A DNA stretch of 64,000 nucleotides, from positions 2,367,218 through 2,431,217 of the forward strand of contig OZ242281.1 of the NCBI GenBank assembly GCA_965207365.1, in the 5' to 3' direction. A program made the position numbers and the translations under genes. Source of the DNA: Dehalococcoidia bacterium. GTDB taxonomy: Bacteria > Chloroflexota > Dehalococcoidia > Bin125. The notes beneath the pieces are model-generated. The model made no database searches. It was not told where the DNA came from and saw nothing but the letters and a program-made list of their open reading frames with translations. This document shows, one piece after another, positions 1 to 64,000 of the stretch; position 1 is the stretch's first letter, and each line of letters begins with the position of its first letter.

Positions 1-108
1 GTCGGATCAGTGCCGGACAACAATGAAGCTGCGCTCTCATTCCTCAGCGCCATCGGTGCGCTCGCGCCGCTGATCAATCCAGACTCACGATTCGAGCTGC
101 CACTGTGA
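1..108 (+). CDS. 3' end of an upstream gene; the partial ORF ends ...NNEAALSFLSAIGALAPLINPDSRFELPL* (hypothetical)
   Basis: Frame 1 is open from the window edge to the TGA at 106-108. I could not match the product to any family. Confidence 0.25.
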   Translation, partial: VGSVPDNNEAALSFLSAIGALAPLINPDSRFELPL

Positions 109-328
109 CGGGAACTTCGCTTGACGCTTCGAGGCTGGATGTTCGTCGGCGCCGCTCTGTGCGGGATGGCCGGCATCACGAGCCTGACGCTCGCGATGTG
201 CTGCATCTTCGACATCATCGGCGGTCAATGCGAGCTGTGGCTGCTGGGACCGTTCGTGCTCTTGCCGTTCGGGCTTGGACTCGGACTCATTGGGCGCGCC
301 GCCGGCAGGCCCGCAGATTGCCAAGAAT

Positions 329-359
329 CGAGATTCCCGCCTGCGCGGGAATGACGGAG
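329..359. repeat. REP-like hairpin, family B (GAGATTCCCGCG-n-CGCGGGAATGACGGAG)
   Basis: Perfect stem TTCCCGCG/CGCGGGAA. Related copies lie at 25844-25879, 25767-25800, 44673-44708 and 32505-32530. Confidence 0.7.
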
Positions 360-366
360 GAGTGTT

Positions 367-3300
367 GTGGTTGAGGTGAACGTGAAGAAGCCTGAATCCG
401 TCCTGATCATTGGCAGCGGTCCGATCGTGATCGGCCAGGCGGCCGAGTTCGACTATGCCGGCACGCAGGCATGCAAAGCCATGACTGAGGAAGGCGTGCG
501 TTCGATCCTGGTCAATTCCAACCCCGCCACGATCATGACCGACGAGGGCGTCGCAGACGAGGTCTACATCGAACCACTGACCGTTCCGGTACTCAGGCGA
601 ATCATCGAGAAAGAGCGTCCCGAGGGTCTGCTGCCCACGCTTGGTGGACAGGTGGGACTCAATCTCGCTGTCGATCTGCATGAGGCGGGCGTGCTGGAAG
701 AATTCAACGTCAGATTGCTCGGCACGCCGTTGGACGCGATTCGCCGCGCCGAGGATCGCGAGCTGTTTCGCCAGGCCATGCGCGATATCGGCGAGCCGAC
801 GCCTCCGTCGGCAGTCGTCACTACGGTCGACCAAGCTCGCGAGGCATTGGAAGAGATCGGACTGCCGGTCGCGATTCGCCCCGCGTACACGCTCGGCGGC
901 ACCGGAGGCGGGTTCGTCCGGACGATGGATGAGTTTGAGCGCGTTGTGCAGACCGGACTGGACGCGTCGCCGATTACGCAGATTCTGATCGAGCGCTCAC
1001 TGTTGGGCTGGAAAGAGGTCGAGTACGAGGTGATGCGCGACGGCGCCGACACGTGCATCACGATTTGCAACATGGAGAACCTCGACCCGATGGGCGTCCA
1101 CACGGGCGATTCCATCGTGGTCGCTCCGTCGCAGACGCTGTCCGACAAGGACTATCAGATGTTGCGCTCTGCCTCGCTGAACATCATTCGTTCGCTGGGC
1201 ATCGAGGGCGGCTGCAACGTCCAGCTCGCGCTGGCGCCGCGACAGGATGTGGTTCCCTGGCCGCCGGAGTCGATGCGCGAAGGCGGCGGCGTTGGCATCC
1301 CGCACGACGAACCCTTGCCGTACTACGTGATCGAGGTCAACCCGCGCGTCAGCCGATCTTCTGCGCTGGCGTCGAAGGCGACCGGCTATCCAATCGCTCG
1401 CGTGGCCGCGAAGATCGCCGCCGGCAAGCGACTGGACGAGATCGCCAACCAGGTCACGGGCCGGACGCAGGCGGCATTCGAGCCGGCGCTTGACTATTGC
1501 GTCGTCAAGATTCCGCGCTGGCCGTTCGACAAGTTCGAGGCCGGCGACCGCGTGCTCGGCACGCAGATGAAGGCCACTGGCGAGGTGATGGCGATCGACC
1601 GTTCCTTCGAGGCTGCGCTGCAGAAAGCGATCCGCTCGCTGGAAGTTGGCGGTAAGTCGGTGCTGTGGGAGGACTCAGAGGCCGAGGCGGAGCCGGTCAA
1701 GGCCGCCGAGACCCCGACCGACATTCGCCTCTGGCACCTGCTCGCCGCGGTGCGGTCAGATGTTCCTCTGGACGAGATCGCCCGACGCTCAGGCGTTGAT
1801 CCCTGGTTCTTGGAACGGCTCGAGAAGATCGTGCTGATGGAGCGTCGCTTGCTCGCGGAACCACTGACGCCAACATTGATGCGTCGCGCCAAGCGGATGG
1901 GCTTTGCCGATGAGCAGATTGCCAACCTGGCTGGCAGCGTCGATGAACGCATCCGAGAGCAACGTGTTGGATGGGGCATCAAGCCGGTCTACAAAATGGT
2001 CGACACCTGCGCGGCCGAGTTCGACGCGGTGACTCCCTATTTCTACTCGACCTATGAAGATGAGAACGAGGCCGAGCCGCAGCAAGGCAATCGCGCTCTC
2101 GTGGTTGGGTCGGGTCCGATCCGCATCGGGCAGGGCATCGAGTTTGACTACGCGTCTGTCAAAGCCGCGCAAGCGCTGCGCGCTGCCGGGTGGGGCGCGG
2201 TGATGGCGAATAGCAATCCCGAGACCGTCTCGACCGATTTCGACACTTCAGATCGCCTGTATTTTGAACCACTCGACGAAGAGGCCGTCCGCGACATCCT
2301 CGAGAACGAAGACGGTTCGCAGAACGGCAATGGCGGAGTCTCATCGATCCTCCAGTTCGGTGGACAGACGGCGATCAATCTCGCCGGCCCGCTGACCAGT
2401 GCTGCGCGTCCGATTCTTGGCTCTTCCGCTGATGTCATCGATCTGGCCGAAGACCGTCGGCGATTCGAACGATTCCTCGCCGACCTCGGCATTCCCCAAC
2501 CTCCGGGCACAGCGGTCAACAACGTCGATGAGGCCGTGCTGGCGGCGGATGCGATTGGCTATCCGGTGCTGGTGCGGCCGTCATACGTCCTCGGTGGACG
2601 CGCGATGGAGATCGTGCAGGGCGTCGGCGATCTGGCTCGCTACGTGGTGCAGGCGCAGGCCGCCGCACCCGGCAAGCCGATCTTGATTGACAAGTATCTG
2701 GCTGGGATTGAGGTCGAAGTTGATGCGATCTGCGGTGGCCCCGGTGACGATGCTGTGTTGATCCCGGGAATCATGGAGCACATCGAACGCGCTGGCGTGC
2801 ATTCGGGCGACTCGATGGCTGTCTATCCGGCGCCGAATCTCCGTGCGAGTGAGGTCGCGAAGATCATCGATTACACCCGCGAGATCGGCATCGGACTCGG
2901 CGTGGCCGGACTGATGAATATCCAGTACGTGATCATGCGCGAGTCGGATGATCATGACAGCGATGTGTTCGTCCTTGAGGTCAATCCACGCGCGAGTCGC
3001 ACCGTGCCATTCCTGAGCAAGATCACCGGCGTGCCGATGGTCGAAGTCGCCGTGCGCGCCATGCTGGGTGAGACGTTGGCCGAACAGGGCTATCCCGGCG
3101 GACTCTGGCCTGCGACACCGCTGGTTGCCGTCAAGGCGCCGGTCTTCTCGATGTCGAAGCTGTCTGGTGTGGACACGCACTTGGGGCCGGAGATGAAATC
3201 CACCGGCGAAGTCATGGGCGTCGATGTCGACTACGACAAGGCGCTGAGCAAGGCGTTGATCGCGGCCGGTATGGCTGTCCCGGCGAAGGGCAAAGCGTTG

Positions 3301-3693
3301 CTCAGCATCGCCGACCAGGACAAGCCGGCCGCCCTCTCGTTAATTCGAGAGTTGGGCGAAGCAGGCTACGAGTTCCATGCCACAATCGGCACGGCGAACC
3401 TGATTCGTGGTCTCGGGTATGAGGTCCACGACGCTCCCAAGCGCGAAGTCGGCGGCGATCCTGACGTGATTGACCTGATTCGCTCGGGACAAATCGACAT
3501 GGTGATCAACACGCCCGAGCAGATCAGCAGCAACATCCGCGATGGGTTCCATATCCGTCGCGCCGCCGCCGAGCAGCGGATCCCCTGCTTCACATCCATC
3601 GATACGGCGCATCATGCCGTCGGCGCGATGCTTGAAGGTGGCGCGGACTACAACATCGCACCGCTTCCCGACTATACGGGCGGCCGGATCTAG
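367..3693 (+). CDS. carB: Carbamoyl-phosphate synthase large subunit
   Basis: 1108 aa. The N-terminus [22 protein letters not shown] is the classic CarB motif. Duplicated ATP-grasp halves start with a second [19 protein letters not shown]. There is an MGS-like C-terminus. GTG start. Confidence 0.97.
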
Positions 3694-3713
3694 GGAACCG
3701 GAGAGTCAATCAG

Positions 3714-4520
3714 GTGCGCCGCGCCGCCGCCCGGGTGATCGAGACGGAAGAAATCTATCCCGGCACGTTCATCACCTGGTACGACGCGCCGTCGCTCTCA
3801 CAGCATGCGCAGCCAGGCCAGTTTGTGATGGTCGACCCCGGCAGCGAGCACGGGACCTTCGATCCGCTCCTACCCCGAGCGTTTTCCTACTATCGATTCC
3901 GCTTCGCCTCGGCGAGGGACTCCGAGCGCCAGTTCGCGTTGCTGTACACCGTCATCGGTCGCGTCACCGAGCAGATGGCGACGATGCAGGCAGGTGACCG
4001 TGTCTGGATGACCGGACCGCTGGGCCGAGGGTTCGACGTGCGACGTACCGCCTCGAATCTGTTGCTCGTTGGTGGCGGCGTGGGGATTGCTCCGCTGGTG
4101 GCATTGGCGGATTCGGAATCCGAACGGTCATCGCGATCGCGATCAATCGTCCTTTGTTTCGGTGCGCGCAGCGCCGACGGTGTCTATCCGGCCGAGCTAT
4201 TGCCGCCGCAGGTCGAGTACCAGGTCTCGACCGAGGATGGCTCCATGGGCAGCCAGGGATTCGTGACAGACTTGTTTGCCAAGTACCTGACCTGGGCCGA
4301 CCAGTCGTTCGCCTGCGGCCCGGTCCCGATGTTCCGCGCAATGTCGCCGATCATCCGGCAAGACGGCATGAATCGCCCGGTCCAAATCCTGATGGAAACC
4401 GAGATGGCCTGCGGAACCGGCATCTGCTACGGCTGCGCCGTCTTCACCAAGCAAGGCGTAAAGCTCTGCTGCAAGGACGGTCCGAGGTTTGAGCTGCTCG
4501 ATGTCTACCCGAACGGCTAA
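3714..4520 (+). CDS. pyrK: Dihydroorotate dehydrogenase electron-transfer subunit (PyrK-like FAD/NAD binding plus 2Fe-2S)
   Basis: 268 aa with an FNR-like fold (LLVGGGVGIAPL). The C-terminal Cys cluster is CGTGICYGCAV...CCKDGP. It lies directly downstream of carB. GTG start preceded by GGAGAG. Confidence 0.88.
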   Translation: MRRAAARVIETEEIYPGTFITWYDAPSLSQHAQPGQFVMVDPGSEHGTFDPLLPRAFSYYRFRFASARDSERQFALLYTVIGRVTEQMATMQAGDRVWMTGPLGRGFDVRRTASNLLLVGGGVGIAPLVALADSESERSSRSRSIVLCFGARSADGVYPAELLPPQVEYQVSTEDGSMGSQGFVTDLFAKYLTWADQSFACGPVPMFRAMSPIIRQDGMNRPVQILMETEMACGTGICYGCAVFTKQGVKLCCKDGPRFELLDVYPNG

Positions 4521-4532
4521 CGCAAGCATCCA

Positions 4533-5129
4533 ATGCCGGAGATTCCTTACAGCGGCCTGACTGGCAACGACGCCAGTGACGCGCATCTATGGAAACATGG
4601 ACTCCTTTACGGGGACGCTGATGAAGTCTGGGAAGGACGAGCCAAGTACTTCGACCAGGAATCCAAGTACTTCACGGACGACAATGGCAACCTGCGGCTT
4701 CGTCCCGACCGACTTGTCATGATTGGCCTTGACGCGGGCAGACGGCTGCTGACCGTCATTCTCGATCCACCCGATGAAGGAGGGTTCTCCCACGTCGTCA
4801 CAGGTTGGCCATCCACAAGAGCTGAGAAAAACTCGGTACGATCAACCGGGAGGAAGGATGCGGCGTCGATGAATGAACACGGTGACGAGTGGCACACGAT
4901 GGACCCGCCGATCGAGGATGCGGTTGAGATTCCCTATGACCCCTCAAAGAGAGGTCCGGGCGCGTTGAAGATCGAGGTAGAGTTTGACCGTGCGGAGATT
5001 AACCGACTGAAAGCCGGAATTCCGAGGGGACCAGTAGGCGTCACTCGCTTCATCAAGAACGCCGCGCTCGCCGAAGCGGATCGGCTGGCCGCTGCGGCTG
5101 AGCGTGAAGAAGTGCCCCAGGCGGACTAG
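4533..5129 (+). CDS. Fused BrnT-like (DUF497) toxin and BrnA-like RHH antitoxin in a single ORF
   Basis: The N-terminal half has HLWKHGLLYGDADEVW...RLVMIGLD...RLLTVIL...HVVTGWPSTRAEK (BrnT-like). The C-terminal half has LKIEVEFDRAEINRLKA...GVTRFIKNAALAEA (RHH, BrnA-like). A paralogous unfused pair is at 13681-14267. Confidence 0.6.
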   Translation: MPEIPYSGLTGNDASDAHLWKHGLLYGDADEVWEGRAKYFDQESKYFTDDNGNLRLRPDRLVMIGLDAGRRLLTVILDPPDEGGFSHVVTGWPSTRAEKNSVRSTGRKDAASMNEHGDEWHTMDPPIEDAVEIPYDPSKRGPGALKIEVEFDRAEINRLKAGIPRGPVGVTRFIKNAALAEADRLAAAAEREEVPQAD

Positions 5130-5144
5130 TTTTACGGAGACACC

Positions 5145-6002
5145 GTGCCGTCAGAAGCTCAACTGATACTCAACGATCTCGTGTTTCCCGAAGGGCCGCG
5201 ATGGCACGAGGGCCGGCTCTGGTTCTCCGATATGCATGCGCATGAAGTCGTTGCTGTCACCTCCGATGGTGAACGCGAGACGATTGTCGAAGTGCCCAAT
5301 CAGCCTTCAGGGCTTGGTTTCCTTCCCGATGGACGCCTGCTGATCGTCTCGATGACGGACCGCAAGCTGCTGCGCCTCGATCCCGACGGCCTGTACGAGG
5401 TCGCCGACATCTCCGATCAAGCGCCCTACCACTGCAACGACATGGTGGTTGACGCTGCCGGCAACGCGTACATCGGCAACTTCGGCTTTGACATCACCGA
5501 TGGCTCCGCGCCTCGTGCGACCACGATTGTGAAGGTCACGACCGATGGTGAATCGTCCATCGTGGCCGACGGCATCCAGTTTCCCAATGGCACGGTGATC
5601 ACACCTGATGGCGGCACGCTGATCGTCGGCGAGAGCTGGGGTCAGCGCTTGACCGCCTTCGACGTCGAGTCGGATGGATCGCTGTCCAATCAGCGCGTCT
5701 GGGCTGACCTGGCCCAAAGCGGCGTTGGGCCTCCAGACGGCATCTGTCTAGACGCTGAAGGTGCGATCTGGGTCGCGGTGCCGACGAATCCTGGCGCACT
5801 GGCTCGTGTCGCCGAGGGCGGCGAAGTCCTGGAACGGATTGACGTGCCGGACATGGGCGTCTACGCCTGCATGCTGGGCGGCGAGGAACGCAAGACGCTG
5901 TTCTCGCTTGAAGCGCCGACATCGAATCCTCAGCCAGGTGATCCGCGACGGGGACGCATTCGAGCCTTCGATGTCGAGGTCGGCGGGGCAGGTCTGCCAT
6001 AG
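5145..6002 (+). CDS. SMP-30/gluconolactonase/LRE-like beta-propeller protein
   Basis: 285 aa. EGPRWHEGRLWFSDMHAHEV...GLGFLPDGRLLIV...YIGNFGFD is the typical SMP-30/regucalcin signature. Confidence 0.82.
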   Translation: MPSEAQLILNDLVFPEGPRWHEGRLWFSDMHAHEVVAVTSDGERETIVEVPNQPSGLGFLPDGRLLIVSMTDRKLLRLDPDGLYEVADISDQAPYHCNDMVVDAAGNAYIGNFGFDITDGSAPRATTIVKVTTDGESSIVADGIQFPNGTVITPDGGTLIVGESWGQRLTAFDVESDGSLSNQRVWADLAQSGVGPPDGICLDAEGAIWVAVPTNPGALARVAEGGEVLERIDVPDMGVYACMLGGEERKTLFSLEAPTSNPQPGDPRRGRIRAFDVEVGGAGLP

Positions 6003-6019
6003 AATCCGCAGTCGACGCC

Positions 6020-6583
6020 ATGTCGAAGTCCGGTTTGAGACGGACGCTTCGAGCGTCAAGGGCTTCATTGCCAGTTGAACTGGTCGAGGGTTGGTCGACG
6101 GCGATCTGTGCTCGGGTGAACGCTCTGGTGCAGTGGCGCCAGGCCGAAATCGTGCATTGTTATGTCGGCGCGCTCCCCGGTGAAGTTCGTACAGAGCGCT
6201 TGATTGAAGGTGCATTGCGCGATCACAAGCGAGTCATCTGTCCTCGTATCCGCCCCCACGGACAGTTGGACCATCGAGAGGTGACTGAGCTGTCCCAGTT
6301 GACTGACTCGGCGTTTGGTCTGCAAGAACCGGATCCGGAGTTGTGCGCTCCAGGCGATGCGGATTCGGCGGAGATTGTGGTCGTCCCGGGTGTTGCATTC
6401 AGCGCCGACGGACATCGGCTGGGAATGGGCGGCGGCTACTACGACCGATTTCTCTCGCAGAGCGAGAACCTACGGATCGCTCTGGCATATGAAATGCAAT
6501 TGGTCGATACGATCCCGCGAGTCAACCATGACGAGCCGGTAGATCTGATTGTGACCGAAATGCGAGTGATCAAGTGTCGATGA
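6020..6583 (+). CDS. 5-formyltetrahydrofolate cyclo-ligase
   Basis: 187 aa. VVVPGVAFSADGHRLGMGGGYYDRFL is the family motif. Confidence 0.85.
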   Translation: MSKSGLRRTLRASRASLPVELVEGWSTAICARVNALVQWRQAEIVHCYVGALPGEVRTERLIEGALRDHKRVICPRIRPHGQLDHREVTELSQLTDSAFGLQEPDPELCAPGDADSAEIVVVPGVAFSADGHRLGMGGGYYDRFLSQSENLRIALAYEMQLVDTIPRVNHDEPVDLIVTEMRVIKCR

Positions 6584-7032
6584 TCCAGTGGATGCCTGCG
6601 CGTCGCGCTGCCGTGTTTCACGCGGTCACCGCACGAGACAATCTGGTTGCAACATTTGCAGAGATGTATCCGGCGGTCTGGGATGCAATCCAGGATCAAG
6701 GTGGAGCCGAACTGGAAGAAGTGGTCGCGGTCTATCACTCAATCGGGGAGGAAGAGTTGGTATTGTCGGCGGGGCTCGAGTTTCAGGGCGATTTCTCGCC
6801 TCTGGAACCGTTGGCGCTGCTTGAGCTGGGCGGTTGCGAGGCCGGAATGATTGATCACTTCGGACCGTACCTGTTTGCCGACTTCCGACAGACACAGGCT
6901 CAGTTGGAGGCGGAACTGGACTCGGAAGGTCGCACTCCGAGCGGCATAGTAGTTGAGCGCTATCTCACGTTGCCCGACGCGGAACCGGATCAATCCAAGT
7001 GGCATACCGAGATCTGGCTGCTGCTGTCGTAG
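6574..7032 (+). CDS. GyrI-like small-molecule-binding domain protein, tandem copy 1
   Basis: 152 aa. It is paralogous to 7079-7531; both end ...PDAEPDQSKWHTEI(W/L)LLL. The effector-binding beta-alpha-beta pattern is present. Confidence 0.65.
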   Translation: MSMIQWMPARRAAVFHAVTARDNLVATFAEMYPAVWDAIQDQGGAELEEVVAVYHSIGEEELVLSAGLEFQGDFSPLEPLALLELGGCEAGMIDHFGPYLFADFRQTQAQLEAELDSEGRTPSGIVVERYLTLPDAEPDQSKWHTEIWLLLS

Positions 7033-7078
7033 TCTGCTCCAAACACCCCAAACACAGAGTCACAAACGGAGGACCGCA

Positions 7079-7531
7079 ATGCCCGAAGTTGTTCAGCTAG
7101 CCGCCAGACGAGCTGCTGTGATGCATGCCAACGCATCGACCGAGGAGCTGCCCGCCACATTTGCGCGCATCTTCCCGGCGGTGTACGCCGCATTGACAGA
7201 GCAGGGTGTGACTGAGATGGGTCACGTGATTGCCGTCTACCACACGATGGACGCAAATCAGATGTCGCTTTCGGCGGGCATCGAAGTTGGCGACGTTGTC
7301 GAGCTCGCGGAACCGCTGGAGCTGCTTGAGATGCCAGCCTGCGACGCCGTCAAGGCCGACCATTTCGGCCCGTACGATCAGCTCGCGCAGACCCACGAGT
7401 CAATTTGGCCCTTCGTCGAGAAGCTTGGCCGGGCACCGAGCAGCGGCCCAATCGAGCGCTACATCACCGATCCCGAGGCAGAGCCGGATCAGTCGAAGTG
7501 GCACACGGAGATTCTTCTGCCGCTGCAGTAG
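7079..7531 (+). CDS. GyrI-like small-molecule-binding domain protein, tandem copy 2
   Basis: Start chosen at the ATG after GGAGGA (MPEVVQL...). The upstream in-frame extension was rejected. Roughly 45% identical to copy 1. Confidence 0.65.
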   Translation: MPEVVQLAARRAAVMHANASTEELPATFARIFPAVYAALTEQGVTEMGHVIAVYHTMDANQMSLSAGIEVGDVVELAEPLELLEMPACDAVKADHFGPYDQLAQTHESIWPFVEKLGRAPSSGPIERYITDPEAEPDQSKWHTEILLPLQ

Positions 7532-7543
7532 TGTTGGTGTTCC

Positions 7544-7624
7544 GTAGGGGCGCCCCTTGTGGGCGCCCGTTTGGCGTTGGTGCTGGGTCCAAAAGGGAAG
7601 GGCGCCCACAAGGGACGCCCCTAC
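7544..7624. repeat. Long palindromic element: GTAGGGGCGCCCCTTGTGGGCGCCC ... GGGCGCCCACAAGGGACGCCCCTAC (25-bp arms, ~31-bp spacer)
   Basis: Near-perfect inverted repeat. A second family member is at 49016-49115. Confidence 0.8.
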
Positions 7625-7654
7625 CTACACGTGCTGAGAAACTGGCGGGCCGAG

Positions 7655-7729
7655 TGGAGCGGGGGACGGGATTCGAACCCGCGGCCACCTGCTTGGAAGG
7701 CAGGAGCTCTACCCCTGAGCTACCCCCGC
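7655..7729 (-). tRNA. tRNA-Gly (anticodon TCC), CCA encoded
   Basis: Reverse complement is GCGGGGGTAGCTCAGGGGTAGAGCTCCTGCCTTCCAAGCAGGTGGCCGCGGGTTCGAATCCCGTCCCCCGCTCCA. It shows a cloverleaf with GTTCGAATC in the T-loop and the anticodon loop CTTCCAA. Confidence 0.93.
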
Positions 7730-7743
7730 TTGCCCAGATCAGC

Positions 7744-7782
7744 TTAGCGGCCATCCGCCCGGACTCAACGAGCCCGGGCGGC
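7744..7782. terminator. GC-rich hairpin between the rpoD stop and tRNA-Gly (possible rpoD terminator or tRNA promoter-proximal structure)
   Basis: GCGGCCATCCGCCCGG-n10-CCGGGCGGCCGC forms a stem. There is no clear U-tract. Confidence 0.3.
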
Positions 7783-7789
7783 CGCTTGC

Positions 7790-9403
<1,614 letters not shown>

Positions 9404-9621
9404 CCGATCCCCCTTTCGTTCAGTGCTACTGGCTGTTCTTGCTGCTCCAAGCAGCAGGGTTCCAGCGCGCTCTCCAACAGTACGAAAATGGCTGCGAGTT
9501 TGTTCCCGAACCTGCAAGCAACTGCGTCGCGCTGTACGGGAGAAGTGAGCCCGCCGTCACCGACGCGGCGTCAACGTCACAAAGTGACAGTCGGGATGTG
9601 GCGAAGAGAACGGAGTCTTCG

Positions 9622-10257
9622 TCAGTCTGCCACAGCGGCGACCCGGTCTGCTGCTCTGTCTGCCGCCATATCCGCCGTTTTGACCGCCGCTTTGCCCGGA
9701 GCGTGTCGCACATCGTCGGGCCGCATCGCACGCGTCCAGGCCGCGAACTCAAGCATGATCCCGTCGGGATCGTAGAAGTAAACGGAGCGCACGAAGACGC
9801 CCGGATGATTCTCGCGAGCGATGCCGCGCGCCGAATCGTCGTGGTTCAGAATTGGCGTGCAACGCACGCCGGAGTCAATCAGTTTGTCCCTCAGGGCCTG
9901 GATCTCGTCCGCGTCGACATTGAAGGCGACGTGGTTCATCGATGCCACGGCGGTCACCAGCTCCGCCGACGGATCGAAGAACGTATTGGGATCGGGAGAC
10001 GCAATTCCCGGCGCCGGCTCGGGCGCATTGGGGAAGTTGAAGAAGGCCAGACAGTCGCCGTTGCCGATGTCGAAAAAGAAGTGTTGTCCCATGTCGCCAG
10101 GCAGCTCGATCGTCTTGACCAGCGGGAAACCCAAGACCCCGCTGTAGAAGTCGACCGTGCGCTGCATGTCGTGACAGACGAGCGCCAGATGGTTGATCCC
10201 TGAGACGTTGAAGTTGCCAACCGTTGACTTGGTCGGCTGGGCGTCATTGGTCGTCAT
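9622..10257 (-). CDS. VOC-family (glyoxalase/bleomycin-resistance/dioxygenase-like) protein
   Basis: 211 aa. INHLALVCHDMQRTVDFYSGVLGF...VAFNVDADEIQ gives the two beta-alpha-beta-beta-beta modules. Confidence 0.72.
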   Translation of the reverse strand: MTTNDAQPTKSTVGNFNVSGINHLALVCHDMQRTVDFYSGVLGFPLVKTIELPGDMGQHFFFDIGNGDCLAFFNFPNAPEPAPGIASPDPNTFFDPSAELVTAVASMNHVAFNVDADEIQALRDKLIDSGVRCTPILNHDDSARGIARENHPGVFVRSVYFYDPDGIMLEFAAWTRAMRPDDVRHAPGKAAVKTADMAADRAADRVAAVAD

Positions 10258-10504
10258 CGGTCACGCTCCTCGGTCTGTGGTGGCCTCCCAGGATACTCGT
10301 CTGGCAATGGCGAGGCGCGATTGTGGGCTGGAGGCCATTTCTATCGACTGGATTACTTGCGATATCAAAATCATCTATCGTGAATACCGCTAACTATTGA
10401 CGATACCCGCATCATCCGTACCTTAATCAAACGTTCACAAAGGATACTCACCAACGGCTCCCACGATCGTCGTGCGAAGCCTGTCATAACCACTCAAAAC
10501 CACC
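10258..10504. promoter_or_regulatory. AT-rich divergent intergenic region between the VOC gene and aceB (likely promoters and regulator sites for the glyoxylate operon)
   Basis: GC drops locally (gatatcaaaatcatctatcgtgaataccgctaactattgacgat...ccttaatcaaacg). There is a TTGACG-like -35 and a TAnnnT-like -10 candidate. Confidence 0.35.
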
Positions 10505-12139
10505 ATGCGGCAGAGAGACCGCGAGCAGGGACTGAGCACTCCGATGACCCAGACCACCGAAATCAGTACTCCAGACGGCGTTGAAGTCGTCGGAGCCATA
10601 CAGGACGGCTTCGACGCGATTCTGACCGAGGACGCGTTGGCATTTGTCGCGGGTCTGCACCGGATGTTCAACGCCCGCCGGCAGGAACTGCTGGAGCGCC
10701 GCATGGTGCGCCAGGCCGAGTTTGACCAGGGCGCGCTGCCCGACTTCCTCTCTGACACCGAGGAAGTCCGCTTCGGCTCCTGGCAAGTCGCACCGACACC
10801 TGAAGACCTGCAACAGCGCTGGGCCGAAATCACCGGCCCGGTCGACCGCAAGATGATGATCGGCGCACTCAACTCAGGCGCCGATGCATTCATGGCCGAC
10901 TTCGAAGACTCCCTGTCGCCGACCTGGGACAACGTCGTCAATGGGCAGATCAACGCCCGCGACGCCGTTCGCCGGGAAATCACATTCGAGAACCCCGACG
11001 GCTCGGTGCGCACGCTCAACGAGCAGATCGCCACGCTGTTGATTCGGCCGCGCGGCTGGCACCTGGACGAGAAGCACGTGCTGGTCGACGGCGAACCGGT
11101 CGCCGCCTCACTGTTCGACTTCGGCATATACATGTTCCACAACGCCGCCGAGCGCGTCGCTCGTGGGACCGGTCCCTACTTCTATCTGCCCAAACTGGAA
11201 TCACACCTGGAAGCGCGCCTCTGGAATGACGCCTTCGTCAAGGCCCAGAACGACCTTGGCGTGCCCCAGGGCAGCATTCGCGCGACGGTGCTGATCGAGA
11301 CGCTGCCCGCCGCGTTCGAGATGGAAGAAATCCTCTACGAGCTGCGCGATCACTCCGCGGGACTCAATGCCGGTCGCTGGGACTACATCTTCTCGGCGGT
11401 CAAGCGCTTCAAGTCGCAACCGACCTTTACCCTGCCCGACCGCGTCCAGGTGACCATGACGACACCGTTCATGCGCGCCTACACCGAACTCCTCGTACGC
11501 ACCTGTCACAAGCGCGGCGCACACGCGATGGGCGGCATGGCGGCGTTTATCCCTTCTCGGCGCGACCCTGAGATCAACGAGATCGCTCTGACCGGCGTGC
11601 GCGCCGACAAGGAGCGCGAGTCAACCGACGGTTTCGACGGCACCTGGGTCGCGCATCCCGACCTGGTCAACGTTGCCCGTGACATCTTCGAAACCAATCT
11701 CAACGGCGCCCGCAACCAACGCGAGCGGATGCGCGAGGACGTGAGCGTTGCCGCCAGCGACCTTGTTTCGCTCGATCAGTCCGGCGGTTCGGTTTCGGAA
11801 GCCGGATTGCGACTGAACATCTCTGTTGCGTTGCAGTACATCAATAGCTGGCTCAACGGAGTCGGCGCGGCTGCGATCAACAACCTCATGGAAGACGCAG
11901 CGACGGCGGAGATATCCCGGGGACAGCTCTGGCAGTGGATTCAGCACAATGCCGAGCTGGACGATGGCCGCTCGATCACGTCGGACCTGTACGAAACGCT
12001 GCGCGACGAGGAACTGGCCTCGCTGGGCGGCTCGGAAGCATCCCGCTTTGGCGACGCGGTCGAGATTCTCGATCAACTCGTACTGACCGAGGAGTTCCCT
12101 GAGTTCCTCACGTTGCCCGCCTACGAATACCTCGACTAG
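10505..12139 (+). CDS. aceB: Malate synthase A
   Basis: 544 aa. Family motifs include [22 protein letters not shown] and [39 protein letters not shown]. An alternative start exists at 10544 (MTQTT). Confidence 0.94.
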
Positions 12140-12145
12140 GCCATT

Positions 12146-12217
12146 CGGCTAGACCAAGAGGCCATAACAGGTCAAAGTAAGCGAGCACCCAACCACAGGC
12201 ATAACGGCTAGACCAAG
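12146..12217. promoter_or_regulatory. Direct repeats in the aceB-aceA spacer (CGGCTAGACCAAG x2, G(G)CATAAC x2)
   Basis: The 13-mer occurs at 12146-12158 and 12205-12217. Flanking (G)GCATAAC motifs are arranged in permuted order. Confidence 0.35.
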
Positions 12218-12277
12218 CCGCTGAGAGACGTGAACCGACGCCAAGGTTCGGCCACGTACAGCCACGGAGGATCCCTG

Positions 12278-13606
12278 ATGACGACGAACGGCACGAACGG
12301 GACGGGCAACCCCCAGGACAGCGCCGCCGCCGCACTCGAACACGAGTGGGCGACGAACCCGCGCTGGGCGGGAGTACAGCGGAACTATACGGCCGCCGAC
12401 GTACTCAAGCTGCGCCCCTCGCTGCTGCCCGAATCGGCCCTCGCCCGCAATGGCGCCGACCGACTCTGGAAGGCAATGCAGGACACCGACTTCGTTCGCA
12501 CGTTTGGCGCTGTCACTGGCGCGCAGGCCGTGCAGATGGCCAAGGCTGGACTACAGGCCATCTACGTCTCTGGCTGGCAGGTCGCTGCCGACGCCAACAC
12601 CTCGGGTCACACCTATCCCGACCAGTCGCTCTACCCGGTCAACAGCGTCCCCTCGCTGGTCAAGCGCCTCAACAACGCGCTGATGCGCGCCGACCAGGTC
12701 GACCGACTCGAGGGTCGTGCCAGCGTTGACTACTACCTGCCGATCGTGGCCGACGCCGAGGCTGGCTTCGGCGGTCCGATCCACGCCTTCGAGCTGATGC
12801 GCAACATGATCGAAGCCGGCGCCGGCGGCGTCCACTACGAGGACCAGCTCGCGGCCGAGAAGAAGTGTGGCCACATGGGCGGCAAGGTGCTCGTCCCCAC
12901 GGCTCAGCACGTTCGCACGCTGCAGGCGGCTCGCCTCGCAGCCGACGTCATGGACGTTCCCACCATCTTGATGGCGCGAACCGACGCCCTCTCGGCGACG
13001 TTGATGACTACCGACATTGACGAGCGCGACCGCGAGTTCACCACTGGCGAGCGCACGGCCGAGGGTTACTTCTCGGTCACCGGCGGGATCGACTCCGCGA
13101 TCGCTCGTGGTCTCGCCTTCGCCCCGCACGCAGACCTGATCTGGTGCGAGACCTCGGTGCCGGACATCGGCGAGGCCCGTGACTTCGCGCAGGCGGTGCA
13201 GGCCGAGTACCCGGGCAAGATGCTCGCTTACAACTGCTCACCATCCTTCAACTGGAAGCGCCATCTCGACGACTCGACCATCGCGAACTTCCAGGAACAG
13301 TTGGCCGACATGGGCTACAGCTTCCAGTTCATCACGCTGGCCGGCTGGCACGGGATCAACTACCACACCTTCAACCTCGCCAGCGGCTACCGCGACCGCG
13401 GCATGGCCGCCTACGTCGAGCTGCAGGAAGGTGAGTTCGAGGCCGAGGCCTATGGCTACACCGCGACCAAGCACCAGCGCGAAGCGGGCACATCCTACTT
13501 CGACGAGGTCCTGCTCACGGTCACCGGTGGAGACGCCGCAACAACGGCGTTGAGCGGCTCGACCGAGGCCGCCCAGTTCACCGAGGAAGCCGTCGCCGCG
13601 CATTAG
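12278..13606 (+). CDS. aceA: Isocitrate lyase
   Basis: Carries the KKCGHMGGK signature. The N-terminus [13 protein letters not shown] matches. Start at the ATG after GGAGGA (MTTNGT). Confidence 0.95.
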
Positions 13607-13680
13607 TCCTGACAACCCAGCAAAGCAATCACGAAGCCCCGCTCCGGCGGGGCTTCGTCGTCACAGTGTTGTGATTCGAC

Positions 13681-14019
13681 ATGCCTGAAATCCCGTATCG
13701 CGGTGTCACTGGCAATGATGTCAGTGACGAGCATTTGTCGTCGCACGGCCTGACGTTTGACGATGCCAATGACGTCTGGACTGGTCCGGCCAAGTACTTT
13801 CCTCAACCTTCCAGACCTCGATTCGACGATTTGGGAAACGAGGGTGTTCAACCTGAACGAGTCAAGATGGTCGGCCCGGATCTTCGTGGTCGTCTTCTGA
13901 CCTTCATCCTCGAGATACCAAGTCATGACCAACTGTCCCATGTCGTCACAGGGTGGATATCGACTCCTGGCGAGCAAACTCACTACCATCAACCAGGAGG
14001 AAGGATGCGCATTCGATGA
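13681..14019 (+). CDS. BrnT-like (DUF497) toxin
   Basis: 112 aa. HLSSHGLTFDDANDVWTGPAKYF...RLLTFILE...HVVTGWISTPGE. It is paralogous to the N-terminal half of 4533-5129. Confidence 0.62.
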   Translation: MPEIPYRGVTGNDVSDEHLSSHGLTFDDANDVWTGPAKYFPQPSRPRFDDLGNEGVQPERVKMVGPDLRGRLLTFILEIPSHDQLSHVVTGWISTPGEQTHYHQPGGRMRIR

Positions 14020-14267
14020 CTAGACCACGATCGCCAGTACATATTGATACGCCAATCGACGACCTAGAAGAGATTCCCTACGACCCCGCCAAGAAGGGTC
14101 CTGGGATCATGCGTCTTGAGATCGAGTTCAATCGGGACGAGATTAATCGACTCAAGGCGAGACATCCCCGCGGACCGCTCATTCGCTTTATCAAACAGGC
14201 CGCGCTCGAAGCCGCCGACGCCGAGGCCGCCCGCCAGTCCCAACCACCAATTGAGGCCGCCGACTGA
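14016..14267 (+). CDS. BrnA-like RHH antitoxin
   Basis: ATGA start/stop overlap with the toxin, with GGAGGAAGG immediately upstream. MRLEIEFNRDEINRLKA...LIRFIKQAALEAA. It is paralogous to the C-terminal half of 4533-5129. The longer ORF from 13953 was rejected. Confidence 0.58.
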   Translation: MTRPRSPVHIDTPIDDLEEIPYDPAKKGPGIMRLEIEFNRDEINRLKARHPRGPLIRFIKQAALEAADAEAARQSQPPIEAAD

Positions 14268-14324
14268 GTCGAACCATCCTTCCGCTTTCTTGCCGCCGAT
14301 GCAACGCTTCGACAGGATTGTCCG

Positions 14325-16661
14325 ATGGCTGACTTCCACCTGCGTGCGAGTGAGATGAGATTGCGCCCGCGTCTGCTGATTTCGCTCCTAGCGCTCGGTG
14401 CGATCGTTTTCACGATTCTCATCGCGACAACTGTCGCCCAAGCCGCCGATGTGGACTCCGAGACCATTAAACTTGAGCCAGGTGACAATTTCATCGGCTG
14501 GGTGGCGGAACCGATCGCCGTCGCCGATATCTTCGCCGACCTCCCTTCGGCGAGCCTGATTTACTCGTGGAGCGCCGACTCCCGCACCTACCGCTACGCC
14601 ATCCGAGAGGTCGACGGCAACCTCGAGACGCTCGATTCCGGTATGGCCGCGATGATTCGGATCAGCGGAAGCGAACCCGTCGAATGGGAGCGACCGCTAA
14701 CGCCGGCCAAGGGCATGGTGACCCTCTACTCAGGAGTCAACTGGGTCGCCTGGAACGGCCGCGACGAGTGGCCGCTCGACGAGGTAGCGCGAGGCATCGG
14801 CACGTCGTTGGTCAGCATCGAGGTAAGAGGCCTCGCCTACCAATCAAACAGCAACATCGCAGACGCAATCAGTCCGCTCAGCGGAGACACCAAGATCCGT
14901 CGCGGCGACGCCCTCCGAGTCACCGTCAACCGAGACCTCCGCTGGCTCCAACCAACCGGCATGATGCCCAACATCGAGTTTGTGGGAGATATCTCCCAGT
15001 CACTCAAGGACAACATGACTGCAGACATTGGCGATTTGGTCGATTACTTTGCCGACACACACGCAGTGGAAACCGACTTCTCAAACACGACGATTCTGAT
15101 CTGGGATACCGCCGAAGACGCCGTGGCGTACCAGGACAATAACCCACAGTACCCGTTTCATCTCAGTGGAGAAGGGTTGCGCGTGTACCTTGAGAAAGAT
15201 GCAGAAGGCGGGGGCACTTCGTGGGGAATGCATCTCAAATCGAGTTGGTGGAATTCCAATCCAAAACGGTCAATCTTCAAGACTCACGTCACCCATGAGT
15301 GGTTTCACTACTTACAAATCCAATTCACAGACTTTTGGCAGAGTGCCGGTAAACCACCGGAATGGATGCTTGAGGGCACGGCTATATGGTCAGGTGACTT
15401 CGGAATTCGCATTGCAGAGGGCCACATATCGTTCCAAGATACCCGACAGGCGTTCCGGGAGAGGGCGGAAGGGACTGCTGCTACGTTACGAAGCGCGGAG
15501 CAACGCAATACTCCCTGGCAATACCAACTCGGACTGCTCGCGGTCGATTTGCTGATCGAGCGCAGCGGGCCCGATGCAATCGTCGAATACTTCCGACAAC
15601 AGCATCCGCAGGCGATCGGCACAGATCGTCAGTGGCAGGTGGCGCCAGGTTTGAGCGAAGCATTCAGTGCCGCGTTCGGCATCGAAATCGATGACTTTTA
15701 CACGCAGTTCGGGGAGTGGCGAGACGCTCTTCCTGGTCGGCGGGTGCGCGAAACGGGCGAGCCGAAACTCATCGGTAGTTTTCAAGACTCCGAGGGCACC
15801 CCGGCGATCGGATTCTGGGTCAATGCAGCCCCGTACGAGGGCGAGCACAAGGCTGGTCGACTTCGTAGGGCGGAGGTCGGAGCAGACGGTACGTTCTCAC
15901 TCGATTTGAGAGAACGCACCGTACAGAGGCTGTACTTCGACCGAGAAGGATGCACGCTCTGGCTCGCTCACAATGGGCTGACAACGATGAGGCCGCAACC
16001 AGGTCAATACCGCGACCTCGACACACGCAACTTGCCCGATTTGAACTTAACTCTGCCCGAGGGTGCCTGCGAGAACGATCTTCGTGTGCGTGTCCAGACC
16101 CGCTACGGAGAAGACCGAAGAGTAGAGGTCGGTATACGTGGCAATGACTCGTTCACGTGGGCTACTTCGCGAAGAGGTGAAAGCTTCGTAGCTTATCCTC
16201 CAGAACCGAGTGAGTATCACGTGCTGATTCGATACGGATACTGTGACTTGTGGTACGCACCAGACCGATTGGTTGCGACACGCAATGAGGCTCAGTTGAT
16301 CGACCTGACCAGTGAGGCTATCTGGATCGAGATGCGTATACCACCTGACCTCTGTTTGCACTCCATCGGCGGCCAACTTGTCATCGACGACGGTGCGCCA
16401 GTTCCCAGGATCTGGGTTACCGCTAACTCAACTACCGGATCATGTGGGTCCTACCCCGATGCGGATGGCAAGTTCAAGATCACAGTCCCAGACGCGGGCA
16501 GCTACTCGCTTAGCTTCGGAGTAGATGGCTGTCGAGTCCATTGGGCGAGATCGGGCGCAACCATTGACTGGCACCGTGCCACCCCGATCACCGTCGCCGA
16601 CGAGGACGTCACCGGCATTGAGTTCGTCGTCCCCGATGACCCGGCCAGCCTCTGCGACTGA
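14325..16661 (+). CDS. Large secreted or membrane-anchored protein with an HExxH zinc-metallopeptidase motif (hypothetical)
   Basis: 778 aa. N-terminal signal/anchor is LLISLLALGAIVFTILIATTVAQA (likely start 14355). THVTHEWFHYLQ is followed by EWMLEGTAIW, which is gluzincin-like. The C-terminus is Cys-containing and beta-rich. GC is lower than the flanks. Confidence 0.5.
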   Translation: MADFHLRASEMRLRPRLLISLLALGAIVFTILIATTVAQAADVDSETIKLEPGDNFIGWVAEPIAVADIFADLPSASLIYSWSADSRTYRYAIREVDGNLETLDSGMAAMIRISGSEPVEWERPLTPAKGMVTLYSGVNWVAWNGRDEWPLDEVARGIGTSLVSIEVRGLAYQSNSNIADAISPLSGDTKIRRGDALRVTVNRDLRWLQPTGMMPNIEFVGDISQSLKDNMTADIGDLVDYFADTHAVETDFSNTTILIWDTAEDAVAYQDNNPQYPFHLSGEGLRVYLEKDAEGGGTSWGMHLKSSWWNSNPKRSIFKTHVTHEWFHYLQIQFTDFWQSAGKPPEWMLEGTAIWSGDFGIRIAEGHISFQDTRQAFRERAEGTAATLRSAEQRNTPWQYQLGLLAVDLLIERSGPDAIVEYFRQQHPQAIGTDRQWQVAPGLSEAFSAAFGIEIDDFYTQFGEWRDALPGRRVRETGEPKLIGSFQDSEGTPAIGFWVNAAPYEGEHKAGRLRRAEVGADGTFSLDLRERTVQRLYFDREGCTLWLAHNGLTTMRPQPGQYRDLDTRNLPDLNLTLPEGACENDLRVRVQTRYGEDRRVEVGIRGNDSFTWATSRRGESFVAYPPEPSEYHVLIRYGYCDLWYAPDRLVATRNEAQLIDLTSEAIWIEMRIPPDLCLHSIGGQLVIDDGAPVPRIWVTANSTTGSCGSYPDADGKFKITVPDAGSYSLSFGVDGCRVHWARSGATIDWHRATPITVADEDVTGIEFVVPDDPASLCD

Positions 16662-16726
16662 CCCTGCGCTACCCTGCCCTCACTTGTTGCAACATTTGAC
16701 CGCTCCGGCGGCGAAAGGACATTCCC

Positions 16727-17668
16727 GTGACGAACAGCCCCCACTTTGGCGTGATGGTTCCCCAGATTAAGCGCACCTGGCAGGAGACGCGGCGCGCGGC
16801 ATTGGCCTTTGAGGAGATGGGCTTTGACTCGCTCTGGGTCAACGACCACCTCTATGGCCCGCAGTCGCCTGCGATTCCGATGCTCGAGGCGTGGACCCTG
16901 GCAGCCGGCATCGCCGCAGCGACCGAGAAGCCCGAGATTGGCACGCTGGTGACGCCCGTTGGCATGCGCAACCCGGCCCACACCGGCAAGATGATCGCCA
17001 CCGTTGACAACATCGCCGGCGGTCGCGTGATCCCCGGCTTCGGCTCCGGTTGGATGCCGCGCGAGTTCACCGACTTCGGCATGCCCTTCGTCAGCACTGG
17101 CGATCGACTGCGACAGCTCGAAGAGGGCCTGCAGATCTTTAAGGGCATGTTCGACGCCGATCAGGACGAGTTCTCCTTCGAGGGCGAGTTCTTCCACACC
17201 GAGAACCTCGTCACCCAGCCCAAGCCACCGCGCGACATGCCGATCCTGGTCGGCGGCGGCGGCGAGAAGGTCACGATGCGCATCGCCGCGCAGTACGCCG
17301 ACATCTGGAACAACTCCGCCGGATCGCAGGACGACCTCGAGCACAAAGTCTCGGTTCTTCACGGCCACGCCAACGCACTGGGTCGCGACCCCTCCGAGCT
17401 GCGCGTTTCGCAGCAGTGCCTGGTCACCATCGTCGAGGACGACGCCAAGGTCGGCCCGATGGTCGAGCGAGCCCAGAAGATCTTCGGCGGTCACATGGGC
17501 AACCCAGCCGGCGACATGGCCCTGACCGGCACCCCGGCGATGATCAAAGAGAGAATCGAAAAGCACGTCGAGCTCGGCTGTGACATGTTCATGATCGAAT
17601 TCTTCGGCCGAGACACCATCGAGCCAGCCCAAATGTTCGCCGAAACGGTCATCCCCGAGTTCCGCTAG
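16727..17668 (+). CDS. LLM-class (luciferase-like) flavin/F420-dependent oxidoreductase
   Basis: 313 aa. HFGVMVPQ...FDSLWVNDHLYGP...GRVIPGFGSGW...ILVGGGGEK are typical of the LLM F420 family. Confidence 0.85.
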   Translation: MTNSPHFGVMVPQIKRTWQETRRAALAFEEMGFDSLWVNDHLYGPQSPAIPMLEAWTLAAGIAAATEKPEIGTLVTPVGMRNPAHTGKMIATVDNIAGGRVIPGFGSGWMPREFTDFGMPFVSTGDRLRQLEEGLQIFKGMFDADQDEFSFEGEFFHTENLVTQPKPPRDMPILVGGGGEKVTMRIAAQYADIWNNSAGSQDDLEHKVSVLHGHANALGRDPSELRVSQQCLVTIVEDDAKVGPMVERAQKIFGGHMGNPAGDMALTGTPAMIKERIEKHVELGCDMFMIEFFGRDTIEPAQMFAETVIPEFR

Positions 17669-17692
17669 CCTCAGTCCCTTGTCCCTTCTCGT

Positions 17693-17790
17693 CCCCTCTC
17701 CCTCTGGGAGAGGGTCAGGGTGAGGGCCTCCGGACAGACCCTCGCAACCCAATAGCTCCGTCATACCCGCGCCCGCCGCGGGTATCTCGC
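17693..17790. repeat. Compound REP cluster: family C (CCCTCTCCCTCTGGGAGAGGGTCAGGGTGAGGG) plus family A (GTCATACCCGCGCCCGCCGCGGGTATCTCGC)
   Basis: Two hairpins sit in the 150-bp spacer between the LLM gene and the nuclease-methyltransferase gene. The same families recur at 22725-22838, 25704-25735 and 44609-44640. Confidence 0.7.
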
Positions 17791-17821
17791 CGTCCTCACT
17801 CCAACCGCCGATTATCCCCCG

Positions 17822-19387
17822 ATGACCACCCATGAACACACAATCAACGTCGCCCTCGGCGAGGTATTGGGCGACCTCCGTCCTCACAGTTGGCGCGTAG
17901 TCTCCGAGCAGCAGGGGCAACTCCGCGGCGGCGGACGCCCCGACATTCTGATCGAGGAAGCCTCCCAGTGGCCGGTCGTGATCGAGGCCGAAAAATCCGA
18001 TCACGACAGCGCGGAGCTCGAAGCCCAGCAGCGACTCGGACGAATCGTCAACGAGACTCGCAAGCCCGTCGAGAGCGCCATCGCAGTGGTCTATCCGCCA
18101 GAAGTGGCGGAAGTCGACGGCCGACAACTGCGAGACGCACTGAGAACCACCGAGGCGTTGGAGTACGCGCTGCTCACACGCACGCTCGGCGGCGGAGTCG
18201 AGCGACTGCCCGAGAGCGGGTGGCTCATGGGCTCCGCCCGTGATCTGGCCATGCTCGCCCACCGGGCCTCGATTCCATCGCCCCGCGTTGAACGGATGGG
18301 AATCATCCTCGAGCAAAGCATCGAGGATGCCGCCTCAGCATTCACCTCCCGCCACGCGTCGCATCAGCCGGGATCGCTCGGCGGGGACATCGCCGACCTG
18401 CTTGGCCAGTCCGACGATCAGGCCGGCCAGACTCGCAGGATGGCGATGACGGTCGTCATCAACGCGCTTATCTTCCACGAAGCCCTCGCCGAAGCCGAGT
18501 TCTTCATCACGCTTCCCCCCTCGGGAGAGTCTGCCGCTGCTCCTTCCCCACTGCCCTCCGCTGAGGAAGCTGCCGCTGCTCCTTCCCCACTGCCCTCCTC
18601 TGAGGAAGCTGCTACTGCTCCTTCCCCGCTTCCCTCCTCTGAGGAAGCTGCTACTGCTCCTTCCCCGCTTCCCCCCTCTGGGGGGAAGCTGCCGAAGGCT
18701 GAAGGGGGGTCCCAGCGCCGACTCCGACACCTGCGCGAACTCCTGCCGCCCGGCGATTTCGACATCGACGCGCTCGTCACCGAATGGCAGGCCGTCCTCG
18801 AAATCAACTACTGGCCGATCTTCGCCACCGCCTCGGAAATCATCCTCAAGCTCTCCGAGGAGACGGCTGCCGCCGTGCTCACCCCGCTGCGTCGCGGAGC
18901 ACTCCGACTGGTCCAACGCGGCGTGACCAAGTCGCACGACCTGACCGGCGTCATCTTCCAGCGCCTGATCGCCGACCGCAAGTTCCTCGCCACCTTCTAC
19001 ACCCGACCGGCCGCCGCCGCACTGCTCGCCGGACTTGCGATCCCCGCCGACCGCGCGCCCGGCGGCGCCGAGTGGGGCGACGAGGACACCATTGCCTCGC
19101 TGCAGATCGGCGACTTCGCCTGCGGCACCGGCACCCTGCTCTCCGCCGCCTACCAGCGCATCTCGCTACTGCACGAGCTCAACGGCGGCGACCCGCGCAA
19201 GCTCCACGCCCCCATGATGAAGAACGGACTGGTCGGCCTCGACGTCCTCAACATCGCCGTCCATCTGACCGCCGCCACGCTCGCCGGAGCCCACCCCGAC
19301 GTCCCCTTCGACGGCGAATGCCTCCTCACCATGCCGTACGGTAGTTCTGATTCGCCGGGGGGGGGGGGTAAGCATCGGCTCGCTTGA
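17822..19387 (+). CDS. N-terminal part of a fused PD-(D/E)xK nuclease plus gamma-class N6-adenine DNA methyltransferase (Type IIG/IIL RM-like)
   Basis: GRPDILIE...VIEAEK fits a PD-(D/E)xK nuclease core. FYTRPAAAALLAGL corresponds to motif X, and DFACGTGTLL to motif I (SAM binding). The ORF ends right after the G12 tract (ending TGA 19385-19387). Confidence 0.75.
   Translation: MTTHEHTINVALGEVLGDLRPHSWRVVSEQQGQLRGGGRPDILIEEASQWPVVIEAEKSDHDSAELEAQQRLGRIVNETRKPVESAIAVVYPPEVAEVDGRQLRDALRTTEALEYALLTRTLGGGVERLPESGWLMGSARDLAMLAHRASIPSPRVERMGIILEQSIEDAASAFTSRHASHQPGSLGGDIADLLGQSDDQAGQTRRMAMTVVINALIFHEALAEAEFFITLPPSGESAAAPSPLPSAEEAAAAPSPLPSSEEAATAPSPLPSSEEAATAPSPLPPSGGKLPKAEGGSQRRLRHLRELLPPGDFDIDALVTEWQAVLEINYWPIFATASEIILKLSEETAAAVLTPLRRGALRLVQRGVTKSHDLTGVIFQRLIADRKFLATFYTRPAAAALLAGLAIPADRAPGGAEWGDEDTIASLQIGDFACGTGTLLSAAYQRISLLHELNGGDPRKLHAPMMKNGLVGLDVLNIAVHLTAATLAGAHPDVPFDGECLLTMPYGSSDSPGGGGKHRLA
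18531..18688 (+). repeat. In-frame 39-bp tandem repeat, about 4 copies, encoding (A/T)APSPLPS(A/S)EEAA
   Basis: Copies at 18531, 18570, 18609 and 18648 (the last is degenerate). It lies between the nuclease-like and methyltransferase domains. Confidence 0.85.
19357..19368 (+). repeat. G12 homopolymer inside the nuclease-methyltransferase gene (candidate phase-variation tract)
   Basis: ...gattcgccGGGGGGGGGGGGtaagc.... The flanking ORFs are in different frames. G11 or G14 would fuse them (...SPGGGVSIGSLELLAEHVQ...). Confidence 0.85.
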
Positions 19388-19388
19388 G

Positions 19389-20759
19389 TTGCTTGCCGAA
19401 CACGTCCAGTCCAGCATGATCCAGCAAGCATCGGCTGTCACCTCTGGAGGGCGACGACCGGACGATGTCGTCGATTTGATGACACGCGTTGGTCACGGCA
19501 ATTTCGATCTGGTGATCATGAATCCGCCGTTCACTCGACAAGGTGGACTAGAGGGGGACAGGAAAGGCGCTGGCAATGCAGCCTTCGCGGCCTTTGAGAC
19601 ATCTCGGCGGACGCAGGATGAAATGCAAAAGAAGCTGCGATCTGCATCGGGCAGGGATCGTCTCGGTTCTGGAAAGTCCGGTATGGCGGCGCACTTCTTT
19701 GACCTCGCTTTGAGAAAGGTGCGGGAGGGCGGGGTGATGGCCTTCGTGTTGCCGTTGAGCAGCATGAGTGGAATCTCGTGGGAGCCTGTTCGAAAGGCAA
19801 TAGCCGAGAACTGTGAGGACACAATCGTCATCACTGTCGCTGAACCAGGGACATTGCAGAGGTCCTTTTCGGCAGACACCGGCATGGCAGAGTGCCTGTT
19901 AGTAACCAGGAAGAAGAGGCGAAGCGTAATGGCCGGTGGCGATGTCAAAGGACAACAGTCGTCAGCGACATTTGCGATGCTCCGCAGAGAAGTTGAATCG
20001 AGCACTATGTCGTCTCTTATTGGTGACAGACTGGCAAGTGCCGTTCGGTCAGGTGAAGTTTCGTCCATCGAGGATGAAGTGGTCAGCCGAGTGGAAGTTG
20101 GACTCGGCGCAGCAACTGAGTTTGAAGCTATCTCAGCGCCGATGCCAGCGTCAGGATCATGGCCACTTGTAGGAATACTCGACATTTCGCTCGCACACGC
20201 GGCGTTTCAATTGGCAAGAGGCACAGTTGTTCCTATGGGCCAACCGATTGGGCAAGCAATCGCGATTCCGATCGAGGAGTTGGGCTCGTACGCCAAACCA
20301 GGTCCTTATCACTTGTCGATCCGACAAGACTCGCTCGATGGCACCCCGCAAGGTCCATTCAAAGTCGTCTCTCCAATCGAATCTCCTCACCCTACGTATC
20401 CCATGCTCTGGTCTCACGATGCAAAACTCGAGCGACAGATGGTAGTCCGACCAGACTCTGAAGGTCTCATAAAGAAGTGGCCGCAGGACCAAGGAAGGTT
20501 GAATAGCAAGGCGGCCGAGATTTGGTCGACCGCCTCTAGAGCCCACTATTGCGCCGACTTGCGCTTCAACTCGCAATCCCTAGTTGTCGCCATGACGAAC
20601 CGCGAATGTATCGGTGGAAGGGCATGGCCGTCCGTAATCTTTCCGGAGCCAGAACACGAGTATGCATTCAGTCTTTGGTGTGTAACTCGACCTTGGGCCT
20701 GCTCGCCCACTGGTGGGCGAGCAATAAATCGCAAGACGGTCGGGGAACCACCTCCGTAA
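19389..20759 (+). CDS. Continuation of the nuclease-methyltransferase gene after a frameshift: methyltransferase motif IV and the start of the target-recognition region
   Basis: DLVIMNPPFTRQGG is the NPPF catalytic motif IV. It is followed by GGVMAFVLP (motif V-like). TTG start in the ORF track. GC is about 52-55%, lower than neighbours. Confidence 0.72.
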   Translation: MLAEHVQSSMIQQASAVTSGGRRPDDVVDLMTRVGHGNFDLVIMNPPFTRQGGLEGDRKGAGNAAFAAFETSRRTQDEMQKKLRSASGRDRLGSGKSGMAAHFFDLALRKVREGGVMAFVLPLSSMSGISWEPVRKAIAENCEDTIVITVAEPGTLQRSFSADTGMAECLLVTRKKRRSVMAGGDVKGQQSSATFAMLRREVESSTMSSLIGDRLASAVRSGEVSSIEDEVVSRVEVGLGAATEFEAISAPMPASGSWPLVGILDISLAHAAFQLARGTVVPMGQPIGQAIAIPIEELGSYAKPGPYHLSIRQDSLDGTPQGPFKVVSPIESPHPTYPMLWSHDAKLERQMVVRPDSEGLIKKWPQDQGRLNSKAAEIWSTASRAHYCADLRFNSQSLVVAMTNRECIGGRAWPSVIFPEPEHEYAFSLWCVTRPWACSPTGGRAINRKTVGEPPP

Positions 20760-21085
20760 AGGGCATCCCCAACATCCCAACCCTCGACACTCGCGCCCTC
20801 ACCGATGAACAGCACGCCGAGGCCAAGCGACAGTTCGACCTCCTTCGCGACGAACGATTCCTGCCTTTCGACCAGATCGACGAAGACCCCGCCCGAGCCA
20901 AGCTCGACCGCGCCATCCTCGTCGATGTCCTAGGCCTGCCCGAGTCGCTGGTCGAGGACGGCGGTCCTATCGACCTGATCCGGCGCAAGCTCGCGCGAGA
21001 ACCCCAGATCCACGGCGGCAAGAAGTCTCGCGTGGTCTTCACTGACGAGGGCGAGAAATCGGTAAAACGCGCCGACCGCAGTTAG
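20549..21085 (+). other. Possible C-terminal extension of the nuclease-methyltransferase gene in a third frame (second frame break), or an independent small ORF
   Basis: It overlaps the 3' end of 19389-20759. Protein-like sequence switches from frame 0 to frame 2 near 20670-20690 (...EHEYAFSLWCV / NSTLGLLAHWWASNKS...). A (GT)3 sits at 20677-20682. Confidence 0.4.
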
Positions 21086-21140
21086 CGCCGCGGCGATACC
21101 CTAAATCCATCGACCGAACTGTCTACGGAGCAGCAAGATC

Positions 21141-21377
21141 ATGCCCAAGCCATACCGACTGGCCTACACGATGAGAGGTCCCTCTGAGGACACCGAGGAC
21201 ATGTACATGGCCGAGGCCCCGGCCCTGCCAGGCTGTCGCGCTTGGGGCGAGACACCCGAACTCGCGCTCGAGTACCTGGAGAGCGTCGCTGAGGCGTTCA
21301 TCGAGTCGTATCTGGAGCGAGAGAAAGCGCTGCCGTCGGAAATCATCGCCACTGGGGAGTTCGTGGTGGCGGTGTGA
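21141..21377 (+). CDS. hicB: HicB-family antitoxin (UPF0150 fold), copy 1
   Basis: 78 aa. YRLAYTMRGPSEDTEDMYMAEAPALPGCRAWGETPELALEYLESVAEAFIE. SD is ACGGAG. Confidence 0.82.
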   Translation: MPKPYRLAYTMRGPSEDTEDMYMAEAPALPGCRAWGETPELALEYLESVAEAFIESYLEREKALPSEIIATGEFVVAV

Positions 21378-21583
21378 AGTATCGGGAGTTGACACGCAAG
21401 CTGCGCAAACTGGGCTGCCAGTTCGACCGCCAAGGCAAAGGCTCTCACGAGATTTGGATCAATCTGCAGACCGGTGAGGAGACTACGATTCCAAGTTGGG
21501 GCAGGAAAGACCTCAAGCCTGGGACGTTAGCGCGGATATTGCGGGAACTGGAAATCGACCGCCGCGACTTGGATCAGGCCTGA
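21374..21583 (+). CDS. hicA: HicA-family mRNA interferase toxin, copy 1
   Basis: 69 aa. LRKLGCQFDRQGKGSHEIWIN...TTIPSWGRKDLKPGTLARILREL. GTGA overlap with hicB. Confidence 0.85.
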   Translation: MKYRELTRKLRKLGCQFDRQGKGSHEIWINLQTGEETTIPSWGRKDLKPGTLARILRELEIDRRDLDQA

Positions 21584-21638
21584 GGCGCCCGCGATATCCT
21601 TGACCCATTGACCGTGCGATGTGAGGAACAGCAAGATA

Positions 21639-21875
21639 ATGCCGAAGCAATTCCGACTCGCTTACACGATGCGAGAGCCGTGCGAGGACACCGGGGAGAT
21701 GTTCCTGGCCGAAGTGCCCAGTCTTCCAGGATGTTGCGCCTGGGCCGAGACGCCGGAGGAAGCGCTCTGGATATTGGAGGGCGTCGCCGAGGCGTTCATC
21801 GCTTCCCACATCAAGCATGGCGACCCTCTGCCTCCTGAGATCGTTCAGGCAGGCGAGTTGCTGGTGTCGGTTTGA
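21639..21875 (+). CDS. hicB: HicB-family antitoxin, copy 2
   Basis: MPKQFRLAYTMREPCEDTGEMFLAEVPSLPGCCAWAETPEEA.... Start chosen by homology with copy 1 (the ORF track extends to 21621). The upstream cagcaagatAATG context is duplicated too. Confidence 0.82.
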   Translation: MPKQFRLAYTMREPCEDTGEMFLAEVPSLPGCCAWAETPEEALWILEGVAEAFIASHIKHGDPLPPEIVQAGELLVSV

Positions 21876-22081
21876 ATTACAGGCAGGTGACGAAGAAGCT
21901 GCGGGCACTCGGTTGCTATTTTGACGAGCAGGGATACGGTTCGCACGAGACCTGGCGAAACCCCGCAACGCAGAAGCGGGCGACGATTCCCAACTGGCGC
22001 AGCAAGGATCTCAAGCCGGGCACCATGCGAAAGATCCTCCGAGATCTAGAGATCGACAAGCGGGACTTCGATCAGGCCTGA
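21872..22081 (+). CDS. hicA: HicA-family toxin, copy 2
   Basis: 69 aa. LRALGCYFDEQGYGSHETWRN...ATIPNWRSKDLKPGTMRKILRDL. ATGA-type overlap with hicB copy 2. Confidence 0.85.
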   Translation: MNYRQVTKKLRALGCYFDEQGYGSHETWRNPATQKRATIPNWRSKDLKPGTMRKILRDLEIDKRDFDQA

Positions 22082-22716
22082 GGCGTCCGAGACTGGACTA
22101 CGTACATTGGATCGCTCTGGCCCTTGGCGGGGGAGATGTCGTGCCATTGGGGTGGGTCGAAGGTTCCCGAGTAGTGAAAGTAGGCGCCGACGAGCTGGAC
22201 GTGGCCTTCATCTCCCATTCCTTGCCAGAGCCGGACGGCTTTGGTCGGGAAACAGCGGTTTGAGAAGGAGACGATGCAGCCTCCGCCGGGACGCAGAATG
22301 CGGCCGATCTCTCGGAAGACCTCAAGCGGCTTCTTCAGGTATTGGACAGAGACTGCGATGGTGACGACATCAAACTCGCCGTCGCCGTAGGGCAGGATGG
22401 GGTCGGCGTTGAGGTCGTGGACGACCCACTCGGTGAGCTGTGGGTTCTCGGCCAACTCCTCGGCGTTCATGCCGAGGCCGGCGACGCGCTGGGACTCCAG
22501 GTCGTCGGGGTAGTGCGAAATCCACGAAGACATCAGGTCGAGCAGGCGGCCCTGCTTCGGTAGGAACCTGGAATAATGTTCGCGCAGCGCGCCGATCGCC
22601 GCGTCATCGATGTGGGTAACGAGTCTCGGCTGCACGTAGAAGTTGGCGTCGGCAGACTCGTCGACACGTCGGAAGTGGGCGTCTTCGAAGGGCGGATCGG
22701 TCGGTTGGTCGGGCAT
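22072..22716 (-). CDS. Class I SAM-dependent methyltransferase (Methyltransf_11-like)
   Basis: 214 aa. LLDLMSSWISHYP...GLGMNAEEL...FDVVTIAVSVQYL...LRPGGGCIVSF. The 3' end is convergent and overlaps hicA copy 2 by 10 nt. Confidence 0.78.
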   Translation of the reverse strand: MPDQPTDPPFEDAHFRRVDESADANFYVQPRLVTHIDDAAIGALREHYSRFLPKQGRLLDLMSSWISHYPDDLESQRVAGLGMNAEELAENPQLTEWVVHDLNADPILPYGDGEFDVVTIAVSVQYLKKPLEVFREIGRILRPGGGCIVSFSNRCFPTKAVRLWQGMGDEGHVQLVGAYFHYSGTFDPPQWHDISPAKGQSDPMYVVQSRTPQA

Positions 22717-22724
22717 GGGCGTCG

Positions 22725-22838
22725 CCCCTCACCCTAACCCTCTCCCGCAGGGAGAGGGGATGGATGCACCCACTCCCCAGAAGTACGGGGATCAACTCTT
22801 CTGCTCCCTCTCCCTTTGGGAGAGGGTTGGGGTGAGGG
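22725..22838. repeat. Inverted pair of family-C REP hairpins (CCCTCACCCTAACCCTCTCCCGCAGGGAGAGGGG ... CCCTCTCCCTTTGGGAGAGGGTTGGGGTGAGGG)
   Basis: Two copies in opposite orientation flank a 44-bp core. Same family as 17693-17727. Confidence 0.75.
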
Positions 22839-22844
22839 TTCCGC

Positions 22845-23045
22845 TCAGAACTTTGGCGGTTTGGGCAGGATGTAGGCGGCTGAGAGGCCGAGCAGGATCG
22901 CCGCCATCGCGATACCGACCACGATGGCCACGATCTGTCCGACGTGTAGTCCGCCGCCCCCGCTTTCGCCACCGGCAGCCATCGCCGCGCCGCCCAGGAG
23001 GGCGGCGCTGATGAGTGCCAGGGCAACGGTTGCGGTTCGCAACAT
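22845..23045 (-). CDS. Small two-TM membrane protein (hypothetical)
   Basis: 66 aa. MLRTATVALALISAALLGGAAMAAGG...IVAIVVGIAMAAILLGLSAAYIL gives two hydrophobic helices. There is no homology anchor. Confidence 0.35.
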   Translation of the reverse strand: MLRTATVALALISAALLGGAAMAAGGESGGGGLHVGQIVAIVVGIAMAAILLGLSAAYILPKPPKF

Positions 23046-23073
23046 GTGAGTCTTCGTCCTCGGTCTAGAAAGG

Positions 23074-23514
23074 CTAGAAGGGGTTGCTGATCTGCGCGGC
23101 GTGGTCGACGAAGTGCCACATGGCGCCCTGCATCAGCATGGCGACCGGTGCGGCGCCGAGACCTTCGCCGCCAGCCGACTTGCCAAGCTCATCGTCCTGG
23201 ACGTGCTTGACCTTGCTCTCGGCGGCGGAGACGACGGCGTCAAGCGCGGCCAGAGCGTCCGCGGCGGTGGGCATTTCGGTGCTGCTCAGCGGGTTTTCGG
23301 GGCCGTCGTAGCCACAGGCGGCGCAGATACCGTTGGCGAACATCATCGTCGACGGAATCACGTGCTCGGCGACCTGTCGCGGCGACCAGCCTGCTTCGCC
23401 ATCGTCAGCGCTGCCCTTTGGGGTTTCCCAGTTGGCCTCGGACACCTGGATGGCGGTGCGGAGGGCGGCGACGCCCCCGTGGATTCCTGCGCGCAGTTCG
23501 TCGGCGGTCGGCAT
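23074..23514 (-). CDS. DinB/YfiT-like helical-bundle protein (hypothetical)
   Basis: Start at MPTADEL after AAGGAG. WSPRQVAEHVI and the spacing of H/E/H residues suggest the DinB_2 family. The longer ORF was rejected. Confidence 0.45.
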   Translation of the reverse strand: MPTADELRAGIHGGVAALRTAIQVSEANWETPKGSADDGEAGWSPRQVAEHVIPSTMMFANGICAACGYDGPENPLSSTEMPTAADALAALDAVVSAAESKVKHVQDDELGKSAGGEGLGAAPVAMLMQGAMWHFVDHAAQISNPF

Positions 23515-23639
23515 AGTGTGTACTCCTTGGTTGGGGTCTGGTTGATGAGGGTCTTCGGGCAGCATAGGGCAGCCCCCGACTACCCTGACCCAGGGATCAC
23601 CAACCTCAACGACGAGTGATGTAACGGGAGGAACCGGAC

Positions 23640-24680
23640 ATGGCTTTTGGAATCGGACTGATCGGAGCAGGCGGCAACCAGAAGCTGCGACACATTCCCG
23701 GCTTCCGCGAGGTCAACGACGTGGAGATCGTCAACGTGGTCAATCGATCGCGCGAATCGGGTGAGCGAGTTGCCGCTGAGTATGACATTCCGAAGGTCTC
23801 GGAATCGGTCGAGGCACTGCTCTCCGACCCGGCCGTAGATGCAGTCAGCATTGGTACCTGGCCCTACAAGCATCTTGAGTACACGAAGGCGGCGCTCGAA
23901 GCGGGCAAGCACGTGCTCTGCGAGGCGCGCATGGCGACCAATGCCACCGAAGCTGAGGCGATGCTGGCGCTCGATCGCGCGCATCCCGACCTCGTCGCGC
24001 AGCTCGTGCCCGCGCCGTTCGACTTCGGTCTGGGCAAGACGATTAAGCGGCTCTGCGAGGACGGCTCGCTGGGCAGCATCATTGAGGTCCATCTGACGCT
24101 GCTTAACGGCTCAGGTCTGGACGAGTCGGGCCCGCTGCATTGGCGTCACCGAAGCGACTACTCCGGACATAACATGATGCAGCTCGGCATCTTCAACGAG
24201 ACCATCCAGCGCTGGCTCGGCGATACGACACGCGTAACCGCTCATGCGCGGACGTTCGTCCCCAGCCGCATCGACGAGGAGTCCGGCGAGCGCTACAATA
24301 TCGTGATCCCCGACAGCCTGGGCATCTTCGCCGATATGGCCAATGGAGCGCGTTGCACATATCGGGTCAGCGCCGTGACTGCCGGCGCACCGCAGCCGCC
24401 GAGCATCGACATCTACGGTTCCGAGGGTCGGCTGCACTGGCGCTTCGGCGACACCGGCGAGTGGGGCAAGCACGGCGCGGACGTGGCCCCAATCGTCGCC
24501 GATCCCGGCACCGCGCACGACTGGCAGGTCGAATACGACTTCATGCGCTCAATCCGAGACGGAGCCCCCATCACGCTGACCAGCTTCGCCGACGGAGTTC
24601 GCTACATGCGCTTCACCGACGCCGTCTGGGAGTCGTGGAACACGGGTCAAAGTCGGGATATCGAACCATTGACGGAGTAA
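23640..24680 (+). CDS. Gfo/Idh/MocA-family NAD(P)-dependent oxidoreductase
   Basis: 346 aa. The N-terminal Rossmann fold is IGLIGAGGNQKLRHIPGF...VSIGTWPYKHLEYTKAALEAGKHVLCEAR. Confidence 0.85.
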   Translation: MAFGIGLIGAGGNQKLRHIPGFREVNDVEIVNVVNRSRESGERVAAEYDIPKVSESVEALLSDPAVDAVSIGTWPYKHLEYTKAALEAGKHVLCEARMATNATEAEAMLALDRAHPDLVAQLVPAPFDFGLGKTIKRLCEDGSLGSIIEVHLTLLNGSGLDESGPLHWRHRSDYSGHNMMQLGIFNETIQRWLGDTTRVTAHARTFVPSRIDEESGERYNIVIPDSLGIFADMANGARCTYRVSAVTAGAPQPPSIDIYGSEGRLHWRFGDTGEWGKHGADVAPIVADPGTAHDWQVEYDFMRSIRDGAPITLTSFADGVRYMRFTDAVWESWNTGQSRDIEPLTE

Positions 24681-24689
24681 GGACGAGAC

Positions 24690-25613
24690 ATGGCACGGAT
24701 CGTCTCGCTACTGCCGAGCGCCACCGAGATCGTTTGCGCATTGGGCGCCGGCGAAGATCTGGTAGGTCGGTCGCACGAGTGTGACTATCCGCCTGCGGCA
24801 CAACATCTGCCTGTGCTGACCAGTCCCAGGTTTCCGCCTGCCGCTGCCAGCGGAGAGATTGATCGGCAGGTGCATGAGCTGGCGCTCGCGGCCAAAGCCG
24901 AGGACGCCCTAGGCGTCTACGCGATTGACATGAGGCTCTTGCAGGAGCTTGCGCCGACGCACATCGTCACGCAAACTCAGTGCGAGGTCTGCGCCGTCAG
25001 CCTGCGAGACGTGGAGCGAGCCGTTGAGCAACTCACCGGATTCGACACGAAACTGATTCCGCTCGCTCCCAACTCACTGAATGACATCTACGACGACATA
25101 GAGCGAACCGCCGATGCGCTTGGGATTGCCGAGCGTGGAACGGCGCTGGTCTCGGACCTGCAACGCCGGATCGAACAAGTTCCGGCAACGTCGAACTCAC
25201 CGCGAGTCGCAGTCGTGGAGTGGGCCGATCCGCTGATGACCGCGGGTCATTGGACGATGGAGCTGATCGTGCGAGCAGGGGGTGTACCGGTGATCGGCGA
25301 ACCTGCTGGCCCGTCGTTGCACTTCGAGATGTCTGATCTGGCTGAGGCAGACCCGGATGTGATCATCATCGCACCATGCGGCTACGACCTGGAGAGAACG
25401 CGTGAGGATGCGAAGCTGCTTCACGAGCGTGAGGACTGGCGACAGCTCCGAGCAGTGCGCGATGATCGCATCGCGTTGATCGACGGAAATCAGTACGTCA
25501 ATCGACCTGGCCCAAAAGTCGTGGAGACGCTGGAGATCATTGCGGAGATCATCAATCCCGATGTTGATGAGCATCGACATGAAGGAATCGGTTGGGAGCG
25601 CTTTGCTGTCTGA
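24690..25613 (+). CDS. Peripla_BP_2 (BtuF-like) cobalamin/siderophore-type binding protein, with no obvious signal peptide
   Basis: MARIVSLLPSATEIVCALGAGEDLVGRSHECDYP is the characteristic BtuF-like N-terminus. 307 aa. Confidence 0.72.
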   Translation: MARIVSLLPSATEIVCALGAGEDLVGRSHECDYPPAAQHLPVLTSPRFPPAAASGEIDRQVHELALAAKAEDALGVYAIDMRLLQELAPTHIVTQTQCEVCAVSLRDVERAVEQLTGFDTKLIPLAPNSLNDIYDDIERTADALGIAERGTALVSDLQRRIEQVPATSNSPRVAVVEWADPLMTAGHWTMELIVRAGGVPVIGEPAGPSLHFEMSDLAEADPDVIIIAPCGYDLERTREDAKLLHEREDWRQLRAVRDDRIALIDGNQYVNRPGPKVVETLEIIAEIINPDVDEHRHEGIGWERFAV

Positions 25614-25703
25614 GTAAGTCCCTCTGGAGGCAAACCGCATGCCTGCAGGAGGCGGTTGGAGCCTAGTGCCTGTTCACATGGGGCCGTTCCTCCAGGAGTT
25701 CCC

Positions 25704-25879
25704 GTCATACCCGCGCTTGCCGCGGGTATCTCGCTGCATTTGGCGCCACTGTCCGTGCACAACTCGGCGAGATTGCCGCGTCAAGCGCGGCAATGACGAA
25801 ATTCTAGCTAAACAAATGGCTGATGTGAACAGACCCTAGTGCGTCGAGATTCCCGCGACGGCGCGCGGGAATGACGGAA
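25704..25879. repeat. BIME-like cluster of three REP hairpins (family A 25704-25735; family B' 25767-25800; family B 25844-25879)
   Basis: GTCATACCCGCGCTTGCCGCGGGTATCTCGC; GAGATTGCCGCGTCAAGCGCGGCAATGACGAA; GAGATTCCCGCGACGGCGCGCGGGAATGACGGAA. Confidence 0.75.
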
Positions 25880-25927
25880 TCTGGGGCTTGGCGCTCAGGT
25901 AGCCCCGTATGGGATTCGGCAGAGCTG

Positions 25928-26883
25928 TTACAGCGTCTCTAGCCACCCCACGAGGATGCGGTTCAGCTCTTCCGGTTCTTCCTGCTGGGTCCAGTGGCCG
26001 CAGTCTTCGATGTGGCCTCGACTGAGGTTGGGAATCCACTCCTCCATGCCTTCGGTCATTGAGGGCAGCAGAACTCCGTCTTTGCCGGCCGTGACCATCA
26101 AGGCCGGCTGCTCAATGTCGTTGCCGTCGACCGCAGCGTCCCACTCCCAGTTTCGCCCGTGATTGCGATACCAGTTGAGTCCGCCCCGGAATCCGGTCTG
26201 CTCGAACGCACTGACGAAGGTGTCCAGGTCTTCTTCGGTCAGCATGATCGAGCGCTCGGCGTCGTCGGGCAGGCCGACGAGTAGGCCGCCTCGATCGCGG
26301 ACGCCCGAGGTCATACCGATCACATCGAGCCGGTCCTCGGGCTTGGAGGTCCGCAGCATCAGTTTCATCGTGCGGCGGACGTTGCCGCCCAGCTCGGCCT
26401 CGGCCACTCCTTCGTCCTGGAAGTAGAGCTGGTAGTCGAAGCGGCCCGGATCCATCTTCATCGCATCGAGTGGGTTGATCGGCGGCCGCCGGCCAGCCGG
26501 CGTGTTAATCCCGGCGACGGCGCGGACGCGGGTTGGGTGATGTTTGGCCATGTTCCAGATGACTGCGCCGCCCCAGTCGTGGCCGACGAAGACGGCATCG
26601 GCGATGCCCAATGCGTCGAGCAACGCGACCATGTCGGCGCAGATCAGTTCCTGGGTGAAATCCTCGGCGTTGGGAGGCGAGTCGGTGCCGCCATAGCCGC
26701 GCATATCCGGTGCGATGGCGCGGAATCCAGCCTCGGCGACCACTGGAATCTGATGTCGCCACGAGTACCAGAGCTCGGGAAAGCCATGGCAGAAGACGAC
26801 GGCCGGGCCAACGCCGGCCTCGGCGATGTGCATGTTGATGCCAGTCGAGAGATCGATCTGGGAGTGAGTGAGGTCGGTCATGG
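25928..26883 (-). CDS. Alpha/beta hydrolase (epoxide-hydrolase/haloalkane-dehalogenase-like)
   Basis: VVFCHGFPELWYSWRHQIP...DMRGYGGTD...VGHDWGGAV gives the HGxP motif and nucleophile elbow. Start chosen at MTDLTHS (ATG 26881-26883 on the minus strand). The N-terminal extension in the ORF track was rejected. Confidence 0.85.
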
Positions 26884-26990
26884 CAACCCTCGTATGAGTA
26901 CGCGAGTGGGTGGAGTGTTGACTCAGCGCTCGCACGATCATACGCACTGTCCAAGACTGCGGGTACTGTAGCCGCAACAGGAGAGCGCTG

Positions 26991-28964
26991 ATGAGTATCG
27001 AGACACCAAATTGGGCTACGACGACGGCAGTGGACATCGAGCGGGGCGTCGATGATGCCATGCGGACCGTGGACCGCCTGGCCGATGAACTGGTCTCTGT
27101 CCCCGATGGTCAGCGCACCTTCGACAACACTGTGCTGCCGCTCGATGAGATTGGCAATGTGCTGAACCAGGCCTCGGGACGGTTCGGCTTTCTCTCTCGG
27201 GTCGCAGCCGACGATGACCTGCGGGCCGCCGCCCATCGGCACGAAGAGCGATTGAACGTCTTCGCTGCAGGGATCGGGTTTCGCGAGGACATCGATCGTG
27301 CGCTCAAGGCCTATGCGACGAGGGCCGAGCTGGAGGCGCTCCCCGATGACGCACGACGTCTGCTGGAGTTTGCGCTGCGCGACTATCGACGCAACGGACT
27401 CGAGCTGCCCAAGCAGACGCGCGACGAACTTAAGGGGTTGCAAGAGCGGCTTGTCGGCCTGGGCATTCAGTTTCGCAAGAACATCGATGACTATGAAGAC
27501 TTCGTCGAACTGAGCCGCGACGAACTCGACGGTTTGCCCGATGGATACATCGAGCGGTTGCGGACGGTCGAGGTCGATGGGGCGGTCCGTTACAAGGTCG
27601 GGCTGGATTATCCCGAGTTGCATCCCTTCCTGGACAGCGCCCACGACGCCGAACGACGGCGGGAGCTGTTTCATAAGAACCACAACAAGGCGTCCGATGC
27701 CAACATTGAGATTCTCGAGGAAGCACTCGGCGTTCGCGCCGACATGGCGCAACGACTGGGATTCGAGTCATGGGCTGCGTACGCGCTTGAAGTGAAGATG
27801 GCCAAGCAGACCCATGCCGTTCTCGACTTCCTCACCGACCTCGAAGAGCGGTTGCAACCGAAGCTGGCGGCCGACCTGGACAGACTCGCGCGGGAGCAGG
27901 AGCGGCGAACCGGCGAACAGGGGCCAGTAGATATCGCCGACTGGCGCTACTACACCAATCAGGTTGTCCAGGAGCAGTACCAGGTCGATCCGTTTGAGGT
28001 CGCCGCATACTTCCCGCTCGACGCCGTACTGGACGGGATGTTCAGGATCTACGAAGAGTTGGTGGGCGTCAGGTTTGTCGCACGTCCGGATGCAACGGAT
28101 GCTGCCTGGCACGGGGACGCGCAACCGTTTGACATCGTTGATCCGTCCTCCGGGGAAGCGCTGGCACGCTTCTACATGGACCTTTATCCGCGACCGGGGA
28201 AGTTTGGACATGCGGCGGCGTTCACGCTGCGCGGCGGTCGGCGGCTGTGTGATGAGTATCAGCGGCCGATATCCTCAATCGTGGCCAACTTCACCAAGCC
28301 GACCGAGACTTCTCCGTCGCTGTTGCGACACACGGAGGTGGTGACGCTCTTCCACGAGTTCGGACACATTCTGCACCAGACCTTGACGACCTCGCGATTC
28401 ACGCGTTTCAGCGGAACGCGTGTCGAGCGTGACTTTGTCGAGGCGCCGTCGCAGATGCTCGAGCACTGGTGTTGGCAGCCGGCGATGTTGGGCAGCTTCA
28501 GCCGACATTACGAATCGGGCGATCCGCTGCCGACCTCGCTGATTAATCGGATGATTGAGGCGAAACATACGTCATCCGCGATTGCCACACTGCGGCAGGT
28601 GTACTTCTCGCGGTTGGACTTGGCGTATCACTCGGAGTCGGGCAAGAGCACCGACGAGATTGCACGAGAGTTGCACCCGATCACCGGCTTCCCTTTCCCC
28701 GAGCACACGCATTTCCAGGCCGGCTTTGGACACCTCTTCGGATACGACGCCGGCTACTACGGCTACCTCTGGTCGCGTGTGTTCGGCGACGATATGTTTA
28801 CCCGATTCGAAGCGCCCGGCACGTCGGTCGCCTCTGTGGGCGCCGAGTATCGCCGAAGCATTCTCGAACCCGGCGGAACCGCAGACGCGGAGCATCTGAT
28901 TCAGCAGTTCCTCGGTCGGGAGCCAAACGCCGACGCATTCCTGCGCGAGCTGGGGTTGAGTTGA
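26991..28964 (+). CDS. M3-family zinc metallopeptidase (oligopeptidase A / thimet oligopeptidase-like)
   Basis: 657 aa. VVTLFHEFGHILH (HExxH) with downstream EAPSQMLE. Overall M3 layout. Confidence 0.9.
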   Translation: MSIETPNWATTTAVDIERGVDDAMRTVDRLADELVSVPDGQRTFDNTVLPLDEIGNVLNQASGRFGFLSRVAADDDLRAAAHRHEERLNVFAAGIGFREDIDRALKAYATRAELEALPDDARRLLEFALRDYRRNGLELPKQTRDELKGLQERLVGLGIQFRKNIDDYEDFVELSRDELDGLPDGYIERLRTVEVDGAVRYKVGLDYPELHPFLDSAHDAERRRELFHKNHNKASDANIEILEEALGVRADMAQRLGFESWAAYALEVKMAKQTHAVLDFLTDLEERLQPKLAADLDRLAREQERRTGEQGPVDIADWRYYTNQVVQEQYQVDPFEVAAYFPLDAVLDGMFRIYEELVGVRFVARPDATDAAWHGDAQPFDIVDPSSGEALARFYMDLYPRPGKFGHAAAFTLRGGRRLCDEYQRPISSIVANFTKPTETSPSLLRHTEVVTLFHEFGHILHQTLTTSRFTRFSGTRVERDFVEAPSQMLEHWCWQPAMLGSFSRHYESGDPLPTSLINRMIEAKHTSSAIATLRQVYFSRLDLAYHSESGKSTDEIARELHPITGFPFPEHTHFQAGFGHLFGYDAGYYGYLWSRVFGDDMFTRFEAPGTSVASVGAEYRRSILEPGGTADAEHLIQQFLGREPNADAFLRELGLS

Positions 28965-29039
28965 GTTGTCCTAACGGTTGTGCGGAAGGACGGTCACACG
29001 CCAACTTGAACGGATAGGATTGGAGCAGCGAGGTTCGCA

Positions 29040-29558
29040 ATGGTGCTTCGAAATGTCACTCAGGACAGCCAGACTTCCGACCGGACTATCGACCTCGGGG
29101 AGCTGATAGCTCGGCTGTCGTCGGAGTTTGAGGCTCAACCCATAGAAGATGGGCTGTCTCACCCTGCCGACTCGATTGTCGAGCATCATCTCGATCTCTT
29201 GGTCGAGACAACCCCGACAGATCTCCTTGTTGCTCTGGCAAAGTGTGAGCCGCTGTTGCCATCTTCGGTAGTTAAATCGCTGGGTCGCTGCGCCTATCCA
29301 TGGAAGTGCCGTTCTGGCAGCTTCCCAGATTCCGTCAACGAAGATGGGCGTCCCGTCATTGGTTCGGCCTCAATTTGGCGACACGAGCTTATCGACATCT
29401 CGCTCCGGACTGGCAACATCCTTCTGCGTGATGCAGCAGTGCAGGCTGTAGAGGATTGGGAAGATGCGTCCCTGTTGCCACTGTTGCAGGGTCACCAAGA
29501 ATCGGAGCCGTGGCTTCGTGGCTATATCTCCGACGTGATCTCCGATCTGTCTTCCTAA
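29040..29558 (+). CDS. Hypothetical protein, HEAT/PBS-lyase-repeat-like
   Basis: 172 aa. ILLRDAAVQAVEDWEDASLLPLLQGHQESEPWLRGYI resembles HEAT-like repeats. GC is lower than the flanks. Confidence 0.4.
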   Translation: MVLRNVTQDSQTSDRTIDLGELIARLSSEFEAQPIEDGLSHPADSIVEHHLDLLVETTPTDLLVALAKCEPLLPSSVVKSLGRCAYPWKCRSGSFPDSVNEDGRPVIGSASIWRHELIDISLRTGNILLRDAAVQAVEDWEDASLLPLLQGHQESEPWLRGYISDVISDLSS

Positions 29559-29560
29559 CA

Positions 29561-30076
29561 GTGGTCCTATCTCGCAAAGTCGCCCTGGCCAAGTGGGGAA
29601 GAATCGACGGACTCACTGACGATGAAGCTCTGCGTCTGGCGATCGACTCCGACCTGCGGATCGATGCAGGTCAACTTTCGCTCTGGCAGTGCGGCGCTGG
29701 TGGAGAACAGGAATGTCGAGAAGTGGCCTTGGCGCTTGCGGCCGCGATGCAACACTTCGGCGGAGTTCAGATAGTCCTACTTCAAGAGGATCGGCTGCAA
29801 CAGCTCGATATTGACTGGGAGCCAACAGCCGGACGGACGCCGGTCAAGGCACTGCAGGGCCTGCACGTCACCGCGAGGGTAGCCAACCAGAACATCAGGC
29901 AAGCATTGGCGCTTGAGATACGCCTAGCGGTCTCACAGGGCCACTTCCGCACCTACACCCGGTCGGCTGTGAAGTCGCTTCTCAACTCAGCGCTTTCCGA
30001 TGGAAGGTTCAGAGTCTCTGACCTTTCTGAATCTGTGCAGAGGAGAATCAGCAAGTCGACGCAGCAGGCGATCTGA
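29561..30076 (+). CDS. Hypothetical protein (helical repeat-like), probably co-transcribed with 29040-29558
   Basis: GTG start 3 nt after the upstream stop. The longer overlapping ORF from 29456 was rejected. Confidence 0.35.
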   Translation: MVLSRKVALAKWGRIDGLTDDEALRLAIDSDLRIDAGQLSLWQCGAGGEQECREVALALAAAMQHFGGVQIVLLQEDRLQQLDIDWEPTAGRTPVKALQGLHVTARVANQNIRQALALEIRLAVSQGHFRTYTRSAVKSLLNSALSDGRFRVSDLSESVQRRISKSTQQAI

Positions 30077-30209
30077 TAGTGCTGACAACGCGCCCGGCTG
30101 ATCGCTGTGTTCTTCAGAGCCTTGCGCCCTGCTTGTTCGATGCGACGTGGCAGCAGCAGGTACACTGCCGACGGAACTTCGACGCGGCTGATTGGCGAGG
30201 AGATTGACC

Positions 30210-31424
30210 ATGCCCACGATTGACACCATTGAGCTGGCGAAGACGCGCTTTGGCGAACTGCTTGAGGCTCAGCAGACGCGGGTGGATGGAATCAAGGCTG
30301 AAGGCGAACCGACCGATTTCACCGCGCTCGACCATATTGAGATCGGCGTGCTTGGCGGAGACGGCATTGGACCGTCGATTGCCCATGAATCACAGCGCGT
30401 GCTTGAGGCGCTGTTGGCTGACCAGGTTTCGTCGGGACGCGTCACGTTCCGCACCATTGATGGTCTCACGATTGAGCGTCGCGCCGACGAACTGGCGGCG
30501 ATTCCCGAGGGCGTGCTCAAGGAAATCCACGAGTGCGATGTCACCCTCAAGGGTCCGACCACGACTCCGGAGCAGGGCGACGGCTGGCCCAACATTGAGT
30601 CGGCCAACGTGGCGATGCGCAAGGTCCTGGATCTGTTCGCCAACGTGCGTCCGGTCCGCGTCCCTGCCGAAGGGATCGACTGGACCTTCTTCCGCGAGAA
30701 CACCGAAGACCTGTATGCCGTCGGATCCGAGGGATTCTCGATTGGCGACCTGAACATCGACTTCAAGATTCTCTCGAATCCCGGATCCGAGCGGATCATT
30801 CGCGCCGCGTTCGACTATGCCCAGGCCAATGGCAAGAACTCCGTCACGATCGTCACCAAGGCGAATGTGATCAAGACCACCGACGGCGCCTTCCTCGACG
30901 CCGCGAGGAAGGTCGGCGAGGACTACCCAGGGATCGAATGGGAAGGGTGGTACATCGACATCATGACCGCCAAGCTCGTCGACCCGAAGCGCCGCTCCAA
31001 CTTCCAGGTCTTTGCCCTGCCTAACCTCTATGGCGACATCCTGACGGATGAAGCGGCCGAGTTCCAGGGCGGCGTCGGCACGGCCGGCGCGGCCAACATT
31101 GGCACAAAGACCGCGATGTTCGAGGCAATTCACGGCTCGGCGCCGCGCATGGTGCGTGAAGGCCGCGACATCTACGCCGACCCGTCCTCGATGCTGCGCG
31201 CCGGAGCGATGCTGCTCTCCCACATTGGCTTCCCCGAGCTGGGTGGCAAGCTCGACAAGGCCATGGACCTTTGCGGCCAGTACGAGAAGGAACTCGTGAT
31301 GACCGGCCGCGACAGCGGCGCGACAACTGCCGCATTCGGCGACTACGTGCTGGGAACGGTCAACGATTCGTCTCTCGACGATCGCTGGACGGCGGCGATT
31401 GAGGCCGTCCGCGCCGGCGCGTAG
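30210..31424 (+). CDS. Isocitrate/isopropylmalate dehydrogenase-family protein (probably NADP-isocitrate dehydrogenase-like)
   Basis: NLYGDILTDEAAEFQGGVGTAGAANIG and IGVLGGDGIGPSI are the family signatures. Start at MPTIDT after GAGGAG. Confidence 0.82.
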   Translation: MPTIDTIELAKTRFGELLEAQQTRVDGIKAEGEPTDFTALDHIEIGVLGGDGIGPSIAHESQRVLEALLADQVSSGRVTFRTIDGLTIERRADELAAIPEGVLKEIHECDVTLKGPTTTPEQGDGWPNIESANVAMRKVLDLFANVRPVRVPAEGIDWTFFRENTEDLYAVGSEGFSIGDLNIDFKILSNPGSERIIRAAFDYAQANGKNSVTIVTKANVIKTTDGAFLDAARKVGEDYPGIEWEGWYIDIMTAKLVDPKRRSNFQVFALPNLYGDILTDEAAEFQGGVGTAGAANIGTKTAMFEAIHGSAPRMVREGRDIYADPSSMLRAGAMLLSHIGFPELGGKLDKAMDLCGQYEKELVMTGRDSGATTAAFGDYVLGTVNDSSLDDRWTAAIEAVRAGA

Positions 31425-31453
31425 TGTCGGCGTAACAGATCACAGGTCTACCT

Positions 31454-32080
31454 ATGGCTGACTCAGTTCGAGTCGAGCGAGCCCGTGCGGAGCGTGCCGA
31501 GGCTGGTCGCAAGACGGCAGTCGCCCGGGCGGATGCACTCGAGGATCGCGCAAAGAAGTCCGAGAAGCAGGCCCGCGACCTGCGTGGCCATCTCGACATG
31601 CTTGCCGGCCGGTTGTCGAAGGCGGGCGAGGAAGTTGAGCCGCTGCGCAATGAGCTGCGCGAGGCAAAGACGGAGTTAGAGTCGCTGCGCACGCAGGCCG
31701 CGGCTGCGACTGAGTCCGCGGAGGCGGCGCAGGCAGAGCTTGCCGGACTGAAGCAACGAGCGGAAGCAGCGGAGCAGGAGCTCGGTCGACTGCGCGCGGA
31801 CCATCAGGCCCTAACGGAGAAGTCGACCTTCTACGAGCAGGCAGCGAAGGAGTCAGCCTCCTCGTTGTCGGCAGCATCGGCGGCGCAAGTGGCGGCGGAA
31901 AGCAAGGCGACAGAGTTGCAGTCCACCCTCGATGAACGGCACGAGGAATTCCGGCAAGAGCGGAATCGCCTGAGCCGCGAGAATGAGCGACTGCAAAAGC
32001 AGGTGGAGCAGCTTGAGGCGCAGATAGAGGAGTCCAGCCGCGGTCTCGGTGGGGCGCTACGGCGCCGGTTCGGTGGATAG
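31454..32080 (+). CDS. Coiled-coil protein (hypothetical)
   Basis: 208 aa with a heptad-rich, Ala/Glu/Arg/Leu-rich composition (ELESLRTQAAAATESAEAAQAELAGLKQRAEAAEQELGRLRAD). Confidence 0.45.
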   Translation: MADSVRVERARAERAEAGRKTAVARADALEDRAKKSEKQARDLRGHLDMLAGRLSKAGEEVEPLRNELREAKTELESLRTQAAAATESAEAAQAELAGLKQRAEAAEQELGRLRADHQALTEKSTFYEQAAKESASSLSAASAAQVAAESKATELQSTLDERHEEFRQERNRLSRENERLQKQVEQLEAQIEESSRGLGGALRRRFGG

Positions 32081-32099
32081 GAATCGCTCAGTTTAAGCG

Positions 32100-32540
32100 G
32101 CTGTTTCGACCTTCCCATATCCCCTCTCCCCCCCTTGCGGGGGGAGATGTCACGGAGTGACAGAGGGGGGTCGGCTGACAATGACCTGATATGGATCCCG
32201 AGCTGCGGACCCCCTCCGCCCCGCATCCCCTGGTCAAGCCAGGGGCAGGCAAGTGCGTGGCAGGCTTTCGGCATCTCCCCCGCAAGGAGACTGATGCACA
32301 ACCTCTCAACCGCCCCCGCCTCCGAGCGGGGGCCTGTTCCTTCCCCGGCTTCTGCTCGGCGGTCATGCTTGTCGCTCGTATCTGTTCAACAGGAACTGAT
32401 CCGTGCTGCCACGGCCAGCTCAAAGCGGGTCCCCGCTCGGGGGCGGGGACGGGAAACTCAGTCATGCATCAGTCTCGCAAGGGGGGAGAAAGCGAGTATC
32501 TCAATACCCTCTGCTTGCCGCGGGAATGACGGAGTTGGTT
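32100..32540. repeat. Repeat-dense 500-bp leader upstream of metH: family-D hairpin (32121-32170), several G/C hairpins, and a B-type REP (32505-32530)
   Basis: CCCCTCTCCCCCCCTTGCGGGGGGAGATGTCACGGAGTGACAGAGGGGGG; GCCCCCGCCTCCGAGCGGGGGC; GGGTCCCCGCTCGGGGGCGGGGACGGG; CTTGCCGCGGGAATGACGGAG. Confidence 0.7.
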
Positions 32541-32607
32541 TGTCGGCGGGACCTTGATGTGTTAGCGGGATACTGCCGATCCTTGGCTTGATGGCTACGA
32601 TCAATAG

Positions 32608-35600
32608 ATGCAACGCCCTGACTTTCGCGCTGCCGCGGCTGAACGTGTCATTGTGCTCGATGGTGCGACTGGTACTGGCCTGCAACTTCTGGACCTGTCG
32701 TTGTCCGACTTCGACGGTCTCGAAGGCTGCAATGAGATTCTGAATATCTCGCGACCTGACGCTGTGGCCTCGCTGCATGAGTCGTATCTCGAAGCCGGCG
32801 CCGACGCCGTTCTGACCAACACCTTCGGTGGTTCTGTGGTCACATTGGGCGAGTACGACCTGTCCGAGCGGACTCGCGAGATCAACCGTGAATCGGCGCG
32901 AATTGCTCGGAGCGTGGCCGACCGATTCTCGACCCCCGAACAACCACGCTATGCACTGGGCTCGTTGGGGCCCGGGACCAAGCTGCCAACGCTAGGGCAC
33001 ATCGGCTTCGATGAGATCCATGCGGCCTACCTCGAGCAGGCGCGCGGGTTGCTCGAAGGCGGCGTCGATGCGCTGCTGGTCGAGACCGTGTATGACCTCC
33101 TGCAGGGCAAGGCCGCGATCCTGGCCTGCAAAGACGCGCTGGCAGAGTTCAAGAGCTCCACGCCGTTGTTTGCCACGGTGACGATTGAGACCACTGGACA
33201 GATGCTGGTCGGCAGCGAGATTGGCGCGGCGCTCACGGCGCTCGCGCCGCTGGGTTTGGATGGCGTCGGGCTGAACTGTGCGACCGGTCCCGACCTGATG
33301 CACGAGCCACTGCGACATCTGTCAGCTCATGCCGAGACGACGCTGCTCTGTTCACCCAACGCAGGTCTGCCTCGGACTGAAGACGGCCAGATGATCTACG
33401 ACCTGACCCCGGCGGCGTTGGCTGAGGCGCATCGGACATTTGTTAGTGAATACGGCGTGGGGATCGTCGGTGGTTGCTGTGGCACGACGCCCGAGCACGT
33501 CCGTGCGATGCGGGAGGCGATGGATGGTCTGACGCCCGCGGAACGACAACCGGAGCCGGAACCTGGCGCCGCCTCGTTGTTTGTCTCGACGCCGTATCGC
33601 CAGGACGCCTCGTTCCTGATCGTCGGAGAGCGGGCCAATGCCAACGGATCGCGACGGTTCAAGCGATTGCTGCAGAACGAGGAATGGGAGCAGATGGCGA
33701 ATGTCATCCGCGACCAGGCTGCTGAGGGCGCGCATGTCGCCGATGTCTGCGTTGACTTCGTCGGTCGCGACGGCACGCCGGACATGGCCGAGCTGGTCTC
33801 GCGAGCGCGGGGGCTGTCGACACTGCCACTGATGCTTGACTCCACTGAGCCGCAGGTGCTCGAAGCTGGACTAAAGCAGCTGGGCGGCAAGGCGCTCGTC
33901 AATTCGATCAATCTCGAGGACGGCGGCAAGCGCCTCGACCAGACGCTTTCCTCTGCGATTCGCTTTGGCGCTGGTGTCGTGGCGCTAGTGATCGATGAAG
34001 AGGGACAGGCGAGAACCTGTGATCGCAAGCTGGAGATCGCGCGTCGCCTGTACAAGATTGCGACCGAGGACTACGGACTCGCGCCTGAGGACCTGTTCTT
34101 CGATGCGCTCACGTTGCCCGTCAGCACGGGCCAGGAGGATCTGCGCAAGGACGGACTGGAGACGCTGAACGCGGTCGAGGCGATCTCTCGCGAGTTCCCG
34201 CGAGCCCAGACGATTCTGGGAATCTCCAATATCTCCTTCGGTCTCAATCCTGCCGCGCGACAGGTGTTGAACTCGGTGTTCCTGCACGACGCCGTCGAGC
34301 GCGGGCTGAAAGCAGCAATTGTCCACGCAGCGCAGATTTTGCCGATCAATCGGATCCCGGACGAGCAACTCGACGCCGCACGGCGATTGATCTTCGATGA
34401 GTGGATTCCAAGCGCTGACGGTCTCGTCGATCCGTTGCAGGCGTTTATGGCTCTGTTTGAAGACCAGAAGGCGGCGACGCAGGAGCGTGAGAGTCTCTCG
34501 GACCTGCCGCTGGAAGAGCGTTTGCACCGGCGCATCGTTGACGGTCAGCGAGAAGGACTGGAAGACGATCTCGACGACGCGCTGCGCAAGCGTGAAGCCA
34601 TACCGATCATCAACGAACTGCTGCTACCGGCGATGCAAGAGGTCGGCGACCTGTTCGGCGCCGGCGACATGCAGTTGCCATTTGTGTTGCAATCGGCCGA
34701 GACGATGAAACGAGCCGTCGCCCATCTCGAGCCTCACATGGACAAGCTGGAATCGACCAGTAAAGGCTCGATCGTGCTGGCCACGGTGCGCGGCGATGTC
34801 CACGACATCGGCAAGAACCTGGTCGAGATCATTCTGTCCAACAACGGATTCACGACGATCAACCTGGGTATCAAACAGCCGATCTCGAACATCATTGAGG
34901 CGGCGATCGAACATAATGCGGACGCCATTGGTCTGTCAGGGCTGCTGGTCAAATCGACGTTGGTGATGAAGGAAGACCTGGAAGAACTGAACCGTCGAGA
35001 ACTCTCAGATCGTTGGCCAGTCCTGTTGGGCGGCGCGGCGCTGACACGCAAGTACGTCGAATGGGACTTGCGCAATACGTTCCACGGCGATGTCTTCTAC
35101 GGCTCTGACGCTTTCGACGGCCTGCGCATCATGAACGCGCTGAGCGACGGCATCGAACTCGAGGCTCAGCCGGTTGAGCCGGTTGCTACCCCTGCGGCTA
35201 GCGGTTCAGCTCCGACCGCAACCGCCGTGCGATCGACGCTTGCGCCGGCCCAGACGGTTCCCGTCGCTCCATTCGTTGGGACAAGGGTCATCCGTGGACT
35301 TCCGCTGACCGATGTCTTTCCCTATCTCAATCGAACGGCGCTGCTGCGCGGCCAATGGGGATTCAAAGGTCGTGATGTCGAAACAGCGACGAGAGCGGAA
35401 CTCGCGCTCTCCGAGATTCAGCAACAGGCGTTGCGCGACGGGATCCTCGAGCCCGCAGTGGTCTATGGATACTTCCCGTCTCAGTCCGACGGTGACGACC
35501 TGATCGTCTACGAGGCTGAGGACGCACGCGCCGAAGCGGTTCGCTTCAGCTTCCCGAGACAACAGGGCAAGCAGGGTCGCTGCCTGGCTGACTACTTCCG

Positions 35601-36030
35601 CTCCGTCGACTCCGGCGAAGTGGATGTGATTGGTTTCCATGTGGTCACGATGGGCCCTCGAGTCGGCGCATATGCGCAGGAGCTGTACGCCGACGACCGT
35701 TACCAGGACTATCTCTACTGGCACGGATTCGGAGTCGAGATCGCCGAGGCGCTAGCCGAGTACTGGCACCGGCGGATCCGCCAGGAGCTGAAGATTGACG
35801 GTTCGGACGGCGCGACGCCCGAGGAGCTGATCAAGACCAACTACCAGGGCGCGCGGTACTCATTTGGTTATCCCGCCTGCCCCAACCTTGAGGACCAGGC
35901 CTTGCTCTGGCAACTGCTCGATCCGGAACGGATTGGCGTCCGGCTGAGCGAGGAGTTTCAGATGCATCCGGAGCAGTCGACGTCGGCGCTGATTGTGCAT
36001 CATCCTGAAGCGAGATATTTCAGTATCTAG
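32608..36030 (+). CDS. metH: Cobalamin-dependent methionine synthase
   Basis: 1140 aa. It has the Hcy-binding, pterin-binding, B12-binding (VRGDVHDIGKN) and AdoMet-activation domains. Confidence 0.96.
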   Translation: MQRPDFRAAAAERVIVLDGATGTGLQLLDLSLSDFDGLEGCNEILNISRPDAVASLHESYLEAGADAVLTNTFGGSVVTLGEYDLSERTREINRESARIARSVADRFSTPEQPRYALGSLGPGTKLPTLGHIGFDEIHAAYLEQARGLLEGGVDALLVETVYDLLQGKAAILACKDALAEFKSSTPLFATVTIETTGQMLVGSEIGAALTALAPLGLDGVGLNCATGPDLMHEPLRHLSAHAETTLLCSPNAGLPRTEDGQMIYDLTPAALAEAHRTFVSEYGVGIVGGCCGTTPEHVRAMREAMDGLTPAERQPEPEPGAASLFVSTPYRQDASFLIVGERANANGSRRFKRLLQNEEWEQMANVIRDQAAEGAHVADVCVDFVGRDGTPDMAELVSRARGLSTLPLMLDSTEPQVLEAGLKQLGGKALVNSINLEDGGKRLDQTLSSAIRFGAGVVALVIDEEGQARTCDRKLEIARRLYKIATEDYGLAPEDLFFDALTLPVSTGQEDLRKDGLETLNAVEAISREFPRAQTILGISNISFGLNPAARQVLNSVFLHDAVERGLKAAIVHAAQILPINRIPDEQLDAARRLIFDEWIPSADGLVDPLQAFMALFEDQKAATQERESLSDLPLEERLHRRIVDGQREGLEDDLDDALRKREAIPIINELLLPAMQEVGDLFGAGDMQLPFVLQSAETMKRAVAHLEPHMDKLESTSKGSIVLATVRGDVHDIGKNLVEIILSNNGFTTINLGIKQPISNIIEAAIEHNADAIGLSGLLVKSTLVMKEDLEELNRRELSDRWPVLLGGAALTRKYVEWDLRNTFHGDVFYGSDAFDGLRIMNALSDGIELEAQPVEPVATPAASGSAPTATAVRSTLAPAQTVPVAPFVGTRVIRGLPLTDVFPYLNRTALLRGQWGFKGRDVETATRAELALSEIQQQALRDGILEPAVVYGYFPSQSDGDDLIVYEAEDARAEAVRFSFPRQQGKQGRCLADYFRSVDSGEVDVIGFHVVTMGPRVGAYAQELYADDRYQDYLYWHGFGVEIAEALAEYWHRRIRQELKIDGSDGATPEELIKTNYQGARYSFGYPACPNLEDQALLWQLLDPERIGVRLSEEFQMHPEQSTSALIVHHPEARYFSI

Positions 36031-36105
36031 GCCGTGGGCGCGATAGGATGCGTTCGGTTGAACTCGACATGAGAGAGGGCTCGAGGCTGATGACGCAGGC
36101 GCCGC

Positions 36106-37458
36106 ATGGCTGACCTCTTTCGACCGCGTTGGCGCGAGGGCAACGACCCGTTTCGCCGGCTGGTCGTCCAGACCACGATGCGTTTCATGGAGGTCGAAGC
36201 CGCCGGCGGCATCGTGCTGGTCTTCGCCGCCGCCGTGGCGTTGATCTGGGCCAACGTCGACTACAGCTCCTACGGGGACTTCTGGCACGCGCACATCAAG
36301 TTGGACCTGGCGATCTGGTCCTTCGACCAGTCGCTGCAACACGTCATCAACGACGTCTTGATGGTCGTCTTCTTCCTCGTCGTTGGCGCGGAGATTAAGC
36401 GCGAGGTGACTCACGGCGAGCTGCGCAGTCCTCGCCAGGCCGCACTGCCGATCTTCGCCGCATTGGGCGGCATGCTGATTCCGGCCGGTCTCTACGCCAT
36501 TCTCAACACCGGCGGCGAAGGCTCCTCCGGTTGGGGCATTCCCGTCGCCACCGACATCGCCTTTGCGCTAGGCGTCCTGGCGCTGGTCGGACGCGGCGTG
36601 CCGATCCAACTAAAGGTGTTCCTGCTCACCCTGGCGGTCGCCGACGATGTCGGCGGCATTCTGATTATTGCGATCTTTTACTCCGAGTCGATCCAGTTCG
36701 AATGGCTGCTGGGCATGGTGGGGGCGGTGGCCTTCCTGTTGCTGCTCAAACAGTATGGATTCCGTCACTTCGGGATTCACCTGATTGGCGGCGTGTTTCT
36801 CTGGCTCACGCTCTGGGAAGCAGGAGTCCACGCGACGCTGGCCGGTGTCATTCTTGGCCTGATCGTGCCAGCCGACGCGCTCTATGGGGACGAGGGGGTC
36901 TCGCGCAGGATCGACTATCTTCTGCAACGCTTGCGCTATGTCCAGGAGGATCCTGACGAGGCGGTGCGCGAGCATGACTCACACGAAGCGCTGCGCAATA
37001 TCGAACATGTCGCGCGGGAGGGTCTCAGTCCGCTGGAACGCCTGGAGGAAGGCATAGCGCCGATTTCGGCGTTCGTTGTCGTCCCCATTTTCGCGTTGGC
37101 CAATGCTGGAATCCATATCACCGGCGAGAGCATCGAAGCAGCGCTCAGTTCCAACATCGCCTGGGGCATTTTCCTGGGCCTGTTGCTGGGCAAGTTCGTT
37201 GGGATTCTCGGCGCCTCGGCCATCGCGATCAGGCTGGGCATCGCGTTCAAACCCGAACAACTGCGTTGGCCGCACCTGGCCGGCGCATCGCTGCTGGCTG
37301 GCATCGGTTTTACCGTGGCGATTTTCATTGCCAATCTCAGCTTCGACGCCGAGCAGACCGAACTGCTTGAAGCCGCGAAGATCGGCATCTTCGCGGCGTC
37401 AATTGTGGCGGCGGTGCTAGGCTACGCAATCCTGCGTGGCGTCAAGCCTCGCTTTTGA
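36106..37458 (+). CDS. nhaA: Na+/H+ antiporter NhaA
   Basis: 450 aa. EAAGGIVLVFAAAVALIWAN, FFLVVGAEIKRE and LAVADDVGGILIIAIFY are NhaA signatures. Confidence 0.9.
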   Translation: MADLFRPRWREGNDPFRRLVVQTTMRFMEVEAAGGIVLVFAAAVALIWANVDYSSYGDFWHAHIKLDLAIWSFDQSLQHVINDVLMVVFFLVVGAEIKREVTHGELRSPRQAALPIFAALGGMLIPAGLYAILNTGGEGSSGWGIPVATDIAFALGVLALVGRGVPIQLKVFLLTLAVADDVGGILIIAIFYSESIQFEWLLGMVGAVAFLLLLKQYGFRHFGIHLIGGVFLWLTLWEAGVHATLAGVILGLIVPADALYGDEGVSRRIDYLLQRLRYVQEDPDEAVREHDSHEALRNIEHVAREGLSPLERLEEGIAPISAFVVVPIFALANAGIHITGESIEAALSSNIAWGIFLGLLLGKFVGILGASAIAIRLGIAFKPEQLRWPHLAGASLLAGIGFTVAIFIANLSFDAEQTELLEAAKIGIFAASIVAAVLGYAILRGVKPRF

Positions 37459-37667
37459 TCCGCGAACCGGCCAGTCTGAGACGGGCCCACGGACGAAGGA
37501 TGAGGAATCGCTGCTCGGGGTCGAGAGCGGAGCTGCCGATCAGTAGTGCGCTACACTTTCGACGGCAGAATGCCTGAAGCGCTGTTGTGCGCGTCAGCAT
37601 CGTCGCCCTGAACGACGGAAATGAGAAAGAGCGCCAGAGAGCGCCAATCCAAGAGGAGGCGGAATTC

Positions 37668-38534
37668 GTGCAAGCGGTGAAATATGCCCGCGCCGGCAGC
37701 GTGGAAGAGGCGGTCAGCCTCCTGCAAGACGGAGGCGATACTGCGCGTCCGCTGGCAGGTGGAACCGATGTCATCGTGCAGGCGCGGGAGCGCACACGAG
37801 ATATCGGCCTGTTCGTCGACATCAAGCACATTCCCGAACTCATCAGCATCGAATACTCGGCCGACTCCGGTCTGACGATCGGCGCAGCGACGCCGTGCTA
37901 CCAGCTCTACGGCGACTCCACGATCTCGGAGCTCTATCCGGCGCTGGTTGACTCGACCTCGCTGATCGGCGGCACGGCGATCCAGGGACGCGCGTCCCTG
38001 GGCGGCAACCTGTGCAACTCCTCGCCCGCGGCGGACGGCATTCCGTCGCTGATCGTGCTCGAGGCGCAGGTGGAGATTGCCGGCCCGAACGGTCGCCGTA
38101 CCGTCGCGGTTGAGGACTTCTGCACCTCACCAGGACGCAACGTCCTCGGCGACGGTGAGTTCGTCGTCAAGCTGCACTTCCCGGCGCCCGCCGAGGGATC
38201 AGGCGCGCGATTCCTGCGCTTTATTCCGCGCAACGAGATGGATATCGCCGTCGCCAATGCCGCGACGCAGGTCCGCCTGGCTGCTGATGGCGCCGTGACC
38301 TGGGCGCGTGTGTCCGTTGGCGCGATCGCGCCGACGCCGCTGCTCGTCTCGGAGGCCGCCGACGCATTGGTCGGTCAGCCGCTGAACGAAGAAACGATCG
38401 CCGCCGCCGCCGCCGCATCGAGCGCTGCGGCCAACCCGATCACGGACATGCGTGGCAGTATCCGCCAGCGAGTGCACCTTGCCGGCGTGTTGACCGAACG
38501 CACGATCCGACAGGCCGCTGAGCGCGCTGCCTGA
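37668..38534 (+). CDS. FAD-binding medium subunit of a molybdenum hydroxylase (CoxM/XdhB-like)
   Basis: GTG after AGGAGG. ...ARPLAGGTDVIVQ...GGTAIQGRASLGGNLCNSSPAADG. The ORF-track start at 37587 was rejected. Confidence 0.85.
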   Translation: MQAVKYARAGSVEEAVSLLQDGGDTARPLAGGTDVIVQARERTRDIGLFVDIKHIPELISIEYSADSGLTIGAATPCYQLYGDSTISELYPALVDSTSLIGGTAIQGRASLGGNLCNSSPAADGIPSLIVLEAQVEIAGPNGRRTVAVEDFCTSPGRNVLGDGEFVVKLHFPAPAEGSGARFLRFIPRNEMDIAVANAATQVRLAADGAVTWARVSVGAIAPTPLLVSEAADALVGQPLNEETIAAAAAASSAAANPITDMRGSIRQRVHLAGVLTERTIRQAAERAA

Positions 38535-38571
38535 CCATCAGAATTGATCGATCAACGGAGGAACATTGTTC

Positions 38572-39054
38572 ATGACCACCACCGAGCACATTGTCGTCAA
38601 CTGCACCATCAACGGCGAGCAGCAAGTCTTCCTGGCCAACGAGCGCGATTCGCTGCTGGAAGCGTTGCGCGACCGGATTGGACTGACCGGCGCCAAAGAG
38701 GGTTGCAACAATGGCAACTGCGGCGCCTGCTGCGTCAACATGGACGGCCGGATCGTGAATAGCTGCCTGGTGATGGCAGCCGAGTGCGAAGGCTCAGAGA
38801 TTCGGACCGTTGAAGGACTCGCCTCCGGCGACCAGCTCTCTCCCTTGCAAAACGCCTTCCTCGAGCAGGCGGCGCTGCAGTGCGGCATCTGCACGCCGGG
38901 CTTCCTGGTCGCGGCCGAGTCGCTGCTGGAGCAGAACCCCGATCCGTCGGAGCACGAAATCCGTTATTGGCTGGCTGGCAACCTGTGTCGTTGCACCGGC
39001 TACGACAAGATCATCAAGGCGGTCCAGCAGGCCGCCGGACAGAGCGTCGTCTAA
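38572..39054 (+). CDS. (2Fe-2S)-binding small subunit of a molybdenum hydroxylase (CoxS-like)
   Basis: CNNGNCGACCV and CGICTPGF...CRCTGY are the two 2Fe-2S motifs. Confidence 0.9.
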   Translation: MTTTEHIVVNCTINGEQQVFLANERDSLLEALRDRIGLTGAKEGCNNGNCGACCVNMDGRIVNSCLVMAAECEGSEIRTVEGLASGDQLSPLQNAFLEQAALQCGICTPGFLVAAESLLEQNPDPSEHEIRYWLAGNLCRCTGYDKIIKAVQQAAGQSVV

Positions 39055-39109
39055 ATCCTGACGGCTGCATGCCGTCTCATCTCAAGAATCACACGAGAGG
39101 ACTCTTCGC

Positions 39110-41410
39110 ATGGTTACCGCTCAGTCGCAACCACAGTCGGCAGAAACCGAGAAGTACAACGTCATCGGGACGCGACCGATCCGGCACGACGGTGTCGACA
39201 AGGTCACCGGGGCGGCGCAATACGGCGCAGATCTGAACCTGCCCGGTATGCTCGCCGGTCGCGTGCTACGTAGCCCGCACGCGCACGCGCGGATCGTCAG
39301 CATCGACACGTCCAAGGCCGAGGCGCTCGACGGCGTCCTCGCCGTGATCACCAACGCCGACTTCCCTCGCGCTTCCGACGAGGTGATCGACACCGGCGAA
39401 GGCACTGCCCAGCTCAACTGGGTCCTCGACAACGTCATCGCTTCGGACAAGGTGCTCTACAAGGGCCACGCCGTGGCCGCGGTCGCCGCGACCGACCATC
39501 ACATCGCCGAAGACGCTATTGAGCTGATCGATGTCGAGTATGAACTGCTCACGCCGGTCCTGGATGTGCGCGACGCGATGGTTGACGGCTCGCCTCTGCT
39601 CCACGAGAGCCTGCACACCGGCTCGATGGATGGCTCCAAGAGCGACAACCCCAGTAACACCGCGTCTCACCTGCAGTTCACCAAGGGTGACCTGGACGCA
39701 GGCTTTGCTGAGGCTGAAGTGGTCATCGAGCGAGAGTTCGAGACCTCGATGGCGCACCAGGGCTACATCGAGCCGCACAATGGCTCGGCCTACTACCGCG
39801 CCGACGGCACGCTGGACATCTGGACCTCGACGCAGGGCGCGTTTGTGGTTCGCGACTCGGTCGCTCCGCTACTGCAGCTTTCGCCGTCGCAGGTCAAGGT
39901 GACGCCGATGGAAATCGGCGGCGGCTTTGGCGGCAAGATTCCCGTCTACCTCGAGCCGCTGGCAGCGCTGCTCTCGCAGAAGACCGGCCGCCCGGTCAAG
40001 CTGACCATGAACCGCGAGGAAGTGCTGCTCGCGACCGGCCCGACCTCTGGCACATACATGCGCGTTCGCATGGGCGCCAAGCGCGACGGTACGCTGATCG
40101 CCGCCGACGTCCACCTGGCGTTTGAGGCCGGCGCGTATCCCGGCTCACCAGTCGGTGCCGGCGCGATGTGCGCCCTCGCGCCCTATGACATCCCCAATCA
40201 GCGGATCGACGGCTACGACGTGGTCGTCAACAAGCCGAAGACCGCTGCATACCGCGCGCCGGGCGCGCCGCAGTCCGAGTTCGCGACCGAGTCGGTGTTG
40301 AATGAGCTCGCTGAAGAGCTCGGCATCGACCCGATCGAGATCCGGATGAAGAATGCGGCCGAAGAAGGCGCGCAGCGCGCCGACGGCTTCACCTACGGCG
40401 TGGTCGGTAACGTCGAGTGCATGACCGCCGCCCAGGAGTCGCCACACTGGCAGTCGGAGCTTGAAGGACCGAACCGCGGTCGCGGCGTGGCCCAGGGCTT
40501 CTGGTTCAACATCGGTTTCGAATCCTCGGCCTATGCACAGGTCAACGGCGACGGTACCGTTCCGCTGGTCCTCGGCTCGACCGACATCGGCGGCACTCGC
40601 GCCTCACTGGCGATGCAGCTCGCTGAAACGCTCGGCATTTCCGCCGAGGAAGTTCGACCTCACGTGGTCGACACCAACTCGGTTGGTTACACGCAGGTCA
40701 CCGGCGGCAGCCGCACCACCTTCGCTGGTGGCTGGGCCGCCTACGAGACCGCCATGGACATCCGTCGCCAGATGGAAGAGCGCGCTGCCGTGATCTGGGA
40801 GTGCGACGCATCTGATGTCACCTATGGCGATGACGCGATCATCCGCGGTCCCGCGGACGAGGATGGTAACGACCAGCAGCTCACGTTCAAAGAGCTCGCT
40901 GCTCAGCTCGCCTCGACCGGCGGTCACATCGTTGGTCGCGCCGACGTGAACAAGACCTCCTCCGGTCCCGCATTCGCGACGCACATCGTCGACGTTGAGG
41001 TTGACCCGGACACGGGCAAGGTTGACATCCTGCGCTACACCGCCGTGCAGGACGCCGGCACGGCGATTCACCCCGCATATGTCGAAGGACAGATGCAGGG
41101 CGGCGTTGCACAGGGCGTCGGCATGGCGCTGAACGAGGAGTACTACTACGACGACTCGGGTGACCTCAAGAACGCCAGTCTGCTTGACTACCGGATGCCG
41201 ACTGCTCTCGACCTGCCGATGATCGAGCCGATCATCGTCGAGGTACCGAACCCCGGCCACCCCTACGGGGTCCGCGGCGTCGGTGAGGTGCCGATCATTC
41301 CGCCGGCCCCGGCCGTGCGGGCCGCGATTGCCAACGCAATCGGCGTACACATGTCGGAGCTGCCAATGTCCCCGCGCGCCATCCTCGAAGCGACGGTGCT
41401 CGACGAGTAG
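39110..41410 (+). CDS. Molybdopterin-binding large subunit, xanthine dehydrogenase / aldehyde oxidase family (not form-I CODH)
   Basis: 766 aa. The active-site loop reads AAYRAPGAP rather than AYRCSFR. It follows the M and S subunits. Confidence 0.88.
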   Translation: MVTAQSQPQSAETEKYNVIGTRPIRHDGVDKVTGAAQYGADLNLPGMLAGRVLRSPHAHARIVSIDTSKAEALDGVLAVITNADFPRASDEVIDTGEGTAQLNWVLDNVIASDKVLYKGHAVAAVAATDHHIAEDAIELIDVEYELLTPVLDVRDAMVDGSPLLHESLHTGSMDGSKSDNPSNTASHLQFTKGDLDAGFAEAEVVIEREFETSMAHQGYIEPHNGSAYYRADGTLDIWTSTQGAFVVRDSVAPLLQLSPSQVKVTPMEIGGGFGGKIPVYLEPLAALLSQKTGRPVKLTMNREEVLLATGPTSGTYMRVRMGAKRDGTLIAADVHLAFEAGAYPGSPVGAGAMCALAPYDIPNQRIDGYDVVVNKPKTAAYRAPGAPQSEFATESVLNELAEELGIDPIEIRMKNAAEEGAQRADGFTYGVVGNVECMTAAQESPHWQSELEGPNRGRGVAQGFWFNIGFESSAYAQVNGDGTVPLVLGSTDIGGTRASLAMQLAETLGISAEEVRPHVVDTNSVGYTQVTGGSRTTFAGGWAAYETAMDIRRQMEERAAVIWECDASDVTYGDDAIIRGPADEDGNDQQLTFKELAAQLASTGGHIVGRADVNKTSSGPAFATHIVDVEVDPDTGKVDILRYTAVQDAGTAIHPAYVEGQMQGGVAQGVGMALNEEYYYDDSGDLKNASLLDYRMPTALDLPMIEPIIVEVPNPGHPYGVRGVGEVPIIPPAPAVRAAIANAIGVHMSELPMSPRAILEATVLDE

Positions 41411-41429
41411 CGACCCACGCAGGCGGCAC

Positions 41430-41693
41430 ATGGTTACCGTCCTCATTCCCCAGCCACTCAGGACCCTCACCAACGGTGAGTCGGTCCTGACGGCTGAGGG
41501 TCATAACATCAGGGCGGTCGTTCGCAACCTCGCGCCGGACTACCCGGAGCTGGCTGAGCGCCTCGTCGATGGGGGCAAGATCGGCCGAGGTATATCGCTG
41601 GCAATCAACGGAGACGTAGTCTCGACGGGTCTGATCACAAAGGTCCCCGAGGGAGCCGAAATCGCAATCGTGCCCCAGATCAGCGGGGGCTAA
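41430..41693 (+). CDS. MoaD/ThiS-family ubiquitin-like sulfur-carrier protein (C-terminal GG)
   Basis: 87 aa, ending ...IAIVPQISGG*. The beta-grasp pattern is present. The longer ORF from 41283 was rejected. Confidence 0.68.
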   Translation: MVTVLIPQPLRTLTNGESVLTAEGHNIRAVVRNLAPDYPELAERLVDGGKIGRGISLAINGDVVSTGLITKVPEGAEIAIVPQISGG

Positions 41694-42021
41694 CGTTCAC
41701 GAGCCCGAGGAACAATCTCAGCGACTGGTCCAATCGTTGCGCATCCCGAACGCCGAGGCGCCCGACCTGAACTCGTAGTCGGTGACGCTTTACGGTTTGA
41801 ATCTTGTCAACCATGATTTCGGAGAGATTCTCTAAGCCATTTTCGTCATTCGGCAAGACAAGTACGCGAGTGAATGTTGGGACTTCAAACGCGGTAGTAA
41901 ATCCGCAGATTGTCACAGACTCGTTCGTATCCGCGATGTCTCCTTGTACCACCACGGCAGGCCGAGGCTTACTCATGTAATCGCCTCCACCAGCAACAAT
42001 CCAGATCTCGGCTCGCTTCAT
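41680..42021 (-). CDS. PemK/MazF-family toxin
   Basis: 113 aa. MKRAEIWIV...SKPRPAVVVQGD...VTICGFTT. The 3' end overlaps moaD by 14 nt (convergent). Confidence 0.75.
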   Translation of the reverse strand: MKRAEIWIVAGGGDYMSKPRPAVVVQGDIADTNESVTICGFTTAFEVPTFTRVLVLPNDENGLENLSEIMVDKIQTVKRHRLRVQVGRLGVRDAQRLDQSLRLFLGLVNVSPR

Positions 42022-42242
42022 TCAGTTTCGGGATCCTCAACCCAGATGGAAACTGAGTCGACCCAATCCTGGTCTTCCGAAGCCGTGGGACGTTGCGCCA
42101 GCGCTTCGTACTGCTTGGCCATCTCTTGGGAAAACTGAGAAGACTCTGGATCCAATGTCCATATGGGCATCGAGTCCCATTCGTCCAACAGTTCCTGAGG
42201 TGTTCGTTCTACGCCTTGTTCTGGCCGCTTCGAGGTGACCAT
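42018..42242 (-). CDS. Small acidic protein, putative cognate antitoxin of the MazF-like toxin
   Basis: 74 aa. It overlaps the toxin start by 4 nt, is Trp/Glu/Asp-rich, and has no recognisable MazE/AbrB fold. Confidence 0.45.
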   Translation of the reverse strand: MVTSKRPEQGVERTPQELLDEWDSMPIWTLDPESSQFSQEMAKQYEALAQRPTASEDQDWVDSVSIWVEDPETE

Positions 42243-42266
42243 GTCTTCAACTCCTCATCGCCGATG

Positions 42267-43517
42267 CTAGCTGGAGGCTTGTTGCTCCGGATGACTTGCG
42301 GTCAGTACCGCAATCGAGGCGGTGAAGCCGTGGAGGTAGTTTTCTCCTCCGACGGGGCCGATTTCTCCGTTGCAGAAGAATCCGGCGGTTGGCACGGGAC
42401 CGAAGATTTCGCTGAGCGCTCCTGCGTCGTGGTCCGGCTCTCCGAAGAGCCCACGGCCTCGCCCGTTGCAAGAGCAGAGGAGCGCGCCGAGGACTTCCTC
42501 TTCTGGAGCCAGGGCGTCGCGCAAGTCCGAGAGTCTGGTTCGCAGGTCGTCGTCGGCTGCCTGGGCGTCGCGGAACTGGAACTGGAAGGTCTGGCCGACC
42601 CTGGGTATTGCATTGATCGCGACGGTGCCCTGTTCGCGGTCGGCGCCCATCACGTTGCGGATCAGGAAGTCGCCGCGTTCGTGCGACTCCTTGTATTCGT
42701 CCATGGCGAGGCCAACGAGCAGATTACGCACGGCTCGCTCGCGAGTGGCATCGTCCAACTCGGAGAGCGTCTCTTGCAAGACCTCCAATGCTGGGCGTGA
42801 ACCCAATGACTTAACCGTATTGGCCTCACATTCGGTCACGATCCACGGCTGACCCAGCGGCTCTGCACCTTGTGCAACAACCGGTCTCACCGAGACTCCC
42901 TGCAGCCCCATCATTGCTGCACCGCCCATCAGCACGCGGTCGTCGATGAACACGGCGCAGCCTTGCTGTTGGCGATGAGACGATGCCATGCCGCCCAGCA
43001 GTACGATCTCGGGACGCAACTTTTGCAGGTGTGAGACGAGCTGGTCGGTCATGATCGTGAACGGATTGCTGAACAGCAGCCAGATGCTGGGTCCGTCCTC
43101 AATCGGTGAGAACAGATCGTCGGGCATGGATTGTGGATCGACGGCAATCGGTGTCAGCTCCGCACCAGGAAGAGACAGTCCCAGGATGGCAATCGCCGAT
43201 CCCTCTTCCGCCTCGAGTGACGATCCGATTACGCTCTGACCCGATGCGCCAATCAGATGGCGAGCGCCTGTTTGCTCTTTGAGACGGGCGATAATCTCTG
43301 CATAGTTGCCTGTGTATCGAGAGTCGACGAAGACGAGCAACAGGTCTGGTGTCGCCGTGAGATCCATGCCACGTAAGGCAGAGTCGCAGGCTGCTTCCCA
43401 CTCTGCTTCAAAGGCGACTGCAGCCGATGCTCCGGCAGTCGTCGTCTGTACTGTGGCCTGTCCCGGACCGCTCGAGCGACGGACCGTTTCGTCTGTGGTT
43501 GACGGTTGGTTAGACAT
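42267..43517 (-). CDS. FIST-domain sensory protein (FIST-N plus FIST-C)
   Basis: 416 aa. ...LLVFVDSRYTG... and the C-terminal GFFCNGEIGPVGG are typical of FIST-C. Confidence 0.7.
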   Translation of the reverse strand: MSNQPSTTDETVRRSSGPGQATVQTTTAGASAAVAFEAEWEAACDSALRGMDLTATPDLLLVFVDSRYTGNYAEIIARLKEQTGARHLIGASGQSVIGSSLEAEEGSAIAILGLSLPGAELTPIAVDPQSMPDDLFSPIEDGPSIWLLFSNPFTIMTDQLVSHLQKLRPEIVLLGGMASSHRQQQGCAVFIDDRVLMGGAAMMGLQGVSVRPVVAQGAEPLGQPWIVTECEANTVKSLGSRPALEVLQETLSELDDATRERAVRNLLVGLAMDEYKESHERGDFLIRNVMGADREQGTVAINAIPRVGQTFQFQFRDAQAADDDLRTRLSDLRDALAPEEEVLGALLCSCNGRGRGLFGEPDHDAGALSEIFGPVPTAGFFCNGEIGPVGGENYLHGFTASIAVLTASHPEQQASS

Positions 43518-43573
43518 CTGAACGTTCCGTTCGCTGAGGGTGCGGCTAGCATTTCAAAGGGTAACCTGCGGGT

Positions 43574-44581
43574 ATGACTCACATACCTGATACTTCCGAG
43601 CCATCCGACAAATCAGATTTATCCGACTTGCCTCATATGATGTCGCGTTCCGGCGACGATCTCGACGAGATTGCTGAGGCCGCGAGAGCTCTGGCCCAAC
43701 GTGGCGGCGACATCCTGATGGATCGCTTCCACGCCACGATCGAGATCTCGTTCAAGGGACAGAACGCACACGATCCTGTGACCGAAGTCGATCATGCGAT
43801 CGAGGACATGATTCGGGATGAGGTACATCGGACATTCCCAACGCATGGAGTGCTTGGCGAAGAACGCGACAACGGCGGTCCGCTAGATGCCGACATCGTC
43901 TGGGTGATTGATCCGCTCGACGGCACTTCAAACTTCATCAATGGGATTGGCATGTTTGCCTGTTCGATTGGCATCCTTCACAGAGGAACGCCGATCGCGG
44001 GAGCGCTGTGGTTGCCAACGAATCGATTCCTGGTTCCCGGCGTGTATCACTCGAAAGCCGGTGAGAGACTGATGTTCAATGGCGACGCGCTGGATTGCGG
44101 TGCGCCGGCGCTCCAGGCTGCGTCACGTTTGAGTACCGTTCCCGCCGGAACGGGCGGAGTGACTGGTCCCGCCGGGCGCCGGTTTGGCATCGCCCGCACA
44201 TTCGGCAGCACGGCGACCGAACTGGCGCTGGCTGCTGAGGGATCGGTGCAGATGGCGCTGTTCGACGGCTCTCGGATCTGGGATGTCGCCGGTGGCGTCT
44301 CCCTCTGTATCGCGGCAGGGCGAGCCGTCTACACCAAGGGCAGGGGCAGCGAAGAGCGTTGGCGTCCGTTTACAAGGTTTGGTGACAGGATCGACGGTCC
44401 GGTCAATATGAAGCAGCTACGCAAGTGGAGTGATCCGCTGGTCGCGGGCGACGCTTCAGTATTGCCGGACTCAGCCGCAGCGCTGAAGAGAGAGCAAAGC
44501 GTCGCCGCGACTGCGAAGCGCGCCGCCGTAAAGAGTGTCAAGAGGGCGTTTCCAAATCTGCCGTTGCCCTCGTATCCGTAA
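43574..44581 (+). CDS. Inositol monophosphatase / FBPase-family phosphatase
   Basis: GEERD...WVIDPLDGTSNFINGIGMFACSIGI gives motifs A and B. There is a C-terminal extension of about 60 aa. Confidence 0.85.
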   Translation: MTHIPDTSEPSDKSDLSDLPHMMSRSGDDLDEIAEAARALAQRGGDILMDRFHATIEISFKGQNAHDPVTEVDHAIEDMIRDEVHRTFPTHGVLGEERDNGGPLDADIVWVIDPLDGTSNFINGIGMFACSIGILHRGTPIAGALWLPTNRFLVPGVYHSKAGERLMFNGDALDCGAPALQAASRLSTVPAGTGGVTGPAGRRFGIARTFGSTATELALAAEGSVQMALFDGSRIWDVAGGVSLCIAAGRAVYTKGRGSEERWRPFTRFGDRIDGPVNMKQLRKWSDPLVAGDASVLPDSAAALKREQSVAATAKRAAVKSVKRAFPNLPLPSYP

Positions 44582-44608
44582 GCTGTCGTCTTGAAATTGC
44601 CCGTGCGT

Positions 44609-44708
44609 CGTCATACCCGCGCTCGCCGCGGGTATCTCGATGTGTTATGAAGGCGGCGTTGATCGCCCAGTCGGCGAGATTGCCGCGACGGAACGCGGCA
44701 ATGACGAA
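44609..44708. repeat. REP pair: family A (44609-44640) plus family B' (44673-44708)
   Basis: GTCATACCCGCGCTCGCCGCGGGTATCTCGA; GAGATTGCCGCGACGGAACGCGGCAATGACGAA. Confidence 0.75.
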
Positions 44709-44725
44709 GAGTTCGAGGATCGTGG

Positions 44726-45649
44726 TCAGGCGTGGACGACTGGCAGCACCTCGTCGAAGAGGCGCTGCGACTGATACATGATGGCATCGTCGCCGCGTGC
44801 CATGGGTCGCATGATGAATTTGCTGACGCCTGCAGCTCGGTACTCATTGACTCGCTTGAGAATGTCCTCTTCGGCGCCGACAGCGAAATAGGTATCGGGA
44901 TTGACCTCCGGCAGTCTGGCCTTGATGCCCTTGATGGTCATCTGCACGTCCGGGTCGTCCCACGAGCCGAAGTGGTAGCCGAATCCTGCGCCGAAGTGGT
45001 CGGGTTCGTAGTCGGTGCGTCCGGCCTCGGCGAGCGCGGCGCGGATCTGTTGAATGATTGGTCCGATCTCTGGCGCCGACTGGACCCCTGCGACCCAGCC
45101 TGTGCCAATCCTCGCGGTCCGGCGTATGGCGGCCTTGCTGTGCCCGCCGATCCAGAGCGGCAGTGGATTCTGTACCGGGCGCGGCGAGATGGTGGCGTTG
45201 TCGTAGGTGAAATGTTCGCCGTGATACGTGAACGATTCCTCGTTCCACAGCCCGTGGATGATGTCCAGCATCTCGTCGGCGATCGGTGCGCGCCCGCGTA
45301 GCTGACGGTGAGTGATGTTCCACTCGGGGGCAAAGGCGCCGCCGACACCGAAGGCCGGCAACATGCGGCCGTTGGAAAGGAAGTCGATCGTCGCGCACTG
45401 CTTGGCAAGCACCAGCGGGTCGCGGAATCCAACTACGACCACATTCATGCCGAACTTGAGCTTCTCGGTGCGCGCAGCCAAGGCCGCCATGAAGGTCATC
45501 GATTCCAGGATCGGCTCCCGCGAGATTAAGCGGTCTGTCTGCCAGATCGAATCGACGTTGTGCTCTTCACAGAGGTCAATCCAGCGCCACATGGTGTCAA
45601 CGTCGGAGAAGGGGAAATTGGCCAGTCCCATTCCAATCCGGTCACTCAT
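44726..45649 (-). CDS. LLM-class F420/flavin-dependent oxidoreductase
   Basis: 307 aa. DSIWQTDRL...NVVVVGFRDPLVLAKQCATIDFLSNGRMLPAFGVGG. Confidence 0.85.
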   Translation of the reverse strand: MSDRIGMGLANFPFSDVDTMWRWIDLCEEHNVDSIWQTDRLISREPILESMTFMAALAARTEKLKFGMNVVVVGFRDPLVLAKQCATIDFLSNGRMLPAFGVGGAFAPEWNITHRQLRGRAPIADEMLDIIHGLWNEESFTYHGEHFTYDNATISPRPVQNPLPLWIGGHSKAAIRRTARIGTGWVAGVQSAPEIGPIIQQIRAALAEAGRTDYEPDHFGAGFGYHFGSWDDPDVQMTIKGIKARLPEVNPDTYFAVGAEEDILKRVNEYRAAGVSKFIMRPMARGDDAIMYQSQRLFDEVLPVVHA

Positions 45650-45677
45650 GGTCGGTTCCTCCGGTGGTGTGCGTACG

Positions 45678-46331
45678 TTACTCGCCCAGCTTAAACGGTG
45701 GGTAGCGGTCAGTAATCAGCAGGAATCCGTAAGCGCTGATCCGCAGCCAGTAGCGGCCCACGCCCACGACGAAATCGAACAGCGGGCGCGGATAGCGTCC
45801 CGTCGCCAAGATCGCGAACCAGGATGCAATCACGGCGACCAGGCTGAGCACGCCCAGAATGATGCCGACGACGTAATGCGGAATCAACAGGATCCATTTG
45901 ATGATCGGCAGGAAACGGTTGAGATGCTCGGCATCCGGGTAGTCGAGATCAAGATGAACCGTCTGCTCTTCGTCGGTGGATGGATACTTGTCAGTGAGCA
46001 GCTCGCCGTACGCGCCGATGCGATATTGAAAGCGGATGAGCTCGAGCGAGAAATTGAACCACCAGCGTGGGTACTTCTGTCGGATCAGCAGCATCAGCAC
46101 AAGCGGCAGGAAGAAGGCGGCCGCGGCCGCACCGTTGACAGAGTTTTCGTCAATCAATCCATCGGCTGCGAGTGAGACCAAGATCACTGGCGCGATCGGC
46201 ATCAGCGCGGACAAGATCCAAATCGGAATGCTGAACGGGATCCGCAGCAGTGTGCTGAGCCGACCCAGGTGTTCGGGATAGTCAACCTGAAGTCGGGCCG
46301 GATAGGTGTCGGACTCGGTCTGGAGAGCCAT
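45678..46331 (-). CDS. DUF4389-family membrane protein
   Basis: YPARLQVDYPE...LNRFLPIIKWILLIPHYVVG. Start at MALQTE. Two TM segments. Confidence 0.55.
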   Translation of the reverse strand: MALQTESDTYPARLQVDYPEHLGRLSTLLRIPFSIPIWILSALMPIAPVILVSLAADGLIDENSVNGAAAAAFFLPLVLMLLIRQKYPRWWFNFSLELIRFQYRIGAYGELLTDKYPSTDEEQTVHLDLDYPDAEHLNRFLPIIKWILLIPHYVVGIILGVLSLVAVIASWFAILATGRYPRPLFDFVVGVGRYWLRISAYGFLLITDRYPPFKLGE

Positions 46332-46354
46332 GTGGTACCCCTTTCGGGAGCAGC

Positions 46355-46876
46355 TTAGCCATCTGATCGTATCGGACGCTGCCAAAAGCCCACGTCCCAG
46401 TAGCGGTCGAACTTTCGGCCTGCTTCTCTCCATACGCCGGTCAGCTCGTAGCCGCGACTCTCGGTCATGGCGATTGAGGCGTCGTTGGGCAGCGTGATCA
46501 GGGCGAAGAGTTGGTGCAGTTCGTCGACCTTCAGCAGTTCGTCGTAGAGCGCATTCCAGAGTCTTGTGCCCAGGCCACGGCCAACTTCGTCCGGCAACAG
46601 GTAGACACTCGTCGCGACGCTGCTGTTGTATGCGGCCTTGGGATAGAGCGGGCTGGAGTACGAGTGGCCAACGATTCTGCCATCCGGTTCGACGGCCACC
46701 ATCACGCGGTACGGTCCGCTATCGGAGTACTGCGAGAACCATTGTCGCTTGGTCTCGACCGTGTGCGGCTCGGTGTCGAAGGTTGCCGGAGTGGTGAGAA
46801 TGTAATGGTTGTACAGATCGGCGAGTTGACGGACGTCGGCGTCAACGGCGGAGCGGATTGTGAGATCGTCGATCAT
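46355..46876 (-). CDS. GNAT N-acetyltransferase (PAT/bar-like)
   Basis: IRSAVDADVRQLADLYNHYI...IVGHSYSSP...DEVGRGLGTRLWNAL. Confidence 0.8.
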   Translation of the reverse strand: MIDDLTIRSAVDADVRQLADLYNHYILTTPATFDTEPHTVETKRQWFSQYSDSGPYRVMVAVEPDGRIVGHSYSSPLYPKAAYNSSVATSVYLLPDEVGRGLGTRLWNALYDELLKVDELHQLFALITLPNDASIAMTESRGYELTGVWREAGRKFDRYWDVGFWQRPIRSDG

Positions 46877-46960
46877 GGGAGCATCCATGTGCATAGCAAC
46901 GCGAAACGGCGGGCTGTGAGGCCCGCCGTCAGCGTAGGTGCACTGTGTGTGGTCGACGGG

Positions 46961-47871
46961 CTAGCCGCCGATGACGTTGCCGGCTTCGATTGCGGGCCGG
47001 AAGATGCGTTCCATTTCCTCGGCGGCGCGTTCGACGGTCCACATCTCGGTGCCGCTGAGTTCGCGGATCAGCTTGTACTGGCTGTACAGGCCTATGTCGA
47101 AGCCCATCGCGCGGATGACCTGGCCGTTCATCCAGTCCGAGTGCTCGGAAGCCATGTAGGCAATCGGCACGGCGACGTTCGCGGGCGAGCGGCGCGGGTC
47201 GACGATCGCCTCGGAGTCCTCGTCGAAGCCTCGGCTGCGGCGCTCCTGCGGGACGGTGTCGGTCATGCGGGTGGATGCGCCTGGGCCGATCGCGTTTGAG
47301 GTGACGCCGTAGCGTGCGAGCGCGTTGGCGCAGCTATAGGTAAAGCCGACGATGCCCAGCTTGGCAGCCGCGTAGTTGGGCTGACCGGGAGCTCCGTGCA
47401 GGCCTGAACCGGACGTGAAGTTGATCAGCCGGTAGTGACCCTCGCGGTTGGCGCGCCAGTAGATCGAGGCGTACTTCGTGGTGTTGAAGGTGCCCTTCAT
47501 GTGTACGGCGACGACGGCATCCCACTCCGCTTCAGTCATGTTGAAGACCATGCGGTCGCGCAGGTTGCCGGCGACGTTGACGAGGATGTCCAGGCGGCCG
47601 TACTCGTCGAGCGCCTGCTGGATGATGCCCTCTGCGGCGTCGTAGTCGGCAACCGAGTTGTAGTTGGCGACGGCGTCGCCGCCGGCGTCGCGAATCGCCG
47701 CAACAGTGTCGTCGGCCGGACCGGCTTCGCCGCCTGTGCCGTCGACCGCACCGCCAAGGTCGTTGACTACGACCTTGGCGCCATTGGCGGCGAACAACTG
47801 GGCGACTTCCGAGCCGATCCCGCGACCGGCGCCGGTCACGATTGCAACACGATTGTCAAGCAATGCCATGA
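46961..47871 (-). CDS. SDR-family oxidoreductase (long-chain classical short-chain dehydrogenase, cofactor motif TGAGRGIG)
   Basis: Start at MALLDNR after AGGAAGG. ...NVAGNLRD...YAAAKLGIVGF. Confidence 0.9.
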
Positions 47872-47895
47872 TGTTGATTCCTTCCTGATTCCCAG

Positions 47896-47940
47896 ACCTC
47901 CCCCGTTGGGGGGGAGGTGTCACGACGTGACGGAGGGGGC
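47896..47940. repeat. Family-D double hairpin (CCTCCCCCGTTGGGGGGGAGG TGTCACGACGTGACGGAGGGGGC)
   Basis: A homolog of the 32121-32170 element lies between the tandem SDR genes. Confidence 0.7.
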
Positions 47941-48845
47941 TAGCCGAAGAATCCGCCGCCGGTGACGGCGGGCTTGAACAGTTCTTCGATCTGCTCGGCG
48001 GCGCCTTCAGGGGTCCAGCGCTGGGTGCCACGTACCTGGCGGATCACAGCGGGCTTGTTGAAGAGCTGCAGCTCGTAACCGGACGCGCCGACGATTTGGC
48101 CTGTGAGCCAGTCGGACTCCTCAGAGGCCATGTAGACCAGCGGCACGGCGACGTTGGCCGGCGAGCGCTGCGGGTCTTCCTCTGCCGAGTCGCCGACGTC
48201 GCTGCCGGCGCGGCGTCGCTCTTCCGGCACGGTGTCGGTCATGCGGGTCGAAGCGCCGGGCGAGATCGCGTTGGCGGTCGCGCCGTAGCGACCGAGCGCG
48301 TTGGCGCAGCTATAGGTGAAGCCGACGATGCCCATCTTGGCCGCCGCGTAGTTGGGTTGACCGGGAGCGCCGAAGATGCCGGAGACCGAGGAGAAGTTGA
48401 TCAGTCGGTAGTGGCCCTTGCGCTCGGAGCGCCAATGGATCGAGGCGTACTTGGTCAGGTTGAAGTGACCCTTCATGTGTACGGCGACGACGGCGTCCCA
48501 TTCCGCTTCGGTCATATTGAAGACCATGCGGTCGCGCAGGATGCCGGCCGTGTTGACGACGATGTCGAGGTCGCCGAAGTTGTCGAGGGCATCCTTGACG
48601 ATGCCTTCGGCGGCGTTGTAGTCGGAGACCGAGGAGTAGTTGGCGACGGCTTCGCCACCAGCGTCGCGAATCGCTGCGACGACTTCGTCGGCTGGCGCAG
48701 CGGCTCCGCCGGAGCCGTCAACGGCGCCGCCGAGGTCGTTAACCACGACCTTCGCGCCTTGCGAAGCAAACAACTTGGCCGTTTCGGCCCCAATTCCGCG
48801 TCCTGCGCCGGTGACAATCGCCACTCGGCCGTCAAGCATCCCCAT
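47940..48845 (-). CDS. SDR-family oxidoreductase, tandem paralog
   Basis: About 70% identical to 46961-47871 (MGMLDGRVAIVTGAGRGIGAETAKLFASQGAKVVVNDLGG...). Confidence 0.9.
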   Translation of the reverse strand: MGMLDGRVAIVTGAGRGIGAETAKLFASQGAKVVVNDLGGAVDGSGGAAAPADEVVAAIRDAGGEAVANYSSVSDYNAAEGIVKDALDNFGDLDIVVNTAGILRDRMVFNMTEAEWDAVVAVHMKGHFNLTKYASIHWRSERKGHYRLINFSSVSGIFGAPGQPNYAAAKMGIVGFTYSCANALGRYGATANAISPGASTRMTDTVPEERRRAGSDVGDSAEEDPQRSPANVAVPLVYMASEESDWLTGQIVGASGYELQLFNKPAVIRQVRGTQRWTPEGAAEQIEELFKPAVTGGGFFG

Positions 48846-49015
48846 GTGGTGTTCCTCTCAGCCCGCGGCGCTGTTCAGTGAAGCTCGCGGGAAAATTTTC
48901 ACAGGTGGACTCAGGTTACCATCGTGGATCGCTAGCTTCCGTCCGAGCAGTTCTGCCGATTTGCTCTCACCCCATGGGCGACTTGCGCGCAACGCAGTCG
49001 TTGAAGTGTCACCCA

Positions 49016-49115
49016 CCCTGTAGGGGCGACCCTTGTGGTCGCCCGCGTTGGCGATGGCAACACTGACCAGATAAGGCCAACAGCGCGGGCGACCACAAGG
49101 GTCGCCCCTACAGGG
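49016..49115. repeat. Long palindromic element, second copy (CCCTGTAGGGGCGACCCTTGTGGTCGCCCGCG ... CGCGGGCGACCACAAGGGTCGCCCCTACAGGG)
   Basis: 32-bp perfect arms with a 36-bp spacer. Same family as 7544-7624. Confidence 0.85.
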
Positions 49116-49134
49116 ATCCAGGCTGACCGGGCCT

Positions 49135-49494
49135 CTAGTGCCGGGGACCACGACGATTGGGGTCGGGCGAGGAATCGGACAGTGTTCGTGCGCCGGGCGT
49201 CTCTTCGATGACCGGCTCAAACAGTCCGAGCTGGGGCGGACCGGTCAGGACTCCGGCGAGGGTGCCCTGGGCGTGGCCCTTTCGGAACGCTTCCGACTGG
49301 GTCCAGGCGTGAAAGGCTGACGCGTCTTCCCAGGCTGAGTAGGAGATGTAGTCACCGGGTTCTGCTCCGCGGAGCAGCATGAATTGCACGAATCCCGGGA
49401 CTTCCTGGAGGTAGCTCTCTCGCTCTTTCCAGATCTGTTCCCACTCGGACTCGCGCTCGACATTGACACTGAAGCGGTTCATGGCCAGATACAT
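49135..49494 (-). CDS. ABM-domain (antibiotic-biosynthesis-monooxygenase-like) protein
   Basis: 119 aa. MYLAMNRFSVN...FVQFMLLR...SYSAWEDASAFHAW is a ferredoxin-like split beta-alpha-beta pattern. Confidence 0.6.
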   Translation of the reverse strand: MYLAMNRFSVNVERESEWEQIWKERESYLQEVPGFVQFMLLRGAEPGDYISYSAWEDASAFHAWTQSEAFRKGHAQGTLAGVLTGPPQLGLFEPVIEETPGARTLSDSSPDPNRRGPRH

Positions 49495-49571
49495 GGTTCG
49501 CTCGAATTCTGTAAGAGATGAACGGATGGTCGCCGCGTCGAGGGTCCGATCGGCGCATAGACTGAGTCTAG

Positions 49572-49943
49572 ATGAAGCGCCAAATTGTCCTGTTCACCTG
49601 CCTCACTGCTGCGGTCGCCGTGGCGGTTCTGTTGCGCACGGCCTCGCCAAACCTGGGCCCTGCAGCGCAAGTTGCAGAAGGCGCAGGCAACCAGGAGCAA
49701 CTGTCCGTCGCCCTGATCGACGACTGCACGATCACTCCGGAACAAGCGCCGCAACTGGCGTCGTCGGACGCGGCGCAGCCGGTCCCGGCGGCGCCAGTTG
49801 GCATTGCCGACGTCGCTGTATCGCGGATTGCCGATGCGCGCACGAACGCTGTTGCGCCGCCTGCCGATGCGACGGTTCCTCGACCTCAACACCAGTCCTT
49901 CCGGATCACGATTCGTCCGCCTCCCGCGTCTTCCGTTGTCTAG
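49572..49943 (+). CDS. Small secreted Ala/Pro-rich protein (hypothetical)
   Basis: Signal peptide MKRQIVLFTCLTAAVAVAVLL. Confidence 0.35.
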   Translation: MKRQIVLFTCLTAAVAVAVLLRTASPNLGPAAQVAEGAGNQEQLSVALIDDCTITPEQAPQLASSDAAQPVPAAPVGIADVAVSRIADARTNAVAPPADATVPRPQHQSFRITIRPPPASSVV

Positions 49944-49994
49944 TCGCTTTCTCGGACCGAGCACGCATTTGCCGTGCGATGAAAGTGTGACTCT

Positions 49995-50534
49995 GTGAAG
50001 ATGCTGTTGGCAGTGATGAGCGTGTTGACGATGCTGGCGTTCGCGATTGGGCTCAGCGCCTGCACTGGAACGGATAGCGACGCCATTGACGAAGTTCGAA
50101 CTGACGCGGCGCTGGCCACCGAGGCTGGCCAGCGAGCGCAGGTGCTAGCGGCGTTGGAGCCGTTGAATCCATTGCGATACCACCAGCTCGACCGGATCAT
50201 CCGCGAGGAACACCAGATTCCGGCGGACGCCGTAGTCTGGGCGACCAGGGCTCGAGAGGTGCTCTCCTGGGTCGATTGGCCACACGAACTCCACGGCCAC
50301 GTTGAGCAATACGCGGAATGGCTCGACTCCCTCCTGGCCGCATTCCGCGAGGACGATGCAATGGCGGCGTCCGAACCATCGAAAATTACGCACGCGCTCG
50401 CCCATACCTTCGAGTCGACGCTTGAAGCCTGGCTGAGCAACGAGTCTCTCCCCGATGTTCCAGCATTAGCTGGACTTGAGCCTCCGACGCACGGCGAGAA
50501 CGGCAATGCTCAACACGACGCGCATAGCGAGTAA
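49995..50534 (+). CDS. Putative lipoprotein (hypothetical)
   Basis: Lipobox LSAC after a signal peptide (MKMLLAVMSVLTMLAFAIGLSAC). Confidence 0.45.
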   Translation: MKMLLAVMSVLTMLAFAIGLSACTGTDSDAIDEVRTDAALATEAGQRAQVLAALEPLNPLRYHQLDRIIREEHQIPADAVVWATRAREVLSWVDWPHELHGHVEQYAEWLDSLLAAFREDDAMAASEPSKITHALAHTFESTLEAWLSNESLPDVPALAGLEPPTHGENGNAQHDAHSE

Positions 50535-51204
50535 AGCCTGCTGGCAGCGCTTGTGGGCAGCGCTGGCGCTGGCCGTCGCAGCCTGCTGGCTGCAGGTCTC
50601 CGACGTCTCGGCGCATGCTGCGTATGAGTCATCGAGTCCGTTGTTTGGAGAAGTCCTCACGCAGTCTCCGTCCGAGATCAGTGTCCGCTTCACTCAAGAG
50701 CTGTTCCGTCGAGCCGGCGCCAACTCTCTGACACTGCAACAAGTTCGTGGAGATGTTGTCGACGAATGGGATCTTCCAGAGCCAGAGATCGGAAACGAAG
50801 ATCGTCACGTCATGCGACTGATCGTTGATGTGGAACTGAGACCGGGTCGCTATGTGGTGTCATGGACCAACCTGTCGGCCGAGGACGGGGACTCGGATTC
50901 GGGGTCGTATCCGTTCTACGTATCGAGGCAACCGGAGGATGACGAGATCGAGCTGGACCGGCTGATCGCTGCTGAGCTCCTGATCGCTTATCCAGGAGAT
51001 GACGTCGAGCAAGCGGAGCCTGAGGTTGCCAATCCGTCGGCTTCCCCGACAGTCGTGCGGACTCAGTCGGCGAACGATGTGAGTCTGGGTGTCGGACCTG
51101 TCATCTGGTTGATTGTTGGACTTGCTGCAGCGCTCATGCTTGGATTGACTCTTGTGCTTCGGCGGACGCGGTGGAGGCGAGCTGGGCAGAGGCGAGCCGA
51201 ATGA
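50506..51204 (+). CDS. copC: CopC-domain copper-binding protein with a C-terminal TM anchor
   Basis: SAHAAYESSSPLFGEVL...ISVRFT is the CopC H-x-x-(S)-P signature after a signal peptide. The C-terminal TM is PVIWLIVGLAAALMLGLTLVL. Confidence 0.72.
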   Translation: MLNTTRIASKACWQRLWAALALAVAACWLQVSDVSAHAAYESSSPLFGEVLTQSPSEISVRFTQELFRRAGANSLTLQQVRGDVVDEWDLPEPEIGNEDRHVMRLIVDVELRPGRYVVSWTNLSAEDGDSDSGSYPFYVSRQPEDDEIELDRLIAAELLIAYPGDDVEQAEPEVANPSASPTVVRTQSANDVSLGVGPVIWLIVGLAAALMLGLTLVLRRTRWRRAGQRRAE

Positions 51205-52220
51205 AACTGCGAATCGTCGTCTTGTCGTTGTTGTCATTGTTGCCGTTAGCGACGTTGTTCGGCGCTTGTGGCAGCGGCAGCGAACGGGTCGTTGAACAAC
51301 GCATTCCCGCGCCTGGGACGTTGGTCTATACGCAAGGCGTCGACTTGTGGATCCAGGACGAAGATGGAGCTCGTTTGCTGATGGCAGCGGGCCAGGATCA
51401 GCAGCTGTTGCATCCTGCCATCTCACCCGACGGTGTACGCGTGGCTTACGTCGTGTTCCAACTGACGCAAGCTGAGGGAGCGACGATTGGCACTGATCTG
51501 GCGATTGCCGATCTCAGAAATCCTGAACAGCAGATTGTAGTCGAACACACGAAACAGGCGGAGTTCATCTGGAATCCGCGCTGGTCGCCCGATGGCGGAT
51601 CGCTGATCTTTACTCACGAACCCGGCGAGCTGCTGATTCGGATCGCTCGCCTTGATCTGCAACGCGGTGTGGTTGACATTCTGCGTGAGGATGCCCGCGA
51701 CGCCGACATTTCGGCGGATGGCTCACGGATCGTGTTTGTCAGTGCGCCCTACAGCGGCGATCCGCACCTGGTCGCCAGAGACCTTGTGGACGGCTCGGAA
51801 CTTGTGCTCGATCCCGAGCGCGAATGGCAGCCTCGACCGTATCGCATTCCTCGATTCGTGCCTGACGCTAGCGCCGTGGTGTTCTCGGCCGGGCAGTTTC
51901 TGCCGCAGGTTTCGGTGAATGCACTCGGTCTGAATGGGCCTGAAGACTTGTGGGTGGTCGATCTCGAGACTCGAGCGCTTCTGCAGATTGCGGCGATTGG
52001 CGAAGATCAACCTGATTTTGCGATGTCGGACGATGGACGTCATGTGCTCGTCATGGGAGCCTTCGGCATCTATCTCGTGACGACCGATGCGACCGATCCT
52101 CCGTATGCCATTGCGCCCGGAGAGTTCCATGGCGGCATCGACTGGCTCGGCGTCGTCGATGACGAGGAGTGGGCGGCGATTCGCGAGTCGGTGTTCCAGA
52201 TTCAGGATTCCTCGCAATGA
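51201..52220 (+). CDS. PD40/TolB-like WD40 beta-propeller lipoprotein
   Basis: ATGA overlap with copC. Lipobox LFGAC. Repeated ISPDG..VAY / WSPDGGSLIF / ISADGSRIVF PD40 motifs. Confidence 0.62.
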   Translation: MKLRIVVLSLLSLLPLATLFGACGSGSERVVEQRIPAPGTLVYTQGVDLWIQDEDGARLLMAAGQDQQLLHPAISPDGVRVAYVVFQLTQAEGATIGTDLAIADLRNPEQQIVVEHTKQAEFIWNPRWSPDGGSLIFTHEPGELLIRIARLDLQRGVVDILREDARDADISADGSRIVFVSAPYSGDPHLVARDLVDGSELVLDPEREWQPRPYRIPRFVPDASAVVFSAGQFLPQVSVNALGLNGPEDLWVVDLETRALLQIAAIGEDQPDFAMSDDGRHVLVMGAFGIYLVTTDATDPPYAIAPGEFHGGIDWLGVVDDEEWAAIRESVFQIQDSSQ

Positions 52221-54436
52221 GACGGCTGGGTCTGCTGGGTCTGCTGGCTCTACTGGTCGCAGCGTCGATCGGCTTGGTGGTGGGGATCCTCAGTTCGACT
52301 GGCACAGCCGATGCTCATGCTCTGCTCGCTCGTGCCGATCCGCCGATCAACGCCTCGCTGCGTGAGTCGCCGACCCGGATCACGTTGTTCATGACCGAGC
52401 AGCTACAGCGCAGCCACAGCTCGGTCCAGATTCTCGATAGCGCCGGCCAACGGCGCGACATTGGCGGGACTGAGTTCTCCGACGCCGTCCCCACGCAGAT
52501 GAGCGTCGGCGTGCTGCGACTCGACCCTGGTGTCTACACAGTCGTCTGGGAGACGCTGTCCGAAGTTGACGGTCATACCTGGACCGGGTCGTATGTGTTC
52601 TCGGTGCTGAATCCGGATGGTTCGGCTCCGGCGGGCAGCGGTGTGGTTGTCGACCTCAATCGTCCTGGTCCGCCGATTGCGGCCGATGCTGTTGTCAAGG
52701 CGATCGGGCTTGTGGCGCTGGTGGTGTTCGTGGGGGCGGTGGTGATGTCGCTTGTGCTGAAACCGTCTCCGCTCTCGACACTGTTGCCACTCATGGCGAC
52801 GATGGTCTTGCTCGGTGTCGCGACTACCGGCTATGAAGCCATCGCCGGCGCGCTGCGTCTCGGTGAGATTGGCTTCCTGGGCGACGTCCTGTTTGATACT
52901 CGGAACGGGCTCTGGCTGCAGCAGCGCTGGTATGTGCTGATCGTTGCGGCTCTGGCGGTCAGTTTGCGGTTCATTCGTCCGGCGGCGCTGGGTGACAACG
53001 GATTGCGGGCACTGCTGTTTGTGCTGGCTGTCGCGTGGTTGGCCTCGACCGCGGCGATATCTCACGGCGCGGCCGTCGGCTCAGGATGGATCTGGGGCAC
53101 GCTGTTCGATGCCTTGCACCTGGCTGCTGCAGCGGTCTGGATTGGCAGTCTGATCAGTCTGCTCTTGACGCTGCGGTCCCGCCCCGACGAGCGCGTGGAG
53201 TTGGTCCGGCGATTCTCGATATTGGCCGTGTCGACCGTGCCCATCCTCGCCGCCGCCGGTCTGATTTCGGCGTTGATCCAGATTCCTCAAGTCAGCGGTC
53301 TGCTTGAGACCGATTGGGGACTGGCGTTCCTGATAAAGATTGTTGTCTTACTTGCGCTGTTCGCTGCCGCAGGCGCAAATGCGTTCCTCTTGAGGCCTCG
53401 CGACGCTGCGGAGGCGGGAGGTGATTCCGGCCTCGCCAGACGGTTCTCGATGCTGATGCGGGTCGAGGCCGTGTTGGGTCTCGCGGTGATCGCGGCTTCT
53501 GCTGTGTTGACTCAGCTTCCGTCGCCCGCCAGCGCTCAGCCGGAGATTGAACAGAAGGACAACACGATTGTCGAGACGGTCGCTCGGGGCGACATTGTCG
53601 CCTCGCTCGAGGTCTCGCCAAATCTGGTCGGATTCAACACCTGGACCGCGACGATCGAGGATCCTGCGGACAATCCGGTAGAGGATCTACTGCTTCGCTT
53701 CCGCTACCAGGATCCGAGCGTAGGCCCGGTGACGGTTAGGACTGAGCCTCTTGGCGATGGCCGATTCCGGCTCGACGGCGCCTACTTTGGCCTGCCCGGA
53801 GAGTGGACGATCGAGATGGAATTGCGCCGCGCGTCGGGCGATGACTTCGTGGTCGCCGTGTTGAGCGATGTGGAGTCCGGGTTCCAGGCGTCGCCGTTTG
53901 CCGCCGACCGTGGCGGCGCGCTGGCCTTGCCACTGACACAGATGGACTGGAACGGCGTGGGCGCGCTGTGGGCATTCGTGATTGGCGGACTGGCCTGGAT
54001 CAATCGGCCTCGCCTGCGAGCCGCGTTCGGTCCGCGAGCGGCTGACGGCGCGTTTGTTTCGGGACTGCTGGGATTGATCGTCGCCGTGGTGCTGCTGACC
54101 GGCTTGCACGTCGAGCCGGGACGCACGCTGGCCAATCCGGTCGAGCGGACGGCTGAGTCGGTCGTACGTGGCGCCGGCCTGTTTGCCGCCAATTGCGCCT
54201 CCTGCCACGGGGATACCGGAGCCGGCGATGGTCCGTTGGCGGATTCGTTGCCTGCGCCGCCGGCCAACTTCACAGTGCATGTGCCATTCCATCCCGACGG
54301 CGTACTGTTCGCCTGGATCACGGACGGGATTCGAGGCACCGGGATGCCGGCCTGGTCGCCGCAACTGTCCGACCAGGAGCGCTGGGATCTCGTCAATTTC
54401 TTGCGGGCCAGTTTTGATGTTCCGGGCGCCCAATGA
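52217..54436 (+). CDS. CopC-CopD fusion membrane protein with a C-terminal cytochrome c domain
   Basis: ATGA overlap with the upstream gene. The N-terminus is CopC-like (AHALLARADPPINASL), followed by about 8 TM helices (CopD-like) and then CASCHG (a CxxCH heme motif). Confidence 0.78.
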   Translation: MRRLGLLGLLALLVAASIGLVVGILSSTGTADAHALLARADPPINASLRESPTRITLFMTEQLQRSHSSVQILDSAGQRRDIGGTEFSDAVPTQMSVGVLRLDPGVYTVVWETLSEVDGHTWTGSYVFSVLNPDGSAPAGSGVVVDLNRPGPPIAADAVVKAIGLVALVVFVGAVVMSLVLKPSPLSTLLPLMATMVLLGVATTGYEAIAGALRLGEIGFLGDVLFDTRNGLWLQQRWYVLIVAALAVSLRFIRPAALGDNGLRALLFVLAVAWLASTAAISHGAAVGSGWIWGTLFDALHLAAAAVWIGSLISLLLTLRSRPDERVELVRRFSILAVSTVPILAAAGLISALIQIPQVSGLLETDWGLAFLIKIVVLLALFAAAGANAFLLRPRDAAEAGGDSGLARRFSMLMRVEAVLGLAVIAASAVLTQLPSPASAQPEIEQKDNTIVETVARGDIVASLEVSPNLVGFNTWTATIEDPADNPVEDLLLRFRYQDPSVGPVTVRTEPLGDGRFRLDGAYFGLPGEWTIEMELRRASGDDFVVAVLSDVESGFQASPFAADRGGALALPLTQMDWNGVGALWAFVIGGLAWINRPRLRAAFGPRAADGAFVSGLLGLIVAVVLLTGLHVEPGRTLANPVERTAESVVRGAGLFAANCASCHGDTGAGDGPLADSLPAPPANFTVHVPFHPDGVLFAWITDGIRGTGMPAWSPQLSDQERWDLVNFLRASFDVPGAQ

Positions 54437-54525
54437 ACTCTGGTCAACTGATACGCTGGAGCCAACCGACTGAGACGAACGCTACTCGCTCTCGTAGTGT
54501 CGCCTCCCCTTGACAGGAACAGAAC

Positions 54526-55560
54526 ATGGTCACCGCGATAGAGAACCCGGGACTTAACCTTGACTGGCTGAACCTGGAAACTGACGAAGAGTTCGAGATC
54601 CAAGCGGGTCGTAAGGGTGTCACGCTGCAGTCGATCAACCAGCGGATGGCCGGTGCCGACGGTGTTGACCAGGCAGACTGGCGCTCGTTCGCACCACGCG
54701 GCATTGAGGCCGACCCGCGTTCCAACGCGCACGCTCGCCAGTACCGTGACAAGGGCGATGTCTGGTCCGAGTCGGCGATGCTGCTCTACGAAGAAGCGCT
54801 GCAGCGGCAGTGGTCTTCAGCGCGAGACATTCCCTGGGACACCATCGGCGACCAGCCGGACGACATCGAAAAGGCGATGTGCACGCTGTGTACGTTCCTG
54901 ACCCAGGTCGAGTTCATCGCTGGTGACGTTCCGGGCCGCTTCCTCGAGTCGGTCCACCCCGACTTCTTCGAGTCGCAGCTCTTCCTCGGTACGCAGCTCA
55001 TGGACGAAGCGCGTCACCTCGACGTGTTCCGCAAGCGCGTATTGGTCAACGGCGGCGGGATGTCGCCAGCCGGCCTTGGCGCGGTGGGCCTGCTCGCGAT
55101 TGACGACTTCACCGAGATGACCGCGATCCTGCACCTCTTCGCCGAGGGCCTGGTCCAGTCGCTCTTCCGCATGGGCGAGCTGATCGGCCAGAACGAAGCC
55201 GAGAAGCGCATGTTCCGCCTTTCGGCGCAGGACGAGTCGCGCCACCTGGCCTTCGGCGTCACGCACACCAAGTACACGGTCGAGACGCAGCCCTGGCGCA
55301 AGGAAGAACTGCACCACTACCTCGACATCAACGAGACCGTGCAGAACACCCAGGCCGGCCTGACGACGAACCCGATCACGGGTGAGGCGCTGGCCGTGCT
55401 CGCCGGCGGCGGCATCGAGTACCTCGACGAGGGCTACAACCTGGTCATGCTGATGCGCAAAAAGCAGATCAACGAGTACTACCACCGTCTACAGGTAGTC
55501 GGACTCGGCGACCGGCTCGACCGGATGGCGCCAGAGCTGCGCGAGTTGATCACCCTCTAA
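54526..55560 (+). CDS. Ferritin-like diiron-carboxylate protein (DExRH motifs), oxygenase-like
   Basis: MDEARH and QDESRH sit about 90 aa apart. 344 aa. Confidence 0.6.
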   Translation: MVTAIENPGLNLDWLNLETDEEFEIQAGRKGVTLQSINQRMAGADGVDQADWRSFAPRGIEADPRSNAHARQYRDKGDVWSESAMLLYEEALQRQWSSARDIPWDTIGDQPDDIEKAMCTLCTFLTQVEFIAGDVPGRFLESVHPDFFESQLFLGTQLMDEARHLDVFRKRVLVNGGGMSPAGLGAVGLLAIDDFTEMTAILHLFAEGLVQSLFRMGELIGQNEAEKRMFRLSAQDESRHLAFGVTHTKYTVETQPWRKEELHHYLDINETVQNTQAGLTTNPITGEALAVLAGGGIEYLDEGYNLVMLMRKKQINEYYHRLQVVGLGDRLDRMAPELRELITL

Positions 55561-55623
55561 CAGTCGGAGCCGACCGGCAGTACGTGATACGACCACCAGA
55601 CCCCGGAACAGACGGGAACCAAC

Positions 55624-56898
55624 ATGCCGCCTCTCTCACCAGCGCAGAAGATGCGCGCCCAAGTCCGCGGTTGGCCAGCCGATTTGATCGAGCGAGTTGA
55701 GAGTTCGAGCACCTCGGGCCGCCAGATCGACAACATCCTCAACATCTCGATCGAGCCCGACCGAGTCAGCAAGTGGCTCGAGTTCGTCGACGACAATCCG
55801 GAGCACCCCTTCGCGGGCGCTCAGCTAATCATGTTCGAGGACGGTGGCGAGACTGGACTCAAGCCCACCGCGTCCGAAGACGGAATGCGCTTGAGCGATG
55901 TCGACATTGGCTCCTATGGTCACGTGCCGGATGTCTGGGGTTACCGCAACGATCTTCCACGGGGGACCAAGCCAGTGCCTGGCATGTACATGCCCGCCGG
56001 ATACGCAATTTACGACCGCACGGAAATCTGGGCGGATGGCGTTTCCGACCTCTACGAAAACGCGATTCGCGACCGCTGGATTCCGGCCACCGATCTCGAT
56101 TGGGAGAATCGCGAAGAACTGGCTCCCGAGGTCGAGCGCGCGACTGGACAGATCTGCGCGGTCTACTCGACCTACGGCATCGCTGAGCAAAAGGTGATCT
56201 CGAAGTGGCTGGAGGAGATTTCCTACGGTTTCCACGAGGTCAAGTTGTTCCTTGCGACTCAGGTCTATGACGCCGGCCGCAAGGTCGAAGCGCTGCGCAA
56301 GCGCGCGTTGCATGGTTCGGGGATTATCGGAAAGGCGCCGCTCTCGGATGTTTCCGAGTCCTGGTACAACGCGCTGACCTTCACCGACATGATCATCGCG
56401 TTGGACGTGGTCTACAAGTCCTACGAGTTGACCGCGTTCGAGTGCGCGACCGACTGGGCGCGCTCCGACTTCGACCGGGACCTCTTCGCCCGGCTGGCCG
56501 AGGACAGCAAGCGACACCTTGAGTATGGTCTCAAGCACCTCGAGTGGTACAACCGCTATGGTGAACGCGCCGAGATGGAGTTGCCGATCTTCTTCATCAA
56601 GGCCGAAAGCGGTCTCGCTTCTGAGATGGCGCAGTCGCCGATCGAGCGCGAAGCGCTGGCGGTGCTCTATGCCGATGGCGTCGAACGACTCGATGCGGGA
56701 GTCGAAGAGTTGCGCAAGCTGCGCGAGAAGCAGTACCACGATTACCTGCATCGCCTGCACGATCACGGATTCAACCGGATCGGCGAGGCCGCGGGCATTC
56801 TCGGTCTGGCTACGCAGGACCCGTTGCTCAAGGCGCTCACTCCCGAGGCATTGACCGAGGGAGCGACAGCAGGCACCACGGCGACGGACCGCGACTAG
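55624..56898 (+). CDS. Ferritin-like protein, paralog of 54526-55560 with a degenerate first metal motif
   Basis: The first motif reads DAGRK (E and H lost) and the second reads DSKRH. 424 aa. Confidence 0.55.
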   Translation: MPPLSPAQKMRAQVRGWPADLIERVESSSTSGRQIDNILNISIEPDRVSKWLEFVDDNPEHPFAGAQLIMFEDGGETGLKPTASEDGMRLSDVDIGSYGHVPDVWGYRNDLPRGTKPVPGMYMPAGYAIYDRTEIWADGVSDLYENAIRDRWIPATDLDWENREELAPEVERATGQICAVYSTYGIAEQKVISKWLEEISYGFHEVKLFLATQVYDAGRKVEALRKRALHGSGIIGKAPLSDVSESWYNALTFTDMIIALDVVYKSYELTAFECATDWARSDFDRDLFARLAEDSKRHLEYGLKHLEWYNRYGERAEMELPIFFIKAESGLASEMAQSPIEREALAVLYADGVERLDAGVEELRKLREKQYHDYLHRLHDHGFNRIGEAAGILGLATQDPLLKALTPEALTEGATAGTTATDRD

Positions 56899-56946
56899 CT
56901 GAGTCCGGCCAATCGCGGACGCCAGGTTCTCGCGTATCATTGCGCC

Positions 56947-57753
56947 GTGAGTTCCCCAGCGATCGAGCTGAACTACGAGATTGCCGGCCCGTCCGACGGC
57001 AGGCCGGTGCTGTTCGTGCACGGCATCCTGACCTGTCGCGCGCACTGGCTGCTCAACCTTCCCGCGTTTCATGAAGCGGGATTTCGCAGTGTCACCGTCG
57101 AACTGTTTGGGCACGGTTCCTCGCCTGCGCCCGAGGACGAGGACGCTTACCACCCGGACCGCTACGTCGACCGCTTTAGCGCTCTGCGCGAACTCGTCGC
57201 TGCGGAGCGATGGTTTGTGGTGGGTCAGTCACTGGGCGCTGCCTTGACACTGAACTACGCAATGACACGTCCCGATGAGGTCATCGCGCATGTCGTGACC
57301 AACTCACATTCGGCTTTCGGTGAACCGAACCGAATCGGCAACCCGGAGGCAGCGCAGGAACGGGCGCAACTGATGATCGATGGCGGAATCGACGCGATCA
57401 TGAAGCATCCGCTGAACCCGCGGCGAGCCAGAGCATTTGATGCCGAACGTCGATTGCAGTTCGACGACGCGATGTTGCTCAGCACACCGGCCGGCATCGC
57501 TCGAACCATGTTGCACACATCGCCACATACCCCGTTGCGCCATCGGCTCCCATCGAATCCGGTGCAGACTCTACTGATCGCCGGCGATCGCGAAGAAGGC
57601 TTCACACCTGCGCGCGAATGGGTGGAGGCCAATGCGGCCAATTTCCGAGTTGAGCGTGTCTCGGCAACGCACGCGGTCAACATCAGCGCCGCCGATGACT
57701 TCAATCGAATCGCGCTAGCGTTCTTTGAACGACGACAGGCACAGCAACCATAA
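56947..57753 (+). CDS. Alpha/beta hydrolase
   Basis: VLFVHGIL, the nucleophile elbow VVGQSLGA, and a C-terminal His. Confidence 0.75.
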   Translation: MSSPAIELNYEIAGPSDGRPVLFVHGILTCRAHWLLNLPAFHEAGFRSVTVELFGHGSSPAPEDEDAYHPDRYVDRFSALRELVAAERWFVVGQSLGAALTLNYAMTRPDEVIAHVVTNSHSAFGEPNRIGNPEAAQERAQLMIDGGIDAIMKHPLNPRRARAFDAERRLQFDDAMLLSTPAGIARTMLHTSPHTPLRHRLPSNPVQTLLIAGDREEGFTPAREWVEANAANFRVERVSATHAVNISAADDFNRIALAFFERRQAQQP

Positions 57754-57775
57754 GTTTCTTGCACAGGAGGTAGAC

Positions 57776-59698
57776 ATGCATGAGGAGATTAGCTTTCTCC
57801 CCCTGCTGATCATTTCTGTGTTTGCGGTTCTGGTGCCGTTTCTCACGTTTCGCTTGACCGGTGGGATGTTGCCCGCGGTGGTGGGCGAGGTGGTGATTGG
57901 CATTGTCTTTGGCGAGCACGTCTTAGGCGTGATCACTCCTAGCGAGTGGCTCGACTTTCTCGCCCTGTTCGGCTTCGCCTATCTGATGTTCCTTTCGGGA
58001 CTTGAGATCAACCTAAATCTCCTCACGACCTCGCTGGGACCGCGTTGGTATAACCCGCGCGTCGCATTGCGTCATCCGCTGGTGTCTGGGTTGTTGTTCA
58101 CCGTGCTCACGATCGCGGTGACCTACATCGCGCTGCGATTGCTTCAAGAGATCGGTGTGATCGAAGCTCCATCGACGCTGATGCTCGTCTTTATCTTCAT
58201 AGCCACCTCGGTTGGCGTGCTGGTGCCGGTGCTCAAGGATCGACCGGATCTCGGGAACGTGGGCCAGGCGATTCTCATGGGTGGATTTCTGGTTGAGTTG
58301 GTGGCGATCGTCGGTGTGGGCATTGTGGCAGCGCTCGAGCGAACCGGCGTGGGACTTGAAATGGCGTTGCTGGTGGCGATGCCCGTCGCGTTGGGATTCC
58401 TCGTGTGGTCCGCCAAGAGCGGGGGCGTCCGATTCCCAATCGTCGCCAGAACCCTGCAGGAGCTGGCCGACACGTCGGCGCAGCTAAAGATTCGAGCCGC
58501 CTTGGTCGTGATGATCGCTTTTGTGGCGCTCTCAGAGGTCGTTGGAACCGAGTTGGTCCTGGGCGCGTTCCTGGCGGGACTCGCGGCGACCGTGATCTCA
58601 CCTCAGCATGGCTCGGCCGTGCGAGTCAGGCTCGACGCGATGGGTTACGGCTTCTTCGTCCCGTTGTTCTTTATCCACGCAGGCGCGACGCTCGATTTTG
58701 GTGTGGCCTTTCAGTCGCTCGACGCCTTCATCATCGCTGCGGTGTTCCTGTTCTTGGCGTTCCTGATCAAGATGCTGCCCGCGGTGCTGACGCTCTCGCC
58801 TGCGCATGGGTTGCGTAGTGGTCTGAGTGGAGGCGCATTGCTGAGCGCCAACCTGAGTCTGGTGATCGCAGCAGGAGCGATCGCCGAGGATCTGGGCATC
58901 ATCGACAATGAGATGTACGGGGCGCTACTGCTGATGGCGTTGCTCTCAACCGTGCTCGCCCCGCTCCTGTTCAATGCGATCTCCGGGCGCGCGCCAGAGC
59001 CGTCGGAGGGTCCCATCGTCGTGATTGGGAGTAGTGTCCTGGCCCAGTCGATCACACATCGATTGGCCTCGGCTGGTCGCTTGGTGTCGGTGATCAGCAC
59101 CGCAGAGGTGGATGTTCACGATGTGCCGAGACCAGACCGCGTGATGCTGATTCCAGGCGATCCATTGAACGAGCGAGTGCAAGGGCTGGCCGGGATCCCG
59201 GTTGCTGAGACAGTGGCGATTGCGGATTTCGAGCCCATCGAGCAAGTCGAAGCGATTGCCGCCGCGATACGACGTAACCACCACGATCTGCGAATCGTGA
59301 CCTGGCTGCCGGAGAGAAATGCCCGGCTGGAACAGTTGGAAGTCGAGTGCATCCTGCAAGAGGAGTCGGAAGTGGGTGCGTTGGAGAGCGCGCTGTTGCG
59401 TCCCGGCCTGTATCACGCGTTGAGCGACGCCGAGTCTGGGGTCGTCGAAGTGGCCATGCGCAATCTCACCATCCATGGTCGGGCCTTGCGCGAACTGCGC
59501 TTCGCCGGCGGCGTGAGGGTGCTGGTGGTAAGACGGAAAGGTGAGTCGATGGTCGCGGATGGCGACACTGTGCTCATGCGAGGCGACTATGTGACGCTCG
59601 GCGGAGAGCCGGCGGCGGTCGCGGAGGTGAGCGCGACGTTACAAGATCGCGGCACGAGGCTGCCGCTCGCGCCGACGCAGTGGTCGTCTGGTAGCTGA
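57776..59698 (+). CDS. CPA2-family cation:proton antiporter with a C-terminal RCK/TrkA domain
   Basis: ATG after AGGAGG. About 12 TM helices, then GPIVVIGSSVLAQS (Rossmann) and the TrkA-C segment. Confidence 0.85.
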   Translation: MHEEISFLPLLIISVFAVLVPFLTFRLTGGMLPAVVGEVVIGIVFGEHVLGVITPSEWLDFLALFGFAYLMFLSGLEINLNLLTTSLGPRWYNPRVALRHPLVSGLLFTVLTIAVTYIALRLLQEIGVIEAPSTLMLVFIFIATSVGVLVPVLKDRPDLGNVGQAILMGGFLVELVAIVGVGIVAALERTGVGLEMALLVAMPVALGFLVWSAKSGGVRFPIVARTLQELADTSAQLKIRAALVVMIAFVALSEVVGTELVLGAFLAGLAATVISPQHGSAVRVRLDAMGYGFFVPLFFIHAGATLDFGVAFQSLDAFIIAAVFLFLAFLIKMLPAVLTLSPAHGLRSGLSGGALLSANLSLVIAAGAIAEDLGIIDNEMYGALLLMALLSTVLAPLLFNAISGRAPEPSEGPIVVIGSSVLAQSITHRLASAGRLVSVISTAEVDVHDVPRPDRVMLIPGDPLNERVQGLAGIPVAETVAIADFEPIEQVEAIAAAIRRNHHDLRIVTWLPERNARLEQLEVECILQEESEVGALESALLRPGLYHALSDAESGVVEVAMRNLTIHGRALRELRFAGGVRVLVVRRKGESMVADGDTVLMRGDYVTLGGEPAAVAEVSATLQDRGTRLPLAPTQWSSGS

Positions 59699-59708
59699 CT
59701 GCAGGGCG

Positions 59709-60539
59709 TTAGCGCTGCTGCGCCTGCTCGGAGCCGATTCCGGCGAGATGACCGAGATAGATCGGCACGAGCGGCAAGACGCAGGGGCTGATGAAGCTGA
59801 CGAACCCGCCCGCGAATGCGATCGCTGCTGAGCCGGCGTTGAGGTCGAGCATTTCCGTCGATGAGCCGTCGGAACCGGCCAGTACATCAACACCGAAGCT
59901 GCCTAACGCTTCATTGAGCACCACGACGCGGTCAAGGGCGATCAGCATCCCGACAAAGACCAGCAGCACACCGGAGACGACGCCGATTAGCGGCATCCAG
60001 CGATTCAGCTTGCGCAGGAACTGGGTCGACGCGCCAAAGGTCGCGCCCACAATCAGGAAGGGGATGCCGAGTCCGGCCGCGTAACAGATCAGCAGGATGA
60101 TCGCCTGGAAGAGTGAGGCGGAATCGAGCGCAAGGACGAGGATGCCGGCCAGAATCGGCCCGACGCACGGTGTCCAACCGACGGAGAATGCCACACCGAC
60201 GACGACTGAACGTCCGTAGTCTGCGGCGGCCCGGGTGCGGGACACCTCGCCGCCAGGCGAAGCGGTTGATGGTCCGCCAGGTCCGCCAACCTGGAAGCTG
60301 CGGTACAGCAGCGGGATCGTGATTACTTCTGCGAGGTGCAGCCCGAGAATCACCAGCAGAACGCCTGCGACACGCTGGAACCAGATCAGTTCGTCCTGGA
60401 AGGCGGAGCCGAGTGCTCCCAGCAACGCCCCAAGCGCGACAAAGACGACGCTGAATCCAAGTACAAAGGACGCCGCGTGCAGAAACACGACTCGTCGTGC
60501 AGTGGTCTGTCCGCCAACGGCCCCGGTTGCGATCGCCAT
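59709..60539 (-). CDS. ccdA: CcdA/DsbD-family transmembrane thiol-disulfide transfer protein, with apparent permuted motif order
   Basis: GWTPCVGPILAGIL is in TM3 and FVSFISPCVLPLVPIYL is in the last TM. 6 TM. Confidence 0.72.
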   Translation of the reverse strand: MAIATGAVGGQTTARRVVFLHAASFVLGFSVVFVALGALLGALGSAFQDELIWFQRVAGVLLVILGLHLAEVITIPLLYRSFQVGGPGGPSTASPGGEVSRTRAAADYGRSVVVGVAFSVGWTPCVGPILAGILVLALDSASLFQAIILLICYAAGLGIPFLIVGATFGASTQFLRKLNRWMPLIGVVSGVLLVFVGMLIALDRVVVLNEALGSFGVDVLAGSDGSSTEMLDLNAGSAAIAFAGGFVSFISPCVLPLVPIYLGHLAGIGSEQAQQR

Positions 60540-60584
60540 ACGCTCAGTCTACGCCAAACATGGGATGATTGAGCATTTCGGGGA

Positions 60585-61463
60585 CTAGTGTGAAACTCCC
60601 GCGTCCTCTTCTGCGGAGAGCAAGGTCGCCATTACCGACTTCATGCCGTGGCCGCGATTCTTGGCTCGATTCAGTGTGTCACTGGAAGCTGAGGCAATGG
60701 GCGAAGGAATACCAGCTTCGCGAGCGACCTGGACTGCCAGGGAGACATCCTTGGCCGCCCATTTGAGGAAGAATGATGCGTCGTCAAAGTTGCGCTCCAG
60801 CAGAGTCGGCACGTTGTGGACGTAGTGCTGGGCCGAGGCGACGCTCATTACCTCGTAGGCTCGTTCGGCTTCCAATCCGGCAGCCTCAGCGATCACCAGT
60901 GCCTCGATCACTACTTGGATCGAGGAGATGCTGACCATGTTGTTGACAATCTTGGTCAGCGCGCCCATGCCCGAGTCGCCCATGTGAAACACATTGTCGC
61001 CGATGCACTCAAGCACGGGCTTGTACTTCTCGAAGGCGGCCTTGTCTCCACCGACCATGACCGCCAGCGTCGCGTCGATTGCGCCCTGGACGCCATTTGA
61101 AACTGGGGAGTCGAGGAACGTTACCCCTTGCTCGGCGGCGCGCTCGGCGAGCAGTTTGACGGTCGAGGGCAGATTGGTGGACAGGTCGAAGCAGACCAAT
61201 CCCGGTTCTGCTCCCTCCAACAGGCCATCCGCGCCGCGCAAGACGCTCGAGACCTCTGGCGGACCGGGCAGCGATAACAGCGTGACTTCGGTCTGCGCGG
61301 CGACTTCGGCGGGAGAATCTGCCCAGGTCGCACCGAGTTCGATCAGGTTGGCGGCCTGTTCCTCGACCAGGTCATTGACCACGACCCGGTGTCCACCCTT
61401 GATCACGTTCGCGCACATGGGGTTGCCGATGTTGCCTACGCCGATGAAGCCAACGTCCGACAT
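60585..61463 (-). CDS. NAD(P)-dependent 3-hydroxyisobutyrate / 6-phosphogluconate dehydrogenase-family oxidoreductase
   Basis: MSDVGFIGVGNIGNPM...; the layout matches MmsB/GarR. Confidence 0.88.
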   Translation of the reverse strand: MSDVGFIGVGNIGNPMCANVIKGGHRVVVNDLVEEQAANLIELGATWADSPAEVAAQTEVTLLSLPGPPEVSSVLRGADGLLEGAEPGLVCFDLSTNLPSTVKLLAERAAEQGVTFLDSPVSNGVQGAIDATLAVMVGGDKAAFEKYKPVLECIGDNVFHMGDSGMGALTKIVNNMVSISSIQVVIEALVIAEAAGLEAERAYEVMSVASAQHYVHNVPTLLERNFDDASFFLKWAAKDVSLAVQVAREAGIPSPIASASSDTLNRAKNRGHGMKSVMATLLSAEEDAGVSH

Positions 61464-61519
61464 AGAGTGTTCCTCTCTGGTAGTCGCGCTCGGGTTGGAC
61501 TTGCAGGGTAAACGTCGCG

Positions 61520-61942
61520 TCAGGCGTGGCGGTTGCGGTAATGGCGGTCGTCGGGCATGGGCAAGTCGGACGGGAGGGACTGATGGGCACGTTCCATGAG
61601 GGCAACGAACTCCGTGATGGCCTCAAGTCGCTCGTCGATCATGTCCAACTGGAGCCTGTCTTCGTAGTAGTTCTGATGCGTATCGCTTGCGACACCGAAC
61701 AGCTCGGATATGCGCCTGCTGCTGACCTCACGAGCGATGTAGTGCACAATTGAGAACCCATCAGTGTGGCTGTCGTTGGGCCAGTTGCGCTCAGTGGCGA
61801 TCTGCTTGACCTTGTGCGCCGCTGCTCCCCAGATCTTTTCCGAGGCTTGCAGCCGGTCGCCTTGCTCGATCATCTCGGCCGCGTGGTCCAGCATGCGCTG
61901 GCTGTGGACCGCGTGACTTTCGATCGGCTCCGTCGTGGTCAT
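61520..61942 (-). CDS. PaREP1/HEPN-like helical protein (hypothetical)
   Basis: Start at MTTTEP after GGAG. QASEKIWGAAAHKVKQIA matches the PaREP1-like EKxWGA motif. Confidence 0.4.
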   Translation of the reverse strand: MTTTEPIESHAVHSQRMLDHAAEMIEQGDRLQASEKIWGAAAHKVKQIATERNWPNDSHTDGFSIVHYIAREVSSRRISELFGVASDTHQNYYEDRLQLDMIDERLEAITEFVALMERAHQSLPSDLPMPDDRHYRNRHA

Positions 61943-62019
61943 GTTGTTGCTCCATCTCTCAGCAGTCACCACGATACGAGGTTTCAGGCTCTGGAGGATG
62001 GCAGGGGTATCCTGCCTCG

Positions 62020-63228
62020 GTGAGCGAGCGAGTTCCTGAAGCAATGTCTGCAGCAAGGACGTTGGACGGCGTCCGCGTGCTGGAGTTGTCGGAAACGGCA
62101 GCAGGAGCATATTGCGGACGACTGCTGGCCGGACTCGGCGCTCAAGTCACGATGATCGAGCCACCTGGAGGGTCGCCGCTCCGACGTCGAGGGCCGTTTC
62201 GAGACGATATGCCCGACATGGAGGGCGGAGCGACACACTTGCACCTGAATCGGCGGAAGGGTTCATTGCGAATCGACCTGCGCACGGCTGCTGGTCGTCG
62301 GCTGCTTGATGCGTGTTTGGGTGAGGTTGATGTGGTTGTTGTCGAAGTGGATCGGCGGCGGTGGGATGACTACGGAATCAATCCGGACGCGCTCCGCGCC
62401 GAGCAGCCCGACCTGCACGTCTGCTTGATCACTCCGTACGGAATTGAGGGACCCAAAGCGGAATGGCTCGGTTCGGAGCTGACGCTCTACGCCTCGGGGG
62501 GATACCTGCGGATTGGCGGCGAGCCGGATCGTGAGCCGGTCAAAGCATGGGGCGAGCAAGGTCATCAGCAGGCCGGACTGCACGCGGCGTTGGGCATCGT
62601 CTCGGCCTTGTACGCCGATTCCGGAGGACAGCAAATCGATACGGCGGTCTACGAGGCGCTCGCGTTTCTGCTCGGCGGCGGCTATCAACACGCCTGGTTT
62701 GCTGATTCCGAGCCGAAGCGGAATGGCGCACGCCTAGTGGGATTTGGTCCTGGACACCTGTATCCATCGACTATCCGACCCTGCGCTGATGGCTGGGTCC
62801 ACGCGCACTGCAACAATCGCTATCCCGAGGCGATGGCGGTGTTGTTTGATGAGCCGCGTCTGGCCGCGCCGGAGCTCCTGGCTGAGCTGATGGGTAGAGC
62901 AGACGAAGTAGACGAACTGATGGCCCCAGTGCTCATGCGGACCCCGCGCCGCGAAGTCGTGAAGCGCGCGCAGGAATTGCGGATTCCCTTCACAGAAGTG
63001 CTGGCCCCGTCGGAGGTGATGGCCGATGCCGATGGCCATCATGCTTCACGAGACTTCTGGCAGGCGACCGAGCATCCTCGAGGTGGCGAGTACCAGGCAT
63101 CGGGTCCGGCGGTACGGTTTGGCAAGACGAAGTGGGTTGATGGCACAGCGCCGCTGCTGGGTCAGAACAACGATCGGCTTGGGTCACTCGAGGATCGGGT
63201 TCGATGGAGGCGCGCTGGTGTTGCCTGA
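62020..63228 (+). CDS. CaiB/BaiF family-III CoA-transferase
   Basis: LDGVRVLELSETAAGAYCGRLLAGLGAQV...; family III fold. 402 aa. Confidence 0.88.
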   Translation: MSERVPEAMSAARTLDGVRVLELSETAAGAYCGRLLAGLGAQVTMIEPPGGSPLRRRGPFRDDMPDMEGGATHLHLNRRKGSLRIDLRTAAGRRLLDACLGEVDVVVVEVDRRRWDDYGINPDALRAEQPDLHVCLITPYGIEGPKAEWLGSELTLYASGGYLRIGGEPDREPVKAWGEQGHQQAGLHAALGIVSALYADSGGQQIDTAVYEALAFLLGGGYQHAWFADSEPKRNGARLVGFGPGHLYPSTIRPCADGWVHAHCNNRYPEAMAVLFDEPRLAAPELLAELMGRADEVDELMAPVLMRTPRREVVKRAQELRIPFTEVLAPSEVMADADGHHASRDFWQATEHPRGGEYQASGPAVRFGKTKWVDGTAPLLGQNNDRLGSLEDRVRWRRAGVA

Positions 63229-63990
63229 GCCTCGGTTGGTGCCGTATCCGGACTCACCTTGCCGTCCCTTGGGCGGGATACGCGTGCTCGACCTCACGAC
63301 TGCCGTCGCCGGGCCTGTTGCCGCCCTGCTCTTGGGAGCGTTAGGGGCAGAGGTCCTACGTATTGAGACTCCCTGGGCGCGACCTGCGAATCCTGCATCC
63401 GCATTACCGCACCGTGGAAAAGGCCTTGATCAGCCGTGGAATCGTGAAGCGAGACTGAACGAATTGGCCAACAGCAAGCGCTCCGTGGCGCTCAACCTGA
63501 CCACGGAATCGGGCCGTGAGATCTTCCTCGATCTGGTCGAACACTCTGACGTTGTCCTCGAGAATTACTCACCGCGGGTGATGGGAAACTTCGGCCTTGA
63601 ATGGGAAACCCTGAGCCAGCGGAATCCTAACATCATCTATGTGGCGATGCCGGCGTTCGGGAAGTCTGGTCCCTGGCGCGACCGCATTTCCTATGGGCCT
63701 GGGATTGACGCGATGAGTGGGATGTCCTGGCTGACCGGATACGCTGATGGCTCGCCGCTCAAGCCGGGCAACTTCTACTGCGATCAGAACGCCGGTTTGC
63801 ACGCGGCGCTGTCGACCGTGGCCGCGATCATGGCGCGCCGTCGAGTAGGTGGACAGACGGTCGAGTTGGCGATGTTGGAAGGCGAGTTGCAACTCATTGG
63901 CGAGGCAATGGTCGGTCAGCAGCTCTCAGGTCGAGAACCCACACGGATTGGCAACGAACATACGTCAGCCGCTCCGCATGGTGTGTATCC
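63218..63990 (+). CDS. Second CaiB/BaiF family-III CoA-transferase (5' partial; runs off the window)
   Basis: GTG/TTG start overlapping the upstream stop. LGGIRVLDLTTAVAGPVAALLLGALGAEV... and the Asp-containing loop GYADG. Confidence 0.85.
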
Positions 63991-64000
63991 AGCGCAGCCG

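What the first reader, a model, noticed from the sequence alone, without database searches (positions are those of the whole stretch)
4533..5129. BrnT-like toxin and BrnA-like antitoxin fused into one ORF by a 1-nt indel, with an unfused paralog elsewhere
The copy at 13681-14267 is a canonical bicistron.
- The toxin stop TGA overlaps the antitoxin ATG (ATGA).
- A GGAGGAAGG SD precedes the antitoxin start.

The copy at 4533-5129 retains the same GGAGGAAGGATGCG sequence.
- A 32-nt vs 31-nt length difference upstream places toxin and antitoxin in the same frame.
- The stop is lost as well, giving a single 198-aa toxin-linker-antitoxin polypeptide.

This could be a naturally fused (cis-neutralised) toxin-antitoxin, a decaying module, or a sequencing indel. 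It sits immediately after carB-pyrK, in the position where pyrD would be expected.
Basis: seen in the sequence. Interest (0 to 1): 0.6.

Follow-up and report, generated by a model that had tools for sequence, protein, structure and literature searches.

The report
Frameshift-fused BrnT-like toxin–antitoxin pair
One extra A in a short run of A's has merged the two overlapping genes of an ordinary two-gene toxin–antitoxin module into a single reading frame; every related genome keeps the genes separate, so this is a recent mutation or an assembly slip, not an evolved fusion protein.

Summary
ORF 4533-5129 (198 aa) is toxin, then a 13-residue linker, then antitoxin. The paralog at 13681-14267 is a normal bicistron with an ATGA overlap.

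The cause is a single A inserted in a homopolymer: A5 at 4827-4831 here, A4 in six ~95% identical syntenic contigs. Removing one A restores a 112-aa toxin ending ...TRYDQPGGRMRRR* and the ATGA overlap. The "linker" is therefore the toxin tail read out of frame, and the old TGA is still present at 4870-4872.

None of the 43 related loci is fused in frame. None of the 13 toxin homologues, 39 antitoxin homologues or 54 cluster representatives is a clean toxin–antitoxin fusion. One locus (L028) and one low-coverage protein (P0060) show comparable frameshifts.

The toxin has a BrnT fold: AF2 pLDDT 94, Foldseek top hits 7VD7 and 3U97, hhalign 93%. It scores below Pfam's BrnT cut-off. The antitoxin matches no family; a ribbon-helix-helix (RHH) domain is only suggested.

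It is the only frame-breaking indel inside a gene in ~13.8 kb of comparable sequence. I put a real lineage-specific mutation at ~0.55, an assembly error at ~0.33, and an evolved single-chain module at ~0.07. BrnT–BrnA fusions are already catalogued (PMC11980606). Interest is low.

The parts
4533..5129 (+). Fused ORF, 198 aa: toxin core, out-of-frame linker, then the complete antitoxin
4533..4829 (+). Toxin portion in its native frame (codons 1-99). It is 92% identical to the 112-aa orthologue P0001. It contains the KHG motif (K21, H22) and SHVVTGW (H87). It also carries a derived P66L change in the conserved MIGPD motif.
   Evidence: catalytic-residue mapping from PMC13284704
4823..4825 (+). 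TGA in the antitoxin frame, just upstream of the A-run. It closes that frame upstream, so a +1 insertion gives a fusion only if it falls between 4826 and 4868.
4827..4831 (+). A5 homopolymer that carries the extra A. It is A4 in all six orthologous contigs, and it is the only homopolymer of 4 or more bases in the fusion-permissive stretch.
4830..4868 (+). 13-codon 'linker' NSVRSTGRKDAAS. This is the toxin tail TRYDQPGGRMRRR read in the shifted frame.
4849..4857 (+). GGAGGAAGG Shine-Dalgarno-like sequence for the antitoxin. It is embedded in the toxin codons for PGGR and is conserved across the family.
4869..4872 (+). Ancestral ATGA overlap. The antitoxin ATG (4869-4871) is now the internal Met113. 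The former toxin stop TGA (4870-4872) is retained but out of frame.
4869..5129 (+). Complete antitoxin coding part (86 aa plus TAG), 86-88% identical to stand-alone antitoxins P0014 and P0016
13681..14019 (+). Paralog B toxin, 112 aa, intact; AF2 model with a BrnT fold
14016..14267 (+). Paralog B antitoxin, 83 aa, with an ATGA overlap onto the toxin stop
367..4520 (+). Upstream carB (367-3693) and a pyrK-like gene (3714-4520). The toxin start lies 12 nt after the pyrK stop, and no promoter-like site was found.
5145..6002 (+). Downstream SMP-30/gluconolactonase-like gene, the conserved right-hand neighbour

Best explanation
Copy A is an ordinary toxin-then-antitoxin bicistron of a Dehalococcoidia-restricted, BrnT-fold family. 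In this lineage it has gained one extra A in an A4 run, 38 nt before the gene junction.

In the family the antitoxin ATG overlaps the toxin TGA (ATGA), and the antitoxin frame is stop-free from 4826 onward. The insertion therefore carries ribosomes past the old stop, through 13 out-of-frame codons, and into the antitoxin frame. The result is one 198-aa chain.

I take the insertion to be a real, recent mutation rather than an evolved design. Its inferred effects are:
- Every toxin molecule is tethered 1:1 to its antitoxin.
- The last helix is broken at residue 100, and the conserved R101-Y102 and the basic tail are lost.
- Termination-reinitiation coupling is abolished.
- The antitoxin's own SD and ATG remain available for internal initiation.

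The net effect would be a disarmed or permanently neutralised toxin, which is a common fate of chromosomal toxin genes.

Shown here: the insertion, that it is the derived state, that it is unique to this sequence, and the BrnT fold. Inferred: that the insertion is in the organism rather than the assembly, that the chain is expressed, and that the toxin is neutralised.
For: **The insertion is a derived, single event**
- Six syntenic contigs, ~95% identical and from several samples, all read GAG-AAAACTC and encode 112 aa plus 86 aa with a 4-nt overlap.
- Removing one A restores the consensus tail and the ATGA overlap.

**The fused architecture is not conserved**
- 36 of 37 GTDB species-representative loci have intact toxins of 107-112 aa.
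- 34 of 43 loci have the ATGA overlap and 3 have TGATG. None is fused in frame.
- The 13 toxin homologues and 39 antitoxin homologues are all stand-alone.
- Of 54 representatives among 1.84 billion proteins, none is a clean fusion.

**Evidence for a real mutation rather than an error**
- In 10.3 kb compared with L002 and 3.5 kb compared with L007, this is the only indel inside a gene that is not a multiple of 3 or locally compensated. ORFs of 1108 and 1140 aa are intact.
- The same gene also carries a derived P66L change at a site that is Pro in every A-type orthologue.
- Toxin omega is 0.31, against 0.035-0.18 for the neighbouring genes.
- Independent toxin frameshifts occur in relatives: L028 and P0056.

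**Family assignment**
- AF2 model of the copy B toxin: pLDDT 94.2.
- Foldseek top hits: 7vd7_A, and 3u97 (BrnT) with TM 0.77 and rmsd 2.4 Å.
- hhalign against BrnT: probability 93%, E 3.3e-7.
Against: - No reads are available, and a 1-nt homopolymer indel is the classic assembly error.
- The exact fused protein, and the window's other toxin-antitoxin proteins, are absent from the gene-position collection, so no second assembly of this strain could be consulted.
- The rest of the gene shows almost no decay: 4 synonymous and 4 non-synonymous differences. If the mutation is real it is very young.
- P0060, the most similar fusion-like relative, comes from a 5x-coverage long-read contig and is probably error-ridden.
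- The putative catalytic residues (K21, H22, H87) lie upstream of the shift, so loss of activity is not demonstrated.
Confidence: 0.55

Rival explanations
1. Assembly or sequencing artefact. The organism has A4 and a normal bicistron, and the extra A is a homopolymer miscall or a consensus error in the assembly.
For: - The change is exactly one base in a homopolymer.
- All 11 contigs that carry the orthologue P0001 encode the split form.
- The corrected sequence is a perfect family member.
- Fusion-like relatives include a 5x-coverage contig.
- There is selection bias: a genome scan preferentially flags rare errors.
Against: - A5 is a short run.
- No other frame-breaking indel lies inside a gene in ~13.8 kb that aligns at ~95% identity to relatives. 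Very long ORFs elsewhere in the window are intact, so the assembly's indel error rate is low.
- The same small gene also carries an unusual P66L substitution.
Confidence: 0.33
2. An evolved, functional single-chain toxin-antitoxin. The protein would be neutralised in cis and released by proteolysis or a trigger, like the CapRel-type fused modules or the catalogued BrnT-BrnA fusions.
For: - Functional fused toxin-antitoxin proteins exist, and 32 BrnT-BrnA fusion genes have been listed (PMC11980606; PMC9712102).
- The fused chain keeps the KHG and H87 residues and a complete antitoxin.
- The insertion sits in the only 43-nt stretch where a +1 insertion yields a fusion.
Against: - The fusion is not conserved in any relative.
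- The linker is simply out-of-frame toxin sequence with no adaptation.
- The conserved R101-Y102 and the last helix are disrupted.
- The AF2 model of the fused chain is of low confidence, with pLDDT 46.6.
- At least one catalogued fusion (E. coli VED11481.1) is itself compatible with a plain frameshift.
Confidence: 0.07
3. A recoding site. The A5 run would promote +1 ribosomal frameshifting or transcriptional slippage, so that both the native toxin and the fusion are made.
For: Five A's allow tRNA-Lys to re-pair perfectly in the +1 frame. This is my own reasoning from the sequence.
Against: - No orthologue has A5.
- There is no slow or stop codon in the A site, and no upstream stimulator. The SD-like sequence lies downstream of the run.
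- Transcriptional slippage normally needs longer runs (general knowledge).
Confidence: 0.02

Closest known systems
BrnT/BrnA of Brucella abortus (PDB 3U97; Pfam PF04365 and PF14384)
   Same: - Gene order is toxin first, then antitoxin.
- The toxin is small, with the same fold: Foldseek probability 1.00, TM 0.77, rmsd 2.4 Å.
- Shared motifs are KHG..F.DA and a C-terminal E..RY.
- The antitoxin probably has a C-terminal strand-helix-helix.
   Different: - Only 16-17% identity, and scores fall below the Pfam gathering cut-off (14.7 bits for copy B against 34.5; no hit for copy A).
- The toxin has a longer insert between the N-terminal helices and the sheet, and a conserved basic tail QPGGRMRRR.
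- The antitoxin has no BrnA Pfam match.
Salmonella Typhimurium toxin of the toxin-antitoxin complex 7VD7
   Same: It is the best sequence and structure match in the PDB: profile E 1.4e-4 and Foldseek E 1.6e-3.
   Different: The relationship is distant (17% identity), and the antitoxins are unrelated by sequence.
RelS-RelI (Rv2663-Rv2664) of M. tuberculosis, PDB 9SDC (PMC13284704)
   Same: - It is a BrnT-like toxin encoded first, with an antitoxin that fits no known family.
- It shares the 'IGPD..GRLL' strand motif.
- The K/H and His residues needed for its toxicity have counterparts here.
   Different: - The sequence match is weak (E 0.1).
- RelI is an HTH protein, whereas this antitoxin looks RHH-like.
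- The RelS target, the 3' end of 16S rRNA, cannot be assumed here.
Catalogued BrnT-BrnA single-gene fusions (mBio 2025, PMC11980606)
   Same: - The architecture is the same: one ORF with the BrnT domain followed by an RHH-type antitoxin.
- Several of the listed fusions lack the BrnT C-terminal motif, as this one does.
- The E. coli example is codon-compatible with a frameshift origin.
   Different: Those were found through Pfam BrnT hits. This family falls below that threshold. Here the origin of the fusion can be pinned to one base by comparison with ~95% identical orthologues.
CapRel(SJ46)-type fused toxin-antitoxin defence proteins (PMC9712102)
   Same: A single chain in which an antitoxin domain follows a toxin domain.
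   Different: The toxin class is unrelated. That fusion is conserved and its function has been shown experimentally. Neither holds here.

Membership tests
BrnT toxin family (Pfam PF04365 / DUF497) | Sequence score at or above the Pfam gathering cut-off (34.5 bits) | tested here: not met
   Copy B scores 14.7 bits (E 0.038), and the copy A fused ORF has no hit. Across the family, 12 of 14 and 21 of 40 members give hits at a permissive E-value limit (10 and 1); the best are E 2.6e-5 and 1.9e-6.
BrnT toxin family (Pfam PF04365 / DUF497) | Remote homology by profile comparison | tested here: met
   hhalign of family alignment A7 against BrnT domains gives probability 93%, E 3.3e-7 over 86 columns. 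Cross-controls give probability below 0.5%. The profile search against the PDB finds 7vd7_A at E 1.4e-4.
BrnT toxin family (Pfam PF04365 / DUF497) | BrnT (RelE-like / BECR) three-dimensional fold | tested here: met
   The AF2 model has pLDDT 94.2 and pTM 0.85. The two top Foldseek hits are 7vd7_A and 3u97, both at probability 1.00. All other hits are at 0.57 or below.
BrnT toxin family (Pfam PF04365 / DUF497) | Residues needed for toxicity (BrnT K16, H17, R72; RelS K9, H10, H64) | tested here: inconclusive
   His of the KHG motif is invariant in the close family (H22). Lys is present in copy A (K21) but is Ser in copy B. H87 is nearly invariant. The BrnT R72 position reads TGW here. The residue list comes from PMC13284704.
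BrnT toxin family (Pfam PF04365 / DUF497) | Ribonuclease activity and growth inhibition relieved by the partner protein | not testable with these tools
   This needs expression and RNase assays.
BrnA antitoxin family (Pfam PF14384) | Sequence match to the family model | tested here: not met
   No BrnA hit for either copy, nor for 24 and 19 family members. NCBIfam gives nothing.
BrnA antitoxin family (Pfam PF14384) | C-terminal ribbon-helix-helix (RHH) domain | tested here: inconclusive
   hhalign against the BrnA RHH region gives E 0.002, probability 12-14%, and aligns IEVEFDR.EI.RLK and G.TRFIK.AAL. One member gives ParG at E 0.12. The fused AF2 model shows helices 153-160 and 176-192, but its pLDDT is only 46.6.
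Type II toxin-antitoxin bicistron (toxin first) | Two small adjacent genes that are translationally coupled or overlapping and co-conserved | tested here: met
   Copy B has the ATGA overlap. 34 of 43 family loci have ATGA and 3 have TGATG, with the SD embedded in the toxin tail. Copy A meets this only after one A is removed.
Evolved single-gene (fused) toxin-antitoxin module | The fused architecture is conserved among relatives | tested here: not met
   There is no in-frame fusion in 43 loci or in any homologue list. The exact protein is not on record.
Programmed frameshift / recoding site | A slippery sequence conserved in orthologues, with a stimulatory element | tested here: not met
   Orthologues have A4, not A5. 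No upstream stimulator is visible in the sequence.

The most novel reading that the evidence does not exclude
The extra A is real and the 198-aa chain is made. It would then work as a self-neutralised single-chain BrnT-like module, caught within a few mutations of its birth from a bicistron. That would be a natural snapshot of how the catalogued BrnT-BrnA fusion genes arise, with the split ancestor still present in ~95% identical relatives and an intact paralog 9 kb away.
Probability: 0.07. Interest if true: 0.45.

Novelty: new member of a known kind. Interest (0 to 1): 0.2.

Why it matters
For annotation, this ORF should be flagged as a frameshifted toxin gene plus an antitoxin gene, or checked against reads. 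It should not be named a fusion protein.

More broadly, any toxin-first module with an ATGA-type overlap can be turned into a "fusion" by one base. The E. coli entry in the published fusion list is codon-compatible with exactly that origin. Catalogues of fused toxin–antitoxin genes should therefore be screened against close orthologues before function is inferred.

The family itself may merit more attention than the fusion:
- It is BrnT-fold and restricted to Dehalococcoidia.
- Its antitoxin belongs to no described family.
- It sits at fixed sites inside housekeeping operons, sometimes as tandem arrays.

Tried and rejected
- **Single-sequence Pfam, NCBIfam and PADLOC searches.** These gave only one weak BrnT hit, so I moved to family profiles and structure.
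- **A combined alignment of the fused ORF with toxins and antitoxins.** MAFFT misaligned it three times. It worked only with 3-6 antitoxins.
- **AF2 model of the fused chain.** The model was poor (pLDDT 46.6), so I drew no conclusion about cis-packing and did not use it for fold search.
- **Independent evidence for A5.** A JGI metagenome scan for the junction 27-mer, allowing A4 or A5, found nothing. Exact-protein look-ups for three of the window's proteins also found nothing. There is therefore no independent assembly of this strain.
- **P0060 (165 aa).** It looked like a second fusion. It comes from a 5x-coverage contig, and its sequence after the junction diverges from the antitoxin.
- **P0066 (1376 aa, 9 matched stretches).** This is a chance match to a repeat protein.
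- **Heaton et al. 2012 (the BrnT paper).** It is not held in the library. The BrnT residue data were taken second-hand from PMC13284704.
- **Programmed frameshifting.** Considered and rejected because the site is not conserved.

Full report
**Observation**

ORF 4533-5129 on the + strand is a single 198-aa frame. The paralog is two genes: toxin 13681-14019 (112 aa) and antitoxin 14016-14267 (83 aa). They share an ATGA overlap, preceded by GGAGGAAGG at 13996-14004. Copy A keeps the same GGAGGAAGGATGCG at 4849-4862.

One detail is not: the toxin stop was not separately lost. The ATGA at 4869-4872 is intact, and its TGA is merely out of frame.

**Where the extra base is, and which state is derived**

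The closest toxin homologue, P0001, is 92% identical and 112 aa long. It is encoded on 11 metagenome contigs from several samples. Six were fetched (L001-L006). They are ~95% identical to the window and fully syntenic: carA, a GNAT gene, carB, pyrK, toxin (112 aa), antitoxin (86 aa), then an SMP-30/gluconolactonase-like gene.

All six read GAG-AAAACTC, with four A's, where the window has five at 4827-4831. Removing one A from the window gives ...AEKTRYDQPGGRMRRR*. This is the family's conserved tail, ending in the ATGA overlap with the antitoxin start. The 13-residue "linker" NSVRSTGRKDAAS (4830-4868) is that tail read in the shifted frame.

The antitoxin frame is closed upstream by a TGA at 4823-4825. 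Only an insertion between 4826 and 4868 can produce a fusion, and the A-run is the only homopolymer of 4 or more bases in that stretch.

**Is the fusion conserved anywhere?**

It is not.

- All 13 toxin homologues are 109-112 aa and end in RYxQPGGRMRRR-like tails.
- All 39 antitoxin homologues are stand-alone proteins of 47-107 aa.
- A full HMMER scan of 1.84 billion cluster representatives with the fused ORF gave 54 hits, essentially all of single-gene size. The exceptions are listed below.
  - P0060 (165 aa) is another frameshifted toxin that reads ...STRRKDAALM... in the same shifted frame. It comes from a 5x-coverage contig.
  - P0056 (98 aa) has a frameshifted tail.
  - P0066 is a chance match to a repeat protein.
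- A scan of one genome per GTDB species found 37 loci, all in Dehalococcoidia/Chloroflexota metagenome-assembled genomes (MAGs).
  - 36 have intact toxins.
  - Across all 43 loci, 34 have the ATGA overlap and 3 have TGATG. None is fused in frame.
  - L028, a copy-B orthologue, has an independent toxin frameshift.
- The exact fused protein is not on record.

**What the two proteins are**

*Toxin.* Single-sequence searches barely see it. Pfam BrnT_toxin scores 14.7 bits against a cut-off of 34.5 for copy B, and gives nothing for copy A. Family-level evidence is consistent and much stronger:

- At a permissive E-value limit (10 and 1), 12 of 14 and 21 of 40 members hit PF04365, with a best E of 1.9e-6.
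- A family profile finds the Salmonella toxin 7vd7_A at E 1.4e-4. The match includes the C-terminal motif VVTGWpa..E..rY against IRIISARKADRKERNRYE.
- hhalign against BrnT domains taken from a published table gives probability 93%, E 3.3e-7 over 86 columns. Cross-controls stay below 0.5%.
- The AF2 model of the copy B toxin is confident, with pLDDT 94.2 and pTM 0.85. Its order of elements is strand, two helices, a six-strand sheet, then a C-terminal helix at 96-103.
- Its two top Foldseek hits in the PDB are 7VD7 and BrnT 3U97 (TM 0.77, rmsd 2.4 Å). Both have probability 1.00, and nothing else exceeds 0.57.

The toxin therefore has a BrnT fold and is a distant relative. It is not a Pfam-threshold member.

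*Antitoxin.* It matches no Pfam, NCBIfam or PADLOC model and no solved structure by sequence. There is a weak profile alignment to the BrnA RHH region (E 0.002, probability 12-14%). The sequence pattern is strand (KIEVEF), helix (RAEINRLK), G-x-T, helix (RFIKNAALAEA). Together these suggest a ribbon-helix-helix, but this is inference.

**What the frameshift does to the protein**

The shift begins at codon 100, in the middle of the predicted last helix. It removes the nearly invariant R101 and invariant Y102, plus the basic tail.

Residues shown by others to matter for BrnT (K16, H17, R72) and RelS (K9, H10, H64) are reported in PMC13284704. They map to K21/H22 and H87 here, all upstream of the shift. 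Catalytic inactivation is therefore not demonstrated.

What is certain from the sequence:
- The toxin part can no longer terminate before the antitoxin.
- Any full-length product carries a complete antitoxin.
- The SD and ATG for independent antitoxin synthesis remain.

I infer a disarmed or permanently cis-neutralised toxin. The AF2 model of the fused chain was too poor (pLDDT 46.6) to say anything about packing.

**Real mutation or artefact?**

No reads are available, and no other assembly of this strain was found.

In favour of a real mutation:
- In 10.3 kb aligned to L002 and 3.5 kb aligned to L007 (~95% identity), this is the only indel inside a gene that is not a multiple of three or locally compensated.
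- ORFs of 1108 and 1140 aa are intact, so the assembly is not indel-prone.
- The same 339-nt gene carries a derived P66L change at a position that is Pro in all A-type orthologues.
- Its dN/dS is 0.31, against 0.035-0.18 for the flanking genes, although this rests on only 8 substitutions.
- Toxin genes of this family are independently broken elsewhere, in L028 and P0056.

In favour of an artefact:
- It is exactly a 1-nt homopolymer change.
- The rest of the gene is pristine.
- A scan is biased toward flagging rare errors.

My estimate is 0.55 for a real mutation, 0.33 for an artefact, 0.07 for an evolved functional fusion and 0.02 for recoding.

**Comparison with what is known**

BrnT–BrnA single-gene fusions have already been catalogued: 28 prokaryotic and 4 eukaryote-labelled (PMC11980606). 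Several of the listed sequences lack the BrnT C-terminal motif.

For the E. coli entry VED11481.1, I tested whether its 18-residue linker LFESSVHEKQIVKRGIAM can be a +1-frame reading of DNA encoding VIRIISARKADRKERNRYE. All 18 residues are codon-compatible. That entry is therefore very likely a frameshift product too. The window's case is the same phenomenon in a more divergent family, and here the causal base can be identified.

**Context**

The A-type module sits 12-13 nt after the pyrK stop in the window, in L001-L006 and in at least nine species-representative genomes. The B-type module sits ~22 nt after a GC-rich hairpin behind isocitrate lyase in many others. The two types lie ~9 kb apart in several complete MAG chromosomes.

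No promoter-like site precedes either copy. Some genomes carry two, or three or more, tandem toxin-antitoxin pairs after pyrK.

**Verdict**

The antitoxin belongs to no described family and is only possibly RHH. The fusion is a secondary, unconserved frameshift product or an assembly error, of a kind already described. Interest is low (0.2), and the novelty class is a new member of a known kind.

Noticed in passing
L025 2399-3596; L030 2317-3987 (sites orthologous to window 4521-5144): In some Dehalococcoidia genomes the site between pyrK and the SMP-30/gluconolactonase-like (SGL) gene holds tandem toxin-antitoxin pairs of this family: two in L025, and two complete pairs followed by a third toxin gene in L030. 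The site is therefore an array or duplication hot spot.
   Followed up: partly
window 4521-4532 and 13607-13680; loci L007-L043: Both paralog types occupy fixed, vertically conserved positions inside or behind housekeeping operons (after pyrK, and after isocitrate lyase). The upstream gaps are only 12-22 nt and hold no promoter-like site. This is unusual for toxin-antitoxin modules, which are normally mobile and autoregulated from their own promoter.
   Followed up: partly
window 4869-5129 compared with L002 6336-6596: The antitoxin is mosaic relative to the ~95% identical orthologue. Its dS is 0.53, against 0.05 for the adjacent toxin. Its C-terminal tail resembles that of a different relative (P0014). 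This suggests recombination within the module.
   Followed up: no
P0032; L025 3273-3596; L030 2607-2930: Gene callers and ORF lists often extend antitoxins of this family upstream into the open overlapping frame. The result is spurious N-terminal extensions of the form '...STRRKDA..M'.
   Followed up: yes
window 7655-7729 (-), 7680-7781 and 32113-32230; L001-L004 ~9186-9692: A tRNA-Gly(TCC) gene lies here. Next to it, the orthologous contigs carry ~500 bp more sequence. That extra piece includes a repeat of window 7680-7781 and a 120-nt element ~85% identical to window 32113-32230 on the reverse strand. It may be a small integrated or repeated element.
   Followed up: no
PMC11980606 Table S2, entry VED11481.1 (E. 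coli): This published 'BrnTA fusion' has an 18-residue linker that is fully codon-compatible with a +1-frame reading of the BrnT C-terminus. It is very likely a frameshift product rather than an evolved fusion.
   Followed up: partly
L028 3001-3335 (CBDCDO010000001.1): The copy-B orthologue in another MAG has an independent frameshift in the toxin, at about codon 70. An ORF then runs from the shifted toxin frame into the antitoxin, reading '...ARRKDANSMTTRRSPVH'.
   Followed up: partly
window 13681-14019, residue 21: The copy B toxin has Ser where copy A and most relatives have the Lys of the KHG motif. This Lys is the counterpart of BrnT K16 and RelS K9, which others report as important for toxicity. 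The 'intact' paralog may therefore itself be attenuated.
   Followed up: no
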